Below, piece by piece: positions 1 to 64,000 of a DNA stretch of 64,000 nucleotides; the stretch's first letter is position 1, and each line of letters starts with the position of its first letter. Source of the DNA: Podarcis bocagei. Taxonomy: Eukaryota. The DNA lies in assembly GCA_964188305.1 (NCBI GenBank), contig OZ076889.1; one strand, written 5' to 3'. The position numbers and the translations under genes are program-made. A model generated the notes under the pieces. That model did no database searches and was not told where the DNA came from. It saw nothing but the letters and a program-made list of their open reading frames with translations.

Positions 1-127
1 CCCCGAATGCCAAGTTGCTTTAGAAACATAAGACCTGCATCACCTTGAAGGCCATCAAAAGTGAACAGTGTTCTGTTTTTTCTGCTTTCTGCAGTAGACT
101 ACCATGATTACTTTGCCCTTGTGCAGG

Positions 128-207
128 GATGCTTTTTTCCTGCTTGGCAGGGGGTTGGACTCGATGGCCCTTGTGGTCTCTTCCAACTCTACGATTCTAT
201 GATTCTA
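128..207 (+). mobile_element. CR1 LINE 3' end
   Basis: GGGTTGGACTCGATGGCC...(ATTCTATG)n tail; nearly identical to 35455-35528. Confidence 0.85.
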
Positions 208-516
208 AGAGGAGCAACTGCAATTGTATACACCCTTACTTCAGAGTTAATCCCATTGACCTCTGTGGGGCTGATTTCTGTGTAGACATCCATAGGATAG
301 CATCTGTTCATTTACATAGGAGAAGGCTGCTCCCGGAGTGTGGAAAATGAATCTATAGCACAGTGCTGCAAAATCATCTGGTTTTGAAAACAGAGGGTGT
401 ATTATTCACAGCAATCTAGAGCAAATAAATATGGTGTATGTATATGGAATTTAGACAGAGAGAAGATTTAAAATGAAAATTCTTGCAGGTTAACGGGAGA
501 ACTAAGTTTATTAAAT

Positions 517-859
517 GGGACACGGGTGGTGCTGTGGTCTAAACCACAGAGCCAAGGACTTGATGATCAGAAGGTCGCAGTTTGAATCCCCATGACGGGG
601 TGAGTTCCCGTTGTTTGGTCCCAGCTCCTGCCCACCTAGCAGTTCGAAAGCACGTCAAAGTGCAAGTAGATAAATAGGTACTGCTCCGGAGGGAAGGTAA
701 ATGGCGTTTCTGTGCGCTGCTCTGGTTCGCCAGAAGCGGCTTAGTCATGCTGGCCACATGATCCGGAAGCTATACGCCGGCTCCCTCGGCCAATAAAGCG
801 AGATGAGTGCTGCAACCCCAGAGTCCTCTGCGACTGGACTGGCGTACCTTTACCTTTGC
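517..859 (+). mobile_element. Sauria SINE
   Basis: GGGAC(A/G)CGGGTGG head, (ACCTTT)n tail, and 14-bp TSD CTAAGTTTATTAAA at 502-515 and 860-873. Confidence 0.92.
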
Positions 860-1116
860 CTAAGTTTATTAAAGCAAACCAACATAACTCTTATTTCTAA
901 CTCTATTCCAAATTCATAGAGCCTTCAAGAGGGAAGACTAGGCAACTTTAATTGTTACTGAACGTGTTAAAGTCTATTTTTTACAGATAAGTTTCACACA
1001 CACACACACCTAGAGTGCTGATTTTGTAGGTTTGTTAAATTTTCTTTCTTAACTGTGTCCATGCCTGAACCTTTCACTTTCCCCCAAAATCAAAGCCTCG
1101 TTTTCTCTATCCACAG

Positions 1117-1227
1117 AATATCCTAGCACTAAACCCCCGAAGACAAACTCACGCTTCTTTGAATTCAACTGCAGCAAAGAAACATGAGAAAAAGCACTGG
1201 AAAAGGAATGCAGATAAAAGCTGCCCG
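1117..1227 (+). CDS. DPYD: Dihydropyrimidine dehydrogenase, coding exon 2 (111 bp, phase 0/0)
   Basis: Acceptor ttttctctatccacag|AAT and donor CCG|gtaagt. Translates as [37 protein letters not shown], which matches the remembered vertebrate DPYD N-terminus ([37 protein letters not shown]) and the 111-bp exon 2 size. Not present in the ORF track. Confidence 0.95.
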
Positions 1228-4093
1228 GTAAGTACCACAGCTGTTTCTGCTGCTTTTCACACACAACTTGGGAACGCTCACTGCCTGGATCTCAGCATGC
1301 TGGATCTTTCAAGTCAGATCTTCCTGATCTAGAAGGCTTCCTCAGACCACGGTTGGCTGGTCTGAATGGTACAACACACAATGGTGTCATTTGGGGGGGG
1401 GGAAGGATGTGATCTATTATTCCAGAAAGGAAGGAGGGAGTGCTTGCACTTGTCACACATTCCTAGTCCCTCCAGACCATGTTTGGGAGGATGAAGAACA
1501 TTATGTCTAAATGCAGCCATCATTTTGTGTCTTGCTGAGTTAAGCTTCCAAATGAAAGAAGATTAAGGAGATGCTCTTAAATTAACTTTATTGTGAAAAA
1601 TGCTATTGCAAGTGGAAACCACATAGAAAATCGGTTTAAATTATGCTCCTTGTCTGCTTGGGTTTCTATTATAAACTTTTTTTAAATTCTCTGATAACAC
1701 CCCCTTTCTCCTCCCATAAAAGATGCTGTTGGTTACTTGTTATGGTCTTAAATCCCATTGTTAATTTTGATTCTCTGCCCCACGCTGCCCAGTGCTATGT
1801 TGCAAGAACGTCCTGATTAGAAGGGCTATAGAATGATTTTTGTAGTCATGCAGATGTTAGAGGTCCATCCATCTCAGAAACCAAATTAAATTGTGCCTGG
1901 TGCTTTCCCATTTTCAAACCTTGTTACAATGAGTACCCTAGAATCAGTTTTAAAAGATTTGAGAATTTCCATCTAGACCCTGTGAAATGCATAGGGATTG
2001 ACTGAGCCATCAGTATATATATAACTAGAGCATATACTGGTCTACCACATCTGAGTATTGGGGTTTGGGGGGAGGCAAGAATTAGGAAGTGGGAATTACT
2101 CTGGAATATGTGGAGGGGGGAAAGTCTCATGTTTGAATGTTCTCCAACAAAAATCAGAAAATCCCTGCACCTACAATACTAGCATGTCACAAGAAAATTC
2201 TTATTGCTTTATCCTTCTTCCAACATGCTAGGTTATGTATTTATTAAATTTATATATCACCCTTCATACAGGGATCAAGTGTAAGCTTTTTAGACTTGTG
2301 GATATTCCTGGCGGGTTCAGATTACCCTTTCCCCCCTTTGGATAGTATTTATTAGATGCTCTTCAGCACCATGTGTGCTTTAAAAAACCCCCACATACAA
2401 TGTCAGACAAATCTCTCTCTAATCACTACCTTAGTTCAATAGCAATTAGAGATATGTAGGTAGAATGCTAGTTCTATGAAACATTGATCTTTTCAATCAC
2501 AACTATTCAGCCAATAATTGGTGTAATTTGTCAAGGGGCATCAAAAGGAAGGACTTTGACATTGGACTCTTTGAACTGATGTCTGTTCTGAGCTACACTT
2601 TCCCCCCCTGCAATATTTCAAAGTCCATTGCGTGTTGACTTAACATTGTGGAAACTGCACAAAAAAGTATTGAAGTGATTGTGTGTTTGAAAAATAATGT
2701 TCATACATATTATTTACTGCAAATACAAGAACTACTTTTCAGCTCTTACTGATCACTTGAAGTCAGAGATCTTAGCCCAGATCTAGAGGATCACTGTCTG
2801 AATAAAGCTGTGCCCCCAAAACGGGCAAATTAATGTGCTCTAGAAGTGATTGGGAATCACATGATGCTAAAGATGCTTAGCTGGCAGTGTTTGTAAAATG
2901 CTGCCGACACAACTGTTCTTCTAAGCAAATAAGCCTTGTGTTTTTAGATGGGGGAATTTTACTCTGCACGCTGGTTCAGCTTCCACTTATGTTGCATCTG
3001 AAGTCGATGGGAATTGCAAGTTCTCATACTCTCTGAGGATTTGGTTCAAAAGCTCCGAGAACAAACTAAATTCTTTTGATTATCTGCTATACTTTCTAAG
3101 TTGTTTGTTATTTTTCCTGGTTGTATGCATAGTTGAAAGTGTTTATTGACTCTGCTTAGATTAAAGCTCAAACGACTAATACGCTTGGTTTGAATTCACA
3201 GTTGACGATAAAAATTTAGATAAATCCAGTTAGGAATAGTAGTGTTTGAGGCCTTTTAAAAAAAGAAAAGAAAGCCTGAATAGCAAAATAAACAGAATTT
3301 TATTCACACAACTTTGTTGTAGCAGCTTCCTGGGGAAAGGGAAGAAAGGAGATGCTCTCTAGCTCCCAAGTGGTTTTGGTTTATTCTAGCAGTGTGGAGA
3401 AGCTTACCTTTTGATGATTGTTATTCAGAATCTGTAAGTTTTGATTTCATGTACCATTTGCCAGGAAGGTAGCAGAATCATGTGTATGGCTTGTGGGGGG
3501 TTTTTTGTAGCTGACTCTGAAAAACCTTACTACAAAAGCTGAAGACTAGGTGTAGGAAAATGTATTGCTAGGCAACACTATATTACCATGGATCATAGTT
3601 TTGAGAATGTCCTGCTTGGAGCTGGTTGGGTAGAAGCCAGGAGGAGGAGGAGATATCTCAAAGTTGCAGGAATAAATTAAAGGAAGGATTAGGGGAAAGT
3701 GTTATATTGCAGAAAGCAAAGAAGCAAAGGGTTTTTAGTTAACTGGAGGACTGGTTCAGACATAACCTTAAATCAGCCTTCCCCAACTTGGAACCTTCCA
3801 GATGTTATTTGACTATAAATCCCATCATCCCTGGCCATTTACCATGTTTGCTGAGTTTTGGTCCAAAACATCTGGAAGCAAAAACATATTCTAGTAATTT
3901 GAGAATTAAACTAGCCTCCCTCAGTACTCATATATTCCCATTCTCCCTCCAGTACAGATGAGAAGCCTTTGCCTCAATATTTTGATTAATCTTAATTGAA
4001 GTTATTGGAAACAAGCCAACTTCAAGCCATGGTTTTTGAAGCTGGCTTATTTTCCCTAACTATAGTTAAGCTTAACCACAGTTTAGGGTTCAT

Positions 4094-4458
4094 AAGGTAA
4101 AGGTAAAGGGACCCCCTGACCATTAGGTCCAGTCGTGACTGACTCTGGGGTTGCGGGCTCTTCTCGTTCTATAGGCCGAGTGAGCTGGCATTTGTCCACA
4201 GACAGCCTCTGTGTCATGTGGTCAGCATGACAAAGCTGCTTCTGGCGAACCAGAGCAGCACACAGAAACGGCATTTACCTTCCCACCAGAGCGGTACCTA
4301 TTTATCTACTTACACTTTGACGTGCTTTCGAACTGCTAGGTTGGCAGGAGCTGGGACCGAGCAATGGGAGCTCACCCCGTCACGGGGATTCGAACCGCCG
4401 ACCTTCTGATTGGCAAGTCCTAGGCTCTGTGGATTAACCCTCAGCGCCACCCGTGTCC
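4094..4458 (-). mobile_element. Sauria SINE
   Basis: Reverse-complement copy of the same family; AAGGTAAAGGTAAAGGGACC on the + strand. Confidence 0.92.
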
Positions 4459-6124
4459 ACACTAAATTGGTGAATCAAACCAAAAGCAGAAGCGGTATAC
4501 AGTCGCACCTTGCCTCTCCAGCACAAACTTAGGAAGGCTCCAGTCCTGCGAAGCCCTACTGGTCACAGGGCCCAGCTCCTGCATGCATTCCTGACAGCCT
4601 ACAAGGCACCACGGAACCGTCTTAGCGACTCCATTCTGAATTTGTTGTAGGGTTTACTCCTCAGGCTTTTCTTCTCCCAAAGATATCTCACCAGGCAACA
4701 GAGGTTTAAGATAAGAATTTTCCTTCTCCTGGTTGGGCTACCTTCCCAGGTTGATGAGCCCCATCTGCCTCTCAGAGGTGTGTGTGTGTGTGTGTGTAAA
4801 TAAACTATCTTTCATAAAGTCACTACAGTCGCCATCGTTCCTCATTCCCAAAGGAAACACACACCCTGGATAAGGACCGAGACCCCTGGAATCTTGTGCA
4901 CAGTTCAGCAGACATTGGGTTGGCCGGTGCCAATGGCATAAAATTCAAAGCTGAAACTGATTCATAAATAGTAACTGAAATAAGCCACATTCCCCCTTCT
5001 CCCTCCATTTCACACTTGCAACCATATCGGTGGTAAAATTCTGGTATGAAGCTCCCAAGCTGTAGTGTCTTGTGGAACTGATGTGGGAGCTTTGTTTTTT
5101 GTTTTTTCCCCATTTGGAAGAAGGCAATGAAATGAGAGAGGGAAAAAGGTCCCCAGTACTTGGCAAACCAGGGTTCTTTTTTATTTTTAGGGCAAAGGAG
5201 AAGCGTTTCAGCTGGACGGCATCATCCATCTGGGAAAACATATTTTCTGATAGTTCCAGCTCATGCCTCAGACTCTGGCAGCAGATTGCCAGTGACGCTT
5301 ATTGCATGGTGTAATCCCTTTGGAAATGGTCTTTCTCATTTTGTATTTGGCTTGGGCCATGATAAATATATTCACACTTCACCTGGAGGAATGTTGTTTT
5401 GATACAGCTGGTTTTCTGCTCCACATGTCTCCAGTTCCCTAAAATAACCACTAGCTCTGGATTGTGTGTTGGGATAGTGAGAATTGAATTTAAAAGTGTT
5501 TGTTTACTGGTGTTTCAACTAGGGCTGCGCTAAAAGTACTAATTGTTTTTGTGGACATTCTTTGGCAGCATACCTCCCACCCAACCAAGAACCCATTATT
5601 TGGGAATTTTGTGGGTGTGCTTGCTTTGAAAGGGTTCAGTTATTCAGGACGGAAGCACTGATATTACTGAATTAACTTTGTTTCCCATAGTGATGTCTAA
5701 GCATAGCCACATCTCATATGATCCCATTAATTTTGTGATCCGTCATTGGTTGGGATAACTCACGTGCAGTAGACAAAGAGAATGTAATTCAAGGGCAGTT
5801 TGAACAATACTTAAAATAAATAAATAGAAAAGGAAAATGGTCCTGAAATGGCAGTAGACAGGGAAAACTGATCAGAGGGTAGCAGGGGTCAACTACCTTT
5901 GTGGACCAGGGGGTACATTCTGAATTTTGAGAGAGTGCTGGTGGAGGTGCCAGTCACAAAATAGCTGCTTTGGATGGTGGGGCACGGCATAACACAAAAT
6001 GGCTGCCGGGGGAGAGCAGCATAACACAACGTTAGAGAGGCAGCCACCTCCAATAACCTTATGCTTATCATAGGAGCGCAGCTATGCTCTGCTGGTCCAG
6101 ACTGTGGAGATCACACCACATTGA

Positions 6125-6127
<3 letters not shown>

Positions 6128-6182
<55 letters not shown>
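6128..6182. repeat. Compound microsatellite (CA)n(GA)n
   Basis: Seen directly. Confidence 0.95.
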
Positions 6183-6439
6183 TGTTGCTGTCTAATAGCA
6201 ACAGGGAGCATCCCCAGGAAAAATATACATGCTGGCCACACCACACTCACTTCACAGATACCGTTTAGAATGTTTTGCCCTAGAACTTTCCTTCTAGGAG
6301 GGCTTAGATGCATTCCTCCCTTCCTCCCTTTAAATGAAAGCTCTGAGTCTAGGGCATCTGCCCAGTGAAAGCCTTCGTGGCTGCAATGGTGCCCATGGGT
6401 GCTGACTTAGCAACCCCAGGAGTATAGGATCGAGATACA

Positions 6440-6881
6440 CAGTGCCAGATTTACAGTATAAGCTAAATAAGGTGTAGCTTAGGGCCCCATTCTCTTGGGC
6501 CCCCCCAAAAAATTAAAGGAAAAGAACCCTGGATGTACATTTCCTAAATATAAGATAAAAAAGAAATAAAATAAAACCTACATACAGCAACAGTGTTTTG
6601 TGTTGTGTAGGCTCCTATGATGTAAGTAATGGACCCCACCTGCTAGCCTGCTCCCTAAAATATCACTGGTTTGCTCATTTCTATATCAATTACTTTGATA
6701 AAATACATATTTTGTTATGTGCAAATGGCTTTAGATACCTACTAGGTCCATAAATTTCCAAATAGCATATATTCAACATAAAAAACAGCGGCACTTTGTT
6801 GTTGACAAAGGACAGCTGGACATAAAAAGGGCCCCATTACCTTCAGTAGCTTAGGGCCTCATCAACCTAAATCTGGACCTG
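6440..6881. mobile_element. hAT-type MITE
   Basis: TIRs CAGTGCCAGATTTA / TAAATCTGGACCTG; 8-bp TSD GAGATACA. Confidence 0.85.
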
Positions 6882-6887
6882 GAGATA

Positions 6888-7120
6888 CAGTCAAACTTCG
6901 GCTCCTGAACGCCTTCATTTTGGAATGTTTTGGCTCCCAATACCTGGAGGTAAATGCTCTGGTTTTTAAAAGTTTTTCAGAAGCCAAACGTCTGACGTGG
7001 CTTCTGCTTGGTTGCAGGAAGCTCCTGCAACCAGTCAGAAGCCCCGCCTTGGTTGTCAAACATTTTGGAAGTCGAATGGTCTTCCAGAACGGATTACGTT
7101 CGACCACTGAGGTTTGACTG
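6888..7120. mobile_element. Tc1/mariner MITE
   Basis: TA|CAGTCAAAC...GTTTGACTG|TA; related to 58249-58498. Confidence 0.85.
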
Positions 7121-8121
7121 TAATGTGAAAATCACAGCCAATGGTCTTCTCCATAAATATTTTACGTTCTTCCAAAGCACTGTTTATGATCTGAAAATTA
7201 CAATATAGCAAAATGTTTTGCACAGCCCTAGTTTTTGTACTATTGATTGTCCTTATAAGGGATTTTTAAAATTGTTTTTAAGATGATATCAGAACTGTCC
7301 TTGCACTAGGTAGAAGGAACAGTGCAAAGTAATATTTGAGTTCTCGTTTCTGTTCTAACAGAAAAAGAATGATTTTTTTTTAAAAAAACAACAGTTTAAA
7401 TGAAGAATTTATTTTGAATTTATTTAAAGGAATATTAAGCGCAAGCGGCAATCATTTCATGTGGGGCTTCCAATCCTGGCCCCTGCATGTGTTGGTGGAG
7501 CATGTTTCAGTGTGCTCTACCCTGTTCCGCCCCCTTCTCCGTTCCACCCCTGTCCTGCCACTGGTGGAGGAAGAGGCGTGCGGGGGGAGCACACCACCCC
7601 TGGCAGCGTGATCCTGGCAGCACGCCATCGTGGCTGCCCCCCGCCCACGCTGGGTGCCCCACCCCTTCGGGTGGCATGCCACACCCCTGCAGGTGGTGCA
7701 CCATGCCCCTGGGACGTGCGCCAGCCCTGTCCCCGCCTGCTCTCTTCCCCCCTGTCCTGGAGCATGTAGCTCCACCACAGCATCCTGCCCTGTTCCAGAT
7801 CCAAAAGGACCAACGTGTCGGCAATCGTGTCAATTGGATGCACCTAAAATGGTTGTCATCTGTATTAGTTTTCAAAATGTGAATTCTGGATTTCCACACC
7901 TGGCTTTCCCTGGAATATATAAAATATACAAATAATGCACATGAGAGATGAAGTTTCATTAAAAAATAAGTTTTTGCATCTAGATTTTACATTTGGACTC
8001 GAATTTTGATAGAGATTGAATTCCTGGCCATCATTCAGGGATCCATATTTAATTCTTAGTTAATAAATTATTTTTAAAAAATGGTTGGTGAGGATCTGCT
8101 AAAATTATTTTAGGAATAGGC

Positions 8122-8257
8122 CAGGCATAGGCAAACTCAGCCCTCCAGATGTTTTTGGACTGCAACTCCCATCATCCCTAGCTAACAGGACCAGTGGTCA
8201 GGGATGATGGGAGTTGTAGTCTCAAAACATCTGGAGGGCCGAGTTTGCCTATGCCTG
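8122..8257. mobile_element. 136-bp hairpin hAT MITE
   Basis: TIR CAGGCATAGGCAAACTC; degenerate 8-bp TSD GAATAGGC/GAGTGGGC. Confidence 0.85.
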
Positions 8258-10349
8258 GAGTGGGCCATCCTGGGGCTTTGCAGAGCAAGCAGGGTGGGTC
8301 AAATGATCCATTACATGAGTTGGGGTACCTATGACCACCCCAAGGTTGTTGAACATCTGGATGTTCTTGTTGATGACTGAAGACCATCAGTGATGCAACC
8401 CTCCATGCTTCACGGGAAAGGGAGTCCCACAGTTGAGACACGTTTACTGAGAAGACCTTATTCCATGTCCCTACACAGTAAACGACACTTTCAGGTATGA
8501 TGCACACACACACATGGCCACATACTACATATATTCCTTTGTCCTTTCTGAAATGCTGTCCCCAAATGTCACATTCTTTGCATGCAAAAGGTCTGTTTCA
8601 ATTCCCGGCATCTCCAGATAGGCCTGTAAAGGACCCCAGTAGGAAACTCTGGGGAGCCACTGCCAATCAGTATCCAAGAGACACAGATGGCTGGTTTAGT
8701 GTGTTTTTCATTCCATATAAGGCAGCTTCTTATGTCCTTTATCTAGGTGCCTCCCAGAACAGCATGTCATGATTATGCAAAATGAGCTGTTTATGAAAGG
8801 GGTAAATCTACACAGTCCCTTGTGTGTACGAAAGTGTTTGCACGTATGAAGAGGCCCCGTTTGGTTCCTCGCCATTATTATATATTCCTCTACTGTGTCA
8901 TATTAATCTGGCACTGATGCATTGTCTTCAAGTGCCCTGCTCCAAAGTACAACTTCGTCAATGGCTCAAATGAGCCTTTAATAGAGTCAAGTAATGAATG
9001 GGTAGGTTTTAACCTGCGGGAAATGAGGCATAACTGGTGGATCTTGAGAAGTACAAAAAAAGGCTGTCTTTTTCTTCTTTTTCTTTTTGAGTGGGTGTGG
9101 GGAGAGAGTATGCATGTGTCAACTTCTGTGGAATTATTTGGTGAGTGGATGTGCAAAGGTAGAGCACACTTGTGCAACCCAGTGCCCTCCTGATGCGTTG
9201 TGCAACAATTCCCATCAGTACCAGTCAGCATCACCGGCGGTCAGGGATGATGGGAGTTGTAGTCCAAAAACATCTGGAGACACCAGCCTGGGGCTGTATT
9301 AGAAGAGGGAAACCCCAGAATAAAACGATCAGCTTAATGATTCTGAATTATGGCTTTGGATATGATCTTTGGCTAACGCAATAAGATGTGACTTGACTTG
9401 CTGGATGGCAAGTTCCTTTTGTTTCCTTGCATCCAGGTCTTGTGTTGACTGCTAAAACATTTCTCCCCAAGATAATTACAAAGAGAACATCAGCTAGCAT
9501 GAAGCTGATTTGAAAAAAAATAATAAGCTGCAACAAATGAATAAATCCATTCACGAGGGTGGTGTTACTTGAAAGCACGGGATTTATCAGAAGCGCCTGT
9601 CTTTGCCCATCCCCATGATACAGCCACGCACACTGAAAACTGGAGCCTGTAACAGAATCTCCAACACTCCACCTCTCTGTAATACATTGCTCCCACTGTG
9701 CTGTGCTGTCTTGACACATCAGCGCTGTTTTACTCTCCCTTCCCTCAATACAAACTCCTGGCTCTCTTGCACTCTATTTGTTATGTTTTGAGCTTGGTCC
9801 CACTGCTCCTTTCAGCCTTGTCTGTCTCATCTTCACTATATCAATATTATCTGTTGTGGTGGTCCCAGCTGGACCGCATTCTGTTCCCTCTTTTCTCTCT
9901 GCTGTCAGCTGAGTTTGAACAGAAATAAGATTCTTTGCATTTTGCATTAATGCTACTGAAGAATATATAATTCGAAACGTGCCCGTGGACAAAAGGACGG
10001 AATTGCTCAACAAAAAGCTGTGAGGCTATGAGGCTGATTGAAACATAAATGTTTTCTTCTGCGGGGCTGCTTTTGGAAATGTCTTCTATAGCTGAATGAG
10101 GGGAGAAAATGTTAAAAATTGAATAGGAAATCCACATGGAATCAAGAATCCGGCTTCTGGATCTCAGCTGAAAATTCAGTGTCCTGCCTTTCTACATTCT
10201 GTTGCACTGCATTGTGCTGTATTTATTCATTTGAAAGCATTTCTAAACCACTCAGTATTTGAAAACCTCCGAACAAAAATTCCTCATGAAAACAATAAAG
10301 CAGTTTCATAAAAAGAGATAAAGCAGTCTTTAAAAAGAGTAAAAGGGAG

Positions 10350-10510
10350 GGGCCACAGCTGAGTGCTAGAACATCTTTTTTCATACAGAAGGTTCTAGGT
10401 GCAACCCCTAAACTCTCTAGGTCAGGGAAAGATCATGCCTGACACCCTGGAGGGCTGCCACCAGTCAGTGCAGACAATAGTGGGGTAACTGGACCCAGTA
10501 GTCTGATGGT
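10350..10510 (+). mobile_element. Decayed tRNA-derived SINE (Squam3-like); further copies at ~8600-8740 and ~63840-64000
   Basis: GGGCCACAGCTGAGTG..TAGAACATC head with degenerate A/B boxes; CCAGTCAGTG.AGACAA...GGACC body. Confidence 0.6.
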
Positions 10511-11559
10511 AGACGAGACCTTGCTAAAACAAAGTTACAAAAACTCAGCCATAACAGGGCCCACTCTTATCGTGGAAGGAAAGCCTGGGCGATAATCAAC
10601 TGATGGATGATGCTTCATGTAAGGCAGGGAGAAGAGCTGTGTGGGCAGTGTTCGAAACTCCCATTGTTCTAGGCGCATTTTGTGACAGGGAATTTCATTA
10701 GCGCAAGCAATTTCTGAGCTTCAGATTAAAACTGCAGCGTGGAAGGAAAGGAGGACCTTTTTCTGCCTCTCCACTTCCAGCTACTCTGAAGACTGGAGAA
10801 GAGGCCCTCTTAAGAATATTAGGGGGGTGGGCAGGGGAAGGACTAGACCATGTGAAAAATGAACATAAGATTTTATCTGCAGTTTATTCATTTTCAGCTT
10901 TGTATGCTTGTTATTGAAAAAGCATGCCTAGACATTCTGTTGTTGCGCCCATAGCCTAGGTTTATGGTGCCGTTTAGCTCCTAGCTTTCATATCTCAGTT
11001 TCTAACACTGAGTGCAGGAGAAAATAACCATTTTGGATTTCACTGCCCTGTGATATTCTCCAGGGTGTGTTGTACTGAGTAACATTTCCTGAGATTATCT
11101 AATTTGCATAAGGGCAGTGTCATGGGCCAGGAGTCTGCTTCACCTGCTGAACAGCAGCCTGAAGGGGGAGAAGGCAGAGTGACTCCACCTGTGGCTGATC
11201 AGCTTTCAAGGACTCAAAGGAGAAGGCACTGCTGAGAACCAGCTGGCTTCAACCTTCTTAAGCAGAGCTTGAGCAGCTTCCAGTCAGATGCTTGTAACAG
11301 TGCTTGCAGTTTCTGGCCAGACCTTGCTGCTTCCTGCTCGTCTTGACCCCATGATCATCAGATTCCTGGACCCCTGGACTGTCTGACCATGTGGATTGCT
11401 GTTTGCCCGATCCTAGAACTGGACCTGACTTTGTACGCTGACACTGTCTCCAGGCAAGTACATCTCAGAAAGTCTTCTGGTTGGCTGGCTTCCCACTCCA
11501 TTGAGCTCTGCACACTGTTGACCAGCAAGAAGACTATGACAGGCAAGGAGTCTCTCAGG

Positions 11560-12050
11560 TACATAACATGGTCCTGAGGTGTTCAGGGCTTTATGTCTTA
11601 ATAACAAGGCCCAGTGCTCCATTCAACAGCCTGGCAGCAGTCTTGCATACCAGCTGCAGCTTCCAGACCAGTCTCAAAGGAATTCCCACATAAAGCACGT
11701 TGCTGTATTTCAGTAGCAAGGTTACTCATGGCAGTCTAGCTATTCCTGTCCAGAAAAAGACACAGTTGTCATACTAATGTAATAATAGTCACTCCTCATT
11801 GTGAAAGTTACCTGGATCTCCAGTGACAAAGATGGGTCTAGGAGCATCCCCTAAAAACATACCTGTTGCCTTGGAAGAGAGAGGTGTATCCCCACGTAGA
11901 AGTGGCAAATTCCCTGACTATCACACCTGAGATTCACAACCTGCTGTGTCTTCATCTTAAAGGATTCTGTCTCCGTCTGTTAGCCTGTCCACCACTGCAT
12001 CCAAACTCTGGTTCACAATGGTCACAACCTCTCCTGATCCAGACATAACA
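11560..12050 (-). mobile_element. Decayed L2 fragment
   Basis: The - strand encodes a degenerate Y.N.LYVGIPLRLVWKLQLV. Boundaries are approximate. Confidence 0.6.
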
Positions 12051-12092
12051 GAAAATAGAGCCTCAAAACTCTGATTATTCCCAGTGGCTTCA

Positions 12093-12545
12093 CATAGAAT
12101 CATGACTTGTAGAGGTGGAAGGGATCATCTAGTCCAATGCCTTGAAATGCCAGAATCTCAATTAAAACATACATGAGGGATGGTCATCCCATCTCTGCTT
12201 AAAAATCTCCAAGGAATGAGATTCCGCCACTTCCCTAGGGAGTCTGTTCCACTGTCAAACAGCTCTTACTTTCAGAAAATTCTTCCTGATGTTTCGTTGG
12301 AATCTCCCTTCTTGCAACTTGAAGCCATTGGTTTGAGTCCTACCCTCCAAGGCAGGGCAAAAGAAATTTCCTCTATCTTCCATGTGTCAGCTGTTTAGAT
12401 ATTTGAAGATGGCTATCTTATCTCCTCTCAGTCTCCTCTTCTCCAGGCTTAAACATACCCAACTCCCTCAAGCGTTTCTCATAAGATGTGGTTTCCAGAC
12501 CCTTGATCATCTTGGTCATCCTCCTCTCTACACGTTGCAGCTTCT
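12093..12545 (-). mobile_element. CR1 LINE 3' fragment
   Basis: CATAGAATCAT tail on the + strand; the reverse complement resembles the CR1 ORF2 C-terminus. Confidence 0.75.
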
Positions 12546-14766
12546 CAAGACCTTTACATTACATTATGTGATTCCTGAAGATGATGTAAGGGGGGGGAGA
12601 GAGGGAGAGAGACAAAGCCTTAAAAATATCACCAAGCTAGGAACAAATTTGGGCTGTGAAGAGACATGAACAAGAAATTTTATGAAAAACAATTAAGGTA
12701 GGGTTTTTCCTCAGGTGCTTTTTGACCCCCTCAGAAGCTAAACACAAAAATGTTTGCATGTCAATTTGGTATAATATTATTATGTATTAGTTAAAAGCAT
12801 GGTAAATATTCTATTGAAAAATATCAGTATTGCATGGAGTAGAAGTTTTTTTAAAAAATATTTTACATAGATTCTTGACTCCTCAAAAGCTACAGCAGCT
12901 TGTTCATCAAAAATGAATATATAATGAAAGGCAAAGATTATTGTAAAAACATACTCATATATTATGAATAATGGTGTTATGTAAATTGCCTTGAGCTTAA
13001 TGTTGCCTGTCTCAAGCTAGAAGAAATTCATGTGTTTTTAGAAGAAGGAAAAATATGTCTGTCTGTCTCTCTCTCTCTTTAATTCCTCTAAGTAGTTTGT
13101 TTTCATTTGTGAGGTCTAGAATCCTGTGGTATAGACAAGTTTGAAAGGAGCAGTGGGATCAAGTTCAAAGGGATAGAATAGGAATACAATGTTTCTATTG
13201 AGAACAGTGTTCTCTAGGGCATTGTAATTGGACATTTGTCCTATTTGGGTATTCAAACCTTCAAACAGTTCTCATTCTGTGAAAGGGAGAGTGGTGTAGC
13301 ACTTGCTAACTTCAGTCTCCTCCATTTCATCCCCAAAAGTCTGGCTTCACTGTCATTCACACATTTGGGGTCCAGATCTGACCATGGGAGCTTGCTGTGC
13401 AATTCTAAATCCTGATAGTACAGGGTTCTAAATCACACCGGGGGGGGGGGGGATGTATATAGTACACCCTAATCTTCAGATCTTCAGCCCCAGAATGTGG
13501 ACAGTGATTACCATTGGGAGCGTGAAGGTAGAGACAGAAAAGCGGTTGAGCTTTTTTTGGCAAAGTGGTTGAGCTTTTTAAAGTTTTGCGCACAGAAATT
13601 GGACGTTTTTCAGCTATTTCTTAGGGAAATCGGCAAAAACAATTTTCCTGGACATTTAGACAATTTCCACCCAGACACTGCTTGAGGCTGCAGTAATCTG
13701 GATATGTCCGGGAAATTCTGGATATATGGCAACCCTATTAAAGGCAAGGGTGAAGCTCACTCTCCTGGTCCATGGTGCCTGAAGGGGGTTATCGAATCTA
13801 GTAGATCAAAATTTAATACATCTAGTTCTGCAAACATGTCATTCTATGGTATTCTGTTGTCTTCAAAATGTGTGTGGAATGCACAGTTAAGTCAACTGTG
13901 TTGTCTGACTGTTGATTATTCACACAGGTGCCACATGGGTTTATGAGGCACCACAAAGTAAGATATGTAGAGTCCTTCATATGCTGTTGTCTAAATTTTC
14001 CATCACCCCTGGCTATTAACTCTGCTGTTTGGGGCTGATAGGATTTGTAGTGCATAACATGGAAGGTGCCTTGTTGTCCACATCAGGGCTAGTGCATGGT
14101 TAATTCACTATGAGTTCAGTATCTGCTTGATTGTACTTGATTGTTTCCCCTTTTTCCTACTGTACAACCCCATTGAAAAATTAATAAAACACATTTATGG
14201 GTGGTGGGGAGAAGCTCTACGCATGAATACAATGCACAACTTTTAATGCTGATCCAAACACCTCATGACTCACAAAGCCCAAGTGTCAAGAATTGTGACC
14301 TCCTGCCTGCTATCTGGCAACCTCTCTGCTTTTGCATTCCCAAGAAGGCAAGTAAACTGGAATTCTATTGAGACCTTGGTGAGTGGCCAGACATGGCTTT
14401 GGCCTGAAGGATTATAAATTGTGCAGGCCTGCCTGAACTAAATGATAGTCGTATGATTTAAAGCCATTTCCTTTCCAAAAGCTCTTCATCTATTGCTTCG
14501 GGGTCATGCCCTTGCAGTTCCCACCCTCTCTTCCAACTAAATGCGCTCAATTGGCCATGACCACAAGGTTCCAGCTATTACCCTGGTAATGTGGGGGAGA
14601 ACACATGTGGGGAAGAGACCACCTATCAGGGTCACCACTTATGCACCACCCAAAAAGAGGACAAAGTTTTGCTTAAAGTGGCATCTACTGATGTATAGGC
14701 AAAATCTGAATAGAAACAAAATACATCTCTTCATAGTGGGGAAGACCTGGTGATCAGGTGACCTGG

Positions 14767-15472
14767 TGTCAGGGACTGGCTGGATGAGGAAGAGTGGTGG
14801 GATCCACCTGCCCAAGAACCTCCCAAGGAGGGCACAGAAAATGACAGCTTAGATCCTGGATCCTGGTGGTGGGACACTGAAGAGCAGTCTACAGAAGGAA
14901 CAAGCTAGCAGGTGCTAGAACAGGCTTCCTCAACCTCAGCCCTCCAGATGTTTTTGGCCTACAACTCCCATGATCCCTAGCTAGCAGGACCAGTGGTCAG
15001 GGATGATGGGAATTGTAGTCTCAAAACATCTGGAGGGCCGAGGTTGAGGAAGCCTGTGCTAAAAGCAGGGGGTTTGAGCATTCAAAGGGGGGGGTTAGGA
15101 GAAGGAGGGTCTTCCAGGGTAGGGTTAGAGTCACAGACTCATACAGAGAGGAGACAGATGTTGGCCCTGCTACACAGCAAACAGGATAGTCCCAGTCCTA
15201 CTGACTCTCCTCCCACCCTAGCATCCCACTCAAGGAAGAGTCCTGCATGTTGCTGAGCAATGGGCCAGACAGGCCCAGAGGAGGAGCCCGCCCCCTCAAT
15301 GTAGCCTTCATCTCCTTGGGAGGGATCTAGAGTGAAGGGCTAGAGGAGGAAGGGCAGAGCTAGTGGCCAGTTTAAGCAATGTCTCAGCCGGATTAAGATG
15401 GACCAGAGCTAATTGCCTTCCATGCCTTCTGTGTGTGTGCCTGCCCTGTGGTTTGTTGACAGTTCCTTGACA
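14767..15472 (+). mobile_element. Same LTR-like family, with a nested MITE at 14921-15056
   Basis: Starts TGTCAGGGACTGGCTGGATGAGGAAGAGTGGTGG; probable end TTCCTTGACA. Confidence 0.55.
14921..15056. mobile_element. 136-bp hairpin hAT MITE
   Basis: TIR CAGGCTTCCTCAACCTC; TSD TGCTAGAA/TGCTAAAA. Confidence 0.88.
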
Positions 15473-16725
15473 CATGGATTCCTACTCCTGGTGCTAACGG
15501 TGGATGGGCAACTCCAAGACCCCCATCTCCTTTCCTAAGGTTCCTTATTTTTAAACTGGACTTGGACCAGACGGATGATGGTCCTCTCTAAAGTAAGATG
15601 CAGGGCCACCCTGAGTCCTGTGTTGGTTTGTTACTGTATGAAGGCACCCTGTGCAGATAGTGGGGAACAGCTCTGCGGCCAAGAAGGCAAGGCGAGCAGC
15701 AGTGAGGTCTGGTGAGAGGCCTTTGTATGCCTGATTGTGTCCCATTTTCATTAGAGGAAGACTTTCTAGAATCTGAAGAGAATAAGAAGTCAACGGAAGT
15801 TCAAATTTTATAGGGAATAACACTTCCCTTGTTATGGTTACAAAGGTTTGCATGGGGGAAAAGAAGCTGGAAGGGGCTTTTAAATTCATAACAATGGTCT
15901 ATTAGTCTGGTTGTTGTTGGTTTTTTAATAATTTTTCTTTGGCATGTAATCCTCTTTAATTAGATTCCACTCTGTTGTTTCAAGATTCCATAAACTGGAG
16001 TCTTTTCTACCAGCTGCTGAAGCAGGAGTTACTGTCTAAATGATATTCACAATGAGTATTTGGAAGGTTTACAATTATACCCTTGCTAATAAGTTGTGTT
16101 ATTTTCCCCAACAATTTTAAGAGCTAATCTTCAGAAGGCATTTTAAAATTAGCTAAAATTCTGTCGAGAGATTTACAAAAATGGTTAGCATGAAGATAAT
16201 TATGTCACAGTCCTTGGACTCCATCTCTGATTGTGTGCATAAATCAGAAAATGTCAGCTGTGTTTTCCCTTAATAATCATCCTTGCAGCAATATATTACA
16301 GTTTTAAATTTCTGTTATAATTTTGCTGTGGGTTTATAAAGCACTAGACAGTTGTTTCTAAAGTTTTCTGCTGATTAAATAATCCAAAGACTTCTCAAAA
16401 TAACAAGTGATTATTATGTCTAACATTCTAAATATCAATAAGCAAATCAATAAAGAGGAAAAAAGAGCACACTCCTTGTTGAATTATAAATCCTATTTGG
16501 AAGGCAACAATTGTGTTTTGGAGTACAAGTGAGATTTTAAGAGGATGGCTTTGTAAAGCTTACATTTTCACAAGCATATTCTAAACTTGAACGGCTTAGA
16601 GTGTTGCATCACTGAGACAGATGGCACCTTCTTGAAATTCAAATTAGGTGTTCAGAATGAAAGTTCTAGGTCCTCTGTTCTTCTAAAAGTTTGAACTGAA
16701 GAAGCCTATGTTGGGTGGCACTATG

Positions 16726-16957
16726 CAGTGGTACCTCGGGTTACAGACGCTTCAGGTTACAGACTCCGCTAACCCAGAAATAGTACCTCGGGTTAAGAAC
16801 TTTGCTTCAGGATGAGAACAGAAATCGCGCAGTGGTGGCGCGGCAGCGGCGGCAGTGGGAGGCCCCATTAGCTAAAGTGCTGCCTCAGGTTAAGAACAGT
16901 TTCAGGTTAAGAATGGACCTCCAGAACCAATTAAGTTCTTAACCTGAGGTACCACTG
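16726..16957 (+). mobile_element. Tc1/mariner MITE (CAGTGGTACCTC family)
   Basis: TIR CAGTGGTACCTC; same family as the copies at 17051, 32367 and 36072. Confidence 0.88.
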
Positions 16958-17050
16958 CATAAAGGATTGTTAGCATTCTTCACTGGTGCTTCATGCATCT
17001 CATTTGTGTGGCTTTAAAAATAGGATGCTGCCTTATCTCAAGTCAGACTA

Positions 17051-17292
17051 CAGTGGTACCTCAGGTTAAGTACTTAATTCGTTCCGGAGGTCCGTACTTA
17101 ACCTGAAACTGTTCTTAACCTGAAGCACCACTTTAGCTAATGGGGCGTCCTGCTGCTGCTGTGCCGCCAGAGCACAATTTCTCTTCTCATCCTGAAGCAA
17201 ATTTCTTAACCTGAAGCAGTATTTCTGGGTTAGCAGAGTCTGTAACCTGAAGCGTATGTAACCTGAAGCGTATGTAACCCGAGGTACCACTG
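17051..17292 (-). mobile_element. Tc1/mariner MITE, same family, opposite orientation
   Basis: TA|CAGTGGTACCTC...GAGGTACCACTG|TA. Confidence 0.9.
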
Positions 17293-18769
17293 TATTAGTT
17301 CACCTAGCCCAGAACTCTCTGAGTATGCCTGGCAACAGCTCTACTGGGTCTCAGGCAAACATTGGGTATCAGATGATGTGAAACTGGAACTACTAGGGCT
17401 GGACGATATCCAGTGCTGTTTTTCTAGAAAAATAGCTGCCAGAACTCACCATGAACACCTCCCTTGTTCTCTTAGAATGACAATGGCACCCACCTGAGAG
17501 GTGCTGGAACTGAATTCCAGCAAGTTCTGATTGGAAAACCCCTCTGGCAATATCTGGTTTTCAACATTCAACAATATCTAGTATTCAACATTGCAATATA
17601 CAGATATCTTCACCTTTGTATATCAGGGTAGGAAGTCAAATTTTTTTTGTAAACTCTGCCACCCTGCTCCCAACAGTTCTTAGGTTTTGCTTACTCCCAA
17701 AGATTAATCCAGTTTTATCCCATCCCAAAAGAAACAAAGAAGGTTGGGGGAGTTTGTTAGAACCAAACGGAGGAAAAAACCAGTTTCAAGAGAAGGCATA
17801 ATAGGAAACATGGTTTATTCAGAACCCAAAGTGGAAATTTTCAGTCTTCTCATGCACAAAGAAAAAGAAGGGAGTGTGAATCCAAGACTGGTTGTGGCTC
17901 ATACCCATTATGCCAACCCATGGTTTTGTGTTAGACCTGAACCCAAACTAAACACAGCCTAGACCCTGCTACTGAGTGCAAATAGGTGAATAAAGGAATA
18001 CAGTATTTAGATATTTGGTGGCAGTAGAGATTAAAGGAGTAAGAAAGCAGGTACCTTCAATAAGTGGCAGGGAACCTATCTAAAATAATAAAAAATGTTA
18101 GATTTTACAATTAGAAATAAAGCAGCAAACCACCACAATATGGAAAAAAGATACTTATCCAAAGCGATAATATTGCAAAATTAAGGAGCCACAGTAGAAT
18201 GAAGCACAAAACACAGCATATGTTTGTTCCTATCTGTGACCTTTGATCCTGGAACGGGAGCATGCATGGAGAAGTGTGAGCAAGATAGACTGGGGGGGGG
18301 GGTGGAAATTACAATTATAGCACAAATATATGTATGTCACTAGAAGTGAATGCATTCCAAGCCAGTGGAGCACAGCAGCTATCCCTAAACATGCAGAATA
18401 GATTTCATTTCTGAGATGATGCCCATACCTGGGTCAAACCACATTTATTTCCCCAGGAAACTGGGAATTGCTTGAAAGCCGATGTTCTGTGTGCTCAAGA
18501 ATGTTGACGATTATTTCCTGTTTTCAGATAGCTTTTTACATACTGTACAGCAAATGGTTTTATAGCTACATGTTTAACTTGCAGTTAAGCCCAGAAACTG
18601 AATGCCCATCACACTGGTGCTGTTAATTAGGTTCTGGATTAGAACTAAATTAATTGATGTAAACGGCTTGAAGATGTATTCAGATTATTTTATTTATTTA
18701 AAGATTTAGACCCCACTTTTTCATTTCTAAAATGAAAGTGCTTAAGGTGGCTTACATAAGATTAATATA

Positions 18770-18938
18770 CAGTGGCGTAGCGTGGGGGGTGCAGGGGGGA
18801 CCTGCCGCACCGGGCGCAACATCTGGGGGTTAGGGTTAGGGGGCGCAAATCCATGGGTTAGGGGGCGCAAATCCACGGGTTAGGGGGCGCAAATTACTTG
18901 CCTTGCCCCGGGTGCTGACAACCCACACTACGCCACTG
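18770..18938. mobile_element. hAT MITE with TTAGGG-containing internal repeats
   Basis: TIR CAGTGGCGTAG; perfect 8-bp TSD TTAATATA. Confidence 0.88.
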
Positions 18939-19620
18939 TTAATATATAAAAAGAAAAAAAAGAAAATACAGCAGCATTCAAATTTATAATTAAAATATAT
19001 ACAAAAAGGCAGCTGGTGAGAATCTTGTGGAGAATACAGTAGTCAAAAGGAGAAATTTTATTGAAAAGCAGATACATCTAGAGCTCTTTGGAAGAGTTAA
19101 GGTCTTCAGTCGATGGTGAGATGCCAAAAAAAAAAAAGGACAAATGAATTTCCCTCCTTCTGAACATCACAAAAGCAAGAGGCTTCTCATATGTCCCACC
19201 AGCCATACCTCAGAAAGATGCCAAACACAAAAAGGGCTTTCTTTCAACAGGAGGGGCATGTACACTGGGTGGAAGAGGTGGTCCTTTAAGTTTGGTTTGT
19301 CAGCTAGATGATGGCATATCCAGTGACGGAGGAACCCTCTCTGGTGCCCCGTGCGGGGCATTCCTGTACGGACTGCTCATGTGCTGCAGCCTGTACGGAG
19401 TGCTCATGCGCAGCGACCATACGGGATGCAGCACATGCTCAGTCCCTATGGGATGCCACACATGCACACTCTGTTCGGGCTGCCGCGTGAGCCCTCAGCC
19501 ACTTTACAGCTGGGGGGAGGCAGGGGCCATCTTGTCACCCCCCCCCCTGAGTGGCACCCGGGGCGGACCGCCCCCTCCACCTCCCCACTTCATACGCCCC
19601 TAGGTATATCACCCACCCTT

Positions 19621-19971
19621 AAAGGTAAAGGGACCCCTGACCATTAGGTCCAGTCGTGGCCGACTCTGGGGTTGTGGCGCTCATCTTGCTTTATTGGCTG
19701 AAGAAGCCAGCGTATGGCTTCCAGGTCATGTGGCCAGCATGACTAAGCCGCTTCTGGCGAATCAGAGCAGTGCACGAAAACGGCATTTACCTTAACGCTG
19801 GAGTGGTACCTATTTATCTACTTGCACTTTGACGTGCTTTCGAACTGCTAGGTTGGCAGGGGCAGGGACCGAGCAATGGGAGCTCACCCCGTCGCGGGGA
19901 TTCAAACCGCCGACCTTCCAATTGGCAAGCCCTAGCCTCTGTGGTTTAACCCACAGCATCACCTGCGTCCC
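19621..19971 (-). mobile_element. Sauria SINE
   Basis: Same family; TSD ~CACCCAC(C/T)CTTA. Confidence 0.92.
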
Positions 19972-21553
19972 TTTACACCCACTCTTAGGGAAGAATTAAT
20001 CACAATCTTAATGCACTGGGCCAGTCCATCTCCGGCAGCCTTAATTAGCCAGAATGGACATAGCCAGCTTCAGGCAGCCCAAGTCGAAAAAAGACCCATC
20101 GCAACAGGAGACAGACAGATGCCCAGAATGCATCAGTTGGTGCCACCAATGTGGAGTCAAAGTAAGAGCAGATGTAAATGACTTTGTACACAAAGCATCT
20201 TACACACTGGTCTCAGCAGGCCACCAAGAAAGCCATCACCCCCCTCTGAGGGCCCTGATGTAAATTCCTCTGTTTATCCTTGTTTGCTGAAATAATTTAT
20301 GAAGCACCCAGGAAACCTTCCCAGAAATCTGATCTCCGTACTTTGAAGGCTTACGACTAAATAACACTAGTAAATGAAACCTCTGCTTAGCACGGTATTT
20401 GCTCCCAGAATGATGTGTTTTCTAACAAAAGCTACCTTTATCAAAAGAGAGAGAGAGAATGATATTGATTTTGGTGTGTGATTAACATTTTGTGTTCTAT
20501 TTTTGACAAAACTCTGGGCAGCTTGTTAGAACTGTGGTATATAAAGAATGGGGGCCTGGTTTCAGAGGTCAACACTATTAGACATTTCCCAGTTACCTGA
20601 ACCTCCGGGGTGGCCCAGGACTGAATCTGCCACTGTCTCAAAGTGGCAGCTATGCTGCCATTAGCACCCAATACTGATGGTCCTTTCATTTCTGGTTTTT
20701 TGTTGCTCTGGGCTGAAGCCCAGGTGCCTATGCTTGCACCTGCCATTCTAAACCTCCCAAACAGCGCTGCTTCCAGGACACTTGTACAACGTAACTCCAG
20801 TTTAATGCTACATTGGGCCGTGGAGGAATTGTTGGGGAATTAAAATGGCGGGTGCCAGTAGTACAACTTGACAGTTAGAACACTTTTTGTTGTCATTGTG
20901 CCAACCTGCTGCTGTAAAGGGTAAAGAGAGAGGAGGACTAACATGTCAGCTGAAATCAACCCACCGAAGGTAGTGAAGGTGCTATTGGATGGTATTCATT
21001 TCTAGTCCTACTCAAAGTAAACCCATTGAAATTAACAGCATGACTCGGGCCTATTAATTGGTTTGGTTTCTGGAACACTTAGTTGGAGACAACCCATGAT
21101 ACCAGGCACTAGAATAATGCAGACGTATATTGGAACAGCCAAAGCTGAAATGTGTGAAGAGTGCTACTACTGCTAGATCAGGGTTGTTGTTGTTAAAAAG
21201 TTGTCCTGCAGTTTTAACACCACAGTGCCATATTGGTTCATTACAGCAAAACTTCATACAACTAGTAAAATAATGTTGTCATTAAGACAAACTACGTTCC
21301 CTAAACATTAGAAGAGCCTGCAGAATCAGGCCAATGATTCATCTAGTGCAACGTCCTGTTCTCACAGTGGCCAACAAGATGCCCATGGGAAATCTTAGTT
21401 TAAGGGAACACAGCAGCCTTCTCACCCTCCAGCAATGAGTAAAGGCAGGCATATTGCCTCTGTGCACACAGCAGGGGTGCCGGCTCCTAGGGGCTGAGCC
21501 TTTTTGGGCTCCCCTTTATTTTTAGGGTAGGGGTAGGCCCCTGCTATGACTAT

Positions 21554-21897
21554 GGGACGCGGGTGGCGCTGTGAGTTAAACCACAAAGCCTAGGACTTGC
21601 TGATCAGAAGGTCGGTGGTTCGAATCCCCGTGACGGGGTGAGCTCCCATTGCTCATTCCCTGCTCCTGCCAACCTAGCAGTTCGAAAGCATGCCAAAGTG
21701 CAAGTAGATAAATAGGTACTGCTCTGGCGGGAAGGTAAATGGTATTTCCGTGTGCTGCTCTGGTTCGCCAGAAGCTGGCTCCATGACCCGGAAGCTGTAG
21801 GGTGGGTCCCTCGGCCAATAAAGCGAGATGAGCGCCACAACCCCAGAGTTGGTCACGACTGGACCTAATGGTCAGGGGTCCCTTTACCTTTACCTTT
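21554..21897 (+). mobile_element. Sauria SINE
   Basis: Same family; TSD CCCTGCTATG. Confidence 0.92.
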
Positions 21898-23501
21898 TAG
21901 TCCCCTGCTATGCCTCCAAAGTGTGGAGCCAAAGAGTGGAGCCGAGCGCAATGTGCCTCCAGTGACCGGCTCCTCCTCCTTTTCCTCCTCTTCTTCCTTC
22001 CACAGAGGGGAAGGAGGGGCGAAGCAGCAAAGAGGAGGTGCTGCCGACAATTAAGTTGTATGGCCACCCTGTTTGGCTCCTCCTGACATCGTGCACTCAA
22101 CGTTGATTCCCCCCACCATCACTTTCGCAAGCTAGTGCCTCTGGCACATAGCCATCATGGCTAGTCCTTATTTCATTAGAACTAATCAGCACCAAGCTTC
22201 CAGCGTGTAAAAGAATGCACCCCCAATCTGGATGTCAGTGGGTCAAAATATTACTCAGGCCCTTTTATCACATTACCTTTGAAGAACTGGAAAGGCAATG
22301 CCAGAAGTCTTGGAGCCCATGCAGCTGTTGTGGCTGTTTTCCACACTCAACATTGGCTTTTAGGGAAGGACGTACAATACTGATGGATGACTGGAGCAGC
22401 TGCAATGTGCAGCGCAACTCCCACCGCCCCGGTGCCATGAAACGAAAGTGTGTGTGTTTGTGTTTCTCTCTCTCTGTGTGTAAAGGGTAATGTGAGATGG
22501 TGTTAATACTTCATCTGCAGTTAAGATGGTAATGTAAGAAGCTCCTGCAGGGTTAATGAGCTTAGAACTGTGCCTTGTGTTTTTAAGATCTTGGATTACA
22601 CAGGAGTATGTGGAGAGACAAACAAGAAATGATAATGGCTCTCTTTGAAAAATGGCCGGTCATTAGCTGAGTCACTCTCTTGCACTGGCTGGAATTCACA
22701 AGCCTTTTTGCAAGGCGGGGCGGGGGCAGAGGTAAAGGAAAATGTGGTATCCCTGTATACTAGCAAGGCTGGCGATGAATTCTGTTGCTTACCTTAGTTA
22801 CAGATTTAGTGGAATCCAAACTGGGTTCTGGGTGTTCTTTTCTCCTTAGGCATTTCTCTCTAAGTGATAGCTGATCTATGGGGGCCATTGTCACCAGCAC
22901 CGTAGCTCAAGCTTTTGCATTTTTGGCTTTCAAAACTTCATCAAGTTGTGGTGAACTTAAAGAAGAGCTTTCTTATAGGGCAACCCCCCCCCCCCTTACC
23001 ATTTACATGTGTTTAATATGTGTGCAACTGCGCACATGCTCAACTGTGCCCATGTGCATTGTGCCGAACCCGGAAGTGACCTGAAAATGTCACAAAAAGG
23101 GGTGGAATGGGGTGGGGCTGGAAATGGGGTGTTTGCAAGCTTTTTCAAAGGAGTTTCAATTATACCTGATTTCACTTGAATGCACAGTGCCTTGGAACGT
23201 AACCACTGCGTCAATGGGGGGTTGCCTGTATTTGACACAGCTCTTTAAGAAGAAGACATGACTTCATAAAGGAAGATGCATCTGGCAACCAGCAGTTGGC
23301 CTTCCTGATGTGGGTTGAGGGGGTTGTAGTGCCTCAAAATCTGGGAGAGCACTGCAGGGGTGCAATTTGGTAATATGGTACCCTGAGTGAAGACACATTT
23401 TTGTGCCTTTCCCCCAATATTTCTTAGTTTCACAATGATTTCTTTTGGTACAGTTGGGGTTTTAAGGATCTTCTCAGTAGACACCCATATAAATATGGGC
23501 T

Positions 23502-23554
<53 letters not shown>
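23502..23554. repeat. (GTT)n microsatellite
   Basis: Seen directly. Confidence 0.95.
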
Positions 23555-23847
23555 ATCATTATTTTGCACCCCTTTGACTCAGCACGGTGTGCATGGGGAC
23601 TGCTCACACCATCCAAAATGGTGGCCAATGACTTTCTTGTCCCTGCTGCTGAACCACTGGGAATGATTGCTACAGATGTACATCAGTCCATGTGGACATA
23701 CAACATTTTTATCTATTTAATATGTTTTAGTGTGCTTTTTACTGGCACTCCCCCCCCCCCCGTTAAAAGTGTGGCACTTACTGTAACAACTTCATAGTAA
23801 ATACTGACACCTTTTTTCTTTTTTATAAAAAGCACTGCATTTTAATA

Positions 23848-24054
23848 CAGTCATACCTTGGGTTACAAGACGCTTCAGGTTGTGTTTTTTCGGGTTACGG
23901 AATGGGTAGCTTCTGGGTTTCAGCGGTCGCGCATGTGCAGAAGTGCTGAATCGCAACTCATGCATGCGCAGAGACGGCACTGCAGGTTGTGAACACTGCA
24001 GGTTGCAAATGTGCCTCCTGCATGGAATCACGTTCACAACCTGAGTGTCCACTG
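23848..24054. mobile_element. Tc1/mariner MITE
   Basis: TA|CAGTCATACC...CCACTG|TA. Confidence 0.75.
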
Positions 24055-25217
24055 TACTGTCTTTTGGCTCTAGCAAGGTTTCAGAAGAGCCAAATCTCAA
24101 AACAGAAGGATTAAAAGCAAAAATAAAACAGTTCAAACTAAAAAATAACATTTGACTCCAACAGTGGACAACTAGACACATGTGCCTATGGTAGCTAATT
24201 GGGTGTATGCTGTGTTTTTGTATGAAAAAATAAGATATTTCTATAAATTTAACTCATTTCTTGTGAAATGATCTTTCTTAAATTCCCAATCTCCCCACCA
24301 AACCCAATTTCAGCATTGCATTCTCTGTCCTAGGCAAACGGACCACAACTTTTAGTGACTTTTCTCTCTGACACCCCCAACATTTACTTCTCACTTTGTA
24401 ACTGTTTCTCTGTTGTATTTGCTTTGCTATCATAAACCTCTCGGAGTTGTGTGGTTTGGTATCATACAGCATTACAGAACTGTTAAGAGAGATAAGATAT
24501 AAATACCGTATAATTATTCCACCACAGTTGAAACTTTTAGACCTTATCAAGACCCACAGGAAATAACTTGGCAGAAAGCCACCAAAACGTCCCCCTCCGC
24601 CTGTGTTTTCATTTTCTACTTTAATTGCTGTTAAAAACTGGGAATTAATTACTTTTTATCTCCTTGTCTTGGAAGTGTCATAGGGCCAAGTTAGGCATGG
24701 TGATGAATGTGTGGCTTGCTGTTGAAACACCCCACCCTTTCCCTAGTAACCTACCTGTGGATTGGCATCACATCACAGACTGGTCTATCACAAAGGAATG
24801 GTGGGAGGAACCAACTGGGGAACCCCCAAGGGAAGAAGGCTGAGAGCGTGGGGATTGGTGGTGGGACAATGTTGAGTGGTCAGAGGGAGAAGACTGGGAG
24901 GAGGTGTCAGAACCTGAAGAGGTAACAGCTTAGTGAGCAGGGGGAATCTGCGGCAGAGATCAGAAGTCCAGAATCAGAGACAGAGGCTAAAGCAGGAGAA
25001 GAGGGAGGCCAAGAGGCAGAGATGAGTCCACAAGGTGTCTCCTCATCCTGCTGTGACAAACGCCCCTCTCCCTAGTCTCCCAGAACCAGGAGCGGCATGA
25101 AGAGGCAGAGGAGAAGTTAGCTTCACACAGGCACAGTCTCAGTTTGCTTAGGAAAAACTCTGGAGGGGAGAGGACTTAGCCAGCTGTGTACAGTATCAGA
25201 ATCCTATATACATACGA

Positions 25218-25277
25218 GTGCTACTGGACAATTTATTTCGACTGCATCAGACCAACACGGCTACCTACCTGAATCTA
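25218..25277 (+). mobile_element. Short 3'-terminal stub of a related PLE pLTR
   Basis: GTGCTACTGGA...CAGACCAACACGGCTACCTAC matches the reverse complement of ~41615-41671. Confidence 0.7.
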
Positions 25278-28060
25278 GTACATGCAGAGTAATGTACACA
25301 CAGTAGAGAACTGAGATAGCACCTGCCCCTGGTCTCTTCTGACACCTGCACATTATAGTTCCTGTTCATGTTAGAAACAATTTTAAGTGAGTAAGGATAG
25401 TGCAGCTTGGGCAGTGAGTGTGTAAATATCCTCCCTGTTTACCGCTGCACATGTTGGAACTGGATGGAGCTATGTAAGAAGAAGGTTTGTGGAACAGGAA
25501 ACCAGAAGAGTGGAATAGTCTTGAAATGTCCATTATGGCTTTTTTACCTCAAATGAATGCATTTAAACAGTGGTGGTCAACAAAAGTAAATTATGGGGAC
25601 AGTTGTGACAACATGTAGGATGCTCTCTTTTTTTGATCCATAGAGAAGGATGGAGTCAGGCCATGTTTATTCATCCTTACACGAGCTGTCAGATTTGCAA
25701 CCTTCTGAAATGACTCTGGTGTTCAGTATCTGCAGCCGTTCATGGCTGTTGCAGTTGCTTTAAATGTCACCAGTCTTTTGCAGCTTTTTGCCCCAATGAA
25801 ACAATTTCAGACTGAGCGTTTAGTTAGATTTAGAGATGCCTCCTCCTGCTTCTTTTTACCATTGGCGCTATTATACCTTAGGGTAGAAGACTGCAGAGGG
25901 TTTTGTTGTTGGTGTTATCCTTTACAAAATAGTCTTTGGAATAACTTGTCACTACCTAGTTTTGAAAACTGTTTCTTGCGTCAACTCACTCAGGAAGGTT
26001 TTTCCTCCAGTATGTCTGAGAATTCAATAATGCAGCAGGCTGCTTTTTTTGCATTTTATATTATTACTTTGTGCACATATTCATTGATTATTGTTCATCA
26101 ATGTAAAGAACACTAAATATTGTCAAATGGAACCAAATCTATCTTCTGGTTGCAAAGATTAAAAGCAGATGGGTAGTCTTCCTGCAGCTTTTACAATGGT
26201 GAATAATATATTGCTGATGAGGAACAGAAAACATATGAGACTAAACAGAGGACAGAACTAATGTGTGATTTATTTTTTTTAAAATGGCCTTGCCGATTCC
26301 TTGAAAAACAGATGAAAGAAAAGAACTCCTAACACAGCCTTGCTTCAAATATCCTTTGCTGATTTGGTAATTATGTCTTAGCAGTGTCAGTAGAGTAGCA
26401 TGATGTTTAATAGTGTATATTAAAATGTCTGTAGTATTATCTCAAAAGTTATAACAAGCTAATTTTGACGTTAGCTGGGCAAGTTGATAAGGCCTTTTTA
26501 ATAAAGTGATATAAAGGGGCTTGGGTAATTATTTTTCATTCATGTTTGTCTTTTAAAGAACCGAGCTATCTGTCATAATTTCACAATAGCCAAAGACAGG
26601 GCATCATTAGGAAATGGCTGCAGGATTGGCAGAGTGGGCGACATTATGTAAATACATGTGTACCATCCTCTTATAGGCAGAACACATTTAGCACACAGAT
26701 TGGACTATGCATCTAAATATTATAAAGAATCATAAAATGCAAGTAAAGGAATAGAAATGGGAAGAAGCCCTTATGGATGGTTTTGGGTTGCTGTACTAAA
26801 ATTTGTGGAGAAATGTTTCAGAGCTATCAACCAATTTCAGATCTTTTGATGTTGTTAAATTCTGTTGTTGTTGTTTTAATCAATAAGTTTAAATAAACTT
26901 GTGTATTTCCAAAATGTAAATAGCAGCACCTTTTTTCAGACAGGATATTTTCAGGGGCAGCATGGAGGCTGTGGAAATCCTTGACAGTTGAAATCTGCCA
27001 CCTCACTCCTTGGTTGGTTGGTTGTAGGTGATGACTGAAGACGAGAGCTCGCCTGAGAAATTTTGCTGCCTGTGATAGAGGAATAAATGGCACCCTTTCC
27101 CCTGCTGAGGTGAAGATGTATAGTGCCCACAGCTGGCCGAACTATTTTTGCAAAAAATGGGACACAATATCACGTGTGTCTCTCTCTGCCTTCTTGGCAG
27201 TAAGAATACAAAGATAATAAACCATGGAGCAATTTTCTGCCCTTCCATGATATCCGAAATTAACTAAACGGCAGGGCCAGACTTGCAAAGACCCTTTTGT
27301 TTTAATTTGCTTTGAAAATATAATCGTGGCTCCTAGCTTTGAGATTACTGTTGACTGCTTTAACAAGCTGCATTGGTTTTTTGTTTTGTTTTCCGTTTTA
27401 ACAATCTGGGCTGTTTCAATGCTTGATTTTCTAGCTCGGATTATTATTGATGTGCTTCTGCTTAGATGTTCTTCATTTTGTAAGGTGCTGTCATTGCCTT
27501 CCATTAGGAAAAAAAAAGGGGGATAGGAATAATAAGGTTGCTGGACTTAAGGTGCCACCCCTTCTTCAAAGATAAAACCTCAACTAATTAAGCTGGTGAG
27601 GAGCTGACAGGGATGGCCTGTTCAGTTTCACTGCCTGGAAAAACCATGTAGACTGTCCCGATCCCATAGGGGCAAATGTTTCTCTCACACTGAATCCGTT
27701 GAGTGCATTCGGGCTCCTAAGTTTGATGCGGGTCATGAATGGTGGTCACAGGAAGGATTTCCAAGCGCCTTAGAACTGTGACGTGTCTAACTCCGAACCT
27801 TCCAAATGACTTTTCTCTGCATGTTGCTGCCATCCAAAGAAGCCATCTTGAGAATGAGGCCTTGTTGAAATTTGCAACCCATGCAGTAATTTGCTTTTCT
27901 TTTACATGTCTAGGATGTCACCTATTCATTTCAAGAATCGTTTTACATGTCACTCATAGTTTACACTTATGGAAACTTTATAGGGCTGCAAAGCATACAA
28001 ATTTATCCTATATATATGTTTTGGCTGTTTTTTGTTTGTTTGTTTTTTGTGTGTATATAC

Positions 28061-28092
<32 letters not shown>

Positions 28093-28097
28093 ACACA

Positions 28098-28357
28098 CCG
28101 TATTTTTCGCTCTATAAGACGCACCAGACCACAAGACACACCTAGTTTTTGGAGGAGGAAAACAAGGGGGGGGGGGATTCTGAATCTCAAAAGCCAGAAC
28201 AGCAAGAGGGATAACTGTGCAGTGAAAGCAGCAATCCCTCTTGCTGTTCTGGCTTCTGGGATAGCTGCGCAGCCTGCATTTGTTCCATAAGACGCACACA
28301 CATTTCCCCTTACTTTTTAGGAGGGAAAAAGTGAGTCTTATAGAGCAAAAAATACGG
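28098..28357 (+). mobile_element. Tc1/mariner (pogo/Tigger-like) MITE
   Basis: TIR CCGTATTTTT(C/T)GCTCTATAAGAC; an inverted copy lies at 59077-59333. Confidence 0.85.
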
Positions 28358-28378
28358 TATATACAGTGTGTGTGTGTG

Positions 28379-28381
<3 letters not shown>

Positions 28382-28428
<47 letters not shown>
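28382..28428. repeat. Compound microsatellite (TC)n(TG)n
   Basis: Seen directly. Confidence 0.95.
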
Positions 28429-28638
28429 AGATAGATATCATGTGATACGATACAATATGATATAAAATGCCACAGTTTTAATACTGAAGAGAGGAGATTG
28501 GAAATTTTCTGGGGATTATTATGAAGATCCGTATTGCAACTATTCCATACATACATGTCCTGATTAAGGAAGATCATGTTTGCTTGTTTATGCAGAGGTT
28601 ATAGCTGTTCTCTGTTTCTGCAATAATTCTACAGTGTA

Positions 28639-29531
28639 CAGTGGTGCCTCGCAAGACGAAATTAATTTGTTCCGCAAGTTTTTTCTTCTTGCGAGTTTTT
28701 CGTCTTGCGAAGCACGGTTTCCCATAGGAATGCATTGAAAATCAATTAATGCGTTCCTATGGAAACCGCTTGCCAGGCTGGCGGTGCGGAGAAGGACTTT
28801 TCTCCCCACCGCAAGCCTTCAGGACAGGTACGGGAACAGAGGGGAAGGGGCACAGCGCTTCTCCTCTGTTCCCGGGGCTTGCGGTGGGAGGAGGGTTTTT
28901 CCTCCCCACCGCCAACATTCAGAACAGCATTCTGAATGTTGGCGGTGGGAAGGAAAACCCTCCTCCCACCGCAAGTCTTCAGGACAGCCATCCGAAGGCT
29001 GGCGTGGGGAGAAGGGCTTTCCGCCCCACCGCCAGCCTTCGGAGCAGCCTTCCGAAGGCTGGCGCGGGGAGAAGGGCTTTTCTCCCCACCACCAGCCTTC
29101 GGAGGAGCCTTCCGAAGGCTGGCGCGGGGAGAAGGGCTTTCCGCCCCACCGCCAGCCTTCGGAGGAGCCTTCCGAAGGCTGGCGCGGGGAGAAGGGCTTT
29201 CCGCCCCACCGCCAGCCTTCGGCGGAGCCTTCCGAAGGCTGGCGCGGGGAGAAGGGCTTTCCGCCCCACCGCCAGCCTTCGGAGGAGCCTTCCGAAGGCT
29301 GGCGCGGGGAGAAGGGCTTTCCGCCCCACCGCCAGCCTTCGGAGGAGGCCCGAGGACAGTGGGGAAGAAGCGCTGCGCTTCCCCGCTGTCCCGGAGATTT
29401 CCCTATGGGCTTTCTTCTTGCGAAGGAAGCCCATAGGGAAATTCGTTTTGCGAAGCGCCTCCAAAACGGAAAACCCTTTCGTCTAGCGGGTTTTCCGTCT
29501 TGCGAGGCGTTCGTCTTGCGGGGCACCACTG
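28639..29531 (+). mobile_element. Tc1/mariner (Tigger-like) MITE with an internal 60-bp tandem array
   Basis: TA|CAGTGGTGCCTCGCAAGACG...CGTCTTGCGGGGCACCACTG|TA. Confidence 0.9.
28990..29345. repeat. GC-rich 60-bp minisatellite, ~6 copies, internally palindromic
   Basis: Unit TCCGAAGGCTGGCGCGGGGAGAAGGGCTTTCCGCCCCACCGCCAGCCTTCGGAGGAGCCT repeats in register with the 60-nt lines. Confidence 0.95.
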
Positions 29532-30513
29532 TACCTGAAATCATTAAACATTGATTTTCTGCTCATACCTGAGAGTCTGATTATGTTTTGGGACGGGGAG
29601 CAGTGTTGCTTTGTACTGTAATGTCAAACTCTAGGATCTCATCACAAAAGGAGACCCTTATTCCTCTCACAGAGTTCCAGTTTTCAGAGTGGTTTAATAA
29701 TAAATTCCTCTTTCCAGGGAACTTTGGGAATTGTAGCTCTGTGAGGGAAACAGTCTCAGCACCGTTGACAAACCACAACTCCTGGGATTCTTGGGGGGGG
29801 GGAGCCTTGTTTAAACTGTTTAAACTGGTGTGATACTGCTTTAGAGGTACTGTGCAGACGGGGCCTTAAAGAGCTTTCTCTTCACATCAGATATTGAATT
29901 TATTGCATCTTGCTTTCAAGTGTGTGTGTATGTTTAAATGAAATAAAGTTAGTTGGTGGCAGTTTCAGCAAATCAGGTGCTCTGTAAGAACTTTTGGAAT
30001 TTAGAGTTTCGGTCTTCCTGGACACTTGCTCCCGCTGAATCAGTACAAAACATGATTCATTATCTTTATATTCAAGGCATTTCCTTTCCATGCAATAAAC
30101 ATATGCAACTTTATTGGGTCTGTCTGATGGCACCTCTTTCATTGGAAAATGACACACACAAAAAAGATAATACACATTTGTTCTTCTTGCTTGGGTTGCG
30201 GGAACAAAACCAATAGGAGGAAATTTTATCTCTCACATTATGGAATGTTGATAAGAGAATTGCCATGGCAACCATATCATAAGCTTCATGCGTACTTTGT
30301 TGCTGAGTTCACAGTGTCATTTTTAATTACTCCTATGCAATTAAAAGCAAAAATGAGTAATTTGTGTGAATATGTAATCAATATAATCAGCTATGTTTGC
30401 ACTGAGAGTGAATGTGGGCAATTTATCTAACTAGAATGAGGGCTTCACCCAACTTGGAAATTCCGCTTTTTTAATGTGGATTCTCCTGTTTTTTTTTATT
30501 ATTGTTGTTGCAG

Positions 30514-30596
30514 AACTGTGANNNNNNNNNNNNNNNNNNNNNNNNNNNNNNNNNNNNNNNNNNNNNNNNNNNNNNNNNNNNNNNNNNNNNNNNNNN
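30514..30596 (+). CDS. DPYD: DPYD exon 3; only the first 8 nt are visible and the rest lies in the N-run (end inferred from the 83-bp orthologous exon)
   Basis: A T-rich tract and ttgcag|AAC TGT GA give N-C-E, the residues that follow exon 2 in DPYD (NCEKLENNFDD...), in the correct phase. Ns start at 30522. Confidence 0.8.
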
Positions 30597-30653
30597 NNNN
30601 NNNNNNNNNNNNNNNNNNNNNNNNNNNNNNNNNNNNNNNNNNNNNNNNNNNNN
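30522..30653. other. Assembly gap or masked run (132 N)
   Basis: Run of N. Confidence 1.
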
Positions 30654-32366
30654 CATTATTGGGGGAACAAATGAGTTCATTGCCACCATTCAGCTCTATT
30701 CTCTAAGGTATTAATTTGTCAGCGGAGAGGCTTCCCTTGAGGCTGTACTTTGGTTTTGAAGCTGCACGAATGCTAAGCCTCTCTGCACACTAAAAAACGC
30801 AAATGTTTAATTTGTTACTAAAAATGCTTAAGGGGGTGCCTTGTTTTATATTTATACTAAACTGTGTGAATGAATGAAGATTGTTCATCCAAATTGTGCA
30901 AGTATTAAGGAAATTGTACAGCGATTTCTTTCTTTCTTTATACTTTTTTTTTTTTTTGCTCCTAATTTGTATTTAATTTTCAGGATATAGCAGCCCATGT
31001 AATTTCTTTTCTATTAGACTTTAATGGGATTATACTACTGTATGTGAAAATGAATGACCTCCTCCATTCAAAGAGAGAAAGTGCTTTTCTTGATTTTCCA
31101 CTTTTATGATTGCAGGAGTTCGTACAGCTCTGCTTATTCACTCAGGTCCCAGGACATGGGATGGGACATATTAAAGGTGATGGGAATATTAAGCCAGCAT
31201 TGCAAGGATGTATGGCAAATACACCAGCACAAATACTAAGGCCACTGAAACTATTTTGTGAATGAAAAGCTGATACACACATCCAGGATCTTTTTCCATT
31301 TTGTGTGCTCTGTTTCCACTCACATGGAGAGTGCAACACATTTATTTAGCTCCTTAGACCATTTCTATATAGCTTAATATGTAGGAAATGTCTCTAGGCA
31401 TTGGACAGAAAGCTCAAACAACAGCAGCAACTAATATGACAAAATAATTAGTAGTTATTACACATCTTAGCCTCCTGGCTCTCATGCAGAACTGCACTCA
31501 GGTATTCTGGTTCTCACCTGGGGCACAGATAAACTCATAGATCAATTCCAGAATCTCACAATGAAGAAGAGAGTTCCTGGAACCCTCTTGACATCTCCCA
31601 GGTCTCTCACCATAGACTTGCTTTTGGTTTATGGAGTTTCCTCAGGCTGCTTACGGTTGTGTCCTATTTAGCATTCAGTTTGCTTCATTGCACAGATTCC
31701 AGGTTACAGCTGGTCTGGTGAATTTTTCAGGGTATCCAAAGGATGGCAGAATTATGACACTCCTCCACCCATAATTCTTTCTCTGCCTCTGCACACTTAT
31801 CCTCTTCCCCACTTCTCTTCTCCCAAAACATGGGTCCAGATTTTACATAACGCTAAGCCAAACCATGGCTATCTGAGCATGTGGGTATTCATAACAGAAA
31901 CCCCATCCACTTTGTTCCTCTCCCAGATGTCCTGCTACCATGCTACCTGAAGCTAAGCCATGATTTGGCTCTAATGGTACATTTGAACCTGGGTTTGTGG
32001 TTTGTCTCATTCCAGACAAACCACAAGGTTTGTTATTGTCTTACCACTCCCAGTTTGTCAGGGGAGAAAAACCTTGAGCTTGGTTTTGAATGTACCACTA
32101 AGCCAAACTTAGCCCAGCAGCAGGAGGATTTGAAAAGGTGCCATAATTTAATGCATTCAAGCTAGGGCATTGTTTAGCTTAGCATTACTTGCGAACTGGG
32201 CCATGACTTGTTATGTCCAGGTATAGCCACCATCTCTGTGTTTTTCAGCTGTCATGGTCACTGAAGCGGCTTCCAGTACCTGTATCTCCAGATTACTCAA
32301 ATTGCTTGTTACATTTTGAAGTGTGAAGTGGAACCCAGTTTTTCCCCCTATCCCAGCTTTAAAATA

Positions 32367-32602
32367 CAGTGGTACCTCGGGTTACAGACGCTTCAGGTTA
32401 CAGACGCTTCAGGTTACAGACTCTGTTAACTCAGAAATAGTACCTCGAGTTAAGAACTTTGCTTCAGGATGAGAACAGAAATCACGTGGCAGTGGCGCAG
32501 CGGGAGGCCCCATTAGCTAAAGTGGTACCTCAGCTTAAGAATGGTTTCAGGTTAAGAACGGACCTCCAGAACGAATTAAGTTCTTAACCTGAGGTACCAC
32601 TG
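32367..32602 (+). mobile_element. Tc1/mariner MITE, same family
   Basis: TIRs and TA TSD. Confidence 0.9.
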
Positions 32603-34528
32603 TATCACTTTACCATTCAGATATCAGTTCTTAGTATCACTTTACCATTCAGATATCAGTTCCTACTTTCGTCTTATCACTCCCTTATGGTGCATCCTAA
32701 AGCAGGTTTCTTCACCCTGGAATAAACTATTACAGAAGCTAAGCAGTAAGGGTAGCAGTGGAGGGACAGAAGCCAATGAATGTATATTGTAATGAAAATG
32801 TCCGGTAGTACTGCACTGGCTACTTGCAGGAAAACAAGGGTGTGCATTACCATATCTGGTCAACGTGCATGTGATGAGTCTAATTTTAAAAGACATAAGT
32901 TTGTGCAACTGCATTTTAAGGATGAGAAGGGAAAAAACGAGAAGTGCCAAAATTCTGGTGTGCCCAGAATTTCTTTTCTTAAACCAGAGCTGCTCTGTGG
33001 ACTTGAGGTGGATAGCCAGCAACATCACAGGTTTTGTATAGATGGGAAAGTAGAGAGGGTACCATAGAGACAGCTTCAGTCTTGAAGTGTTAAAATGTTT
33101 ACTTTGATTACTAATATAGCTGCAATAGATTTTAGATCTGGCTTTATCTGATGTTTTAGTTGCTAGTTATAGCACACACGTGCTAGAGCAATGTTCTTCA
33201 ACCTAATTTCCCCAGATGGCGTTGGACTACTAATCCCACATCCCCCCCCCAGCCAGTTTAGTCTATGGCCAGGTATGATCAGAGTTGTAGTCCAATAACA
33301 TATTGCTTCAGTGTGCTCATGTGTTTTGTTTTTTGATCTGATTTTGCAAACACTCCCCAAACGATCAGTGTAGCTTTGAAACAGAGAGCCATATGGTTTC
33401 TAGTTGCAGAATAACTCAAAGGGAATATCTTGTCACAGTATTCCACAATGGCGGTTATCTCCAGGGCTTTAGAAAAGTGATTGCACTGCCTTAAATATAT
33501 TTAAAGTATAAATCAGGACGCCCATAAAAGTCTTGTTTTGAGCTTGATTGCAAGATTGATATTTGATGAAGTAGTCTCCTTTATGCCACCGTTGACACAG
33601 AATGTTTATGTTGAGTTGCTTTCTCAACTTCATACGGGCTTATAAGATTGTATAGGCTTAGGCGGTTCTGTACTTTATATTGTCCAAGATTTCATCTGTA
33701 ATTTCTCATTTTTTTTCCAGTTGGGAATTTTAATTTACTCTGTGAGCTGCAGAGATAAATCGGAGAGCAAGCCTTCCTCCTTAGAGAATACTGTAGTAAA
33801 GGGGGAATATGGGAGTGTGGAGAGATTGTGATTTCCCTTGAACATTCCTTCAATCACCTGTCTCAAATAAACCAAAATTCTTTAATTTTAACTGACCTAA
33901 GGTTACATATTATACATGGTCAGAACTGGCAGTTATAAACTTCTATTGAATTCTGTGGAAATGCCCATTGAAAAGTGTCTCAACTTGCAGACATTTCTTT
34001 TAACAGACTTGTTTTGTTCCAAACAAGCAAGCAAACACACACACACCTCAGCTGCTATATTGTACTGGATACTGGACTCTTCAAAACAAAACACAAGGGG
34101 AGCTAAATCTCTGTTATATTAAGAAATATATTTATAACACTTAGGCTTTTTTTATGTGTGTGCGAGCCCATAAAGTTTAATTGCATGTTACACCTGCTAA
34201 TCATGTTGCTTTATATAGTGCAGCAATGCTTTATGTTACTCGCAGGGCTGCTATTTTTTGCTGCAAGCAAAAGCAGCCTGCTTGTTGTCCATTGATATTA
34301 TTATAATTGCCACCACTAATATTGTTGTAATTAGTAATGAAATTCAAGGCATAGTTTGAGGTGGATGAAATGCCAAATTCTGGAAAACCTGTAAAAAAAT
34401 CTTACTTTGTAGCTTGCAAATCCTTAGCATGCCGAATGGATTTCTCACAAAATATGGATGGAATGTCAGAGCACCAGTTGTGTGTTTTCCCCCTTTAATT
34501 TTTCTTTTTAGGGAAAAAAAACTTTGTA

Positions 34529-34785
34529 CAGTCATACCTCAAGTTGAATGTGCTTCGGGTTGAGCGCATTCGAGTTGCGCTCCATGGCAACCCAGAAGTA
34601 ACAGAGCGCGTTACTTCCGGGTTTTGCTTCTCGCGCATGCGCAGACACTCAAAATGACTTCCGCATGTGCGGAAGCGGCAAAATGCGACCTGTGTACATG
34701 CAGACGTGCCATCGCGTCTTGCGTTCTGTTCGGGATGCAAATGGGGCTCCGGAACGGATCCTGTATGCATTCCGAGGTACTACTG
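34529..34785. mobile_element. Tc1/mariner MITE
   Basis: TA|CAGTCATACCTC...GAGGTACTACTG|TA. Confidence 0.8.
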
Positions 34786-35205
34786 TATATTAGAACTGAT
34801 TGGCAAGCTTTTTCTTAGGGGCTCAAGTCTACTTGCAATGACTTTTTAACCACACCAGAGGTTGCTTCCACATTAAGAACCTTTAGTGCTGCAATGCAAT
34901 TCTTTCCATTATCAATTGGAAGTGGGAATTTAAAATGCTAGTTGTAGATGCTACAGTGCTGCATCATCAAATGCTAACTTTCCCCTTGACCAAATTCCTT
35001 CTGTAATCAATGTCCCCAGCAATATAAATTAGTAGATTCCTACTTCCAGGTTCTGTGACTTCTATTTTATTGAAGTTCAGAACAGTTAAGAGGATTATTG
35101 ATTAACTGCCTTGAATTAGCCATCTTTTGTTCCCTGTACAAACGAGTTGGGGTTGTGAAGGGATCTAGTAGATTCCTTTGTTTCTGTTAAAGAAAAAACA
35201 TGATT

Positions 35206-35528
35206 AAAATATATAAAAGGATGTCACATAGAGGAGGGAGAAAGGTTGTTTTCTGCTGCTCCAGAGAAGCGGACACGGAGCAATGGATCCAAACTACAAG
35301 AAAGAAGATTCCACCTAAACATTAGGAAGAACTTCCTGACAGTAAGAGCTGTTCGACAGTGGAATTTGCTGCCAAGGAGTGTGGTGGAGTCTCCTACTTT
35401 GGAGGTCTTTAAGCAGAGGCTTGACAACCATATGTCAGGAGTGCTCTGATGGTGTTTCCTGCTTGGCAGGGGGTTGGACTCGATGGCCCTTGTGGTCTCT
35501 TCCAACTCTATGATTCTATGATTCTATG
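35206..35528 (+). mobile_element. CR1 LINE 3' fragment, young
   Basis: Encodes ...TRSNGSKLQERRFHLNIRKNFLTVRAVRQWNLLPRSVVESPTLEVFKQRLD; repeated ATTCTATG tail. Confidence 0.92.
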
Positions 35529-36071
35529 AAAATAAGTCATTCATTAATACCTCCCCTTCCCCAGTTCATAGACTAGAAGATGGCTAGCTATGAGGCAGTC
35601 ACTACTAATACCCCAGTTCTGGTGAAGAAGAAGCAATAAAAAGGGGAGAACCCACAGGGAGGAAGCTTTAAATTAAAGGAACAATAACCCGTAAAGCAGG
35701 AATGGGGAGCCTATGACCCTCCAGTTGTTACTGGACTCCATCTCTCATCAGCTCTGGAAACATGACCAGTGATTAAGGATGTGGTCCAACAATATCAGGT
35801 AGGCTACAGGATCTCCATCCTTGCCCTAAAGCTTCAACTTTGCCAGTGTGCACTAGACTGGCTGGGACAGCAGTTACATTTTATTGCCTGCTCCCCCATT
35901 GCTAGAAATCACTTCTGACAAAGCATATCTTTCGTGTGAAGTGGCCCAGGCCAGGGATGGCTCGTTGAGTTGTTCATCATGTACAATAGCCCTCAGTTGT
36001 TGTTACTATGTTAGGGAGCTGTATTAATCCACAAAATACATTAATGATTCCCCACCACCTCCAATGGCGTA

Positions 36072-36303
36072 CAGTGGTACCTCGGGTTACAGATGCTTCA
36101 GGTTACAGATGCTTCAGGTTACAGACTCTGCTAACCCAGAAATAGTACATCGGGTTAAGAAATTTGCTTCAGGGTGAGAACAGAAATTGGTGTGGCAGCA
36201 GTGGGAGGCCCCATTAGCTAAAGTGGTACCTCAGCTTAAGAACAGTTTCAGGTTATGAACGGACCTCCAGAACAAATTAAGTTCTTAACCCGAGGTACCA
36301 CTG
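36072..36303 (+). mobile_element. Tc1/mariner MITE, same family
   Basis: TIRs and TA TSD. Confidence 0.9.
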
Positions 36304-37360
36304 TATAGGCAATTTTGCCTTTTCATTTCTCTTCCAAACCAAAAGTGTGAGAGATTAGATGGCAGGGAAGCCAGTGCAGCGGGAGCACAGCAGAGGGAAC
36401 ACCAGATTGGCCCCATCACTGCATCTCTACTGCTCATATGTCCCCGGTGCCTTGTCCCTCTCCCGCTTGGTTACTGGAAGTGACTTCTGTGTTAGGAAGC
36501 CAGGTACCCAGTGCTGTCCCACACTGCTCCACCCCTTTCCTGGGTGTCTTACGGCTTTTGTAGCCTCCTTGCACCTGGGCACTGGCACTTGGCTCCACGA
36601 TAATGCCTACATAAATTCTCTAGCACGGATGGAGCACGTACTGCTACCAGTCCTAATGTTACTTACTTTATTTTATTTAAGAATGTTTTTGCTCGCACAT
36701 TGTTGAAAGCACTTCACTATATTTATTAAATCTTAGGCATGTAACTTCATAGTAATTTTCCTGTGATTTAAGAACTTAAACTATATTTCCTAATGTGTTC
36801 TAAGATACGTGAAGGAGTTCGCTCTTTGTCAACACCATGCCATTAAAATCCTGTTTCCTTGACTTTTGGCTACTTGAGAAAATCTAAAACAGATTGTTTA
36901 TAAGAAATGTTCTGTGCTAAAGAAATCTTTATTGAAATCAACATTTTAATTTTGCTAGGATTAGCAAAGAGCAATTTTTTAAAGTCAGATATTGAAAATT
37001 AATCTCTTAATTCCGCATTTTAGCCCCTTGTTAAAAGTAGATTTCTTTCCCCACTCCCAGAAAACAACTTATCCTGTACAGATTTTCCTGAGCAAGACTG
37101 ACAAGAAGTGCCAAGTTATGTGGAAAAATGCATGCACTGCTGTATATTGACAAATAGAGGATTATTATTATTTTTAAAAAAATAGTTCTTTTAAAAGGTT
37201 TAGTGTGTGTGTTTAGGTACATTGCTTTCATACAAAAATAATTTCTTTTCCAAGAGCTCATGTTCCATACTAGTAATGACATTTAAGATAGAAGTATTTA
37301 TTCAAATAGTTGATGACCTAACATGTTTTGGTAGAATTGTTATGGGTGTCTATTAGATTA

Positions 37361-37698
37361 AAGGTAAAGGTAAAGGGACCCCTGACCGTTGGGTCCAGTT
37401 GTGGACAACTCTGGAGTTGCGGTGCTCATCTGTCCACAGACAGTTTTTCAGGGTCATGTGGCCAGCATGACTAAGCCACTTTGGTGAACCAGGGCAGTGC
37501 ACGGAAACGCCGTTTGCCTTCCCGCCAGAGCGGTACCTATTTATCTACTTGCACCTTGACATGCTTTCGAACTGCTAGGTTGGCAGGAGCAGGGACCGAG
37601 CAATGAGAGCTCACCCCATCGTGGGGATTTGAACCGCCAACCTTTTAATCAGCAAGCCCTAGGTTCTGTGGTTTAGACCATAGAGCCACCTGTGCCCC
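37361..37698 (-). mobile_element. Sauria SINE
   Basis: Same family; TSD TGTCTATTAGATTA. Confidence 0.92.
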
Positions 37699-38202
37699 TG
37701 TCTATTAGATTAGGGATGGGGAATTTGTGGCTCTCTAGATGCTGTTGGACTCCAGATCCCATCCACCCTAGCCAACATTACCATTGGTCAAGGATGATGG
37801 GAACTACCCAAATGCAAATACTGTCTGTGTTGTGTTATGCTAGGGGTAGCCAACATGGCTACTTTGCACCCCCAAGACAACTTAAGTGGGCAGAAAACTG
37901 ATTCACAAGAAAATTGGTTAGTATCATGGCCAGGTCTAGTCAGCTTCAGATGACCTGAGCACTTCCCCTTGTGATACTATGTGCAACAAAATTGTCGGTA
38001 ACATGGCTTTTTCTTCCTTATCAGATGCATGGAACGTTGAACAGTGTTCAAACAAATACAGGTCATATCTACAATATGTTAAAAATTGTTGTTTTTATGC
38101 CATTTCAGTCATGCTTCTCCTCTTGAACAATTGCAGTGCCCATTAATTACCCATTGATCCTTTCTTGGGAAATACAGAAGTGACTATGGTGTTACGAGCC
38201 TT

Positions 38203-38400
38203 GATTATATCGTGTCTGGACTACTGCCATGTGCTCTGTGTGGGGCTGCCTGTGTTGAGTGTCCAGCAACTGCAACTGGTCCAGAATATGCTAGCTGTGA
38301 CTTCGTTGTTGAAACAGCTGCAGTAGCACCCAGTTCAAAGTGCTGGTGATAGTCTGGCTCCGAACTCTTTAGGGTTTCAAAGCTCATCTGATGGACTGCT
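38203..38400 (+). mobile_element. Decayed L2 fragment
   Basis: CTGGACTACTGCCATGTGCTCTGTGTGGGGCTGCCT translates as LDYCHVLCVGLP. Confidence 0.55.
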
Positions 38401-39599
38401 TTCTTTCAAATGAGCCTTCCCATTGATTAAATGGTGTTTGTTAATGAATTGTCACCTGCTCTTTTTATTATTTTAACTGTTATTAGATGCCTTGACCTTT
38501 TTTTCCTTTTTTGTAGCTGAAAGGTAGGATGTAATGCTTGCAATATAATTTAAAAAAATCTGAGATTGATTGGAGGATAAAGTTATGCAAATAGGGCAGC
38601 ATTATGCAAAATCTCTGTGTTTGATTTCAGTAATTTATTTTGAATATGTAACGTGAGCATTCTTGGCATGATATTTGGATGGAGTTTGTTTCTTTTGGAG
38701 AAATCTGATTGCGCATGGCTTTCCTGGGCACAGATAGACCATTAATGTCTTCCATGGTTAACTTTGTAGCAGCATTTCTAAATATTGACAGCAAATGCTG
38801 TCAAGCTGATGGATTTTCAGCACCTACCCATTCAATCATTTGAGTCAAAGTTGAAGCCTGTTTTCACTAAAATATCTTGAAGGTGCTGGGAGGAATGGTT
38901 CCAAAATTTTTAAGCTACATAAAATAATAATTCTGAGCATATACTGGCATGTTAGTGTTACAGGGCCTTCACATAAAAGGGCTATTTGCACTCCCCCACC
39001 CCCCAAGAGCAAATTATTATTTTATTAAAATGAAGATACCAAATCCTTGAAGTAAAATATATTATGTAAGGTATAATTATCTCATTTAAGCAACCGGGGT
39101 TATTAGCCTACATATGAAGCCTTTAAGATAACTTCCATTTGCACTTAAATTCTAACTGCGGTTTTGACACATTATCTAGGGAGAATGCCACATTTCCTGC
39201 TGTGCTAAACTTACCGAAACAAATAGAAAAAAACATCATTGCTGTGCACTATCCCTGCTTTACTATTTTGTAATTGGACAGCACAACAGGAATGGCACTT
39301 CTTTGTAACACTGAGTTACTGCGATGATCTTGCGATTTCATGCTCTTAGCATAAGGCTGGCTGGAATTGTCTTATATCAAGGATAAAAGGAGTATGACGG
39401 GGAAGGGAAGGAAAAGAGTCAATTAGAAAAACGAATTCATGGCAGTAGAATATAAAGATAGTTGGTAAGAAAATAGAAGTCCCCACTCTTAATGTTTGGG
39501 TCTTGACCTCCTAATGTGCTACTTACAGCTACAGAATATGTTGGAGTGGTCATTGAGATGGACATTCCATCTGTGACCTCAAGGTTACAATGACAAGGG

Positions 39600-40304
39600 C
39601 ACTTGCAGTTGGCTCCTTACCTCTCTCACCCTGACCTAGCCACTGTGATCCATGCAACGGGCACCTCCAGACTGGATTATTGTAACTCGCTCTACGTGGG
39701 GCTGCCCTTGAGACTGACCCAGAAACACCAGCGGGTGCAGAATGCCGCAGCGAGACTCCTTACGGGGTCCTCCCTGCGAGATCACATTCACCCGGTGCTA
39801 TATCAGCTGCACTGGCTCCTGGTGGGGTACAGGATCAGGTTTAAAGTGCTGGTTTTAACCTTTAAAGCCCTATACAGCCTAGGACCCTCGTACCTACGAG
39901 ACCGCCTCTCCTGGTATGTCCCACAGAGGAACTTACGGTCTTCAAACAAAAACATCTTGAAGGTCCCAGGCCACAGAGAGGTTAGGCTGGCCTCAACTAG
40001 ACCCAGGGCTTTTTTGGCTGTGGCTCCGATCTGGTGGAACGCTCTGTCACAAGAGACTAGGGCCCTGCGGGACTTGACATCTTTCTGCAGGGCCTGCAAG
40101 ACAGAGCTGTTCCACCAGGCCTTTGGTCAGGGTACAGCCTGACTCCCTCCTTTGGCAATCTTCACAGAACTTTAGCCTAATGGTTGCCATCAATTTGATT
40201 TGAATTAATCTTATAATGAAATGATTTTAGAATGTTGTACTATTTTATTGTTGTTAGCCACCCTGAACCCAGCTTTGGCTGCGGAGGGCGGGATATAAAC
40301 AAAA

Positions 40305-40346
<42 letters not shown>
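39600..40346 (+). mobile_element. L2-clade LINE 3' fragment with (ATT)n tail
   Basis: Encodes SRLDYCNSLYVGLP...QRVQNAAARLLTG...LHWL...RIRFK. Confidence 0.9.
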
Positions 40347-40347
<1 letters not shown>

Positions 40348-41035
40348 GTCTGAAGCTGCAATTCTGCTCAGAGTTAGGTGTCCTCAAGCATTTTGAGATC
40401 AACCACCTTCGTTGGATAACAGCTTAGGGAAGGGACAGGAATTCAATTTGTGTAGCTTGCATTTTAGTGCGAACCCGGTTAATTTGCAATTCCCAAAACA
40501 ATGTGTGAACCACAATGCAGTTGCTCTTCAAAACTTGCACTTCTTCAAATTTTGCAATGCAATTATTCAAGCCAAAAATGTGTGCAAACCTGCATCTGTT
40601 AGGGGAAACAGCACAAAAAAATTGGCATACTAATGAAAATGACACAAAAAATGAATTACACTGGGGGAAATTGCTTGCAAAAATGCCTACATAACTGTAT
40701 TCTGACATTTGAAGAAATGTACACTAAAATGTGAGGGCTTTTTAAAAAATGAAAGTGCAAAGTGATACAGAAATGTGATGAACTGAGATTATGATTGGGA
40801 AAATGAGAAACTGAAGGATTTATCCATCCCTAATTAACAACTCAGGAACCTCAGTAGGCAAAGTGGTAACAGTAGTTTGATGGTATCATTTGTAGCTCTC
40901 CAAAATGAAGTTACCAAGCTGGTTAGGCTTCTAATGGAGAATTAGAAACTTCTACCTTTAAATATACGAATTAGCATTTCAAAACATTCCTAAATTTCCC
41001 CAGAATCTGGCTAAGCTGCAAGTTTGGGCACCAAG

Positions 41036-41559
41036 CATAGCTGTCAACTGTCCCTTATTTGGCAGGAAACTCCCTTATCCCAGCGGCGTGTCCCGCTGCT
41101 GCCCCTTATTGATGATGTCCCTTAAATTTCCCGGGTTTCAAAAGAAGCAGCTCCCCTCCCTCCCTCCCTGCTGGCCAGGGAGGAGGGAGGCTCCAACTGT
41201 GTTGCTTGGCTGTGTTGCTCACCCAATAAGGAGTCTAAGGACGACTGGGGGGGGTGGAGTTTGCATGCCTTGTGCCGATCAAATCGGCCGTGTTGCCTGG
41301 GGACTCGCCTTTGCTCAGCGCTTCCCAGTGGAGAGGTGTCGGTGGTTTTCCTTGATGCATCCCCTTTGCCGGGTTGCTGCGCTGTGGGAACCACCGCTTG
41401 AGGCTTCGTTTGGCTGCTGGCTGGGCTTTCTGCCTTTCGCTCGGAGGGGCTCAGAAGTTGAACATACCTGTGCTAGGAAAATCCCTTATTTTGGCTGCTG
41501 ATCCCTTATTTTTGAGGCTGCTGGTCCCTTATTTTCAAATCTGTAAGTTGACAGCTATG
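41036..41559. mobile_element. hAT-type MITE
   Basis: 14-bp TIR CATAGCTGTCAACT, perfect 8-bp TSD GCACCAAG (41028-41035 and 41560-41567), and subterminal TCCCTTAT repeats. Confidence 0.9.
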
Positions 41560-41631
41560 GCACCAAGCAACAAGTGGGGCTGGAACAACTGATAAGATAT
41601 GGCCTCAGTAGTAGATAGGTAGCCGTGTTGG
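41417..41631. repeat. Left arm of a 215-bp inverted repeat (host flank + PLE 3' end)
   Basis: Reverse complement of 43386-43600 with a single mismatch. Confidence 0.97.
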
Positions 41632-41698
41632 TCTGCCATAGTCAAAATAAAAAAAATCCTTCCAGTAGCACCTTAAAGACCAACTAAGTTAGTTCTTG

Positions 41699-41736
41699 GT
41701 ATGAGCTTTCGTGTGCATGCACACTTCTTCAGATAC
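41699..41736 (-). ncRNA. Minimal type I hammerhead ribozyme motif in the PLE pseudo-LTR
   Basis: The - strand reads GUAU-CUGAAGA-A-GUGUGCAUGCACAC-GAAA-GC-UC-AUAC. This gives stem I GUAU/AUAC, the CUGANGA core, a palindromic stem II, GAAA, and a vestigial palindromic stem III (AGCU) with a UC cleavage site. It is the form known from PLE pLTRs. Confidence 0.85.
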
Positions 41737-41760
41737 ACTGAAACAGAAGTTGCCAGATCC

Positions 41761-41769
41761 TTCTATATA
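41761..41769 (-). promoter_or_regulatory. TATA-like box of the PLE pLTR
   Basis: TATATAGAA on the - strand, about 25 nt upstream of hammerhead stem I. Confidence 0.45.
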
Positions 41770-41913
41770 GTGAGAAGGTGGGGAGGGGTGTTACTCAGAA
41801 GGGTGGTGGGAATGGGAGATAGGCAGATAGCTGAGAGAGCCTCTTGACGACTCTTAACGACTGTAATAGGTCTTACAGGAAAAGGCAAGGGGTGGGAAGG
41901 AGAAATGGTTTAG

Positions 41914-43366
41914 TTATGTATAGTGAGATAAGAATCCAATGTCTTTGTTCAGCCCAGGTCTTTCCATGGTTTTAAGTTTGGTAATGAGTTGTAATTCAGC
42001 AGCTTCTCTTTCCAGTCTATTTCTGAAATTCCTTTGTAGTAAAACAGCTACTTTGAGATCTTGTATAGAATGTCCTGGGAGATTGAAGTGTTCTCCTACT
42101 GGTTTCTCTGTTCTGTGATTCTTGATGTCAGATTTATGTCCGTTTATTCTTTGGCGTAAGGTTTGGCCTGTTTGTCCAATATAGAGAGCTGAAGGACACT
42201 GTTGGCATTTGATGGCATACACAATGTTAGACGATGAGCAATTAAATAGTCCCGAGATGGTATGTGTGATGTTGTTGGGGCCAGTAATGGTGTTGTCCGG
42301 GTGTATGTGGCAGCAAAGTTGGCATCTGGGTTTATTGCAGGCTCTGGTGCCAGTGTCTGTGTTAAGTCTGGTTGTAGTATTATTGTGGGTTAGGAGTTGT
42401 TTAAGATTGGGTGGCTGTCTGTAGGCAATGAAAGGTCTTCCTCCCAGAGCTTGAGAAAGAGAACTGTCATTGTCCAGGAGAGGTTGTAGATCTCTGATGA
42501 TGCGTTGTACTGTTTTAACTTGGGAGCTGTATGTGATGACTAGAGGTGTTCTGTTATTTTCTTTTTTGGGTCTGTCTTGCAGCAAGTTCTCTCTGGGTAT
42601 CAGTCTGGCTCTGTTGATCTGTTGTCTAACTTCATCTGCTGGGTATTTTAGTTCTGAGAAGGTTTGCTGTAGATCCCTTAGGTGAGAGTCTCTGTCTGTA
42701 GAATTGGAACAGATGCGGCTGTAACGTAGTGCCTGGCTATATACAATGGACTGTTTGGTATGTTTGGGATGGTAGCTAGAGGCATGTAGATATGTTTGTC
42801 GGTCAGTTGGTTTGCGGTATAAGGTGGTGTCTATGCGCCCATCCTCTATTTTTATAGTAGTGTCCAAAAAATGTATTTCTTGCATAGATTGATTCATTGT
42901 AAGGTTGATTGTGGGGTGAAAATCATTAAATTTCTGGTGAAAGGTGTCCAGGGTCTGTTGACCATGTGTCCAGATGATAAAAATATCGTCAATGTATCGC
43001 AGGTACAAGAGAGGTTTGAGTGGGTAGGAGTTCAGAAAACGTTGTTCTAAATCTGCCATGAAGATGTTGGCATACTGTGGGGCCATGCGGGTGCCCATTG
43101 CTGTGCCGCTGATCTGAAGAAACAGGTCATCACCGAATTTGAAGTTGTTGTGGGTAAGGACAAATTGGCAGAGTTTAGTGGCAAGGTCCGCTGTGGTTTT
43201 ATCTGATATGGTGTTCCTTATAGCTTGTAAACCATCGTTGTGTGGGATGTTGGTATACAGAGATTCCACATCCATAGTAGCTAGTATAGTATTGTTGGGA
43301 AGATTATTTAAAGATTGTATTTTCCTCAGAAAATCTGTGGTGTCACGTACATAGCTGGGAGCATTG
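41914..43366 (-). CDS. PLE reverse transcriptase + Cys-rich linker + GIY-YIG endonuclease; N-terminally truncated, no internal stops
   Basis: RT motifs ILATMDVESLYTNIPH, GTAMGTRMAPQYANIFM and YLRYIDDIF; PLE thumb motif TLYRKPTD. Linker CNKPRCQLCCHI...FNC is the Cys-rich type associated with Neptune. GIY-YIG motif NIVYAIKC..LYIGQTG..R..H..E. The first ~9 residues of the ORF-track protein come from junction DNA. Confidence 0.92.
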
Positions 43367-43385
43367 ATCTCTGTATACCAACATC

Positions 43386-43600
43386 CCAACACGGCTACCT
43401 ATCTACTACTGAGGCCATATCTTGTCAGTTGTTCCAGCCCCACTTGTTGCTTGGTGCCATAGCTGTCAACTTACAGATTTGAAAATAAGGGACCAGCAGC
43501 CTCAAAAATAAGGGATCAGCAGCCAAAATAAGGGATTTTCCTAGCACAGGTATGTTCAACTTCTGAGCCCCTCCGAGCGAAAGGCAGAAAGCCCAGCCAG
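43386..43600. repeat. Right arm of the 215-bp inverted repeat
   Basis: Reverse complement of 41417-41631, 214/215 identical by manual alignment. Confidence 0.97.
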
Positions 43601-43893
43601 AATGCTGTTCTGAATGTTGGCGGTGGGGAGGAAAAACCCTCCTCCCACTGCAAGCCCCGGGAACAGAGGAGAAGCGCTGCGCCCCTTCCCCTCTATTCCC
43701 GTACCTGTCCTGAAGGCTTGCGGTGGGGAGAAAAGCCCTTATCCGCACCGCCAGCCTGGCAAGCGGTTTCCATAGGAACACATTAATTGATTTTCAATGC
43801 ATTCCTATGGGAAACCGTGCTTCGCAAGACGAAAAACTCACAAGAAGAAAAAACTTGCGGAACAAATTAATTTCGTCTTGCGAGGCACCACTG
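43598..43893 (-). mobile_element. One-ended fragment of a Tc1/mariner (Tigger-like) MITE, same family as 28639-29531
   Basis: Near-identical reverse complement of 28639-~28934. Ends GAGGCACCACTG|TA; the other end is missing. Confidence 0.9.
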
Positions 43894-44139
43894 TATGCAT
43901 AATCAACTAAATATATGGTATGCGGCCCCTTTATGAGAAACGGTTATGATTCAAGAGACCAGCTCCTGGAGAGCTGAGTGAGAGGTGTTGCCTGGCTATC
44001 TTATTAAAGATAGAATTATCAAACATAGAATTCCAAACAAGAAAAAGAAATCTTGTTGAAGACCAAGCGGTAATGCTTCTATACTGATGTCCTCCTGTCT
44101 AACTGGTTGGTTTTTTGTTTTTTTTTAGCATGTAAACAA

Positions 44140-44660
44140 GCAAATGGATAGGGGTGATTCAGTAGACAGTGCTTAGATTTTCAAAAACTATCAATAAAGC
44201 TCATCACCAAAGACCACTGACTAGTCATGGGATCAGAGGTGAAGTCCACATATGAATTGATAGTTGGTTAAAAAACAGGAAGAAGACAGTAGGAATTAAT
44301 GGAAAGTTCTCAGAATGGAAAGATGTGAGAAGAGGGGGTCCTTTAAGGTTCGGTGTTGGGACTTGTGCTTTTTAACTTCTTCATAAATGACTTGGAATTA
44401 GGGATGATGTCCAAGTTTGTTGATGACACCAAATGGCAGGCAAGAGACCTTGGAGTCATGGTGCTGACCCCAGCGTGCAGCCGCTGCAAAAAAGGTGAGC
44501 TACATGCTAGGGATCATTAGGCAATAAAGCTGGCAAAATCCTAACACCATTATACAAAACTTTGGGGGAATTGCACTCTGAGCACTATGTGCAGTTTTTG
44601 TTGCTGCACTTCAGAAAGAGTATTGTAAAGGTGGAGAGGTCATGCTAAGGACTTGGTGAT
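44140..44660 (+). mobile_element. Decayed CR1 RT fragment; continues at ~46032-46180 after an insertion
   Basis: Degenerate LDF.K..K..HQRL..HGIRG, WLKNRK, F.NDLE and KF.DDTK motifs. Confidence 0.7.
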
Positions 44661-44666
44661 ATCCAG

Positions 44667-46031
44667 TGTCAGGGAGCCGACAAGGAGAACAGGTCATTTG
44701 CAGATCAGAGAAAGAAAGTGAACCACTGGCTAATTTAGAGTTAATTTATTTACTAAGGAAGTAGAAAGAGAACATATGGATACTTTTCAGGGTTGCTCCT
44801 GTCTAGATGAAGCAGTAACGTCCCCTCTGCTCCCTGTCCCTCTGTGTCAGGACCCTCCCTCTATCTATGGCGAACTCCAAGGGATCCTCTCTGTTTCTGT
44901 CTGGCTCTTTGCTTGGAAACATGCAATAAAAGCCTTGTTCTGGGAGTGGGGGGAGGGCTTGCGTTTCGAGGTCACACTTCACACCATAATTTTTGTTTAA
45001 GGTTTTTGGCATAATTTTGGCCACAACTTTATTAAAATACAAACAATGTGAGTGGTTTCTTAGGCATTGGTTATGACTATCTGTCCCCGCCCAGGGACAG
45101 AACTGACATCTGCAAGCCTGTGAAGTCAGTAAGGGTAAACATTTTATGGGGAGTAGATGGAGCTGGGTATTGGACCCTCACCTCTCCCCAAATGCTCCCA
45201 GGGGCTCTTGCGTGGCCCTATCCCCCTTTACAGGGGTGCAGACAAAAGCATGGTGAGCCCCTGAATTCCTTTAATGGAATACCCTTGCAGCAACAGCATT
45301 GGAGGAGCAGGCACAGCTAATCCATACCCCTCCACCAACCAATTTTTTCTAAAACCAATGCCTAACCGCAACCTTACAAGTTGCGACGATTTGCTACGCA
45401 GTAGGCAAAAACCAAATGGCACCAGCCAATCAGCCAAATGGACAAAATTCCTACCAGGCCCCTGCCCCAAAAGCAGACGACCCCATGACAGGCATAGCAA
45501 GGTCAAACACAACAAACACCCTAAAATTATGGAGGGTGGGCAGGTAATCCGATGTATGCAGCGAAATAAGGAAGCTCAACGCTGCACACAGGGAATATAT
45601 TCACCCCAGGCTGTCAATCAAAAATTGGCAACATCAAACTCTCTCCAGCAACCTGAGGAGTCCAATCACACTTTGGACCAACGAAACCAACTTGCCCAGC
45701 AACAGGCGGTGTCTGGTTAACCCCACCACAATCCGTGCTCTCCGTGAAGGAGAACATGCTTTGCAGGCTGTCAGCAGAGAAGCTGTCAAGGTGGCTCTTA
45801 GATGGAGCTGCCAAGTCAGATTCCCGTCTCTTCCCTGTTCTTGGGCACCTTCCTGTTTCTTCCTCTTCATCCTCCTCCAAGCTCCCAGTCTCCAGCACTT
45901 CTCAGCACTTCTCCTCCTCTGGGGTGTGGCCAGTTTCCCACCACCAGGATCCAAGTCCCTTTGTGCTTTCCCTGGGGGGCTCTTGATCAGGTGGATTCCA
46001 CCACTCTTCCTCATCCAGCCAGTCCCTGACA
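44667..46031 (-). mobile_element. LTR-like element with TGTCAGGGA inverted ends, probably carrying a nested repeat at ~45000-45720
   Basis: TGTCAGGGA...TCCCTGACA ends, TSD ATCCAG/ATCCTG, interrupts a CR1. Its right end is the reverse complement of the sequence starting at 14767. Confidence 0.65.
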
Positions 46032-46193
46032 ATCCTGTGAAGCTGAATATTAGAAGATTCAGGACAGGCAAAAGCAGGTAGTTCACATGGTGTGAAGTTC
46101 AAACTATGGAATTTGCTCTCACTGGGAGCAGCAACAACTTTGATGATTTTAATAGGGGTTTAGCAAAATTAATGGAGAATATATTGTGATGAC

Positions 46194-46329
46194 CAGGCAT
46201 GGCCAAACTTGGCCCTCCAGATGTTTTGGGACTACAACTCCCATCATCCCTAGCTAAAAGGAGCAGTGGTCAGGGATGATGGGAATTGTAGTCCCAAAAC
46301 ATCTGGAGGGCCACGTTTGGCCATGCCTG
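46194..46329. mobile_element. 136-bp hairpin hAT MITE
   Basis: TIR CAGGCATGGCCAAAC; TSD GTGATGAC/GTGATGAT. Confidence 0.88.
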
Positions 46330-47825
46330 GTGATGATTATGTATTGGAAGCACTGTGTGTCTGAACGCTAGTTTCTGGATAGCACAAGAGTGATGTTGTG
46401 CTTCTTTTACTTGCTAGCTTTGCAAGGCATGATCCAGAAGGGTGATTCTTTTGCAATCTACCAATGTCTGGAGGGCTACAGGTTCAGCATCCCTATATTA
46501 AAAAAACACACTAAATCATAACTAGAAGTGGGTGCTTGAGAAAATGTTTAGAAGTCCTCACAGGTGTCATAATAAAATTAAATAGGGCCCTCTCAGTTTC
46601 CTTGGGAGCAGTGGTGAAGTTTGGCTTGTGGCACAAGCCTGTTCTTAATGGAGAATGTGTTTCTGGATTGAACTAGCACAAGTCGGCGAAAGACCTCACA
46701 CCTGCTATTAAAACTGAGTGAAAGCTTTGTTTTTGAATTTGGAAAAAAAAAAGGCTTTATTTGAACATTGTCAGGGGTCTTAGGGCTATGCCTTGTGGTA
46801 ACAATCACAAAAGGCAGATCAGTCAGAGATAAAGATCAGAACCAGCGAATGACAAAACTTGTTCATCCCTGGATATAGTGGATCACAGTGGCTGTTCAAC
46901 ACCTTGGATTGCTTTGATGACTAGCACTGCCGCTGACATTGAGATGTTGCTTTTACTCACCAGCAAAATCCCCAGCAAAGCCGCTGAATCTGTATGTATA
47001 ACAAATGCAGCAGTTGCTTTCCCCGCTTCCTGGAAGACACTGGCAAAATAAAAGAATAGAGTGTAATCCTAGTTTCTAATGCTCCCAAATGTAGCTTTAG
47101 CAGTCTGGTTCTACAGATCAGAGGAAAGCAGGCTCTATATTAAAAAAGAATAAAATACCCCTTCTAACATGATATGAATAATAGTTCTTTTATCCACAAG
47201 CTTGCATCTGGCAATGCAATATAAATCTGATCCAAGATGTTGCAGCAAGGTGTCCCCCCCTCCCCGCTTTCTTTCTTTTTTGCTATGTACTCTGGAAATT
47301 ACTTAGGACTGAGTTAAAGACTCCTAGGTTTCAGACCAGTCTCTGCCTGAATGGGGAACTTTTGGGGGGATTGTCTATGAAAATCATTCACCAATTATTG
47401 GAGAAAGAATGAAAGATAACTCTAATAAATATAAGTAAGACAATTGCGGTCCCTTTTGCATTGCCATCCTCCCCTAGGCTGTGACTAAACTGGGGTGTGA
47501 TAAAATAAACTCAAACAGACAACAGCCTGGATTAAAAATGGCCACAACTTTATTGATTACAGATGCAGGTGGAATTTTGTCTCAGGCATTGGGTGTGTAA
47601 GCTATCCCAGCCTCCTGCCTGTGGGCCGAAACATTTTCAGAACTGTGCCCAGGATTATGGCTTCCTCAATACACTCATCTACTGAGATGGCTGTCCTAAG
47701 GCAGCTGCTGGAAGATCTCTGACCCATTTGCCCTATGCTTAGCTTCTGGACAGAGACTTCCATTGAGACCCCCCCCCCAATGGGGTACCCTGAATATGCT
47801 ACCCTGAATAAGCTACTGGTTTGTC

Positions 47826-48271
47826 GAAAAGATGGAAAGCTCTTTAATCTGAGCAGGCTGAAAGCAGAGTAAGGTTACCATAACTTCCTTCACAGAGCTT
47901 CAGTATGCCAATGACAACGTAGTGTGTGCGCACTCAGAGGATGACCTCCAGACCATCCTAAATATCTTTGCAGAAGCTTACGAAAAGCTTGGCCTATCTC
48001 TCAACATCCAAAAAACCAAAGTTCTACACCAACAAGTACAAAACAACCCCTCTGCAGCTTCACAAATCCAACTCAATGGTGTAACATTGGAAAATGTCGA
48101 TCATTTCTCCTACCTGGGCAGTTATCTTTCCACAAGGGCCGACAATGATGCTGAAATTCAGCACCGCCTGAGCTCTGCGAGTGAGGCTTTCTCCCGGTTG
48201 AAGTGCAGAGTGTTTGAGGACCAGGACATTCACAGGGAAACCCAAATGCTTGTTTACACAGCTATTGTACT
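47826..48271 (+). mobile_element. RTE-clade LINE RT fragment
   Basis: DGKLFNLSRL, LQYANDNVVCAHS, GLSLNIQKTKV, LENVDHFSYLGS. Confidence 0.88.
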
Positions 48272-48303
48272 AAGACAATCTTATTTGAGTACGAGTTATT
48301 GCC

Positions 48304-48357
48304 GAAGAAGAAGAAGAAGAAGAAGAAGAAGAAGAAGAAGAAGAAGAAGAAGAAGAA
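48304..48357. repeat. (GAA)n microsatellite
   Basis: Seen directly. Confidence 0.95.
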
Positions 48358-48912
48358 ACCAGAGGCCTTTCTTCTTGGAATAATAGGTTTGGAATTGCCC
48401 AAAAAAGATGTTAGATTGTTTTTGTGTGCCACAACTACTGCTAGGATTTTGTTGGCCAAAAATGGGAAAACACAAGAAGTGCCAACAGTGGAGGAATGGC
48501 AAAAGAAGATGATGGATTTTTGGGAGCTAGCCAACCTGACCGGAAGAGTCCGCAACCAGAAGGAGGAGGAGTATCAGGAGGAATGGATGAAATTTAAAGA
48601 CTATTTAGCTAAATATGCTAAGATAACTTAAATAGAAATACTTGCAAATACCAGATTAGTTTAGGATTAAATATGTGATGTTGTAGAATAATATGTCTAA
48701 AGTTAATATGAAAAGAAAGAAAGATGTTAATTGACTAAGTAAATTTTATGAGAAATTAGTTTTGGAAAACTGTTACAATGATATACTTTGAAACTCAGCC
48801 AGGAGGATTCAAGTAAGTCACCTAACAATGTTAACAATAGTGGAACAATTATAGTTAGGATTTATGTTTGTTTGTTTATAAATTTGGAAAATCAATAAAA
48901 AAAATTTGAAAA
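48357..48912 (+). mobile_element. L1/Tx1-clade LINE 3' fragment
   Basis: PEAFLLGII...ARILLAK...W...W.KF.DYL C-terminus, AT-rich 3' UTR, AATAAA and an A-rich tail. Confidence 0.8.
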
Positions 48913-50098
48913 GAAGAAGAAGATGCACCACTTGAAAAAGAGAGGTAGTACAGGATGTCATTTTGATGACATCATGTGGATGATGCAAAAAACAACAACA
49001 ACCCTATGCTTCATGGGCAGCACCTATCTTACAGTGAACCTCCTTCTGGAAGTCCTTTGCCCACATCCCAAGAAGAACCTTCAATAGCATGTGTGTCCAT
49101 GGGGGTTGGGAAGCGATCCTTGATAGGATTTTGGGCGTTGCAGTTGTGTCCCCAACTTTTGCCTGTGAAGTGTTGGAAAACGTGAAACTGTGGCCCTGAG
49201 CTTCACTGATAGCCAAATCATTGCTGTGTGTTCATGCCTGGCAATGCTCCATTTATGCATGGTCTACTGCAGCTGATTCTGCTGCACCAAATTCCTTTTC
49301 TGTGGTTGCATAATGTTACCTAGGGAACAGCTTATGGCTGACACATACAGTGATGCCACAAATTAATTTCATAGTTATCAGGATGTAGGGTGATAACAGC
49401 AACATGAACTGCTGTGAAATTACCATTGTTCCCACAGAGTTACAGTGTAATTATATGACTTTGGAGGCAACTTCACAAATAAAAGCATGCCATCCTTGTA
49501 GGTGTTGGGATGTGTTTTGTTTCTCTCCTCTCTCCTCTCTCCCTCTTGCCGTACTTCAGATTTCTCTCCAAATGTAAACAAAAGATTGAAATAAAAAAAA
49601 TTAATGTAGCCATAAAATAATTGTGGAATGAAAATCTGCTCTTCATGATATTTGAATCTGAAAGCATCAAATTAGAAGCTTGAAATTAGCAGAAAATCCA
49701 AGGCACTGCTGTTCTTGGGTTATTTCCAGAGGTAGCATGCTGGCAAGAACAAAAGGCATTCTTACGGTGTCTCCTTGCAGAGAAATATTCAAATAATCAG
49801 AAGAAAAGAGGTTGTGAACAGTTATTATTAAAAGGCGCTCTCATGCTGCTTTCTGTCGTTTTATGAGAGTAGCTTATTGGTTATAGAAGGTTTACCAGAA
49901 ATGCAAAATTGTGGGGTCTACAGAACGACAATGAACATAATGCTCACATCTACTGTTACGATTGTTGTTGTTCATTTAATTCTTACAGTATTTGGTGTGT
50001 GTTTCCTTTCAAAGCTGGAGCAATGTTGACTGCATCAAGATCTGCAGTGATCTGATCAAAGTCTTTTCCAAACTTTCAATACCTGACACTTGTTAGAA

Positions 50099-50210
50099 GG
50101 TTGTATTCAGTGCTAGTCCTACTCAGAGTAGACCCACTGAAATTAATAGACATGACTAAAACTCATTAATTTCAATGGGTCAAGTCAGAATAAGCTTAGT
50201 TGGATACAAC
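50099..50210. mobile_element. Short palindromic MITE-like repeat
   Basis: GGTTGTATTCA...TGGATACAACC ends and an internal TGAAATTAAT/ATTAATTTCA inverted repeat; a relative lies at ~20990-21095. Confidence 0.6.
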
Positions 50211-51539
50211 CCTATATGTTTAAACACCCTCCGCAATATATGATCTTCCCCCACCATCAGACCTTCAAACCAGCACAATAACACTTTGAAACAAGCAATT
50301 GAACACCATCTGAACCTTAGCTTTCCCTGTGGGACATGGTTCTGGTGTAGCTCATACCTACCCAACATATTCTAACCCATGATTTCCTCATTGGCTGAAG
50401 AAGACCTACACCATTATCCGGCCAGCTTTGGAGTGTTGTTCCAAAACATAATCCACAGTCATTCAGTTTGCTTTTGGCAGGGCAATGCCCTTTGACAGTT
50501 GCCTGAGTGAAACGTGTGTGTGAGAGAGATGAAATAGGTGCATTTCCTTAGAAAATTGGGCTAGCACCCTTTTTGCAGCTGGGGAATAACTGCTTAATAA
50601 TGCCTCCTGACATTCCTCCCACTGCTTTGTCCAGTGCTGTGATCCTAGCAGGGCTCAATAATGGGTTGGGGCTTTCTGGGCAATAGCAATGCTTCTTCGG
50701 CATTCCAATCTCTAATTCTCTAGCTTGCATTGAAAGATCCTGATGTCCTTTATTCCTTCCTTTAGGATTATGCTAATGCTTGTATTTTGTCACTGCTGCC
50801 TGGAGTATTCCGCCCTGAGGAGCAGGGGCAGGTTTGTAGATGTATCCAATAAGATGGCTTCCTTTTTTTCAAAGCAGACCAGGTCTTCTTATGACCCACT
50901 AGGGGCCCCTAGCAGTGATGCTTTGCCACACGGCTTTGACCTTTTCCCCATCTTAGTTTTAGTAACGTGGACCATTCCATGGTATCCTGCTGTGCTACCT
51001 TTCATGTAGAAATGTTTCATCGGTCCAGGTTTCTGTTCACTGCTGCAATGTGAGCATCTTACGGTGGGTTTTCTCTGTAGATTTCACATAATCCACTGAG
51101 GATTGCTTTGGATCATGCAGGAAGTGGCATTAACAGGATGTGTGTGAGAGTGAGTCGTGCTTCTTCTGCACTTCTGCTGTGAACTTCTGTTACATTGATT
51201 AAAGTTTTATTTTCCCATTCGGCAATATTCTAAGAGCAGGTGACGGCAAATACCTTAATAATATGGTAAAAGAGTTGAACAAGCAAGCAAGGGAGACAGG
51301 TAAAATGCAAAAGGGCAAGTTACAAGAATGTTAATTGATTATTTTTAAAGGCCTGAGGGGAATGAAAAAATGGCTGGCACCAAATTGATCACAAATTCGG
51401 CACCAGATAGCTTCCCTGTGACAATTATTCCCAAAACAGGTTGCTCCTTAATCACTATTTCTTGTTTTGGAAGGCATAAGCACTTGACGGGGGGGGGGCA
51501 TATGAAAAGGAAGCCCTTAAGGTAGCCGTATGCCAAGCC

Positions 51540-51865
51540 ATGTATCTCCCCCCCCCCACTATTCCAATGCCTAACCACCAAACCTTACAAAGTTGTGATG
51601 ATTGCTACAAGGTAGGCAAAAACCGAGTGGCTGGTGCCAATTTGCCAAGTGGAAAAAGTCCTACCAGGCCCCTCAATGGCAACCAACTGAAGTCCATAGC
51701 AAGGCCAATGACAAAACCTGAAGAAAGGGTGGGAGGGCTGGAGGTCCGCAGCGCGAGGCTGAAAGGGAAGCCTCAGAGTCACGCTGCAGCTTAAATCGGC
51801 CCTGGCCACACCCACGAAGCAACCTGATTGGCTGCCTGGCTACGTGGCGTGGCCAGGGGGTCTCC
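51540..51865 (-). repeat. Unclassified interspersed repeat, possibly a DIRS/Ngaro terminal repeat; related to ~45350-45460
   Basis: Shares CCAATGCCTAACC...CCTTACAA..TAGGCAAAAACC...CCTACCAGGCCCCT with ~45355-45465; CCAAT and TATA-like motifs on the - strand. Confidence 0.5.
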
Positions 51866-52311
51866 TGTCAGGAGTTCAGCCTACACTCAAGTAGGACCCT
51901 GGCAGAGACACATGCCCGACTGGCATGTTCTCTCCCTCCTGGTCAATCGTTCGGGAGCTTCCAAAGTTTTCTTCAGCCCAAACATCACAGCGACTGATGC
52001 CAACCGACACCGGCACACTTAGGGATCCGCAGAGTTTGCACAGTTGCGTAACAGACCTCAGCAACTCAGCATTTTGGCTAATCTACTTTATTTACATATA
52101 AACACACACGGAGCACTGCAACATGGCTCCCTCTCTCTCTAGCATCAGACAACAAAGAGAAAAAGAACAAAGGACAATAGTCCCACTTCACGGAACACAG
52201 TAACACAAAGATCCTATCTCCGTCACTTCCCACTCTGTGGAGTCGAAACATATACTGTCATGTGATAGACAACAATCCCATGACTGCAATCATGGAGCAG
52301 GAATTCTAACA
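51866..52311 (-). mobile_element. Solo LTR (Gypsy/ERV-like)
   Basis: TG...CA ends with imperfect inverted termini (TGTTAGAATTC / TGTCAGGAGTTC); AATAAA on the - strand at ~52087-52092. Confidence 0.7.
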
Positions 52312-53948
52312 GCCTCAGAGTTGCGCTGCAGCTTATATCAGCCCTGGCCATGCCCCTGAAGTGACCTGATTGACTGCCTGGCTACATGGCGTGGCCGGGG
52401 TCTCCTCCGCCCCCGCATGGAGGGGAGTGGCCAGGAGGCCCGACCGCAACCCGTCCCCATAAAAAAGTGGAGCTGATTAAGGTAACTGTATCCCAAGCCA
52501 TGTGGAGTCTACGAAGTAAGCACCTGCTCTGCAGTGCACAAGTATCTTCTCTGAGGGACAATGCATGAGCTTTCCCCATATTTAGAGCACATGCATCTCC
52601 CTGCAGGAGAGATGTTCAGCTTCTCTATTTGTGCACCACTGTGCAATTGCAAAAAGAGGATGGTTTCCTTTGCCAGCATTTGTACTCAAGGGTACTTTAA
52701 GTGATGGAGGCATCACAGGACTGTGGGCACCAGTTCGTAGCCTACAAACGTGGCTTCCTAGTGAGTACACTTCCATATTCATATGCCAGCCAGAAGGACT
52801 AAATATAATCCCTGACCATAAAGTTGGAAGCTCTAATAAGTGGTTTTGTTTTGTTTTGTTTTGTTTTGTTGCAACCCTTCTTTTAAAGAAGGGGGGGCCC
52901 TTTTTTTTGGAAACAGGTTGTTTTTTTATCTGATAGATAGAAATAAATGAATGTGAAAGTGTGGCTGTTTTCCAATATCACTGGTTAAACAACAGGGGTG
53001 CTGGTGGATTTAGCCAACTTGCCAACAGGAAATGTAGGAGGCAGACACAAATATCATCTCAAAACTGGCTAGGAAAAAAATCCTTTTGCTATGGAAATAC
53101 AGACTCCGCTTTCAAAAGTTTATGAACACCTGTTCTCAAAGGACAAATCCGGTTTGTTTTCTCTCCAAAATGAATAAATTGTAAAAATCCTTGTATGTTT
53201 GAGGTCACTGCTTAAAGTGAAGGGGAAAAAAATGGGGAAAAAGAGTAAATGGACACACCACCCTAAAAAACAGAGAAAAAGAGGGGGAGGGGACAGGAAA
53301 AAATAAAATGGCATTGTTACACACACTATTCCAACTTACCACCCTGCCTGCCTCCTATAATACAATTTCTCCAGATCAAATGTCAAAAAGGAAAGTGCAA
53401 AATTGGTATTATGTCTCCTTTTATTTATTATTTCACATGCATCTCTTTTTATTGAAGTTGCTTGCTTTTCAACCTTGAGTATTTCCAATATAAACAAGAA
53501 ATTATCATGAGAAGTATTTGAGGAAGATCATCCCTGGACTGTTCACAAAACTCAAACTGTAGTTCATGATTTTATTTGATTATGCATTTTAAGGGATTTG
53601 CACTGGCCTCAAAGTTCACCTGACTGCTGATTAGATGCTTCAGAAAACCGTCTGCCTCAGTCCAAGGGGCTGTGAAGGCTCCCCATTTCAACTCAATGCC
53701 TTCTTGTTTCCTCCTCCATCCACTCTCCAAAAATAAAAAAAATGGCTGTAATTTCCCCTCTTTTGACAGAAGTTTGTGAAAATTGCAGGCAAATTGGTCC
53801 ATCCAGAGTGGCTCCAGGGTCTTTTCTTTCAAAGTCTTTAGAAAAGGGGGGGGGGAGTTTTAACACTTTATTTTTATGCATAATTTTATGCAATCTGTGG
53901 TCAAGGTCACCCTTCTGGTGGCATGAATCTTTTCAGTTTCAGAAGGAT

Positions 53949-54203
53949 GTTGCTGTTGTTGTTTAGTCGTTTAGTGGTATCCGACTCTTTGTGACCCCAT
54001 GGACCAGAGCACGCCAGGCACTCTTGTCTTCCACTGCCTCCCACAGTTTGGTCAAACTCATGCTGGTAGCTTCGAGAACACTGTCCAACCATCTTGTCCT
54101 CTGTCGTCCCCTTCTCCTTGTGCCCTCAATCTTTCCCAACATCAGGGTCTTTTCCAGGGAGTCTTGTCTTCTCATGAAGTGGCCAAAGTATTGGAGCCTC
54201 AGC
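53949..54203 (-). mobile_element. Bov-B (RTE) LINE 3' end
   Basis: LQYFGH.MRR.DSLEKTLMLGKIEG.RRRGRQR.RWLD...AWRA.VHGVTKSR; (CAA)n tail; TSD TTCAGAAGGAT at 53938-53948 and 54204-54214. Confidence 0.92.
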
Positions 54204-56800
54204 TTCAGAAGGATAGCTGTCATAGTTTTACTGCATTATACTTTTGAGGAGAATACAAAAATGATTAACTTAATTTCCCCATATGTTTTGTCGGCAATTG
54301 ACCTGAAAGTTGTAGACATGAGAGAGGTACTTCGGGGTAAGAAATCTGTCAAATTGCAGACAAATAGGTCCCAGGGCTGTTGTGTTAGGCACATTTAAAA
54401 TTGATAGAGAAAACTAAACTTGTCTTGCTTTCCAGGTAAATTCTAAAATGCTTACAAGTTTATAAACTTGACCTGTCAGTCTCAGTGGACCTCTCCCTCT
54501 CTCCCCACTCAGGTGCTTTCCCTGCCTTCCCAGATTATAAAAAGTCTGGCCACCAAACAAACTGTAAATACTAAATTTTACACAATATGTAATTACTGTA
54601 TTTACAAAAAAAGTTTCCAATGACATAACCATTCTAGACATAATGATACAATTCGATATATCTTTAAAAGCACAAGTAAATGCAGCTTGACAGCCTGATT
54701 CAAATTATCAGACATTTGTCAAGCAATAAGATAAAATGGCTTCTAAACCCAGCGACGTGATTCAATATATATTGAGAGGCAGAACAACAAATAACTTAAT
54801 GTCTTGCTACAAATAAACAGCACCTTTAGTTGCCAAACGCATTGTAGTCTTATGTCTGCAGCGTTATTTTGATGTCTGGATACTTGAAGTGCTTCCGAGG
54901 TTCCTGCTTTGACCTGTGCCACCTCATACAGATCTGACTTGGTCTCGTGACAAGCCCTTTCTCTAGACTGTGGGTCTTCCATTTGCAGTGTCACCTGTGG
55001 AAGATGTGGCATGGCATTTGTTAGGGTCTCTGGTGCTTCTGGTGTTGGTAGGGACAGGCAGTAGATTCTGGCCACTACCATTGGCAATGGTATGTGGCTG
55101 CCAATCATCCAGACCTGGAAGGTGCTGTACTGCAAGGACTCTGCAAGACCAGAACAAGACAGAGAGAAGCAAGGGGTATTGCAGATATTAATACTGCATA
55201 GTCTGAAGAGACTGGATGCAAGAAAACTGAGTCCTTTTGGAAAAAATGATTCCCCAGACCCATGAAAATATTATTCAAACATTTACTTGCAGAACTCTTC
55301 AAAACGAAACAGAGTCATCAAATGATACATCCAAAAATGTCCATACAATATCTTCTGCTGTCCAGCACAGGTTCAGCAAATAATCCAAAAAGCATCCATT
55401 TTGCATGGATCCTCTTTCCCAGAGAGTTTCATTTACCTTTTTCATGGAGAACAAAGACTGAGAGGCAACTCCCTTCAGAATGGAGAGTTGCAACCAAATA
55501 TCCTTGTCACCTGATATATGTGTTACGTAGCAGAAAACAACAATTATTTAATTTTCAACTCGACAAGTGTTCAGAGTCAACTAAGAAAACTACTGTGGAA
55601 AACCCCAATGTTAGCAATACACATTTAGCCATTTTCCATTTCAGTGTCAACTAAACCAATTATACTTAACAGGGAATGTGGCCAACTCGCAGTGCAGGGA
55701 CAACTGGGGTTGGCTGTGGAAGGAAGAGATGGAAGAAAGGAAGGGAACCAAAGCAGGGGAGAATACCTAGCTGGAGAAAGGGGGGAAGATGAAGAATCAA
55801 GATCTCAGGAAAGAATAGGAGGGCCCAAAAGAACAGGTTGGAGAGGTTGTCCAAAAGAACAGAGTGACACAGCCTGAGGTGAGTTGGGTGTGGGAGAGAG
55901 CTAGTGAGGCTGGGGACAAGAGGGGAAATGAGTGCATTGATGGTTAAATGCTGAGAAGTTTATTTGGGGGCAGAATCTGCAGGGGCAAAGGAAACCATTG
56001 CAACTGTGTCAGGTTGAGTATTGTGGGCCTTCAAAATGACTTAATTTTACAATCTCAGTGATGGCTTCCACCCTATGGAATTCCTTCCCAAAGGATATGC
56101 AGGTGGCTGCTTCAGTTCAGGTTTTTAAGAAAAGTTCTTAAAACTCAATCTGTTTTCTGTGGCTTTTAATCAAATGGTTTTATTGTGTAGGTTGCTGTTT
56201 TTTGGGGCGGAGTTTTTTGTGTGCGTGCTTACTGAATTTTATTGTATTGAGCACATTTAAACTGGCCGTTTTGTTGTGATTTATTGTGAATGGTATGTTT
56301 TATTGCGAAATGAATGGTATGTTTCAGCGCTTGTTTTTAATTAAATCGTGTATTTACAACTTAATTTGAGGAGGCTGTGCCCTTAAAAGACAGCTTAGAA
56401 ACATCTAAAACTTATAAATAAATACATCTGATTGAAGTCATGGCAATTTTTGGAATCTGCTTGATTGTTGAAAGTCCCCCCCCCCCAAAAAAAAAAATGC
56501 AGGTTGAGATGTCTTTAAAAGAGGATTAGACAAATTCATGGAGATTAAAACCATGAATGTCTACTAGCCATGCTGCTGTGCTCTAGCTTCCCTGTCAGAG
56601 GCAGTAGATCATTGAATACTAGTTGCTGGAAATCATAAATGGGGAGAGCACTTTGGTCTCATCCAACATGGTTTATCTTACGTAGCCTGGAAACATTATT
56701 ACAGCACCCAATATCATCACCATTTCAAGGTCCTGTCTCTTTTTCATGTTTTTCTTATAGCGGAATCTCCCAACATTTTGCGACTGCCTATGTTCCCCCT

Positions 56801-57074
56801 GGGATGCAGGTGGCGCTGTGGGTTAAACCACAGAGCCTAGGACTTGCAGTTCGAAAGCACGTCAAAGTGCAAGTAGATAAATAGGTACCGCTCCGGCAGG
56901 AGGCTAAACAACGTTTCCGTGCGCTGCTCTGGTTCGCCAGAAGCGGCTTAGTCATGCTTGCCACATGACCCGGAAGCTGTACGCCGGGTCCCTCGGCCAA
57001 TAAAGCGAGATGAGCGCCGCAACCCCAGAGTCGGTCACGACTTGACCTAATGGTCAGGGATCCCTTTATCTTTC
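56801..57074 (+). mobile_element. Sauria SINE with an internal deletion
   Basis: Same family; lacks the segment between GGACTTGC and AGTTCGAAAGC; TSD TGTTCCCC. Confidence 0.88.
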
Positions 57075-58248
57075 TGTTCCCCCTGCAGAAGCTGTTATGG
57101 GATTGGCCACACCTCCACAGGTATTTTCCAGGTGTGCCCACAGTACTTTTGCAATGTTCTTCTTCAACTTTGGCTGTTCAATATCCTACAGTATTTTAAA
57201 CATATCTGTGGGAAGAGGGGAGGGGTTTTGTTGTTCTGGTTTGAATATTTACTAGTGTTTTATTCTGTATTTTATTTTGTGAACCGTCCTAGGATACCTT
57301 GATAAAGGGCAGTATACAAATTTAATAAATAATAAAACTAAAATAATAGCGTTCCAAATGTTATACAAACTGAAAAGGAATTCCTGGGCTAGTCTATGCA
57401 AAATGACCTGTCCATGCTATCAGTAGGATTACTCATGTGTTCAGATGCTCTGCTGAACTGAGGCCCTAGCACTTTGCCTTTAAAAAAACGGTGGCCTTCC
57501 CAAGGTTTTCTTGGCTGCCAAAGGAATTGGTCTACTGCTGGTAGAGAAGGGAATTCATTCAACATTTGTTTCCTGCATGCCGTCTACAGTTTAGCGCTCC
57601 TGCCACATGGCTGGTGGGCTGACCCTGAAAGAGCTCATCTGCTGAGAGCACTCTAGGGATCCCTTCTAAGTTCCATCCCGAGACCACCTGCTAAGACCAC
57701 TAATGGTGCTTTCACACCGAGAATAGTCCTGATCTTGTGTGAGTACATTTCTACGAGGAATAGGATTAATAATTAATGCATGTTCCTTCGTGTAAAATAG
57801 GATAATCTCTGACAGATGGCGGTTTTTAACAAGAGCACTACAGCAATTCAGATCAGACTAAGCATGTTTTATATCTGTGTCCCCCCCCCCCTCTCTCTCA
57901 CACACAAAATTTAAAAAGACACTTCCATGGCTGGGAGAGAAATTCGGTATTTTCCATCCTAACCATGGTCATAGGTTATTCAAGACTCTGTGTTTTCAGA
58001 GATAATATATATATGCAATTTATTATTATGGATTGAAGTGGACATTTCAGTTTGGGCTTGCCGAGGTCATAATCTGGAGAATTTTTTTTGGGGGGGGGAG
58101 ATGACCTCCCCCAAAGAACCTCCAATCCAAATTCTATAACCAAGAGACATGCATTTCAATGGCTAATTGGACCTTACACACTCAGAATTGAAAAGATGAT
58201 ACCTTGAGATGGGGTTGTGTGAAATTTTATGCTTTGCCAAATATTGTA

Positions 58249-58498
58249 CAGTCGCACCTTGGTTTTCAAACAGCTTAGTTCTCGAACGTTTTGGCTCCCG
58301 AACACCACAAACCTGCAAGCGAGTGTTCCGGTTTGCGAACTATTTTTGGAAGCCAAACGTCCGGCAGGGCTTCCATGGCTTCCGATTGGCTTCAGGAGCT
58401 TCCTGCAGCCAATCAGAAGCCACACTTTGGCTTGCGAACATTTTGGAAGTTGAATGGACTTCTGGGAGAGTTTCCATTTGACTTCTGAGGTACAACTG
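58249..58498. mobile_element. Tc1/mariner MITE
   Basis: TA|CAGTCGCACCT...AGGTACAACTG|TA. Confidence 0.8.
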
Positions 58499-59076
58499 TA
58501 TTTAGAAAGCCAGAATTCTGTAATCTGCATGAATGGAATAGATGTGCATAATTTGTGGTAACAAGGAAGAAGCAGTTTTGGCCATTAAAACACACCCCAA
58601 GCACTGGAAATATTACTTTGCTACTTATGAAATTTGAGCAAGTGTTCCTTCTCATCCAGGAGAGCTAGAAATTTACTTAAATGAGAGCTGAGATGCTCAG
58701 GAAGCCAAATATCTTTTGGGCACTGAGCCCTGGAAGACCTGATCCCTGCCTTTCAGGCCTTTCCCCACCTGGCCTGGGAGGGCGGGGCCCTGACTGACTC
58801 CAGCTACAAAAGCTGAGGCTGCTGAACAAACTTTCAGGCAAGGTGTTGTTTGGGGTTTTTTGTTGTTGGGGGATTTGTTGCTGTTGTTGTTTATTGAATC
58901 TGTATTTTAGATCTTGTGATTTAAGTGGAAATTAGTCAGTTTGGTTGTGTATTTTTGGATGTTTTATTTATTTTTTATGACTACTTTTGTTACGTTACGG
59001 TTATGTATGTTTCTCATGTTGTCAGCTGCCTTGAGCATTGTTTGAACTGTGGAAAGGCAGCATACAAATAAAATTA

Positions 59077-59333
59077 CCGTATTTTTTGCTCTATAAGACT
59101 CACTTTTCCCTCCTAAAAAGTAAGGAGAAATTTGTATGCGTCTTATGCAGCGAATGCAGGCTGCGCAGCTATCCCAGAAGCCAGAACAGCAAGAGGGATT
59201 GCTGCTTTCATTGCGCAGCGATCCCTCTTGCTGTTCTGGCTTCTGAGATTCAGATTTTTTTTTTCTTGTTTTCCTCCTCCAAAAACTAGGTGCGTCTTGT
59301 GGTCTGGTGCGTCTTACAGAGCGAAAAATACAG
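59077..59333 (-). mobile_element. Tc1/mariner MITE, same family as 28098-28357
   Basis: TA|CCGTATTTTTTGCTCTATAAGAC...GAAAAATACAG|TA. Confidence 0.85.
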
Positions 59334-60484
59334 TATGTAGGCTTTCCTGTGCTGCTTTGGAATGGCAGCAGATACAGCCTGCTCATGAAGCCTATATCGA
59401 TGAAGAATTCCAAGCTGTTCCATCTGTGCATCCTCTTGCTTGACCACCTTACTGACTGCTATCGCTGAACCTGCTTTGAAGTACAGTGTCCTCATGATGT
59501 GTGGCTGTGTCTGAAAGGAGACCTTTCCCTCCCCTTCGTTCTTCTGTTGCTCACACTGTAATTGCAAGTTACTGAGTGCTCCCCCCATTCAGACCTGAAT
59601 CTGTTGCAGGCTCAGGTCTAAGTGCTTGGGGGAATCAGCTGTCCTGCCGTACCAATACTAGCACAATTGTTTCACCATATCCTGTCTTTTAAGTCTGGCA
59701 GAAATAGATAAAGCAGAGCAATTAGCAAAATGGAACAATTTATCTTGTTTTTTTATAAAAAAAATCAATAAGGAAAATTCTATGATAAATGCACCAGAAT
59801 TTAAATATGCTCTTTGAGCAAATCATTTATATGGAAGCCAATACACTAAATAGCTTTTTTTAAAAAAAATTATTGTGTTGAGACATGTTGCCCTAAGATT
59901 TAAAGGGCAAAGTGGGCACCCATCATTGCAGTCAGGTTACGTTGGCCTCTGAAGAAAGGTCATTCATCTCATTCCGGTTGCTCCTGTAGGGATGTATTAA
60001 AAATGCTTGTGAATTTCTGATGTGCTACAACTGCATTGCATATGTAGGTTTTCTTATTCTATATAAAGAACTGTGATAAAGAAGTTCTATTAAATAAAAG
60101 GCGCATGCAGCATTGGGATAGTGTTGATGGATGGGTGTCATTGCTTAAATGAAGGCTTTGAATCACAAATGTATGTGAAAGTAGTTATTTTCTTCCATTT
60201 GTAAAATACCACTCTAAGCATCCCTTCAAAATGAATAATGTACCGCACATCACACCAAAACAATGTCTAAAAGTGCTTCATATCATACTAAATAGAAATA
60301 GATATGTCTGCTGCATACAGTATCTAACTTGTATCCTTGGAAATGTCCATTTTGACCTTTTCCTCTGTTAAAAGTGCTTTTTAATGCTATCTATCTGTTC
60401 AACAGGGGGGAAATATATTATTGAAATTGAGAGTTTTGAATTTTTTTCTCTCCTGTAAGACTACTTGAAAAGAAAGGGTTGTCT

Positions 60485-60615
60485 NNNNNNNNNNNNNNNN
60501 NNNNNNNNNNNNNNNNNNNNNNNNNNNNNNNNNNNNNNNNNNNNNNNNNNNNNNNNNNNNNNNNNNNNNNNNNNNNNNNNNNNNNNNNNNNNNNNNNNNN
60601 NNNNNNNNNNNNNNN
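60485..60615. other. Assembly gap or masked run (131 N)
   Basis: Run of N. Confidence 1.
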
Positions 60616-61610
60616 TAGATGCTGTGCATGTATAGCTACCTAATACATCAAATATCCTGTATTCTTCTTGTTCTTTCCTTTGTTGTGTTCCATTCATTTA
60701 TAATGTATTTATAGTGTAGTGAGCCCAACGGGCCCAATCAATACTGGAGACTCAATGCAGAATATGAAACAAGATGTAACCAAGCGTGTAATAAACAATT
60801 GGCCAGATTGCACAGGCTTTATGGTTAACCCAAAATGCCTTATCCTAGGCCAAAGAGAAAGGCTCAGACCCCAAGCACCAATTTAGGTGAGACTTTGGGC
60901 TGCTCGGGGGGGGGGTATTTATTTATTTACTTACTTCAAAGGAAAAAGAACCAGCAGTTTCCCGTGGCATGTTGCAAACCGATCTCCTCCCTGTCCATTT
61001 TTAAAATGTATACCCCACTAACATGGCTGCATAGACCCTCAAGGCGACTGACATTACAAACAATAAGCGAGTACCATCTGAAGTACAGAAATAAAACATT
61101 TTAAAAACAACAAAGCAGCCGTAGCCCCAAACCATATAAAATATATATGTTATGCATTTTAGATATAGGATAATCCTTTGACTGGCAGATTTCAGAGAAC
61201 GTACAAACCCACTCTGGCTTGCTTGAACAACAAAGACTAACCCTCTGAAGGCCTGCTGAGAAGAGACCAACTCGGCAGAAAGACTTCAACAAGTGCGGAT
61301 GCTGCTGCAGAGACCACTTTGCACATGGTCAGAGAACAGACTGACAATGACAAAGAATACATGTGGAGAAGAGCTCCTAAAAATTACCTCAGTGCTATGA
61401 AGGGGCTCTGTGAGACAAATGGAGCCTAGGCTATTTAGGCTTTGAAAATTAAGATCCCAGAGCTTCATTGCACAGATATTTTGTGTCCCCATTGGTTAAC
61501 TCTGACTAATCATCTGGCTGCTAATTATCTGGCTGATGTCCACTGGACTGTTGTTGTTTTTTTAAAAAAACGTTTTTGTTAAATATTTTCTTGGGTTACA
61601 AAAGTACATA

Positions 61611-61965
61611 AGGTAAAGGTAAAGGGACCCCTGACCATTAGGTCCAGTCGTGACCAACTCTGGGGTTGTGGTGCTCATCTCGCTTTATTGGCCGAGGGAG
61701 CCAGCATACAGCTTCCGGGTCATGTGGCCAGCATGACTAAGCCGCTTCTGGCGAACCAGAGCAGCGCACGGAAATGCCGTTTACCTTCCCGCCGGAGCGG
61801 TACCTATTTATCTACTTGCACTTTGACATGCTTTCGAATTGCTAGGTTGGCAGGAGCTGGGACCAAACAACGGGAGCTCACCCCGTCGCAGGGATTCGAA
61901 CCACCAACCTTCTGACTGGCAAGTCCTAGGCTCTGTGGTTTAACCCACAGCGCCACCCGCATCCC
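61611..61965 (-). mobile_element. Sauria SINE
   Basis: Same family; TSD TACAAAAGTACATA. Confidence 0.92.
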
Positions 61966-62397
61966 ACTACAAAAGTACATACATCTCTATTTTCTGATCA
62001 TAAAGTCCTTTTTACAGATCAGTTTTATTCGATGTGAGACTTTGATGTATGCACTATAAGGCTGGGGGAGAAGAGAGGGGTAGTAAACTTTCATTCTTTT
62101 ATATAGTGTATGTGGAAGGTTTTTGTGTCAGCATCACGTGGGTACATTCTTTTTCTTCATTATTAATTTTCATTGGCATTGAGAGAGGTTGGGGAGGGGG
62201 ACTAGGGCATGGTTGGTTGCCTTCAGTTGACTACAATGAGTTTTGTTTGCATGGGGGGGGTGTTATCGGTCTGTTATCTGTAGGTTCTCGTTATCTTGTT
62301 GGGCTGTGTATGTAATGAAGGGAAGCCATCTGGAAGGCACCTGAAAGGAGTGAACATGGACCACTGATACCAAACTGTATGGGAAACAGTCTTACTA

Positions 62398-62755
62398 GAG
62401 GTAAGGTAAAAGACCCCTGGACGGTTAAGTCCAGTCAAAGGCACCCATCTCGCTTTCAGGCCAAGGGAGCCAGCGTTTCTCCACAGATAGATTTCCAGGT
62501 CATGTGGCCAACATGACTAAACCGCTTCTGGCGCAACAGGACACTGTGATGGAAGCCAGAGTGCATGGAAACACTGTTTACCTTCCTGCTACAATGGTAC
62601 CTATTTATCTGCTTGCACTTGTGTGCTTTCGAACTGCTAGGTTGGCTGGAGCTGGGACAGAGCAATGGGAGATCACCACTGTCGTACAGATTTGAACCGC
62701 CAGCCTTCTGATGGTTCAGTGCTCAGTGGTTTAGACCACAGTGCCACCCACATCC
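62398..62755 (-). mobile_element. Sauria SINE, divergent or older subfamily
   Basis: Shares the family core but has an extra CAACAGGACACTGTGATGGAAG segment. Confidence 0.8.
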
Positions 62756-63126
62756 CCTCTTACTAACCAACAAACTGAAACTAACATGGGGACAAATAAA
62801 AGAGGACGCCTTCACGTCCACTGAACTAATTGATGTTTCTGTCCATCTATTCTCTGCTGGCCAGTCAGGATGGGCAAAAGGATGAAGCAGACATGTTACC
62901 CAGTGCAGTTTTTGAAGGACATCTTTTGCTGTCATCAATGGAAAGACCTCCAAGCCAATGTGAGGAGGTTGACTGCAGAGTTCCTCATTCACTGGACTGG
63001 CACTCCACATGGTGTATTGAGTATGAATGGATGTGAATAATTCTGTCCACAGAGTAGCTCTCAGTCATGTCATATAGCAGTAGTAAATTGGATCGGGATT
63101 TAAACCAGGTTTTAACAGGATTGAGA

Positions 63127-63442
63127 GGGACGTGGGTGGCACTGTGGGTTAAACCACAGAGCCTAGGACTTGCCAATCAGAAGGTCGGCAGTTTGAATCC
63201 CCGCGACAGGGTGAGCTCCAATTGCTCGGTCCCTGCTCCTGTCCAACCTAGCAGTTCGAAAGCACGTCAAAGTGCAAGTAGATAAATAGTGCCGCTCTGG
63301 CGGGAAGGTAAATGGCGTTTCCGTGCACTGCTCTGGTTTGCCAGAAGCGGTATGCCAGCTCCTTCAGCCAATAAAGCGAGATGAGCACCGCAACCCCAGA
63401 GTCGGCCATGACTGGACCCAATGGTCAGGGGTTCCTTTACCT
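63127..63442 (+). mobile_element. Sauria SINE
   Basis: Same family; TSD TTAACAGGATT. Confidence 0.92.
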
Positions 63443-64000
63443 TAACAGGATTATTTCTGGTAAACATTGTGTTGGGTGGTGCTGAACAGATACAACCATA
63501 TTGGAGAAATGACGTTTCTTTGCTTCTATCACAGTATAGGCCTGCAAATGGATTCTAGCCTTTGGTAGGATTTTGTCCTGCATTTTCTTCTATTGTTAAC
63601 CTATATTGTCTGTGATGCTTCGTGAGCCAGCTCTCTGGAGCATGGACTCTAGCCTGTGGAAGAGGGTTTGTGCCTAAGTCAACTCCTTATTCCAGAGACT
63701 GACTAGCACTTTGACAGGATGGTCAGTTAGTTTGATTGGCAACTTCCCAGGGCATTTTGAAAATTCAAGAGAGCCAACAGCCTTGTGGGGATGCCTATCA
63801 CTCCTGCAGAGGCCAAAAGTCCCTATTCTCACGTACCAATCTGTTAAGCGCATGCTTTGCAAAAAAAAAAAAAAGTTCGAGGTTTGAGTCCCAGCATTTC
63901 CAGTTAGCTCTGGGAAAGACTCTGGTTTCACTGTTACCAATCAGTGTCGACAAGACTGGGCTAAATGGACCAATGGTCTGACTTGGTATAAGGGTGTTCC

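Follow-up and report, generated by a model that had tools for sequence, protein, structure and literature searches.

Inverted duplications in described retrotransposition systems

Gilbert et al. reportedly described L1-mediated rearrangements and target-site deletions in 2002 and 2005. After 5′ resection, the ends of L1 cDNA have been shown to self-anneal (Mendez-Dorantes et al. 2024, PMC11702581). The locus described here, which lies in a stretch of 64,000 nucleotides from the lizard Podarcis bocagei (the window), resembles such fold-back rearrangements, in which a TPRT-extended end is resected, self-anneals and is joined through microhomology, with deletions and templated inserts. In contrast to these chromosome-scale somatic events of cell lines and cancers, the event in the window is local (215 bp) and belongs to a germline lizard genome.

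Fold-back duplications of the target flank, 52-220 bp in length, accompany 0.3-0.4% of somatic L1 insertions in humans ('process C', Nam et al. 2023, PMC10191854) and were attributed to extra synthesis during resolution (PMC10191854). The window locus is similar in that it carries what appears to be a rare retrotransposition-linked, DNA-templated inverted copy of ~200 bp of host flank at the element 5′ junction. With 196 nt of host DNA and 19 nt of element, the inverted copy falls within the range of tens to ~200 bp of a fold-back duplication. However, the element is a Penelope-like element (PLE) with a GIY-YIG endonuclease and an internal start of reverse transcription. Moreover, the copied segment is the flank of the 3′ junction plus 19 nt of element sequence, and the presence of these 19 nt determines the order of events. 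The locus also adds a second insert of 22 nt and a probable deletion.

For PLEs, Arkhipova in 2006 reportedly described inverted 5′-truncated copies or an inverted pLTR beside insertions, together with a self-priming hypothesis. Inverted, 5′-truncated copies typify PLEs (Craig et al. 2021, PMC8557442), and self-priming was proposed for these elements (Arkhipova et al. 2013, PMC3846280). The window locus shares with them a head-to-head inverted 5′ piece, small palindromes or microhomology at the inversion and a tail at one end only, as do two related copies (L003 and L004, see below). Whereas the known PLE inverted pieces consist of element sequence only, the piece in the window comprises 19 + 22 nt of element and 196 nt of host flank.

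Twin priming of L1 was reportedly described by Ostertag and Kazazian in 2001. In another lizard (Anolis), the PLE protein cuts both strands, extends each of them and initiates at two internal sites (Frangieh et al. 2024, PMC11167929). In both cases a second priming yields an inverted segment that is joined to the first cDNA by microhomology, and our locus resembles this in having an inverted segment joined through microhomology. Twin priming, however, inverts element sequence copied from RNA and alone cannot supply host flank. Only the 19- and 22-nt pieces in the window fit this process, while the 196-nt host part cannot derive from normal element RNA. Twin priming could still be a component step at this locus.

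Anatomy of the insertion and its 5′ junction

The 5′-truncated PLE occupies 1756 nt on the minus strand (41613-43368). Its ends were defined by alignment to family copies from Podarcis and Zootoca, of which L001 is 98.3% identical to the window PLE, L003 ~96%, and L002 and L004 ~87%. The 3′ end at 41613 is set by four other copies, all ending ...CAGACCAACACGGCTACCT and then diverging, and the 5′ break at 43368 is set by homology to L001 and L002. A preceding sequence-only reading of the window had placed the end of PLE homology at ~43366, a position that the comparison with these two copies corrects. The 3′ terminus (41613-41641, minus strand) is the optional ~30-nt extension known as the PLE tail (PMC8557442, PMC11167929), a feature that the window copy shares with L003A and L004 and that the inverted partner L003B lacks. 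An optional tail of 30-40 nt and frequent inverted or tandem 5′ structures characterise PLEs; in this family the tail measures ~29 nt, and inverted structures are seen in L003 and L004. A second PLE tail fragment lies in the window at 25213-25270, where no inverted flank was found.

An open frame of 492 aa (41914-43392, minus strand) encodes the PLE reverse transcriptase and GIY-YIG domains from residue ~9 onwards, its first eight codons being supplied by the junction sequences (the 22-nt piece and arm B, see below). Domain matches were obtained for RVT_1 (2.9e-12, residues 25-168) and GIY-YIG (1.8e-5, residues 390-438), and the closest homologues are reptile PLE-type proteins with PF00078, PF26215 and PF01541. 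The element is an EN+ PLE of the Penelope/Poseidon type, with one ORF in which the reverse transcriptase is followed by a C-terminal GIY-YIG domain. PLEs carry a hammerhead ribozyme motif in the pLTR or untranslated region, and by eye a candidate hammerhead-like core (CUGAAGA, palindromic stem II, GAAA) was seen at 41707-41732 (minus strand), within the 3′ untranslated portion of the element. An Rfam search of this region gave 0 matches at the gathering threshold or at E<=10, and the RNA fold of the PLE 3′ region was no better than that of shuffles (z = 0.25).

Direct comparison bore out the central claim of the sequence-only reading, that 43386-43600 is an inverted copy of 41417-41631. The two arms are identical at 214 of 215 positions, the sole mismatch being 41593 (T) versus 43424, and the match extends by 0 further bases on either side. 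Arm A (41417-41631, plus strand) consists of 142 nt of the right end of a hAT-like MITE, its 8-nt TSD, 46 nt of unique flank (41567-41612) and 19 nt of PLE tail (41613-41631), and arm B (43386-43600, plus strand) is its reverse complement. The repeat therefore holds 19 nt of element and 196 nt of host DNA, where ~20 and ~195 nt had been claimed, and it crosses the PLE/host junction without an indel. The MITE termini confirmed that the right TIR and the TSD of the MITE are included. This MITE, a pre-existing host repeat at 41038-41558, has 13-bp TIRs (CATAGCTGTCAAC) and the 8-bp TSD GCACCAAG at 41030-41037 and 41559-41566; a further copy was sought in the window and none was found. Because the TSD pair is intact, 41417-41566 is original in-situ DNA.

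Other origins of the arms were considered. That the 215-bp segment belongs to the family consensus at other loci was rejected, as the four other copies part from the window sequence at 41613 and the segment carries a MITE end and TSD. Neither can both arms be 3′-transduced sequence from a source locus, nor arm B the original, since arm A is contiguous with a MITE bearing matching TSDs on both sides.

Between the element and arm B lies an inverted piece of 22 nt (43367-43388, plus strand), which, as had been noted, exactly reverse-complements 43243-43264 and shows no further extension. As its source sequence is identical in L001, this piece is not diagnostic of a cis template. It overlaps arm B by CCA (43386-43388), and since PLE homology reaches 43368, it also overlaps the end of the PLE, by AT (43367-43368). 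Arm B in turn overlaps a mariner-like MITE by CAG (43598-43600), an assignment made from a full paralogue. The two 3-nt overlaps had been recognised before; the AT overlap follows from the corrected PLE end. Microhomology is thus found at every junction, and the templates lie on the same strand, 102 nt and 1.75 kb away. Under random blunt joining the joint chance of 2, 3 and 3 nt of microhomology is roughly 4e-4 by our own estimate, and inverted matches of this exactness over 22 and 215 nt cannot arise by chance. Every item of the junction anatomy given by the sequence-only reading was right. Its three serial template switches are better described as two templated switches and one microhomology-mediated end join in place of the third.

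The mariner-like MITE at the right junction is represented by its right 296 nt (43598-43893, plus strand; TA at 43894-43895). Its full-length paralogue (28639-29531, minus strand) is a TA-flanked repeat of 893 bp that contains a 60-bp tandem array. Its identity to the 43598 copy is 97.7% over 298 nt, and it locates the cut of that copy, confirming the claimed junction to half a mariner MITE. The first ~597 nt of the paralogue are missing from this copy. Judged only from the paralogous MITE, a deletion of at least ~600 bp probably lies beside the insertion. That the missing half had moved nearby was rejected, as the window holds only the paralogue at 28.6-29.5 kb. The MITE is broken 2-5 nt away from the loop of an internal hairpin with a 20-bp stem (loop 43603-43607, right arm 43608-43627). 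To locate an orthologous empty site, a recognisable host exon was sought in 10 long ORFs, and none was found.

The window PLE has 23 private substitutions (1.6%), of which 18 are synonymous. They therefore pre-date the insertion, with little decay afterwards, which supports the recency claimed for the event. The low decay would also fit the single mismatch in 215 positions of the arms, so that the ages of insertion and duplication appear compatible with one event. We dropped a dating of the duplication as later than the insertion (1.6% private substitutions against 1/215 mismatch), because with 18 of 23 substitutions synonymous the comparison is uninformative.

Complex inverted 5′ ends were also found in related copies. 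L003, from Podarcis raffonei, is a palindrome with arms of 2102 nt and a spacer of 41 nt, and its arms stop 29 nt short of the end of the right copy. In L004, from Zootoca, an inverted 58-nt 3′ piece is accompanied by an inverted 29-nt piece close to the truncation point, which matches the two-piece layout of the 19 + 22 nt in the window. An inverted piece in L004 extends 14 nt upstream of the sense copy, and this junction therefore fits twin priming. No copy inverting host flank was found among L002, L003, L004, L007 and L008, a sample too small for a rate. Of the Logan contigs, L001, L005 and L006 represent collapsed element sequence only.

Order of events and competing routes

The repeat runs across the boundary of element and host and can only have been copied once that junction was in place, after first-strand initiation. 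Host DNA is absent from element RNA, and the host part was therefore templated either by DNA of the site or by local read-through RNA. The sequence-only reading had proposed that the nascent strand copied back across its own junction into the chromosome. Of this, copying after first-strand initiation stands. The assignment to the first strand and to the time of integration goes further than the sequence can show, as the same product is also given by second-strand synthesis off the other end, by later snap-back repair of a break or by reverse transcription of a read-through transcript.

We lean, with modest confidence, towards a single integration-coupled event, in which snap-back or second-strand synthesis was followed by microhomology-mediated joining with a deletion. 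Here we infer the timing (at integration), the strand made, the polymerase, the deletion and also the resection. A 3′ OH of the plus strand, at 41612, would prime reverse transcription, which would begin at the distal ('tail') start site of the PLE RNA, and the first-strand cDNA (plus strand) would extend from 41613 to 43368 before leaving the RNA. The junction would then be assembled by templated synthesis on DNA of the same locus. A 2-nt pairing (AT) would prime a copy of 20-22 nt, from 43264 back to 43243, after which a 3-nt TGG/CCA pairing would restart synthesis 19 nt inside the element 3′ end. Synthesis would cross the cDNA/host junction and continue 196 nt into the flank, to 41417, the flank probably being single-stranded through 5′ resection. 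Finally, the new end would be caught by the other broken end via the 3-nt CAG at the MITE hairpin tip, with at least ~600 bp lost and no TSD formed. The minus strand may have been made instead. In that case the 43601 end would prime on the left flank and copy to the break. Synthesis would go on at the RNA start site, first over 19 nt and next over 22 nt, until the product paired with the first cDNA.

We favour the integration-coupled event because no indel interrupts the repeat where it passes the PLE/host junction, all three junctions have 2-3 nt of microhomology, all templates lie on one strand of the locus, and complex inverted 5′ junctions recur in the family at unrelated loci (L003, L004). 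In addition, the restart 19 nt inside the element falls within ~1% of the ~2-kb span. Such a restart near the element end is expected if RNA covered the body of the cDNA, whereas an unrelated later break would leave it to coincidence. The published PLE and L1 observations described above agree with this reading, as do the ages. The argument that RNA protects the cDNA is weakened, however, because the template of the 22-nt piece sits in the presumed RNA:cDNA hybrid. Also counted against integration coupling are that this is a single locus, that the deletion is deduced from a paralogue and that L003 and L004 copy no host flank.

Sequence alone cannot separate synthesis during integration from later break repair. 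Short inverted templated inserts such as the 22-nt piece and microhomologies of 2-3 nt are classic marks of Pol theta- or MMBIR-type repair. The PLE may have inserted normally, either longer at its 5′ end or simply truncated, and a later break near 43368 may have been repaired by snap-back or microhomology synthesis of this type on the resected plus strand, with joining to 43601 and a deletion. An inverted insert templated from 102 nt away is typical of such repair, the tip of a 20-bp MITE hairpin is a plausible site of spontaneous breakage, and an arm identity of 214/215 permits any recent date. But ~2 kb of resection would be required, the second template would lie 19 nt inside the element end by coincidence (~1-2% by position), and the complex inverted 5′ junctions of the same family elsewhere would be left unexplained. 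We therefore regard later repair as unlikely.

The resemblance to L004 can be read differently. An older fold-back event may have made arms A and B and truncated the mariner MITE, and the PLE may then have entered the centre of this palindrome, where priming on both strands gave one long cDNA and a short two-piece cDNA (19 + 22 nt), as in L004. Palindrome centres break easily, PLE protein cleaves and extends both strands, and the 19 + 22 nt mirror the 58 + 29 nt of L004, whose second piece must be RNA-templated. On the other hand, two rare events would have to fall on one nucleotide, and long palindromes without a spacer are unstable. Both cDNAs would also have to start at the same RNA base with symmetric cuts, whereas in L003, L004 and published cases it is usual for one end to have the tail and the other not. 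This makes a pre-existing palindrome improbable.

Read along the plus strand, arm B gives the tail in sense orientation followed by the downstream flank, as in a read-through transcript. RNA running from a resident PLE through its 3′ end into the flank could have been reverse transcribed from a 3′ OH at 43601, over 215 nt and, following a jump, another 22 nt, so bridging a break beside that PLE, and read-through transcripts with template jumps were proposed for host-DNA capture by PLEs (PMC3846280). The copy is 5′-truncated, however, and lacks a pLTR promoter, and a resident copy, a break and internal 3-nt priming amount to more assumptions than DNA-templated copying, so that we give an RNA-templated patch very little credence. 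Least probable is that a chimeric or fold-back read entered the consensus, for although PLE tandem and inverted structures trouble assemblies (PMC8557442) and exact look-ups of nine junction-spanning ORFs found 0 independent contigs in the collection searched, fold-back reads give single-point palindromes rather than a pair of arms separated by 1.75 kb and combined with a 22-nt piece, one mismatch and microhomology at three places, and the layout resembles natural junctions in assemblies of other species.

Possible self-priming and the tracer value of junction-spanning copies

How PLEs build their tandem or inverted ends is a matter on which self-priming and both-strand priming compete. As a tentative generalisation of the integration-coupled event, which we put forward with clearly less confidence, DNA-templated self-priming may be a regular step of PLE integration. 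The nascent strand or the reciprocal end would copy the integration intermediate's own DNA, normally building an inverted pLTR or head-to-head copies and occasionally running through the TPRT junction into the resected chromosome. If so, PLEs would be a recurrent source of short inverted duplications and deletions in lacertid genomes, and junction-spanning copies would mark DNA- versus RNA-templated models of PLE inverted repeats. Inverted copies that run from the tail into the chromosome may serve as natural tracers of DNA-templated synthesis in PLE integration, and their counts would gauge the PLE contribution to small inverted duplications and deletions in reptile genomes.

An inverted host-flank copy at an insertion is a rare, known by-product of retrotransposition and, as far as we have found, this is the first in the PLE class. 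Because short fold-back flank duplications are documented for human L1 and self-priming was already proposed for PLEs, the event is less novel than the sequence-only reading implied. The single locus alone is an anecdote in line with the L1 documentation. In addition, the 215-bp repeat could mediate inversion of the intervening 1.75 kb.

The Penelope-like element and its ends

The minus-strand ORF located between the arms of the inverted repeat (41914-43392, 492 aa) matched RVT_1 and GIY-YIG, the defining domain pair of endonuclease-bearing Penelope-like elements (PLEs). The RVT_1 match covers profile positions 57-186, indicating that the ORF is N-terminally truncated. When the protein was used as a query, a 99% identical protein was found in a Logan assembly; clustered at 90%, it groups with proteins from Podarcis raffonei, P. 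muralis and Zootoca vivipara. Turtle proteins followed at ~70%.

The boundaries were compared using the DNA of four lacertid copies. Homology of the window PLE to two of the fetched family copies, L001 and L002, stops at 43368, where the family continues into further RT sequence. A stop in homology had been seen in the sequence-only reading, but was placed at ~43366. At the other end, the window copy, a fragment at 25213-25270, L003A (one copy of an inverted pair in P. raffonei) and L004 (from Z. vivipara) share the 3′ end ...CAGACCAACACGGCTACCT and the next few bases, with no similarity thereafter, so that the element ends at 41613. The repeat therefore includes 19 nt of the PLE 3′ terminus next to the host flank, instead of the ~20 nt read before. 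The tail of the window PLE includes CAGACCAACACGG. The fragment at 25213-25270 (+, ~58 nt) consists of only the 3′ end with tail, an extreme 5′ truncation, and no inverted flank was found near it. Downstream of the ORF, at 41707-41732 (-), a hammerhead-like core (CUGAAGA, a palindromic stem II and GAAA) is conserved in L003 and L004; Rfam models did not recognize it.

Compared to L001 and L003A, the window PLE carries 23 private substitutions in 1453 nt. As 18 of these 23 are synonymous, they mostly accumulated in an active lineage before insertion. Decay after insertion is small, which fits the one mismatch between the arms; both the element and the duplication are young. A private G-to-A change at 43364 (Ser to Asn), 4 nt from the PLE 5′ break, may be a polymerase error near a switch or an ordinary mutation.

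The inverted copy and its junctions

By repeat scan and direct reading, arm A (41417-41631) and arm B (43386-43600) are reverse-complementary at 214 of 215 positions, the sole mismatch being a T at 41593 opposite 43424. Pairing stops at both ends, where the adjacent outer bases are unpaired. Besides the 19 nt of element, the repeat comprises 196 nt outside the PLE family; since the copies diverge beyond 41613, the segment does not belong to the family consensus. The flank harbours a MITE at 41038-41558 with perfect 13-bp TIRs and an 8-bp duplication, GCACCAAG, on either side, a hAT-type signature as judged by TSD length and TIR form. Arm A starts within the MITE, takes in its right TIR, the TSD and 46 nt of unique sequence, and ends in the element. 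Because it is continuous with the MITE bearing both TSDs, arm A represents the original sequence and arm B its copy; a flank imported from a source locus is ruled out on the same ground.

Between the PLE 5′ break and arm B, 43367-43388 (22 nt) is the exact reverse complement of 43243-43264, and the match does not extend further. Microhomology was present at all three junctions (2, 3 and 3 nt): AT is common to the PLE 5′ end and the 22-nt piece, CCA to this piece and arm B, and CAG (43598-43600) to the end of arm B and a mariner-like MITE. Both inserted pieces have their templates at the PLE locus itself, on a single strand. The 215-nt copy traverses the element/host junction without an indel and was therefore made after this junction existed; the template of its host part must have been DNA or a read-through RNA from the same locus. 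What had been observed from the sequence was fully confirmed, apart from two small corrections of coordinates.

From 43598 onwards, the sequence is 97.7% identical to the 298 nt at the right end of a mariner-like MITE, whose full-length paralogue, 893 bp long and flanked by TA, is found at 28639-29531. Approximately 597 nt are absent from the copy beginning at 43598 and were not found elsewhere within the window. The cut point is 2-5 nt from the loop of an internal perfect hairpin with a 20-bp stem. No target-site duplication of the PLE insertion was definable. The paralogue contains a tandem array of ~7 units of 60 bp, with several long spurious ORFs running through it, as well as a perfect 45-nt hairpin whose arms lie at 28949-28930 and 28924-28905.

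Related structures in PLEs and L1

In P. raffonei, L003:1807-6080 (CM049750.1) is a head-to-head pair with 2102-nt arms of ~100% identity, a 41-nt spacer of element sequence and an extra 29-nt tail in the right copy only. Equal arms and a short loop are the expected outcome of snap-back cDNA copying, and the pair resembles the snap-back product of a single cDNA more than two separate insertions. In Z. vivipara, L004:3947-5345 (OY735903.1) is a 5′-truncated PLE with two inverted pieces ahead of it, one of 58 nt from its own 3′ region and one of 29 nt. The latter includes the truncation point together with 14 nt that lie upstream of the sense copy. It was therefore not copied from the first cDNA, and thus this family also produces a second cDNA that is copied from RNA and includes an internal jump. 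The window PLE (19 + 22 nt) has a two-piece layout like that of L004 (58 + 29 nt). An inverted host-flank copy was absent from both L003 and L004, and the more distant copies L007 and L008 showed no inverted structure.

At PLE insertions, an inverted 5′-truncated copy is frequent, as is a tail of 30-40 bp at one end; the mechanism is undefined (PMC8557442). Palindromes at the inversion point prompted a self-priming hypothesis, and read-through transcripts with template jumps were proposed as the route of host-DNA capture (PMC3846280). In purified form, an Anolis PLE protein cuts both strands and extends them, and it begins reverse transcription at two internal sites of an AC-rich stem-loop, the tail being the stretch that separates them (PMC11167929). 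For human somatic L1, 0.3% of insertions have a short fold-back inverted duplication of the target flank, the additional synthesis amounting to 52-220 bp (PMC10191854). The products of L1 expression experiments were fold-backs and templated inserts along with deletions and inverted duplications, and the explanation given is that the cDNA end, following 5′ resection, anneals to itself (PMC11702581). The phenomenon in the window thus has a precedent in L1 and had been anticipated for PLEs; the locus offers a clean natural PLE example and shows what to look for in a genome-wide test.

Proposed course of the event

A single event at integration is the most economical account of the structure, and we consider it somewhat more probable than all others together. 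A plus-strand 3′ OH at 41612 would prime first-strand synthesis as far as 43368. Templated synthesis, either along that strand or starting at the reciprocal end, would then complete the junction: 22 nt would be copied first, followed by a restart 19 nt inside the PLE 3′ end and 196 nt into the flank. Finally, a 3-nt match would join the new end to the other end, with a deletion. The serial template switches proposed earlier hold for the templated pieces, whereas the last junction is rather an end join. That interpretation is plausible and the best available, its key claim, copying during integration, being inferred. If RNA still covered the cDNA body, a restart near the PLE end would be expected; this argument loses force if the 22-nt piece was copied from cDNA and not RNA.

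Repair of a later break at the locus is unlikely, although it is the strongest competitor. A pre-existing palindrome struck by two-strand priming appears less probable still. Read-through RNA, one of the two possible templates of the host part, could have patched the junction, but we give this little weight. An assembly artefact is the most improbable of these explanations, and a small part of the probability is assigned to none of them. If the two arms recombined, the 1.75-kb spacer would be inverted but the structure would be of the same type, leaving integration as a single event unaffected.

Elsewhere in the window, N runs are located at 30522-30653 and 60485-60615, both far from the PLE insertion. 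An ORF at 47922-48383 (+) showed a weak RVT_1 match (E 0.004) and probably represents the remains of a different retroelement.
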